NCBI GenBank assembly: GCA_964016885.1
Contig: OZ024750.1
Coordinates: forward strand, 42,098,001-42,162,000
Length of the DNA: 64,000 bases
From: Eledone cirrhosa
Taxonomy: Eukaryota
Reading direction: 5' to 3'
Shown: piece by piece, positions 1 to 64,000 of the stretch
How the letters are laid out: every line of letters starts with the position of its first letter
Position numbering within the stretch: the stretch's first letter is position 1
Position numbers and translations under genes: made by a program
The notes under the pieces: generated by a model
Seen by the model: only the letters and a program-made list of their open reading frames with translations
The model's database searches: none
Told to the model about the DNA's origin: nothing

Positions 1-25924: not shown

Positions 25925-26873
25925 AAATTCTTGACTATTTTCAAAATTACTTGTAAATCAGATTCACACCTGCCTAGAAAATAGATACTAATAGATGATC
26001 ATGAATCATTTCTAGCTTATAAATTTTCTTTTGATCTAAATTTCTCCGAGTGCACGAGAGATACAATGCAAGTTTTCCCTATATAAAATTATCTCCATTC
26101 AATGGACATAATTGTATGTGGTACTTTTTATTTATTCCACCTTCCCTGATGAGGTCAGCTTTGCCTTTCATCCTTGAAGGGTTGATAACATAAAGTACCA
26201 GTCCAAGGTCATTAGTGGATTAGTGAAATTGTTAATATAGGGAGTGATGCCTTGTGGTATTTGTTCCAGTTCATTACATTTTTGGTTCAAATCCTGCTAT
26301 GGTCTTCCCTGGGTGGCATGCTTAATTTGTTGGCTTGGTTCAACACCACCACATTGCCCTTAGGTGACTTTAGCAGAGTGTTGACTCTGTTGTAAAGTAT
26401 TTAAACCAGGTCCCCCCCCCCCGTCATTCTCCTCTCTTCTCTTCACCTCTCTTTCCTTCTCGCCTCTTGCCTCCCCATAGCCCCTTCTCCCCTCCAATGC
26501 CCCTCTCAGCAGCTTTCACCCTTCCTACAGTAGGGAGAGGGTGGGTAATAAATTGAAAAGGAACTCTTAACTGATAAAGTATTTTATTTTTATTTTATAT
26601 TTATCTGATATGATGTTCATTAAATGTCCCTTTATACCAGAAACAATAAACATTAAAGGAATACCCTGTAAACACAGATTTACAATAGATACACCTTATA
26701 CCTACATATTGTGAGAGGTGACTAAAGGGGCTTGGCACCATGAAGGGCATCCAACTGTAAAATATTGTCTCCCTTGAAACCAGAGGTGTAACTATGGAAA
26801 ACAGTGTCTGTGGCAAGCAGTGACATTACACCCTACCCAAATTACCTAGGGTCAAATAATTTATATAAATGGT

Positions 26874-27274
26874 TTAACCTTTTAGCATTTATATTACTCT
26901 ATATATACTATTATATTTTCACTGCTTTACCTCACTTAATATCAAATCTGAGATTTTAAAATTATATATTTGGAGAACAATACCTTAACATCATAATGAG
27001 TGGCCAGTTTGGCCAGTGGTGGATTGGCAGTATCGGTAGAGGGTCGGACGCCATGCTTTCCAGCATAGTTACGTCCCTTTACGATCTGAGTTCAAATCCC
27101 ACCGAGGTTGACTTTGCCTTTCATCCTATGGGGTCGATAAAATAAAGTACCAGTAATGCACTGGGTAATTGCTGGCCTTGTGCCTAAAGTAGAAACAGTT
27201 ATGAGTGGCCGGTTTGAACTGGAAGAGGTGAGAATTCTGGCAGGATATGGCTGGTTTAAATGCTAAAGGTTTAA
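26874..27274 (+). mobile_element. TTAA MITE family 1 with nested full-length SINE A (~27013-27202)
   Basis: MITE termini; atgagtggcc is present on both sides of the SINE. Confidence 0.8.
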
Positions 27275-27717
27275 TGATCCAGCCACTATAGTGTTTCTTG
27301 CCCATGATAATCAGACAGATCATACATCTGAAGGAGTTTCTTTTTTTACCACTCTCCCGCGATTGCTTGTCTGACTTAGAAACTGCTCCTAGTCCAAGTG
27401 GCAACTGTGCCATGTGCCATTCTCTAGTTATGTCTCTGCTTGAAACATCCTGTCCTATACCAGCATAGAAAAGTCAGACCAGGGCTTCCCAACCTTTTTG
27501 CATCATCCCCCACTTTCACATGGAAACATTTTCCACTACCCACCGGTGTAATAAATATTCAAAAGCATACCAAAAATTTTTGGTAAAAGTTCTTTACTGG
27601 TTGTTATTCCAATTTAGCCTCCTGTTTTATTTATTTATTTTTTTAAAAATACATGTTCTTTGCATGTATGTCTCCTTTGAATACTTTTTTTCTGGTAGCA
27701 TATGTTGAAATACCTTC

Positions 27718-28164
27718 TTAACCCTTTAGCATTTAAACCAGCCACATCCGGCCAGAATTCTCTCACCTCTTCCTGTTCAAACCGGTTGTAACTGGCCACT
27801 CATACTGACGTTAAAGTATTGTTCTCAAAGTAAATAATATCAAAATCTCATAGATTCGATATTATGTAAGATAATTATGTGGAGTAAAGCCTTTACTGTG
27901 AAATTACAATAGTATATATATAGAGTAATGTAAATGTTATGTGAGATATTATGTGAGGTAAAGCCTTTACTGTGAAAATACAATAGTATATATAGAGTAA
28001 TGTAAATGTTATGTGAGATATTATGTGAGGTAAAGCCTTTACTGTGAAAATACAATAGTATATATAGAGTAATGTAAATGTTATGTGAGATATTATGTGA
28101 GGTAAAGCCTTTACTGTGAAAATACAATAGTATATATAGAGTAATGTAAATGGTAAAGGGTTAA
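27718..28164 (-). mobile_element. TTAA MITE family 1 with internal 72-bp tandem expansion
   Basis: Both TIRs present; ~4 copies of the same unit that forms the 21-kb array. Confidence 0.85.
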
Positions 28165-28379
28165 TATTCAAAATCCTATATCGTCCACCAAAATTTCCAT
28201 TCACTCGTTTTCTGTTCAGTTGTTCCTCACCCACCCAACAATGGCCTACCTGTGGGTGATGGTCTAGGTTGGGAGACTCTGACAAAGACCATCTTGTAGA
28301 GAAAGATCAGTATTTCAATTCTTAATTTTCTTTGTGTTCTTGAAAATTAATCCCACCCTGCCATCTAAGCCAGCAATAG

Positions 28380-29015
28380 CTTTCTTTGCCCTACCAGCAA
28401 TAATACAGTACTATAGCTTTCCCTTCCTACCATCTAAATAGTACAGCTTTCCTTGCCCTACCAGCAATAGTACAGTACTATAGCTTTCCTTTCCTTACCA
28501 GCAATAGTACAGTACTATAGCTTTCCCTTCCTACCATCTAAATAGTACAGCTTTCCTTGCCCTACCAGCAATAGTACAGTACTATAGCTTTCCTTTCCTT
28601 ACCAGCAATAGTACAGTACTATAGCTTTCCCTTCCTATCATCTAAATAGTACAGTACTACAGCTTTCCTTTCCTTACCAGCAATAGTACAGTACTATAGC
28701 TTTCCCTTCCTATCATCTAAATAGTACAGTACTATAGCTTTCCTTGCCCTACCATCTAAATAGTACAGTACTATAGCTTTCCTTGCCCTACCAGCAATAG
28801 TACAGTACTATAGATTTCCCTTCCTACCATCTAAATAGTACCGTACTATAGCTTTCCTTGCCCTACCAGCAATAGTACAGTACTATAGCTTTCCTTGCCC
28901 TACCAGCAATAGTACAGTACTATAGCTTTCCTTGCCCTACCAGCAATAGTACAGTACTATAGCTTTCCTTGCCCTACCAGCAATAGTACAGTACTATAGC
29001 TTTCCTTGCCCTACC
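28380..29015. repeat. 37-bp minisatellite with internal palindrome
   Basis: Unit ccctaccagcaatagtacagtactatagctttccttg contains ATAGTAC-A-GTACTAT. Confidence 0.92.
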
Positions 29016-29942
29016 ATCCAAATCAGTTCCACCCAACCATCCACACTCATCTTATTACAGAACTACAGCTGTCCCCACCTCATCATCAAAATCAGACTTT
29101 CATCCTACCCTGCCATCCAAAGCAGACCTTCACCACCCTACCATCCAAAGCAGACCTTCACCACCCTACCATCCAAAGCAGACCTTCACCACCCTACCAT
29201 CCAAAGCAGACCTTCACCACCCTACCAGCCAAGCAAGCCCCACTCAACCATCCAGACTTTCCCTACTCCACCTCACCATCTCAACCTACCCCGCCATCGC
29301 ACCTCACCCAACCCAACTCCACCATCCGACCTCACCTCACCTCACCTCACCGACCTCACCTCACCTCACCTCACCCACCCCACCATACCATCCATATATC
29401 TATATCTATATATATTAGTACTACATCACCAGCAGGATTGAACCAGCTCTCTATGCTACTACCAATTTCAGACTGTTGACCTATTTTCTACACATCATTT
29501 CTCTTCCTGCTTAGTTCAACACAGTTGCTCTTCCTCTCCCCTCTCCTCCTGCTGATCAATTCCAGCTTTCCCTCTTCCTCCTCCTCCTTTTCTTCCTCTT
29601 CTTCTTCCTTTTTATTTCTATATTTATTTATTTATTTACTTGTTTGTTGTACTTTTATTTTCTCTGTCAGGTTAAAACTGTTGTTGACAATGATTGTGAC
29701 AGAACATTTTACAGTCACCTGCTCACACCCCCCTCCGTCCACTTCTCCCTATTATATTGCTGTCTATTTCTCTCCCCGCGCGCTGGCGCGTGCACACACA
29801 CACACATATAGGAAAAGGTATGACCCCGACGGCAGAGCTCAAGCCGTTTCGACAACTATTTCCTATTACCCACTCTACTACCCTAAGTATTGAGTACTCT
29901 GGTGCGTTATGGTCCATCTGGTTCCTTACCACAATTCCTTCG

Positions 29943-29979
<37 letters not shown>

Positions 29980-30176
29980 TGTAATAAACAACATAAGGCA
30001 ATTATTTCATTTACCAGTGGTTTCTTAAAAGCAAAAAAATTTTGCTTTCAATCATCAGAATGAAAAAATCCTGGTGTATTTATTGACGTTGGATTTTAAA
30101 AACCTATATATATATATATATAGATAGATATCAATGATATTAAATAAATGGAAACTATATTTATAAAACCATTTTT

Positions 30177-30236
30177 ATTCTATTATATATATTTCAAGGG
30201 TACCAAAAGTTTTGGTACGCTCTCATCAGATAAAAT
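30177..30236 (-). ncRNA. Type I minimal hammerhead ribozyme (minus-strand copy)
   Basis: Reverse complement reads attttat-CTGATGA-gagcgtaccaaa act tttggtaccctt-GAAA-tatata-TA-atagaat. Confidence 0.75.
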
Positions 30237-30334
30237 ACAAAATTTGTTTTATAAATAGTGACGTATCCCAGAAACCAGACCTTATCGGTTCAGGTTCAGT
30301 TTGGATATGTCACTATTTATAAAACTACTTTTGT

Positions 30335-30394
30335 ATTTTGTCTGATGAGAGCGTACCAAAGTTTTTGGTACTCTTGAAATGTATATAATAGAAT
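30335..30394 (+). ncRNA. Type I minimal hammerhead ribozyme
   Basis: attttgt-CTGATGA(30342-30348)-gagcgtaccaaa gtt tttggtactctt-GAAA(30376-30379)-tgtata-TA-atagaat. Predicted cleavage after 30387. Confidence 0.78.
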
Positions 30395-30503
30395 AAATAT
30401 GGTTTCCATTTATTAATATCATTGATATTATACTCCAGAGAGTGCTTCGAATCTGTTATAAATAAATTTGTTGAATAACCAACAAATTAAATATCTCTTT
30501 GCT

Positions 30504-30534
<31 letters not shown>

Positions 30535-30962
30535 ATATAATGTGTGTGTGTGTGTATACGTTTCCTTTTAAAACTTTGATAAAATCTTTTTCATATTTCA
30601 TTTAGTGTTCTGTTTTAAGATTCTTCCGTAAAGAGTTTACACACGCACACGCACACACACGTCAGAGCTATAGTTCTTTTAGATTTTAAACATACAAATT
30701 TTGAAGCATCGTGTGTGTGTATATATATATATATATACGCACATACATACACAATGAAATATATGGAGAATAATTCCATATTTGTTATTAATATTAATTT
30801 AATGTGTTATATTTCAAAAAGTTCCAGAGTATTGGAAAACAGCTTCTGACTTTCTCCAGAGTTAACGATCTCCTTAATTATTGAACTGCATAAATTCCGT
30901 TTCATTTATTTGCAGGAAGGGGGGGGGGGTATAATTAGTTCAAAGACTTTATTATTATTATT

Positions 30963-31613
30963 AGGGCAGTGGATTGGCAGTGTCGGTAGAGGGTCGGACG
31001 CCATGATTTGCAACAGAGTTACGGCCCTTTAAGGTCTGAGTTCAAATCCCGCCGAGGTTAACTTTGCCTTTCATCCTCACGGGGTCGATAAAATAAAGTA
31101 CCAGTAATACACTGGGTTAAAATTGCTGGCCTTGTGCCAAAAGTAGAAACAATAATTATTATTATTACTGGGTAATTGCTGGCCTTGTGCCTAAAGTAGA
31201 AACACTTATTATTATTACTAGGGCAGTGGATTGGGAGTAATCGGTAGAGCATTGGACATGATTTGTGGTATAGAGTTACAGCCCTTTCTGCTCTGAGTTC
31301 AAATCAAGCTGAGATTAGTTTTGTCATTCATCCCTACGGGGTCGATAAAATAAAGTACCAGTAACACACTGGGGTCGATTTAATCAACTTTCACCTTTCC
31401 CTTAATTGCTGGCCTTGCGCCTATATAAGGATTGGCAGAATCGGTAGAGGGCCGGATGTCATGCTTTGACGCATAGTTACGCCCCTTGCCATTTTGAGTT
31501 CAAATCCCGCCAAGGTTAACTTTGCCTTTCATCCTTACAGGGTCGATAAAATAAAGTACCAGTAATGTACTGGGGTAATTGCTGGCCTTGTGCCAAAAGT
31601 AGAAACAATTATT
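30963..31613 (+). mobile_element. Head-to-tail cluster of SINE family A copies (three long, one fragment)
   Basis: Copies at ~30963-31153, 31167-31205, 31220-31425 and 31428-31613. Confidence 0.85.
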
Positions 31614-31639
31614 CCCCCCCCCCCCACACACACACATTC

Positions 31640-33447
31640 TGCTAGGTAGCTGTGTTGTAGATTGCTAGGTAGCTGTGTTGTAGATTGCTAGGTAACTGTG
31701 TTGTAGATTGCTAGGTAGCTGTGTTGTAGATTGCTAGGTAGCTGTGTTGTAGATTGCTAGGTAGCTGTGTTGTAGATTGCTAGGTAGCTGTGTTGTAGAT
31801 TGCTAGGTAGCTGTGTTGTAGATTGCTAGGTAGCTGTGTTGTAGATTGCTAGGTAGCTGTGTTGTAGATTGCTAGGTAGCTGTGTTGTAGATTGCTAGGT
31901 AGCTGTGTTGTAGATTGCTAGGTAGCTGTGTTGTAGATTGCTGGGTAGCTGTGTTGTAGATTGCTAGGTAGCTGTGTTGTAGATTGCTAGGTAGCTGTGT
32001 TGTAGATTGCTAGGTAGCTGTGTTGTAGATTGCTAGGTAGCTGTGTTGTAGATTGCTAGGTAGCTGTGTTGTAGATTGCTGGGTAGCTGTGTTGTAGATT
32101 GCTAGGTAGCTGTGTTGTAGATTGCTAGGTAGCTGTGTTGTAGATTGCTAGGTAGCTGTGTTGTAGATTGCTAGGTAGCTGTGTTGTAGATTGCTAGGTA
32201 GCCTGTGTTGTAGATTGCTAGGTAGCCTGTGTTGTAGATTGCTAGGTAGCCTGTGTTGTAGATTGCTAGGTAGCCTGTGTTGTAGATTGCTAGGTAGCCT
32301 GTGTTGTAGATTGCTAGGTAGTTGTGTTGTAGATTGCTAGATAGTTGTGTTGTAGATTGCTAGGTAGCTGTGTTGTAGATTGCTAGGTAGCTGTGTTGTA
32401 GATTGCTAGGTAGCTGTGTTGTAGATTGCTATGTAGCTGTGTTGTAGATTGCTGGGTAGCTGTGTTGTAGATTGCTAGGTAGCCTGTGTTGTAGATTGCT
32501 AGGTAGCCTGTGTTGTAGATTGCTAGGTAGCCTGTGTTGTAGATTGCTAGGTAGTTGTGTTGTAGATTGCTAGATAGTGTTGTAGATTGCTAGGTAGCTG
32601 TGTTGTAGATTGCTATGTAGCTGTGTTGTAGATTGCTAGGTAGCTGTGTTGTAGATTGCTAGGTAGCTGTGTTGTAGATTGCTAGGTAGCTGTGTTGTAG
32701 ATTGCTAGGTAGCTGTGTTGTAGATTGCTATGTAGCTGTGTTGTAGATTGCTGGGTAGCTGTGTTGTAGATTGCTAGGTAGCCTGTGTTGTAGATTGCTA
32801 GGTAGCCTGTGTTGTAGATTGCTAGGTAGCCTGTGTTGTAGATTGCTAGGTAGTTGTGTTGTAGATTGCTAGATAGTGTTGTAGATTGCTAGGTAGCTGT
32901 GTTGTAGATTGCTAGGTAGCTGTGTTGTAGATTGCTAGGTAGCTGTGTTGTAGATTGCTATGTAGCTGTGTTGTAGATTGCTAGGTAGCTGTGTTGTAGA
33001 TTGCTAGGTAGCCTGTGTTGTAGATTGCTAGGTAGCCTGTGTTGTAGATTGCTAGGTAGCCTGTGTTGTAGATTGCTAGGTAGCTGTGTTGTAGATTGCT
33101 AGGTAGCTGTGTTGTAGATTGCTAGATAGCTGTGTTGTAGATTGCTAGATAGCTGTGTTGTAGATTGCTAGATAGCTGTGTTGTAGATTGCTAGATAGCT
33201 GTGTTGTAGATTGCTAGATAGCTGTGCTGTAGATTGCTAGATAGCTGTGCTGTAGATTGCTAGATAGCTGTGCTGTAGATTGCTAGGTAGCCTGTGCTGT
33301 AGATTGCTAGGTAGCCTGTGTTGTAGATTGCTAGGTAGCCTGTGTTGTAGATTGCTAGGTAGCTGTGTTGTAGATTGCTAGGTAGCTGTGTTGTAGATTG
33401 CTAGGTAGCTGTGTTGTAGATAGCTGTGTAGCAGATTGCTAGATAGC
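31640..33447. repeat. 23-bp satellite, ~78 copies
   Basis: Unit gctaggtagctgtgttgtagatt with clustered variants (+c, gata, atgt). Confidence 0.97.
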
Positions 33448-35388
33448 AAGCTATATTGTACAGCTATATCTATCTATCTATCTTATTGTACAGCTATATC
33501 TATCTATAAACCCTCATACCAAGTAAACCATCTTTCTCTAGCCGGGAAATTCATTCTATATCCAATATGTCCTACCAAACTATTTTAACTTCTTGCCACT
33601 CATCCCTAAGGTTCTAATTACAATTGGGATGATTACAACATTCTAAATACTTTACATTTTATATATTTTAGGTCCTTTTATTCTATTATCTCTCCTCTTC
33701 TTGGTCTACCACTCTTGTATGAATCATTGAATTACTAACACCCTACTATCAACCATAATAACATGCCATGTGTGTTTGTATATATATATTTATATGTCTG
33801 TAACTCTTTAAAATTTACTCACACAAACATATATACGATGCTTTTCCTATCTCAGTTATGTTGCAACAATAAAATACCAGCAATGTGCTGGGGTTGATTT
33901 GACTTTCCTCCCTTCCCCCAAATTACTGCCCTTGTGCCTAAATCAGAAACAATTCTTATTTAAATCTCTTGTCTATTTAATAAAGTAAATCTAGTAAGTC
34001 TGTTATATGATTCGTAAATGTCTGTAAAAATATTCTAATATTGAAAAGTTGGAATCAAAAGCAATGTTTATTGGAGTTAATGTTTATTGTTTGAGTAGTT
34101 TCTACTATATGAACAACAACATCATGTTGATTTCTTTGAAACCAAAGTCTATAATACTAGATGTCAAATAAATGAAGTCTTGCTTTATTTTTTACACCTT
34201 ATTTTTGTTGACAAATTTAGTACATTCTTTAATATAGTGTCAACATATTCAACACACATTTTTCGGGGGTTTTTTTAAGTTTCTTCACAGAAAATTTCAT
34301 TATTAAAATTTTGAGACAATATTTTGTTTTTGGTGTAGATATTTCCTTCTACAATTTACATTCTTTTACTGTTGCTGGTTTTGTCTGAAATAGTAGATAG
34401 AATATTACTGTGGAAGCTTCCAGAAAAGTGAAAATATTTCTAGCTAACATAATGTCTCTATATAAACAGGTTTAGGGTCTTTTTTCTTTTTTTTAAATAT
34501 AAATTAAATTTATTGTAAAGACTTAGTTTCTGAATTGGTAATATGTGTTTCCATTTCTATGTTAAAATTCCTACAAACTGATACGAACTTAACCCCTCCA
34601 TTACTATATATCTCTGAAAATATACTTTGCCTTTGTGAGTGAATAACAATAATATAATAATAATATAGTAATATTATAATAATATAGTAATATTATAATA
34701 ATAATATAGTAATATTAATATTCAGTTTGTTAACTAGTAAACAGCCTCATAAAACCCCACGTGGTAGATGAACAACTTCATACTTTTGTTCCAGTGGTAG
34801 CTGAGAGAAAACAATTGACAATTGTTTCGGAGATTAAAGGCATTTGAAACAGCAAACATTTCTTACATAAAATTATGAAGGGTGGTTTAAATTAAATTTC
34901 TTTGTTCAGAGAACCAGGTGTGTTTTAGGCAGGTTGATATTAAAAGGGTTAAATGTGGGATGTTGGTATAAAGGTGGGAAGGACAGTTTTCATACTGTGG
35001 ATATCATTTGATGGATCAACAAGATCCCAGACCAAGTGGGGTTGAACTCGTCAAATTGGACCGAGGAAACAATGTTTCCATTGGTCTTTCCATTGCTAAT
35101 ACTATCTACCGGTCACAACTCCTGCGAGTTGATCTCACAATTGCAAATCCAATACTCTAACCACTCAGCTAAACACCTTCACAATTATGTGGTGGAACCA
35201 ACTAAATGATAGATTGGTTTATGGTCAGCACCAGCAGGCTCTTTGGATGTTTTATGTTTGTCGTAGGTTTTCATTTTTTGGCCACCCACCTCTCACGGCC
35301 ATGTAATAGTCTTGTTGTAGTCTGTTGGTAGTTCAGAATTACACCTGGTGAATACTTTGGGTTTACTCTTGTTTCGAATAGATATACA

Positions 35389-35740
35389 GGTTGTGAGTTC
35401 AATTCTCAGACCGGGTGATGTGTTGTTTCCTTGAGCAAGACACTTTATTTCACATTGCTCCAGTTTACTCAGCTGTAGAAATGAGATGATAGGACTGGGG
35501 TCCATATGATTCCACTGCAAAGTGGTCGTGTAGGTGCCACGGCAAAAAAGCACCCAGCACTCACTGTAAAGTGGACGTGTAGGCGCCACGGAAAAAAAGC
35601 ATCCAGCACTCACTGTAAATGAGGTTGGTGTTAGGAAGGGCATCCAGCTGTATAAATGAAGCCAGAATCAGTTCCCGTCCCACCCTTGCAAGCAGGGAAA
35701 AGCAGACGTAAAATGATGATGATGATGGTGGTGATGATGA
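35389..35740 (+). mobile_element. SINE family B, 5'-truncated
   Basis: Core plus RTE-type tail gcaagcagggaaaagcagacgtaaaatgatgatgatg. Confidence 0.85.
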
Positions 35741-36133
35741 TACAAAACAGGTGTGTCACACCATTATAACAGTATTATATTAGTCTCACAATCATAATGC
35801 CATGGTTTGATTCCTGGACTGGCCAGTGTGTTGTAGTCTTCACTAAGAAGCTTCATTTCACGTTGTTTTTCATGATATAAGCCCCTTACTATTAAAATAG
35901 CCCCCCACCCCCACCCCCACCAATTGCTGGCCCTTGTGCCAATGGTAGAAACACTTATTACGTATGGTCTTCCATACTGCCTGGCCACTTTCACTTTGCA
36001 CAGATTTGTCACATTGATCCATAGTTTTATATTTGTTCTGTTAAATACAGACATTAACAGGTTAGTATAACTTGCTTAGTCATAGGCTGAGATGATGCTG
36101 GCTCTTATATCACTGATGTCTTTCACCCCCCCC

Positions 36134-36691
36134 CCTCTCTCTATTGCTCTCTTTCTATCTATCTCTCTCTTTCTCTCTATCTCTCGCTCTCTCTATCTCT
36201 ATCTGTCTTTCTTGCTCTCTTTCTATCTATCTCTCACTTTCTCTCTATTTCTCTCTCTCTCTCTTTCTCTCTGTGTCTCTTTCTCTCTGTGTCTCTTACT
36301 CTCTCTATCTCTTTCTCTCTCTTTCTCTCTGTGTCTCTCTTTCTCTCTGTGTCTCTCTTTCTCTCTGTGTCTCTCTTTCTCTCTGTGTCTCTTTCTCTCT
36401 GTGTCTCTCTTTCTCTCTGTGTCTCTCTTTCTCTCCGTGTCTCTCTTTCTCTCTGTGTCTCTTTCTCTCTGTGTCTCTTTCTCTCTGTGTCTCTTTCTAT
36501 CTCTTTCTCTCTCTATCTCTTTCTCTCTCTATCTCTTTCTCTCTGTCTCTTTCTCTCTGTCTCTTTCTCTCTGTCTCTTTCTCTCTGTCTCTTTCTCTCT
36601 GTCTCTTTCTCTCTGTCTCTTTCTCTCTGTCTCTTTCTCTCTGTCTCTTTCTCTCTGTCTCTTTCTCTCTATCTCTTTCTCTCTATCTCTT

Positions 36692-36747
<56 letters not shown>

Positions 36748-36829
36748 TATCTCTTTCTTTTTCTAGCTCTTTCTTTCTTTCTTTATCTCTCTTTCTTTCT
36801 TTATCTCTCTCTTTCTCTCTCTCTCTCTT

Positions 36830-36866
<37 letters not shown>

Positions 36867-37066
36867 ATCTCTCTCTCTTTCTCTCTCTCTCTCTACGTAC
36901 ACGTGTGTGTATATGTCTGTGTGCCTGCATTTCTCTCTGACTGCGTATATATGTGATGTCTGTGATTTGTATGTATCTGTGTATGTGTGCCTGATGTGTA
37001 TGTGTCTGTGTACATGTATCTGTGTCTGTCTGTGTATGTCTGTCTGTATCTGTCTATGTACATGTA

Positions 37067-37110
<44 letters not shown>

Positions 37111-37700
37111 TCTGTACATGTGTGTCTGTCTGTGTGTCTATGTACATGTGTGTGTCTGTCTCTGTGTGTCTATGTACATGTGTGTGTCTGTCTCTGTGTC
37201 TCTGTACATGTATGTGTGTCTGTCTCTGTGTCTATGTACATGTGTGTGTGTGTGTGTCTCTGTACATGTATGTATGTATGTCTGTCTATGTACATGTATG
37301 TATGTATGTGTGTGTGTGTGTCTGTCTCTGTGTGTCTCTGTGTGTCTATGTACATGTAGCTGTGTGTGTGTGTGTGTGTCTCTGTACATGTGTGTGTGTG
37401 TGTCTCTGTACATGTGTGTCTGTCTCTGTGTGTCTATGTACATGTGTGTGTCTGTCTCTGTGTGTCTATGTACATGTGTGTGTCTGTCTCTGTGTCTCTG
37501 TACATGTATGTATGTCTGTCTGTGTGTCTATGTACATGTATCTGTGTGTGTGTCTGTCTGTGTCTATGTACATGTATCTGTGTGTGTGTGTCTATGTACA
37601 TGTATCTGTGTGTGTGTCTCTGTGTGTCTATGTACATGTCTCTGTGTGTGTGTGTCTCTGTGTGTCTATGTATGTATGTGTATGTGTGTATGTATGTGTG
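36134..37700. repeat. (CT)n-rich then (TG)/gtacatgt-rich low-complexity tract
   Basis: Simple sequence; it is the source of many spurious ORFs. Confidence 0.95.
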
Positions 37701-38021
37701 TTTACATTATGTAATATTTCAGAGCCAGTTTGACAAGTCGTTATATTCATTTAGTGAATGTCATAAAAATGTCAACCAACCAAGATTGAAAAGGAAGTAA
37801 CCTAACGAAGGGTTTAATATAACTGGCTGCGATATAAACCAGGCTGTAGATATATTTTAATAATATATATTTTGTCCCCTCTAAACTTGTGAGGGTGTAA
37901 CGACTTAGGGGGCAGCACTTCTATGTACACCATTAAACCTTCATCAGTTTAACCCTTCTTATAATAAACCTGCCTGAAACTACCCCGGATTCTGTGATGT
38001 TTCTCTTTTAAGGTTTTCATC

Positions 38022-38427
38022 ATTAAACAGGCCATATCCGGTCAGAATTCTCTCACCTCTTTCTGTTCAAACCGGCTGTAACCACCCACTCATACTGATG
38101 TTAAGGTATTGTTCTCAAAATAAATATCAATCTCATAGATTTGATATTATGCAAGATAAAGCCTTTACTGTGAAAATAGAATAGTATATATAGAGTAATG
38201 TAAATGTTGTGAGATATTATGTAAGGTAAAGCCTTTACTGTGAAAATAGAATAGTATATATAGGGTAATGTAAATGTTGTGAGATATGTGAGGTAAAGCC
38301 TTTACTGTGAAAATACAATAGTAAATATAGAGTAATGTAAATGTTATGTGAGATATTATGTGAGGTAAAGCCTTTACTGTGAAAATACAATAATATATAT
38401 AGAGTAATGTAAATGCTAAAGGGTTAA
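38022..38427 (-). mobile_element. TTAA MITE family 1 with internal tandem expansion
   Basis: Ends taaatgctaaagggttaa; ~4 internal 70-72-bp units. Confidence 0.8.
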
Positions 38428-38677
38428 ACTTAACTTAAAAGTTCTTACATTACATTATAATGGAAGGTTATGTTTCAAGCACCAACTTAATAATGAGAAA
38501 GTTAGTTGTTTTACTAAATCCCTCCCAATTTTTGATTTTTCAAAATAAATTGGAAACCATAGGCAGTGTATTTCATTAGAAAGACTTCCATAAAGAATGA
38601 CCATGGGATTTACACCTTGAAAGTTTCTCTTCTGGACATGGTGTTATTGTGGAAGACCAGTAGTCTCCACACCACCA

Positions 38678-39295
38678 TTGTTGTCTAATGGAAAGGCAAT
38701 GGCCAATACAGCTTGGCACCAGTGACATCACAACATTTATACATATACACTATATACACTATATATATACTATATATACACTATATATGTTGTCAATGGA
38801 AAGGCAATGGCCAATACAGCTTGGCACCAGTGACATCACAACATTTATATATATATACTATATATACTATATATATACTATATATACACTATATATATAC
38901 TATATACACACTATATATACACTATATATATACTATATATACACTATATATACACTATATATACACTATATATACACTATATATACTATATATACTATAT
39001 ATACACTATATATGTTGTCCAATGGAAAGGCAATGGCTAATACAGCATGGCACCAGTGACATCACAACATTTATACATATATACTATATATACACTATAT
39101 ATATATACTATATATACACTATATATGTTGTCCAATGGAAAGGCAATGGCTAATACAGCATGGCACCAGTGACATCACAACATTTATACATATATACTAT
39201 ATATACACTATATATATATACTATATATACACTATATATGTTGTCCAATGGAAAGGCAATGGCCAATACAGCTTGGCACCAGTGACATCACAACT
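38678..39295. repeat. Five copies of a ~60-bp unit separated by variable (tatatacac)n tracts
   Basis: tgttgtccaatggaaaggcaatggc(c/t)aatacagc(t/a)tggcaccagtgacatcacaac repeated. Confidence 0.9.
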
Positions 39296-39702
39296 CATTT
39301 CTACACCTGAGTAAACTAGTTATGTGAAATAAAATGTCTTGCTGAAGGACACAACATATTGCCTCCCTGGTCTGGGAATCGAACTCATGTTGTGAATCTG
39401 ATTCTCTAAGCACTAAGCCACACACCACAATTTCTTTAGAAATATGGTAATGAAACTGTTAAAGAAAAAGATGAGAGGAATTAGTTAAAATGTTAGTTGT
39501 CTCATGGTTCTAGCAGTGTATGGTAGTGGACTAGTAGCTGGGGTTGTTAGTGTGTTAGATGTGGTACCTTGTGGTGTTTATGCTGAATGTCTCTGTTCTG
39601 AGTTCAAATTCTACATCCTGTCACATAAGACTGGGGCCCTTGCAATAATACAACTGAGAAATCTATGATAGAATTGAGTTCCCTATCATTAATATATCTT
39701 AG

Positions 39703-39892
39703 AGGGCGGTGGATTGGCAGTATCGGTAGAGGGTCGGACGCCATGCTTTGAGGAATAGTTACGGCCCTTGCCATTCTCAGTTCAAATCCCGCCGAGGTTA
39801 ACTTTGCCTTTCATCCTTACGGGGGTCGATAAAATAAAGTACCAGTAATGCACTGGGGTAATTGCTGGCCTTGTGCCAAAAGTAGAAACAAT
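39703..39892 (+). mobile_element. SINE family A, full-length
   Basis: gggcggtggattggcagtatcggtagagggtcggacg...gttcaaatcccgccgagg...agtagaaacaa, with atatatcttaga/atatattttaga as a probable TSD. Confidence 0.9.
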
Positions 39893-39932
39893 ATATTTTA
39901 GAAATCTATGATAGAACTAGGTTCTCATCATT

Positions 39933-40158
39933 ATATCTGAGAAACTTCCTATGATAGTACCGGGGCTCTATCCTATGATAGAACTGTCCCTATCATTAAA
40001 ATATCTGAGAAACTTCCTATGATAGTACCGAGGCTCTATCCTACGATAGAACTGTCCCTATCATTAAAATATCTGAGAAAGTTCCTATGATAGTACCGGG
40101 GCTCTATCCTACGATAGAACTGTCCCTATCATTAAAATATCTGAGAAAGTTCCTATGA
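39933..40158. repeat. 68-bp tandem repeat, ~3.3 copies
   Basis: Unit atatctgagaaa(c/g)ttcctatgatagtaccggggctctatcctacgatagaactgtccctatcattaaa. Confidence 0.9.
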
Positions 40159-40841
40159 GATGTAACTTCATAAGAGGTTGGTTTGCAGGTGTGAGCCACA
40201 ACAACAACTAGTATTCTTCACTATTGAAGATGGTATCATTGAAGAGGGAAGGAATTCCCAGCAAAGTTAACTTTGTAGTATATATATCCTGTCAACCAAT
40301 GAATCAATAATCATATATTGTAGATCTAATCATGTATATAACACAATCTGAGAACCTTCGTTTCATTTAACGAACTTATGGTAATGTTTCTAATTTAGCT
40401 TCAAATTCCTTGGGAGATAACGAAAGTGAGTGAAAACTGATTTGGGTTTAATTAAATTAAACTGGCTTTACAGCATTGTGTTGTATCATCATCATTTAAT
40501 GTCTGTTTTTTCCATTCTGGCATGGGTTAATTTAGATTTATCCATCATCTTTCTTGAGAGGGTCGTGGGGGCAGGGTCCTCAAACACACCCTCGAGCGGG
40601 TCCTGTCAGAAGCAACCGTCTCTAACTGAATCAGAGGGATCCCTAAGCGTGATCAGCCAAACTCGTGAATGTTATCCAACCATCTTGCTCGGAGTCTACC
40701 CCTGGGTCTCCTACCTGTTTGTGTTTTGCTCGTAAAACCTGTCGTGTTGCCCGATGCACTACTGATTCTGCCAATCCACCTGTTTCTAATATAATATATT
40801 ATTCTGTCTTGGATTATTGACTTCCATTGAATGGATTTTAT

Positions 40842-40955
40842 ATCATCATTATCATCATCATCATCATCATCATTTTATGTCCACTCTTCCCTGCTTGCAA
40901 GGGTGGGACGGGTCTTATTCAGCACAGCATCTCTCCACTTGTCACGGTACTTCGT
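40842..40955 (-). mobile_element. Extreme 3' end of RTE-clade LINE
   Basis: Nearly the same sequence as 45151-45245, with a (CAT)n tail. Confidence 0.75.
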
Positions 40956-41024
40956 CATATTTATATATTCATTTTAAATATATTTTTTGTCTCTAGACTC
41001 TGTAGACTGATCCATCATCACTGT

Positions 41025-41245
41025 TTAACCCTTTAGCATTTAAACCGGCCATAACTGGCCAGAATTCTCTCACCTCTTTCTGTTCAAACTGGCCGTAACT
41101 GGCCACTCATACTTATGTTAAGGTGTTGTTCTGAAAATAATATCAAAATCACAGATTCGATATTATGCGAGATAATTCTATGAGAAATCCTTTACCACAA
41201 AAATACAACAGTATATATAGAGTAATGTAAATGCTAGAGGGTTAA
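41025..41245 (-). mobile_element. TTAA MITE family 1, complete
   Basis: ttaaccctttagcatttaaacc ... taaatgctagagggttaa. Confidence 0.85.
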
Positions 41246-41963
41246 TGTCTAAATGAAAGTGTAGTAAAGCAGAAATAATAGTTATTCTAGTTTATTTGAC
41301 CAATATCTAGACTATCAACATTTCTATATTACTTTTCCCAGACTCAGTAGATAAATCTGTTGCCTTTTACAAGATCAACTGATATCGGGTGGAATGGTAA
41401 AAATACTATAGTATTAGCTTAGTGGTTACAGTGTTTGGCTCACAATTGCAAGGTGGGTTCGATTCCCAGACCAGGTAATATGTTGTGTCCTTCAGCAAGA
41501 CACATTATTTCATGTAGCTTCAGTCCACTCAGTTGGTGAAAATGAGTTTTGTCAAAGAGACCAGTCTTGTCAAACATAGAGAAGATAGATGTTAAATGGT
41601 TATGATGGTGAGGCAAGCAGTCCCATCTTTTAAAAGGGACTGAAACTGTGTTTGAGCCTAGTACAATAGCTGTTGACAGGGATATGTTGGCTTTTTCCCT
41701 TTGTTACAGTGTCCCCCAAAAATGTATATACACTTCAGCATTTTGCCTGTATAGGTAATCAGTGTGCCTACACGTTTTGGAGGACACCCTGTATATAATA
41801 GTTATCTCAAACTGTTAATATAAATACTATACGTGTGTGTGTGTGTGTGTGTATATATAACCATCTTTTGATCTTATATTATTTATACTCCAGTCCTACA
41901 AACTGTAGAGTGCTACTTATCCGATATTTGCATTGCTTTATTGTGCTACAATAAAACTCACCT

Positions 41964-42010
<47 letters not shown>

Positions 42011-43317
42011 TATTATTAAAATTTTCATTTTGGGTTACTTTGTAACGCAATCCTACTTTAAAAAAAAATTGTGCTATTTTTTTTCCTCTAAAATTGATTT
42101 ACCAACCGTGATATTATCTACAACTCTACTGAATTTTTATAAAATTAGTAGCAGCAGCACTTTTATTAACCAAAACAGTTGTTGAAAGACCTTGTTAGTT
42201 CTAGAATATATGCAGATTCTGTGACAATTTTATGGTTGGATGCTGTTTTTTGATGCTAACTACATCCACACATAATATCAGCTACTATTGGTTGTCTTGT
42301 TGAAGAAACTAACCAGCAGTAAACCAGATGTTAAAATTTCCATAGTCTCTTCTTTTGTTGATTTATTGAAAATATTGAACAGAGTAAAGGTGACAAGTAA
42401 ACAAATATAAAAGTAAAACCTAGCTCCACTCCCTCTTATATTAGCTTTATGACCTAATTAATTAAAATCATTTTTAGTTTTAACCTTTTCCATACCAATC
42501 TTTTTTTTTTTTTTAAAAAGCTACCTCTGATTTTATAGTACAAAAATGCTGCTTTTAAAATGTTTATCATCTTCATCAGTTTTATATCTGCTTTTCCATG
42601 GGTTGAACAAGTTTTTTAGGAATTTTTACTATGACTGGATGTCCTTTTTGATGCTGTTTTTATATTTTAGTACAAGTATGTTAGATGTTGCTAATGTTTA
42701 ACATAAACAAACATCACTACTTGCTTGTTTTTAACATTTAGATTTAAATTCAAACAGTCCATTATTATAATATTATGTACACATCTTTTGTTTCAGTCTT
42801 TTGATACGAAACTGTCCCTAGTTCTGATACAAAACTGTTACTTTAAAAATTTTTTTTTTTCTAAAAAACAAAACCTTTCATCATGATTTTATGTAGGAAC
42901 ATGATTTTATGTTTCAATTACCAAGTTATTTTACCAAATCTTTCCAAATTTTTGATAATTTTCAAATTATTTGTAAAACATTTATTAGAAATATATACGA
43001 AGCTGATCTTTTGGACTTTCATGAAGCACTGTGAAGACAAAGTTGATATAAAAAGAATGGTGTACTTATGTCTGGAGATACTATAAAATAGGGGGAAGAC
43101 CCTTTCAGACGTTTTTATCCCGTTCATGACTATCTATTATGAAATATACTTTTTCAATTAAATAATACAGAATTTTGAAGGGTTTTACTCAAATGATTAT
43201 TTCATTCCTAATATAATAACGTAACATAATGGTTCTTGTATCATGTTGGAAGATATAAATTTATATAGGAATTGTTTGAAATGGGCTGGGTTTTTTTTCA
43301 TAGAACCAGGGCCAGTT

Positions 43318-43882
43318 TTGGCAGGGTTGGTACCTAAAGAGTTAAAGGTTTTCACTCTATTTGGCAGAGTTGGTATCTAAAGAGTTAAAGGTTTTCACCC
43401 TATTTGGCAGGGTTGGTACCTAAAGAGTTAAGAGTCTTCACCCTATTTGGCAGGGTTGGTACCTAAAGAGTTCAGTCTTCACTCTATTTGGCAGGGTTGG
43501 TACCTAAAGAGTTAAAGGTTTTCACCCTATTTGGCAGGGTTGGTACCTAAAGAGTTAAGGGTCTTCACCCTATTTGGCAGGGTTGGTACCTAAAGAGTTC
43601 AGTCTTCACTCTATTTGGCAGAGTTGGTACCTAAAGAGTTAAAGGTTTTCACTCTATTTGGCAGAGTTGGTACCTAAAGAGTTAAAGGTTTTCACTCTAT
43701 TTGGCAGAGTTGGTACCTAAAGAGTTAAAGGTTTTCACTCTATTTGGCAGAGTTGGTATCTAAAGAGTTAAAGGTTTTCACCCTATTTGGCAGGGTTGGT
43801 ATCTAAAGAGTTAAGGGTCTCCACCCTATCTTATTTGGCAGGGTTGGTATCTAAAGAGTTAAGAGTCTCCACCCTATCTTAT
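43318..43882. repeat. 43-bp minisatellite, ~13 copies
   Basis: Unit ttggcagggttggtacctaaagagttaaaggttttcaccctat. Confidence 0.93.
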
Positions 43883-44192
43883 AAGCCATTTTATCTCTGC
43901 TCATGAAGCACATCATTGTTTAATCACTAATCTTCCACGCTAGCATATTGACATTGTCTGAGTTCAAATCCCGCTGAGGTTAACTTTGCCTTTCATCCTT
44001 ACGGGGTCGATAAAATAAAGTACTAGTAATACACTGGAATAATTGCTGGCCTTGTGCCAAAGTAGAAACAATTATTAGATAATAAGGAAAAGATTGACTA
44101 AAACTATCCTAATTCTCGTTATACTCCAAATTAATGGTAACCATCACTGTTCACGGGAGAGCTAATTTTCATTGTTTTTTTGGTTTTTTTAA

Positions 44193-44628
44193 TACAGGTA
44201 AAATACCGTTATAATGAAATTTTTTTCAAATGCTTGATTTTTTCGTTATAAAGAATTTTTCGTTACAACAAATTCTTTTTTATACCCCGTGAATTTCGTT
44301 ATAACAGAATTTCACAGTAATTAGATAAGAAAATTGTTGGTTTCTTATTAAAGTGGAACATTGGTTCATGAACAATTTTTCCAAACAAAATGTCTCGGAT
44401 GATGACACTGTCTCCAGTAACAAACACAGAAGCCAGCAACAACGGTTGGAGTCAAGCTGGGAGTATCAACAGGAAAGTGTCACTTGCTGTGTAGTTAGTT
44501 ACTATGGTGATACCTATATGTCTCACTCTTAACATTTCGTATGGGAAAAATAGTTTCAGTTTAGAAACATTTCAGATGACAAACGACCTTCAGGAAAGAA
44601 TTAAGTTCGTAAACTGAGGTTCCACTGT
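44193..44628. mobile_element. Two degenerate pogo/Tigger-like MITEs (~44193-44319, ~44352-44628)
   Basis: Imperfect TIR pairs: tacaggtaaaataccgttataatgaa / ttcgttataacagaatttcacagta, and agtggaacattggttcatgaac / gttcgtaaactgaggttccact. Confidence 0.5.
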
Positions 44629-44701
44629 GTGTGTGTGTGTGTGTGTATATAATAAATAAATAAGAGAGATGGTTTTATTTGTACATCTTCATTTTATCTA
44701 G

Positions 44702-44771
44702 TTTGTTATACATATTTCAAAGATGTAAGGTAGTTATATAATATCTACCTTACACGTTCTCTTCAGACAAA
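44702..44771 (-). ncRNA. Type I minimal hammerhead ribozyme with extended stem II
   Basis: Reverse complement reads tttgt-CTGAAGA-gaacgtgtaaggtag[loop]ctaccttacatcttt-GAAA-tatgta-TA-acaaa. Confidence 0.75.
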
Positions 44772-44936
44772 TCGAGATGCAATTCTCCATTGATATGCTA
44801 CTAGTCTGACATGTTGTTAACCTCGCCAACCAGTACTAAGGAACAAAATCCATGGAGTGCTTCACATCTGTTTAAGAATAAGTTGGCAGATTTTTTATCA
44901 ACCAATTTTCATCATCTGAATGTATACATACATATA

Positions 44937-45113
44937 TAATTGTTTCTACTTTAGGCACAAGGCCAGCAATTACCCAGTGCATTACTGGTACTTTATTTTA
45001 TCGACCCCGTAAGGATGAAAGCAAAGTCAACCTCGGCGGGATTTGAACTCAGATCGTAAAGGGACGTAACTATGCTGGAAAACATGGCATCCGACCCTCT
45101 ACCGATACTGCCA
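44937..45113 (-). mobile_element. SINE family A
   Basis: Reverse-complement match to the family consensus, including the head. Confidence 0.85.
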
Positions 45114-45150
45114 AAATGTGTGTATATATACATATATAATGTGTGTGTAT

Positions 45151-45440
45151 ATCATCATCATCATTTTACGTCCGCTTTTCCCTGCTTGCAAAGGTTGGAC
45201 GGGTCCTATTCAGCACAGCATCTCTCCACTTGTCACAGTCCTTCGGTATCTCCTCGGTGAGTTTCAGCGATCTGAGGTCTGCTCTCACCAGCTCCGCCCA
45301 TGTTTTTCGTGGTCTACCTCTACTGCGTCTTCTTTCTACTGGGATTTCTTGGCACTTATTTACCCAGTGGTCATCCGCCATGCGCATCACATGTCCATAC
45401 CATCTCACCATCTCAGCCTTCTCTCCTGCACACCACAACT
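45151..45440 (-). mobile_element. 5'-truncated RTE-clade LINE (ORF C-terminus plus (ATG)n tail)
   Basis: ORF 45166-45438 contains RWYGHVMRM...RSRGRPRKTW...DLRSL...KWR, typical of RTE ORF C-termini. The stop codon is followed by a (TGA)n tail. Confidence 0.9.
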
Positions 45441-46111
45441 TATCCCTCTTATACCCAGTGATGTAATTATATTTATATGTTTTGGTAGTATCTATAAATA
45501 ATATAAGAATTATAAATGTGTGGTTGTATCAGTGGAAACTAATTCTTATGCTGACAAACAGAACAAAACGGTCTTATTTTCTGCTATTTCTGTATAAATT
45601 TGAGGGAAAATTCCGATGACTTTTTACTAAAACAAGCTCAGAATTTCTTCTTGTATAACCTTAAAATGACAAAGGAAAGAATCTGCCTCTTCTTCTATCA
45701 TTCACTTTCATCTTAGAGGTATTTCTTTCACAATTGATTTTTCAGTTAATGAAATCACTTATAAGACTAGAGTAGAACAAACTTGAATGTCTGTTGTTTG
45801 AGGTGATCAGATACTAAGCATTAATACTGTCTTTCTTATATTCTTTACAATATACCAGTTGTGAATTCATATTCGGCAAGATGAAAAAACAAACATACAT
45901 AAAAACAATTTAACTTTTATTATTATTATTATTTATCTATATATATATTTAAAAAAAATAATTCAAGTTTGTATTTCAGCTTCAAATAATTCTTGAATTT
46001 TTTTTTGTTTTATCATTTTAAAATTTCAAAAGCAAAAAAAAAAAAAAAAAATGGGAAAACACTTGATTTGAAATTTCCCCTCCTCCACCACACATACTGT
46101 GTGTATGTGTA

Positions 46112-46142
<31 letters not shown>

Positions 46143-46360
46143 TTGCATGTATATTGTATGTATATATGTACATGTGTGTATATATATATGTGTGTATTGT
46201 ATATGTTGTATATATATCTACACATGAAATATATATTATGAAATTATTGACGTATTTTCACAATAGCAACACAAGTTGATTTATCTGAACCTGATCAACA
46301 CTCAATAATACATGAAATATATTCATTGTTTCAGAATAACAATTAATTATACAATATGTC

Positions 46361-47106
46361 GACCTTATACAGAAGACGGGGCAGATGAGTGAACCTTATA
46401 CAGAAGACAGGGCAGATGGGTGAACCTTATACAGAAGACAGACAATATGTGGACCGTATACAGAAGACAGGGCTGATGGGTGAACCTTATACAGAAGACA
46501 GGGCAGATGGGTGAACCTTATACAGAAGACAGGGCAGATGGGTGAACCTTATACAGAAGACAGGGCAGATGGGTGAACCTTATACAGAAGACAGGGCAGA
46601 TGGGTGAACCTTATACAGAAGACAGGGCAGATGGGTGAACCTTATACAGAAGACAGGGCAGATGGGTGAACCTTATACAGAAGACAGGGCTGATGAGTGA
46701 ACCTTTTACAGAAGACAGACAATATGTGGACCTTATACAGAAGACAGGGCTGATGGGTGAACCTTTTACAGAAGACAGGGCAGATGGGTGAACCTTTTAC
46801 AGAAGACAGGGCAGATGGGTGAACCTTTTACAGAAGACAGGGCAGATGGGTGAACCTTATACAGAAGACAGGGCAGATGGGTGAACCTTATACAGAAGAC
46901 AGGGCAGATGGGTGAACCTTATACAGAAGACAGGGCAGATGGGTGAACCTTATACAGAAGACAGGGCTGATGGGTGAACCTTATACAGAAGACAGGGCTG
47001 ATGGGTGAACCTTTTACAGAAGACGGACAATATGTGGACCTTATACAGAAGACGGCAGATGGGTGAACCTTATACAGAAGACACATGTGGATCTTATACA
47101 GAAGAC
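46361..47106. repeat. 31-bp minisatellite, ~24 copies
   Basis: Unit accttatacagaagacagggcagatgggtga. Confidence 0.95.
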
Positions 47107-48887
47107 AACATCAATAAAAACCCAGGGAAAAGAACAGTTTGGAATTGAAATACAATAGAAGTGTCACCATAATATTTTGACTACGTAATAAAATCTAATA
47201 ATGGGGCATCTAATTTTTTTCTTAATTATTAAAAATGTTTTCATAGACTGAAATTTAATTACATTGAAATTCAAAAGGACTTTAGTGATAGGCAGTAGGA
47301 CAAATCAGTTGTTTGAAACCAGGTGGTTGGTCATATTCTGTTGCTCTGTGTTATGGGCAGCAGTGCTCAAGTTTGTGGCTGATACGATGAGCTATCTTCA
47401 GTAAAAAATTTTTCTTTCATATTTTAAATAAATCTCTTCTGGAGCTACAAAGAAGTTTGTATTTCTTAAATCATGAAATATCAAAGTTTAAAAAATAACA
47501 AACCAGATGAAATAGAAATTCCAAGCTAGATTTGCTAAGAACAATGATTTTGAAGAAATATTCCACGTTTCAGATTTATATCTTATCAAGTCAAAATGCT
47601 TAGATAAAATGGCTTTTTCGAATTTCAGACTTTTAAAAGTTATATTAAAGATTAATTTTTCTAATTTGTTAAATAATTTTGGTTGTCTTTTGAAAATCAA
47701 TATTTTGTTATTTGATAATAGTTTTATCGTGACATTAAAGACGATATTTTGTTTGCTGCCAAATTTCTTTGCTATTCATCATAAGGGTACTTACTACTAC
47801 ACATAATGGTACTACACGGCACTACATTAGTTCTGGGTGGAAAGAAAGAAAAAAGAAACCTAAGCTTGGTCGGGTCAAAAGTTGGGCGGCTCTCCGACCT
47901 TAGAAGGCCGGCACTTGCTACAAAAAGAAAGAAACGTGACGCTCGTACCAATAACGACGCTTTGCCTGCGTCACAGGACTTTAACTTTTGGTACACTTAG
48001 TCCCTGGGGAAGTCTTCGCGGATGGTCAGACTTCCACGGTTTAAAATTTTCTTAATTTAACTAACCCTAATGGTGTTGGCACGTGGCTTAGTGGTTAGGG
48101 TGTTGGACAAAATTATGTGGGTTCATTTCCTAGAGCAGATTGTAAGTCCTGTTCTTGAGCAAAATACTTCATTTCATGTTGCATCAGTATACTCAGCTGA
48201 AAATGAAGTACCAGCAATAGCTGGGGGTGATAGACTAGTGCCCTGTTCAGGGAGGAAGTCTTATATTCTCAGTGGCTTAACCCTTTAGCATTTAAACCAG
48301 CTGGTAGACAGATGTCAGCGCTAATACTTTTGATTTTCAAATAATTAAAAAAATAATCAAGAATTTGGGCAGAATTTTCTAATTAAGCTGGTGTTTGAAG
48401 CATAAATGGAAGGTTCTTACATAAAGATTATGATGGAAGATGTTTTATATAAATATAAACCCATTAAAATAAACAGCTTAATATTGCAGTTCTAGGGGCA
48501 ATTTAAGGTGGTACCAATCCATCCCAAATCAGCTGTGGTTCTATAAAACAACACCAGCCTATTTAAATGTTTCTTATTTAAATTAAAATCTTCCATAATT
48601 TCATATAAGAACCATATTTTAAGTTAATATTTTAATAAAATAATCAATAATTTTAGTAAATCCCTCAAGATTCTTCATTAATTGAAATATGGTTATGAAC
48701 AAATTAATATTAATACTTCATTTAGCAGTCCTCGATTGGTAGTTAATGAATGTTGGTTATCTTAGTAACAATTTTCTTCTAAAAGATTTGGTGACTATCA
48801 ATCAGCTTAGCTATTTTTTTTCTTGTTTTTGTTTTAGAACAAATCAATTTTATTTAGTTATGTTATACATGGACTTATTAATGTCAG

Positions 48888-49108
48888 AGAGAAGTTATAC
48901 AATGATGGAAATATTTTGTTATTTGTTATACATATGTCAACTATATTTTACAGACAGAAGTTATACAATGATGGAAATATTTTGTTATTTGTTATACATA
49001 TGTCAACTATATTTTACAGACAGAAGTTATACAATGATGGAAATATTTTGTTATTTGTTATACATATGTCAACTATATTTTACAGACAGAAGTTATACAA
49101 TGATGGAG
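48888..49108. repeat. 66-bp tandem repeat spanning a putative splice acceptor
   Basis: acagaagttatacaatgatggaaatattttgttatttgttatacatatgtcaactatattttacag three times plus a partial copy. Confidence 0.9.
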
Positions 49109-49175
49109 GTAACCAAATACTTGACCGACCGCTTCGTTTTCGTGCCAGACGCCATCAAGACCTCGGGTGTCTTAG
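49086..49175 (+). CDS. Probable exon (90 bp) of an unidentified host gene
   Basis: ttttacag acceptor, ag|gtaccc donor, and GC/CpG-richer than its surroundings. Two open frames: RSYTMMEVTKYLTDRFVFVPDAIKTSGVL or QKLYNDGGNQILDRPLRFRARRHQDLGCL. Confidence 0.45.
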
Positions 49176-49194
49176 GTACCCCCCTATGTCCGCT

Positions 49195-49545
<351 letters not shown>

Positions 49546-49794
49546 TGGGCTTCACATCAGTTTCTGTCTACTAAATACACTTGTTTTTTTTTTGTTTTTT
49601 TCAATGTTCTGTACAATGTATTCCAATGTGATGACACAACTCTGTGAAGATTCCTTTTAAGAACTCCACTGACAATATCTTCAGACTTTGCACAAGGAAT
49701 GGTTTTCATTTGATGTTTTTTTTTTTTTGTAGATAGCTAGACAAAGCCGTTAGTGTGTATGTGAGACATAACTAAGTGTGTGTATGACCTAGTA

Positions 49795-49826
<32 letters not shown>

Positions 49827-50426
49827 AAGTCATAGCCGTGTGTGTGTGAGATATAACTATGAATGTGTGTGTGTGAGAGATATAACTGTATGTGTGTGTG
49901 TGAGAGAGATATAACTGTATGTATGTATGTATGTATGTGTGTGAGAGAGAGAGATATATAACGTATGTATGTGTGTGAGAGATATAACTGTATGTATATG
50001 TGTGTCTTACCAGAACCAGGGTGGTAGGATTTATTTAAATCTGGACTCGAATCCTTGAAAAGTTTCTGTTAATATTTTCTGTGTAAAAAAAGCTGAGATA
50101 TAGGAAGACATTGTTGTTGAACAGAAAAAGGTTTCAAATCATTCTAGCCACAGGGAGACTTGTTTTTATAGCAAGATATAGACAATAAATACGCACTGTG
50201 TGTGTACATACACATACATACATTTACACACACACACACACACACACACACCCACACCCACACCCACACACACACACACATTAGTGTATGTATACACATA
50301 CATATATGTGTATAGATATATATATATATATATGTGTGTTTGTGTATGTATACATGTGTATGTATACTTGTGTATGTATATATGTGTTTGTATGTATATA
50401 TGTGTGTGTATGTATATGTGTGTGTA

Positions 50427-50467
<41 letters not shown>

Positions 50468-51410
50468 ATATATATATATGTGTATATATATATGTGTGTG
50501 TATATATATATGTGTGTATATATATATATGTGTATATATATATATATGTGTGTATATATATATATATGTGTGTATATATATATATATGTGTATATGTGTA
50601 TATATGTGTATGTATATATATATGTGTATGTATATATATGTGTATGTATGTATATATGTGTATGTATGTATATATATGTGTATGTATGTATATATATGTG
50701 TATGTATGTATATATATATGTGTATGTATGTATATATATGTGTATGTATGTATATATATATGTGTATGTATGTATATATATATGTGTATGTATGTATATA
50801 TATATGTGTATGTATGTATATATATGTGTATGTATGTATATATATATGTGTATGTATGTATGTATATATATATGTGTATGTATGTATATATATATGTGTA
50901 TGTATGTATATATATATGTGTATGTATGTATATATATATGTGTATGTATGTATATATATATGTGTATGTATGTATATATATATGTGTATGTATGTATATA
51001 TATGTGTATGTATGTATATATATATGTGTATGTATGTATATATATGTGTATGTATGTATGTGTATGTGTATGTGTATGTATATGTATGTGTATGTATGTA
51101 TATGTATGTGTATGTATGTATATATGTGTATGTATGTATATATGTGTATGTATGTATATATATGTGTATGTATGTATATATGTGTATGTATGTATATATA
51201 TGTGTATGTATGTATATATATGTGTATGTATGTATATATATATGTGTATGTATGTATATATATATGTGTATGTATGTATATATATATGTGTATGTATGTA
51301 TATATATATGTGTATGTATGTATATATATATGTGTATGTATGTATATATATATGTGTATGTATGTATATATATATGTGTATGTATGTATATATATATGTG
51401 TATATATATA

Positions 51411-51968
51411 CATGGTCGGGTCGTTGGCGACTAAACTGGCAACCCCATCAAGGTTTCTTGGTGAGGAGGGTGACTTTGGACATCCTGCAGGACTAAAAAC
51501 AAAACCTGTCAAAGGGCAAAGGAGCTCTTAAGTGTCAATGGCCATCCAAAATCACTGGGAGAGATGACCCCTTAGCCTTTGTCAAGGCAGAATTCTAGGA
51601 GAAGGAAAACTCTGATATAACACCTGCAACCCTGATGGTATCCAATGATGTTGACTAGTTCTTCTTTTTGGTAAATATCATCTTGGTTAAGAGAGTGGGA
51701 CTGGCTTTGTGCAGTGCCTTTGCTCACTATAAAAGCTTCACGGCACAGGCATTGCTTTATATCTGGAGATCTCTCCGCACTTGTCGTCACATGGTACCAT
51801 GGGCCCAACACTATGTGTCAATAGTTGTCACAGGTGTAGTGTTTGTACCAGAGTTTTCAAGTCGCTGGCTGGACTAAAAAGTCACACTCGTTCAGCGCAT
51901 CGGTAGGGGTTCTCCTACATGGATATAAAGTAGTGGTCGTACTCGAAAACGAGTTGGCAGCCACCATG
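51411..51968 (+). mobile_element. Non-coding retroelement fragment, resembling an RTE-type UTR
   Basis: Motifs tcgttggcgactaaactggcaacccc, actaaaaacaaaacctgtcaaagggc and ctaggagaaggaaaactctga recalled from RTE-associated repeats. Its first ~40 nt are homologous to 63141-63180. Confidence 0.5.
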
Positions 51969-53163
51969 TGTATGTATATATATATGTGTATGTATGTATA
52001 TATATATGTGTATGTATGTATATATATATGTGTATGTATGTATGTGTATATGTGTATGTATGTATATGTGTATGTGTATGTATGTATATGTGTATGTATG
52101 TATATGTGTATGTGTATGTATGTATATGTGTATGTATGTATATGTGTATGTATGTATATGTGTATGTATGTATATGTGTATGTATGTATATGTGTATGTA
52201 TGTATATGTGTATGTATGTATATGTGTATGTATGTATATATATGTGTATGTATGTATATATATGTGTATGTATGTATATATATGTGTATGTATGTATATA
52301 TATGTGTATGTATGTATATATATGTGTATGTATGTATATATATGTATGCATGTATATATATGTATGCATGTATATATGTGTATGTATGTATATATATATA
52401 TGTGTATGTATGTATATATATATATGTGTATGTATGTATATATGTGTGTATATATGTGTATGTATGTATATATGTGTGTATATATGTGTATGTATGTATA
52501 TATGTGTGTATATATGTGTATGTATGTATATATGTGTGTATATATGTGTATGTATGTATATATGTGTGTATATATGTGTATGTATGTATATATGCGTGTA
52601 TGTATATATGTATATATATATTGTATATATATATATATGCGTGTATGTATGTATATATGTATATATATATATTGTGTATATATATATATGCGTGTATGTA
52701 TATATATTGTATGTATATATATATGTATGTATATATATATGTATGTATATATATTGTATGTATATATATATATGTATGTATATATATATGTATGTATATA
52801 TATTGTATATATATATATATGCGTGTATGTATATATATATGTATGTATATATATTGTATATATATATATATGCGTGTATGTATATATATATGTATGTATA
52901 TATATTGTATATATATATATATGCGTGTATGTATATATATGTGTATGTATATATGTGTATGTATATATGTATATATATATGTATGTATGTATATATATGT
53001 GTATGTGTATATGTATATATATATATGTATGTATATATATGTGTATGTGTATATGTATATATATATATGTATGTATATATATGTGTATGTGTATATCTAT
53101 ATATATATATGTATGTATATATATGTGTATATGTATATATATGTATGTATATATGTGTATATG

Positions 53164-53200
<37 letters not shown>

Positions 53201-54141
53201 GTGTATATGTATATATATGTATGTATATATATGTGTATATGTATATATATGTGTATATGTATATATATGTATGTATATATATGTGTATATGTATATATAT
53301 GTGTATATATATATATATGTATATATATGTGTATATATATGTGTATATGTATATATATATATGTGTATATGTATATATATAAATGTGTATATATGTGTAT
53401 ATATATATGTGTATGTATATATGTATATATATGTGTATATATATATGTGTATGTATATATGTATATATATGTGTATGTATATGTGTATATATATATGTGT
53501 ATGTATATGTGTATATATATATGTGTATGTATATATATATGTGTATGTATATATATATATGTGTATGTATATATATATATCTATGTATATATGTATATAT
53601 ATATCTATGTATATATGTATATATATATCTATGTATATATATATCTATGTATATATGTATATATATATCTATGTATATATGTATATATATATCTATGTAT
53701 ATATATATATATATCTATGTATATATATATATATATCTATGTATATATATATATATCTATGTATATATATATATATCTATGTATATATATATATATATGT
53801 ATATATAGGTATATATATATATGTATGTATATATGTATATATATATATGTATGTATATATATATATGTATGTATATATATATATGTATGTATATATGTAT
53901 ATATATATATGTATGTATATATGTATATATATATATGTATGTATATATATATATATGTATGTATATATGTATATATATGTATGTATATATGTATATATAT
54001 ATATGTATGTATATATGTATATATATATATGTATGTATATATGTATATATATATATGTATGTATATATGTATATATATATATGTATGTATATATGTATAT
54101 ATATGTATATATGTATATATATATATATGTATATATATGTA

Positions 54142-54284
<143 letters not shown>

Positions 54285-54307
54285 ATATATATATATATGT
54301 ATATATG

Positions 54308-54442
<135 letters not shown>

Positions 54443-54460
54443 GTGTATATATATATATAT

Positions 54461-54505
<45 letters not shown>

Positions 54506-54519
54506 TGTATGTATATATG

Positions 54520-54708
<189 letters not shown>

Positions 54709-54722
54709 ATATATATATATAT

Positions 54723-54766
<44 letters not shown>

Positions 54767-54779
54767 GTATGTATATATG

Positions 54780-54920
<141 letters not shown>

Positions 54921-54950
54921 GTATATATATATGTGTATATATATATATAT

Positions 54951-54994
<44 letters not shown>

Positions 54995-55007
54995 GTATGT
55001 ATATATG

Positions 55008-55067
<60 letters not shown>

Positions 55068-55093
55068 TGTGTATATATATATATATATATGTG

Positions 55094-55144
<51 letters not shown>

Positions 55145-55199
55145 GTATGTATATATGTATATATATATATGTATATATATATATATGTATGTATATATG

Positions 55200-55230
<31 letters not shown>

Positions 55231-55235
55231 ATATG

Positions 55236-55304
<69 letters not shown>

Positions 55305-55393
55305 GTATATATGTATATATATGTATATATGTATATATATGTATATATGTATATATATATATATATGTATATATGTATATATATGTATATATG

Positions 55394-55428
<35 letters not shown>

Positions 55429-55431
55429 GTA

Positions 55432-55511
<80 letters not shown>

Positions 55512-55599
55512 TATGTATGTATATATGTATATATATATATATATATATGTATGTATATATGTATATATGTATATATGTATATATGTATATATGTATATA

Positions 55600-55632
<33 letters not shown>

Positions 55633-55647
55633 ATATATATATATGTA

Positions 55648-55694
<47 letters not shown>

Positions 55695-56053
55695 ATATAT
55701 ATATATATATGTATGTTCGTGGTTATGTGTATATTTATGCATATACGCGCGTGTATGTGTGATTGTACTGATATGTGTGAGTATGAAAAAAAATATATTT
55801 ATATGCTTGACTCCATAAGTATCAATGCGCATCTTATCAGCGCATTTTAAGCTTACAGAGATATTAACCTTGAAATTTTGTGTTTGCATCCATCTTTTTA
55901 GTATGCGTATACAAGTTATACATACATTTTTGTAAAATATGTGTAAGGATTTTACATGTATATACACACACCGAACTGCTTTTAACCCTTTGTGTTTTCA
56001 TTGGTCAATTTTGAACTGAAATTTTGAATTGTTGTTATTATCAATAAATATAC

Positions 56054-56208
56054 TTCATTATTTGTGAAGACGGCGTATATATGTGTTAGGTATGTATATT
56101 TAATCTTGATAATTTGTATAATTTTGTATAATTTTGTACATAGATCTGTTGAATATGCATACCAATTATAACACATATATACCCTAGAAACGATCGTTAA
56201 ATAATGAA
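56054..56208 (+). ncRNA. Type I hammerhead ribozyme with very long stem II (core C3 mutated to G, probably inactive)
   Basis: Perfect 10-bp stem I ttcattattt/aaataatgaa, gTGAAGA, stem II gtatatatgtgtta/taacacatatatac plus ggtatgtatattt/gaatatgcatacc, and GAAA-cgatcg-TT. Confidence 0.72.
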
Positions 56209-56281
56209 CTTTTTTTGTTTAATATAAGGAATTGTTTATTCATTATTTGTTTAATATTTTATATATATATATATGTATATA

Positions 56282-56346
<65 letters not shown>

Positions 56347-56357
56347 GTATATATGTA

Positions 56358-56388
<31 letters not shown>

Positions 56389-56409
56389 ATATATATATAT
56401 GTATATATG

Positions 56410-56476
<67 letters not shown>

Positions 56477-56483
56477 GTATATG

Positions 56484-56526
<43 letters not shown>

Positions 56527-56739
56527 ATATATATATATGTATGTGTATATATATGTATATATGTATGTGTATATATATGTATATATGTATGTATATATAT
56601 ATATATATATATGTATGTATATATATATGTATATATGTATGTATATATATATATATATATATGTATGTATATATATATATATATATGTATGTATATATAT
56701 ATATATATATATGTATGTATATATATATATATATATGTA

Positions 56740-56775
<36 letters not shown>

Positions 56776-56909
56776 TATATATATATATGTATGTATATAT
56801 ATATATATGTATGTATATATATATATATGTATGTATGTATATATATATATATGTATGTATGTATATATATATATATGTATGTATATATATATATATATGT
56901 ATGTATGTA

Positions 56910-56943
<34 letters not shown>

Positions 56944-56959
56944 TATATATATATATGTA

Positions 56960-57055
<96 letters not shown>

Positions 57056-57235
57056 TATATATATATGTATATATGTATGTATATATATATGTATATATGT
57101 ATGTATATATATATGTATATATGTATGTATATATATATATGTATATATGTATGTATATATATATGTATATATGTATGTATATATATATATGTATATATAT
57201 ATGTATATATGTATGTATATATATATATGTATATA

Positions 57236-57272
<37 letters not shown>

Positions 57273-57613
57273 ATGTATATATATGTATATATATATGTAT
57301 GTATATATATATATATATGTATATATATATGTATGTATATATATATATATATGTATGTATATATATGTATATATATATGTATGTATATATATATATATAT
57401 ATGTGTATGTATATATATGTATATATATATGTATGTATATATATATATATATATATGTGTATGTATATATATGTATATATATATGTATGTATATATATAT
57501 ATATATGTATGTATATATGTATATATATATGTATGTATATATGTATATATATGTATGTATATATGTATATATATGTATGTATATATGTATGTATATATGT
57601 ATATATATGTATG

Positions 57614-57647
<34 letters not shown>

Positions 57648-58541
57648 TATATATATATATGTATGTATATATATATATATGTATATATGTATATATGTAT
57701 ATATATGTATATGTATATATGTATATATATGTATATATATATATGTATGTATATATATATGTATGTATATATGTATGTATGTATGTATATATATATATGT
57801 ATGTATATATATATGTATGTATATATATATGTATGTATATATATATGTATGTATATATATGTATATATATATATGTATATATATATATGTATGTATATAT
57901 ATATATATGTATATATGTATATATATATATGTATGTATATATATATATGTGTATATATGTATATATGTATATATATATATGTATGTATATATGTATATAT
58001 GTATATATATATGTATGTATATATATATATGTGTATATATATATATATGTATATATATATATGTATGTATATATATATATGTATGTATATATATATATGT
58101 GTATATATATATATGTATATATGTATATATATATATGTGTATATATATATATGTATATATGTATATATATATATGTATGTATATATATATATGTGTATAT
58201 ATATATATGTATATATGTATATATATATATGTATGTATATATATATATGTGTATATATATATATGTATATATGTATATATATGTATGTATATATATATAT
58301 GTATATATATATATGTATATATGTATATATATGTATGTATATATATATATATATGTATGTATGTATGTATATATATATATGTATATGTATATATATGTAT
58401 GTATGTATGTATGTATATATATATATGTATGTATGTATGTATATATATGTATGTATGTATATATATATATGTATATATATATATGTATGTATGTATGTAT
58501 ATATATGTATGTATGTATATATATATATGTATGTATGTATG

Positions 58542-58574
<33 letters not shown>

Positions 58575-59182
58575 ATATATGTATGTATGTATGTATATAT
58601 ATGTATGTATGTATGTATATATATATATGTATGTATGTATGTATATATATGTATGTATGTATGTATGTATATGTATGTATGTATGTATATGTATGTATGT
58701 ATGTATATATATGTATGTATGTATGTATATATATGTATGTATGTATGTATGTATATATATATATGTATGTATGTATATATATATATGTATGTATGTATGT
58801 ATATATATATATGTATGTATGTATGTATATATATATATATGTATGTATGTATGTATATATATGTATGTATGTATGTATATATATATATGTATGTATGTAT
58901 GTATATATATATATGTATATATATGTATGTATGTATGTATATGTATGTATGTATGTATGTATATGTATGTATGTATGTATATATATATATGTATGTATGT
59001 ATATATATATATATGTATGTATGTATATATATATATGTATGTATGTATGTGTATGTATATATATGTATGTATGTATGTATGTATATATATGTATGTATAT
59101 ATGTATATATATATATGTATGTATATATGTATATATATATATGTATGTATATATGTATATATATATATGTATGTATATATGT

Positions 59183-59220
<38 letters not shown>

Positions 59221-59617
59221 GTATGTATGTGTATATATGTATGTATGTATGTATATATATATATGTATGTATATATATATGTATGTATATATTATATATA
59301 TATGTATGTATATATATATGTATGTATATATATATATGTATATATTATATATATATATGTAATTATATATTATATGTATATGTATATTATGTATATATGT
59401 ATATATATTATATGTATATGTATATATATATATGTATATTATATATGTATATATGTATATATATATATATATGTATATATGTATATATATATATATATAT
59501 GTATATGTATATATGTATATATATATATGTATATATGTATATATATATATATATATGTATATGTATATATGTGTATATGTATATATGTATATATGTGTAT
59601 ATGTATATATGTATATA

Positions 59618-59648
<31 letters not shown>

Positions 59649-59750
59649 GTATATGTATATATGTATATATGTATATATATATATATATATGTATATGTGT
59701 ATATGTATATATGTATATGTATATATGTATATATATATATGTATATGTAT

Positions 59751-59781
<31 letters not shown>

Positions 59782-59782
59782 T

Positions 59783-59813
<31 letters not shown>

Positions 59814-60474
59814 TATATATATATGTATGTATATATGTATATATATATATATGTATGTATATATGTATGTATATATGTATATATATATATATGTGTATAT
59901 GTATATATGTATATATATATATGTATGTATATATGTATATATATGTATGTATATATATATATGTATATATGTATATATATATGTGTATGTATATATGTAT
60001 GTATATATATATATGTATATATGTATATATATATGTGTATGTATATATGTATGTATATATGTATATATATATATGTATGTATATATGTATATATATATAT
60101 GTATATATGTATATATATATGTGTATGTATATATGTATATGTATATATGTATATATATATATGTGTATGTATATATGTATATATATATATGTGTATGTAT
60201 ATATGTGTATGTATATATGTATATATATATATGTGTATGTATATATGTGTATGTATATATGTATATATATATATGTGTATGTATATATGTGTATGTATAT
60301 ATGTGTATGTATATATGTGTATGTATATATGTGTATGTATATATGTGTATGTATATGTGTATGTATATATGTGTGTATATATGTATATATATATGTTTGT
60401 GTGTGTATATATGTATGTATATTTTACCTTGCCTTCGGATTTTCATTTTGATATATATATATATATATATACAT

Positions 60475-60548
<74 letters not shown>

Positions 60549-60861
60549 AAGAGAAATCTTATTGTGTATCTTAAAAAAATATATCCATTGCTTACTGCTA
60601 GGCAATGGAGAACATTACTGGGAATTACAAAATAACCAAAAAAAAAAAGAAACAATTCATAAATATAAAAAGAAATCATAAATGATAATTTAGCATTATA
60701 TTATTAACTGTTATTGTGATACTTGTACTAACATAGTTTTAACTTCACCCTTTTGTACTAAAATGTAACATTGACTTAACCCTTTCATTACTGTATTTCA
60801 ATTAGTGAAGAATTTTGAAGGAGTTAGACACTAAGATTGATTAATTATATCATTATTACGA

Positions 60862-61250
60862 TGGTAGTATCGGTAGAGAGTCGGACGCCATGTTTTCCAG
60901 CATAGTTACGTCCCTTTAAGGTCTGAGTTCAAATCCCGCCGAGGTTAACTTTGCCTTTCATCCTTTCGGGGTCGATAAAATAAAGTACCAGTAATGTACT
61001 GGGTTAATTGCTGGCCTTGTGCCAAAAGTAGAAACAATTATTACAATGGTAGTTATGTGGGACATTGGTAGTATTAGTAGAGAGTTGAACACCATGCTTG
61101 TTCTGAGTTCAAGTTCCGTCGAGGGCTGCTTTGCCTTTCATCCTTAAGGCGCCAATAAAATAAAGCACCAGTAATTTCCTGGGGTCAATTTAATTGACTT
61201 TCCACTCCCCACTCCAAAATAGTTGACCTTGCACTTAAATCAGAAACAAT
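60862..61250 (+). mobile_element. Two SINE family A copies (young plus diverged)
   Basis: 60862-61043 is close to consensus; 61050-61250 is diverged. Confidence 0.8.
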
Positions 61251-61334
61251 TAAGATAGTATTTGTAACTTAAAGATTTTTTAGATAAAATTATGTTTGAA
61301 GGTTTTAATTTATATCAGAACCCTTTAAAATGGG

Positions 61335-61528
61335 TTAACCCTTTAGCATTTACATTACTCTATATTTACTATTATATTTTCATAGTAAAGGCTTTACCTC
61401 ACATAGATTTTGATACTTATTTTGAGAACAATACCTTAACATTGGTATGAGTGGCTAGTTATTGCTAGTTTTAAGAGAAAGAGGTGAGAGAATTCTGACG
61501 GGCTATGATTTAAATGCTAAAGGGTTAA
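61335..61528 (+). mobile_element. TTAA MITE family 1
   Basis: Both TIRs with TTAA. Confidence 0.85.
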
Positions 61529-62062
61529 AATGGGTTAAAATCTTTAATAAATCCAGAACTGGTTTTAGCTGGGTTTGTATCTAAAGAGTTAATATTTTTC
61601 TACAATATGTTTGTATCAAATTAGCAAGACTGAGCCAATTTCATGGTCCATGTTTCTTTTTATGGTATAATTACCATTCTGTAAATGTATATGAAACTCA
61701 TTGAAATGTTTGTCTGTAAAACAAAGAGCTATTCTCTAAATATAAGTTATAATTACACAAGCATTATGGTGAATATATATCTTGCTATACGAAGATATAC
61801 AAGAGAATTGGCTGAACAATGGACAGAATGATAGCTCAGAAATGGAATGAGAGTTGCAACTTTTAAACAAATCTATTTTTATTGTTCACAGAACATTGAC
61901 AAAAGTTACTGTCCACTTAGTGTTCAGAACATTTTGATACTAACCCATCCAAAACTACCGCTGTTGGTTCCATGAAAGAGAATCACCAATTTTATAGGGT
62001 TACTATTTATTGTATACTTCTTTCTCATGTCCTCTCACTCACTTTTTATCTTTCTCTGGAAG

Positions 62063-62132
62063 AAATCGGCTGTACTCAGGCCTGGAGAGGGATGGGCTCC
62101 GCCAAGCTTAAAAAAAATGCCCAAGAAATGCC
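62063..62132 (+). CDS. Possible exon (70 bp) of an unidentified host gene
   Basis: Pyrimidine tract plus aag acceptor, gtatgt donor, GC-richer island. Reads EIGCTQAWRGMGSAKLKKNAQEMP if joined in phase to 49086-49175. Confidence 0.35.
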
Positions 62133-62195
62133 GTATGTCAATACAACACCTCTAGGACTATATCAGGAGCCATAGGGCTATATATATATTACATC

Positions 62196-62431
62196 TACTG
62201 TATATACTTGAATATGAGCCAATCCGAACATAAGTCGACTCCCCTATTTTATGCCTGAGAAATAGGCAAAAATCCAAACTCAGTTAATAAACCGAGGCAG
62301 CTAATCAGCAACATTGTTTAGATGGCGTATATAAGGCCACCCACCCTCCATTTTGCCATCGTTTTTTTTTTTTTTTTTCTTTTTTTCTTTTGGTCATATA
62401 TTCGTCAGCTTATATTTGAGTATACACGGTA
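62196..62431. mobile_element. Tc1/pogo-type MITE
   Basis: TIRs tactgtatatacttgaatatgagc / gcttatatttgagtatacacggta. Confidence 0.7.
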
Positions 62432-62579
62432 AATTAAAACTTTTTAACACAGTCATTGTCAATGTTTTATGTCAACTTTTCAATGCTGGCATGGGTTGGA
62501 CATCCAGATGCCTTTCCTAATACTAACTCTTTGTCATTTCTTATGACATGCAACCTTTTGTTATGTTACAAATATCATT

Positions 62580-62849
62580 TTAACCCTTTACCTTTTACAT
62601 TACTCTATATTTTCTATTACATTTTCATGATAAACACTTTACCTCACATAATATTGAATCTACGAGATTTTGATGTTATTTATTGTATTTTCATGGTAAA
62701 AGCTTTACCTCACATAATATCATATCTATGAGATTTTGATATTATTTATTTTGAGAACAATACCTTAACATGAAATATGAGCAGCTGGTTTGAACAGAAA
62801 GAGGTGAGAGAATTCTGGCTAGATACAGGGTTAAATGCTAAAGGGTTAA
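62580..62849 (+). mobile_element. TTAA MITE family 1 with internal duplication
   Basis: Both TIRs with TTAA. Confidence 0.8.
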
Positions 62850-62892
62850 TAGTAAATTTATAATTTTAGTAAATCCCTCCCAATTCTCTTGA

Positions 62893-63190
62893 ATCCAATC
62901 CAATCCAATCCATTCCAGGGCTCCTGGGAAGAACCCCTTCCTGGTCGACCTCCACCACTTTGGTTTTGGTTGTCAGGGTTGTAGCCGTACTCACCAAGCT
63001 TGGCCAATTGTCGGTTGGTGAGGCTATTTAACCCATAGTCGGGGTGGATGGTTTTTGATTCTTAAGAGTTCACTGCCCTTTTATGGTCAGGCTGGGCTTC
63101 TGCTTGCTACAAGTACCATGTAACCTAGTACAACCTGTTTCATGGTTGAGTGGTTGCTGACTAAACCGGCTCCCTCATCAGACCATAAGG
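62893..63190. mobile_element. GC-richer retroelement-like fragment bounded by (ATCCA)n
   Basis: (atcca)4 at the left end; the right end is homologous to the start of 51411-51968. Confidence 0.45.
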
Positions 63191-63714
63191 AAGATAAATG
63201 GAACCCCAACAGCACAACAATAGCTATTAAAAGATGAATTCTCCATTAATTAATTCAAATACAGAGTGGGATGGACCTCGTCAAATAGGACCAAGGAAAC
63301 TGTTTCCATTGGTCTTTCCATTGCTGATACTATCTACTGGTTGCAACTCCTGGCAGAAAGAGCAACGTGAAATAAAGTGTCTTGCTCAAGGACATAACAC
63401 ATCACCCAGTCCAAGGATTGAACTCACACCCTCACGAATGTTAATCCAACTCTAACCATTAAGCCACATGCCTTCACAAAAAAATACAATGTATAATATT
63501 AGAAAAATGGACATGGAAGGGTTAAAAATCAATATTTTGAGATGTGAATCAATCATAATGGTTTCGACACCTCTGCAATATTTTCTATATAAATTAGATG
63601 AATATATTTGTTATAATTTGTAGCCTAGCTTTTATTGACATAGTTTTGTCTTGAGATATTTACCATTTATCATTATTTGTTGGTTGTAAATGGTAGATAT
63701 ATTTAGAAAAGTAA

Positions 63715-63975
63715 AGTCCATCTACCATCTTTTGGTAGATGTATTTATGAATGTAATATTAACAGACCATTTTTAGTTGATATATTGACAGAAGTAAAGT
63801 TAACCTACTAAAGTTAACACACCATCTTTTTGGTAGATATATTGACAGAAGTAAAGTTAACCTACTAAAGTTAACAGACCATTTTTTTGGTAGATATATT
63901 GACAGAAGTAAAGTTAACCTACTAAAGTTAACAGACCATTTTTTTTAGTAGATATTTGTAAAAGTAAAGTTCACC
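63715..63975. repeat. ~58-bp tandem repeat, ~4 copies
   Basis: accatttttttggtagatatattgacagaagtaaagttaacctactaaagttaacag. Confidence 0.88.
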
Positions 63976-64000
63976 TGCTTCCCTTTTTTTTCTTTCATTA

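What the first reader, a model, noticed from the sequence alone, without database searches (positions are those of the whole stretch)
30128..30504. Second, sequence-divergent double-hammerhead palindrome with the same architecture
It has the same layout as 1738-2104 ((TA)n, antisense ribozyme arm, spacer, sense arm, actccag..gagtgcttc tail, (TA)n) but largely different sequence and a 12-bp stem II. Its arms have diverged by several substitutions and one indel, yet both cores (CTGATGA, GAAA, AUA) are intact. Independent recurrence shows the palindrome is a feature of the family's integration mechanism, not a one-off accident.
Basis: partly seen in the sequence, partly recalled or inferred. Interest (0 to 1): 0.75.

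Follow-up and report, generated by a model that had tools for sequence, protein, structure and literature searches.

The report
Head-to-head Penelope retroelement ends
This 377-base hairpin is two back-to-back copies of the tail end of an abundant Penelope-type jumping gene sitting in a TA repeat, each carrying a predicted self-cutting RNA motif; the layout is a known footprint of such elements, so it is ordinary in kind.

Summary
In detail: an inverted arm and a direct arm with a 75-nt tail lie between (TA)n runs, and each arm has a type I hammerhead motif. It is a heavily 5'-truncated insertion of a Penelope-like retrotransposon (PLE). In other copies the same arm continues upstream into a 3' UTR and an RT plus GIY-YIG reading frame with Hydra-clade motifs, and the tail continues into the next unit's 5' UTR and ATG. 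The genome holds 986 tailed and 1,186 tail-less ends by one exact 27-mer; 22 of the first 30 tailed ends have an inverted partner. The element at 1738-2104 belongs to a sister family (49-53% protein identity). Inverted pLTR, one-sided tail, hammerhead and (TA)n targeting are all published PLE features, and this scan has noted them often in this genome. Of residual interest: either arm can be the longer and junctions show excess microhomology, which favours priming from both DNA ends.

The parts
29944..29975 (.). (TA)n, target of the neighbouring third-family element
29976..30103 (-). Separate, much younger PLE 3' end (third family, tail-less single arm) with its own type I hammerhead (CTGATGA at 30058, predicted cut after 30012); not part of the palindrome
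   Evidence: best copies 99-100% identical; tail runs into an RT/GIY-YIG frame in L300
30104..30127 (.). Left (TA)n target run
30128..30307 (-). Inverted, tail-less arm: last ~180 nt of the PLE unit (pLTR), ending exactly at the unit's 3' end
30176..30237 (-). Type I minimal hammerhead motif of the inverted arm (core 30229-30223; predicted cut after 30184)
30303..30307 (.). Inversion junction; 5-nt overlap between the two arms when read against the copy's own other arm (2 nt against the best outside template)
30303..30428 (+). Direct arm: last ~125 nt of the unit (with a 14-nt deletion)
30334..30395 (+). Type I minimal hammerhead motif: stem I 30334-41/30388-95, CTGATGA 30342-48, stem II 30349-75, GAAA 30376-79, 2-bp palindromic stem III, predicted cut after 30387
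30429..30504 (+). PLE 'tail' = first ~75 nt of the next unit's 5' UTR (here with a short deletion after ACTCCAGA); in long copies it continues ~55 nt to the ATG
30504..30539 (.). Right (TA)n target run
1738..2104 (+). Same layout from a sister Hydra-type PLE family (inverted arm, direct arm 1885-2011, tail 2012-2102)

Best explanation
The hairpin is a short, reading-frame-less insertion of a Penelope-like retrotransposon with Hydra-clade motifs: two 5'-truncated copies of the element's 3' end joined head to head in a TA microsatellite, one carrying the extra tail, likely made when the element's enzyme copied its RNA onto both ends of one DNA cut. Shown: the arm is the 3' end of a ~3.8-kb unit with RT and C-terminal GIY-YIG domains; the tail is the 5' UTR of the following unit; both outer ends are fixed while the inner junction varies from copy to copy; long copies with the reading frame have the same head-to-head layout. 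Inferred: the endonuclease cuts (TA)n, reverse transcription starts at two fixed RNA sites ~75 nt apart (unit end and tail end) on a tandem or circular transcript, one from each DNA end, both cDNAs stop early, and their 3' ends are joined by microhomology. The hammerheads are passengers of the pLTR; they probably process tandem transcripts of active elements (as dimers or with protein help) and have no shown role in this copy.
For: Arm continues into shared upstream sequence and an ORF with DKT, YRDD, CNCx5C, VYKC..YIG, CHLC and CRH motifs; tail continues to MEFFKISSSLKDVPLP..RLRWRAF in long copies. 803 homologous proteins, mostly ~700 aa, with the same motifs; a profile of 30 of them matches only a retron RT in PDB (E=0.007); by eye the ORF follows the Hydra rows, not the Penelope/Poseidon, Nematis or Neptune rows, of the alignment in the PMC8557442 supplement. 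Exact 27-mer counts 986 tailed and 1,186 tail-less ends, controls 0. Of the first 30 tailed ends on contig 1, 22 have an inverted partner within 1.5 kb, 7 are single, 1 runs off; 16 of the 18 partner ends located are tail-less. Tail-only search: 16 of 29 by script. ORF-bearing head-to-head copies: L091, L092, L094 and L299 for the sister family. Two-ended priming: in the position-ordered tailed set the tailed arm is longer in 8, the partner in 7, equal in 5 of 20, and in L233, L222, L094 and L091 the tail-less arm is longer by a kilobase or more, which fold-back of one tailed cDNA cannot give; junction microhomology averages 1.76 nt (33 of 41 junctions used) against 0.70 in synthetic junctions. 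Arms of one copy are closer (5.6%) than arms of different copies (8.8%) and share 91 non-majority states. Literature: inverted 5'-truncated copy, one-sided tail, hammerheads and (TA)n for Hydra (PMC8557442); both strands cut and extended, two RT start sites that define the tail (PMC11167929).
Against: No intact ORF was seen among the copies fetched, and the local Pfam gave no match for our three ORF pieces. Clade placement rests on motifs and a by-eye comparison, not a tree. The unit (~3.8 kb, 3' UTR ~1.45 kb) is longer than the <3 kb given for Hydra, and the N-terminal motif reads RWR rather than RWK. About half of the tail-less ends (15 of 30) and 7 of 30 tailed ends have no partner within 1.5 kb, so one-sided insertions or later loss are common; one insertion in that set is tailed on both sides. 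Arm lengths were called against one reference, which cuts alignments short in other subfamilies. Later deletions in the middle of a palindrome would also give asymmetry and microhomology. In one search, 8 of 41 junctions were dropped (<90% fit), two both-tailed insertions were counted twice, and the set is enriched for copies like the query. The window copy's own arms are not each other's nearest neighbours (ranks 7 and 17 of 30).
Confidence: 0.9

Rival explanations
1. Same PLE origin, but the inversion arises by self-priming or fold-back of a single nucleic-acid strand (as proposed for Adineta Penelope elements, on an antisense template), with later central deletions creating the asymmetry.
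For: Proposed in PMC3846280 (Discussion read). Some junctions are near-perfect hairpins (L048, L194/L223, L115). Arms share private variants, which a fold-back explains as well.
Against: Tail-less arm is the longer about as often as the tailed arm, sometimes by 1-2.5 kb; both outer ends are fixed at two different RNA positions, matching the two RT start sites seen in vitro (PMC11167929).
Confidence: 0.3
2. The short palindrome is itself a non-autonomous element that is transcribed and copied as a unit (master palindrome with a fixed loop).
For: The same junction recurs at unlinked loci (L001/L018/L020; L013/L030); many short copies have a similar size (~330-350 nt between outer ends).
Against: Junctions are mostly different; the recurrent ones sit on a natural short inverted match in the 3' UTR (up to 10 nt in L185), which explains recurrence without inheritance; arm lengths run continuously from <50 nt to >2 kb; a suspected arm-specific marker proved to be a subfamily marker found in both arm types.
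Confidence: 0.07
3. A MITE or fold-back DNA transposon, or an assembly artefact.
For: Short, AT-rich, inverted-repeat, TA-inserted, high copy number.
Against: Arms are the 3' end of an RT-encoding unit; one end carries an unpaired tail; arms differ by 9 substitutions and 2 indels, unlike an artefact; thousands of independent loci.
Confidence: 0.01
4. The two hammerheads are kept by selection in the palindrome (functional bidirectional ribozyme or dsRNA element).
For: Core positions differ between arms in 11 of 330 cells against 18.6 expected from base-specific rates.
Against: Raw comparison 11/330 vs 140/3052, Fisher p=0.40; the base-specific rates include a CpG site that the core lacks; 9 of 30 palindromes have at least one damaged core; the read-through RNA is predicted to fold as an arm-arm hairpin (-182 vs -112 kcal/mol with hammerhead stems enforced).
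Confidence: 0.05

Closest known systems
Hydra clade of C-terminal EN+ Penelope-like elements (Craig et al. 2021, PMC8557442: abstract, passages, section 11, supplement parts 2 and 58), including Penelope-13_HM with its inverted 5'-truncated copy and Hydra-1_Obim
   Same: C-terminal GIY-YIG, DKT, CxCx5C linker, CxxC and CxH in the endonuclease, hammerhead ~45-100 nt from the 3' end, (TA)n insertion, inverted 5'-truncated copy, tail at one end.
   Different: Different family (the listed Hydra-1_Obim hammerhead has another sequence); unit ~3.8 kb with ~1.45-kb 3' UTR and an Asn-rich stretch; RWR for RWK; tail ~75 nt rather than 30-40; 2-bp stem III rather than 3-4 bp; this copy holds no ORF.
Dual opposite-strand minimal hammerheads of truncated Cercyon PLEs in Schistosoma mansoni (Cervera and de la Pena 2014, PMC4209133: first quarter and passages)
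   Same: Two minimal type I hammerheads on opposite strands 100-700 bp apart, long stem II, palindromic short stem III.
   Different: Other PLE clade and host; that paper did not analyse the junctions or tail.
PAc (Poseidon) of Anolis, in vitro (Frangieh et al. 2024, PMC11167929: first half of text)
   Same: AT-rich target, tail defined by two RT start sites, both strands cut and extended, hammerhead not needed for insertion.
   Different: There the tail lies inside the ORF and the hammerhead overlaps the start codon; here tail is 5' UTR and the ATG lies ~130 nt into the unit. The paper does not derive the inverted copy from two-ended priming in the part read.
Animal non-LTR retrozymes (bioRxiv 10.64898/2026.07.22.740005: first fifth; PMC7229834: search listing only)
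   Same: ORF-less, type I hammerhead, related to PLE pLTRs.
   Different: Retrozymes are tandem direct repeats of a self-contained monomer; here arms are inverted, of variable length, and continuous with the 3' UTR and ORF of an autonomous family.

Membership tests
EN+ Penelope-like elements | Single ORF with RT and GIY-YIG endonuclease linked to the repeat | tested here: met
   In other copies of the family, not in this one; profile hit to a retron RT; GIY-YIG Pfam hit in 1 of 30 aligned proteins, not in ours
EN+ Penelope-like elements | pLTR formed by partial tandem copy; inverted 5'-truncated copy at the 5' side | tested here: met
   Direct pLTR before the ORF in L130-L154; inverted partners in 22 of 30 tailed ends
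EN+ Penelope-like elements | Tail at one end only, derived from the sequence following the pLTR | tested here: met
   ~75 nt
EN+ Penelope-like elements | Hammerhead motif in the pLTR | tested here: met
   Sequence and predicted fold only; cleavage not tested
EN+ Penelope-like elements | Target-site duplication or microsatellite target | tested here: inconclusive
   (TA)n on both sides hides any duplication
Hydra clade | C-terminal endonuclease, DKG changed to DKT | tested here: met
   L092, L095, L130-L154 translations
Hydra clade | CxCx5C linker; CxxC and CxH around conserved E and N; no CCHH | tested here: met
   CNCRDESNC, CHLC, CRH, compared by eye with supplement alignment
Hydra clade | N-terminal RWK motif | tested here: inconclusive
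   RWR/KWR here; RWK in the third family and in 1 of 4 homologs read, RWR in 3
Hydra clade | Insertion into (TA)n | tested here: met
Hydra clade | Generally short (<3 kb; a tendency, not a rule) | tested here: not met
   ~3.8 kb, added up from overlapping natural copies
Hydra clade | Monophyly with named Hydra elements in an RT tree | not testable with these tools
   Named reference proteins were visible only as supplement text and could not be loaded
Non-LTR retrozymes | Tandem direct repeats, hammerhead in each monomer, no coding partner in cis | tested here: not met
MITE / fold-back DNA transposon | Symmetric terminal inverted repeats derived from a transposase element | tested here: not met
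   Asymmetric tail; arms derive from an RT element

The most novel reading that the evidence does not exclude
Hydra-type PLEs integrate by two-ended priming as the rule: both ends of a cut (TA)n prime on the same tandem or circular RNA at two fixed sites, and the two cDNAs are sealed head to head by microhomology. The thousands of palindromes would then be a genomic record that settles how PLE inverted copies and one-sided tails arise, against the self-priming model.
Probability: 0.55. Interest if true: 0.5.

Novelty: new member of a known kind. Interest (0 to 1): 0.25.

Why it matters
As a locus it is one decayed copy among thousands. Its value is as data: how PLEs form inverted copies and tails is stated to be open (PMC8557442, discussion passage), and these families give thousands of junctions with which two-ended priming and self-priming can be told apart. 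It also shows that Hydra-clade PLEs are far more numerous and varied in this genome (at least four hammerhead-bearing end families in one 64-kb window) than the single octopus family listed in that paper's supplement, and that short copies could be misfiled as MITEs or miRNA hairpins.

Tried and rejected
1) A fixed RNA 5' end ~55 nt upstream of the arm core, suggested by the first 30 loci: rejected; it was query bias, and tail-selected copies extend kilobases further. 2) Arm-specific inherited differences (extra T only in tail-less arms of L001, L007, L009): rejected as a rule; among the first 30 of 300 exact hits the variant lies on tailed and tail-less ends alike and located partners mostly share it, with two discordant pairs of opposite polarity. 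Whether discordant pairs reflect two templates or T-run slippage is open. 3) Shared junction in L013/L030 as proof of palindrome copying: rejected; it lies on a natural inverted match in that subfamily. 4) Selection on cores: not significant. 5) Rfam scans: no hammerhead family listed (of which 150 of 238 rows were shown, and 47). 6) Pfam: no hit for our ORF pieces; a family search with a recalled accession was not possible. 7) Sequencing runs: no RNA holder listed; no reads were laid. 8) Paper searches 'twin priming + Penelope + inverted' (2 papers, listing only, neither on PLE mechanism by title), 'octopus + Penelope + hammerhead', searches found no paper describing these families or two-ended priming for PLEs; the library lacks most subscription papers (e.g. 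Arkhipova 2006, Evgen'ev and Arkhipova 2005, not read) and Repbase was not searchable, so the family may already be named there. PMC13282606 (passages) lists Penelope-like families in Octopus vulgaris without structural detail.

Full report
Observation. The sequence at 30128-30504 is as described. Self-comparison gives one inverted repeat from 30128 to 30428 (E=3e-82). A type I hammerhead descriptor of my own finds six sites in the window, two of them here (CTGATGA at 30342 plus, predicted cut after 30387; at 30229 minus, cut after 30184), and none in 30 block shuffles. Stem I has 8 pairs, stem II 11 of 12, stem III 2 pairs within a self-complementary 8-mer; the arms differ by 9 substitutions and indels of 14 and 1 nt. 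Rfam lists no hammerhead family for the region. A transcript of either strand carries one hammerhead in sense and is predicted to fold as a long arm-arm hairpin (-182 kcal/mol against -112 with hammerhead stems I and II enforced).

Copy number and layout. The window lies in a 3.0-Gb animal assembly; I take the host to be an octopod from the one named animal homolog (Argonauta) and from recalled SINE sequences, which is inference. The whole element gave 4,360 first-look candidates; all 40 scored places matched on both strands, a set biased towards palindromes. Unbiased counts came from the end of the arm: an exact 27-mer occurs 986 times followed by the tail's first base and 1,186 times followed by TA, a one-base variant 300 times, with 0 control hits. 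Among the first 30 tailed ends on contig 1, 22 have an inverted partner within 1.5 kb, 7 are single and 1 runs off the locus; among the first 30 tail-less ends, 14, 15 and 1; the two sets partly see the same insertions from both sides. Of 29 copies picked by the tail alone, 16 have an inverted arm by script. Both outer ends are fixed; the junction varies.

What the arm belongs to. Tail-selected copies extend upstream through shared sequence. [quoted passage not shown] A search with the frame's 5' part returned copies in which arm and tail lie directly before the frame: the tail continues about 55 nt to an ATG opening MEFFKISSSLKDVPLP..RLRWRAF. The tail is therefore the 5' UTR of the next unit and the arm is the pseudo-LTR. 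All frames seen are broken. The RT piece has 803 homologs, most about 700 aa; four read in full carry the same motifs. Local Pfam missed our pieces; a profile of 30 proteins matched one PDB chain, a retron RT (E=0.007). Craig et al. (PMC8557442; section 11; supplement parts 2 and 58) define the Hydra clade by these motifs, hammerheads and (TA)n insertion, and by eye our frame follows their Hydra rows. Long insertions have the same head-to-head form: L092 (tailed arm long), L094 and L091.

The other window element. The 1738-2104 element has its own family (1,568 candidates), with inverted partners in 16 of 29 tail-selected copies. L299 shows inverted tail-less arm, RT and endonuclease frame, direct arm and tail over 4.2 kb, 49-53% identical in protein to the present family. 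The two are sister families, which explains the shared layout and the shared start of the tail.

Mechanism. Published: inverted 5'-truncated copy and one-sided tail are typical of EN+ PLEs (PMC8557442 passages; PMC8969392 passages; PMC3846280 passages and discussion); opposite-strand hammerhead pairs 100-700 bp apart were noted in Schistosoma (PMC4209133); the purified Anolis PLE protein cuts and extends both strands of AT-rich DNA and starts at two RNA sites that define the tail, without needing hammerhead cleavage (PMC11167929). My inference is that each DNA end primes one cDNA, one from each start site, and that the two are joined by microhomology. For it: the tailed arm is longer in 8, the partner in 7, equal in 5 of 20 (one both-tailed insertion contributes one to each of the first two); the tail-less arm is longer by kilobases in several copies; microhomology averages 1.76 nt in 33 of 41 junctions against 0.70 in synthetic ones, with none of 20,000 resamples reaching it. 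Against it: later deletions in palindromes give the same signs, extents were called on one reference, 8 junctions were dropped and 2 counted twice. I put two-ended priming at about 0.55 and self-priming (PMC3846280) at about 0.3. I wrote this idea down before seeing that other notes of this scan propose it for retrozyme arrays in the same genome; those notes are not independent support.

Recurrence: confirmed. Intact cores: both cores are intact in 21 of 30 palindromes and core columns are not significantly more conserved (11/330 vs 140/3052, p=0.40; 18.6 expected on base-specific rates), so this is what modest age gives. Clock: arms within a copy differ by 5.6% against 8.8% between copies, own partner is nearest in 12 of 30, and 91 non-majority states are shared by both arms against 230 on one arm (some distances are inflated by junction columns). 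So arms mostly start alike, but the window copy's arms (7.3%) are not mutual nearest neighbours, and conversion between arms or two templates cannot be excluded. A suspected arm-specific marker was a subfamily marker.

Verdict. A real but ordinary, decayed insertion of an apparently undescribed Hydra-type PLE family; the architecture is published and this scan has 351 notes fitting these words in this genome and similar ones in other genomes. Searches found no description of this family or of two-ended priming in PLEs, but subscription papers and Repbase were not covered. Interest 0.25.

Noticed in passing
window 29976-30103 (minus): A third, very young hammerhead-bearing PLE end directly left of the finding (copies 99-100% identical, 1,129 candidates, many head to head with a ~70-nt tail). 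In L300 its tail runs into a nearly open frame with RWK and DKT motifs. Best family for testing the insertion mechanism.
   Followed up: partly
window 44650-44925: A fourth family: inverted arm with a hammerhead (CTGAAGA at 44766 minus) joined directly to a tail-like stretch containing GAGTGCTTC; direct arm absent.
   Followed up: no
window 9019-9079: A 61-nt tail-less end of the same family as the finding, alone in (TA)n.
   Followed up: no
window 30432-30449 and 2017-2047: The start of the tail (ACTCCAG..GAGTGCTTC) is shared between sister families and can form a small stem-loop just after the first inferred RT start site; a candidate protein-binding or promoter element.
   Followed up: partly
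L016/L029 (G000:C143:56225-56644), L220/L221: Rare palindromes with the tail on both arms; L016 is nearly perfect.
   Followed up: no
L092 5760-5950 (oriented minus) and related copies: Asn-rich stretch between RT thumb and the linker, reminiscent of the N-rich inserts described in Adineta Penelope ORFs (PMC3846280).
   Followed up: no
window 12638-18975, 31640-33432, 51971-60542: Long tandem arrays: 44-bp unit x144, 23-bp unit x77, and an 8.5-kb TA/TG-rich microsatellite.
   Followed up: no
L085 3060-3760 (oriented minus); L063 3055-3740: Unrelated mobile genes beside family copies: a Tc1/mariner-like transposase frame and a non-LTR RT frame (named from recalled motifs, not from a call).
   Followed up: no
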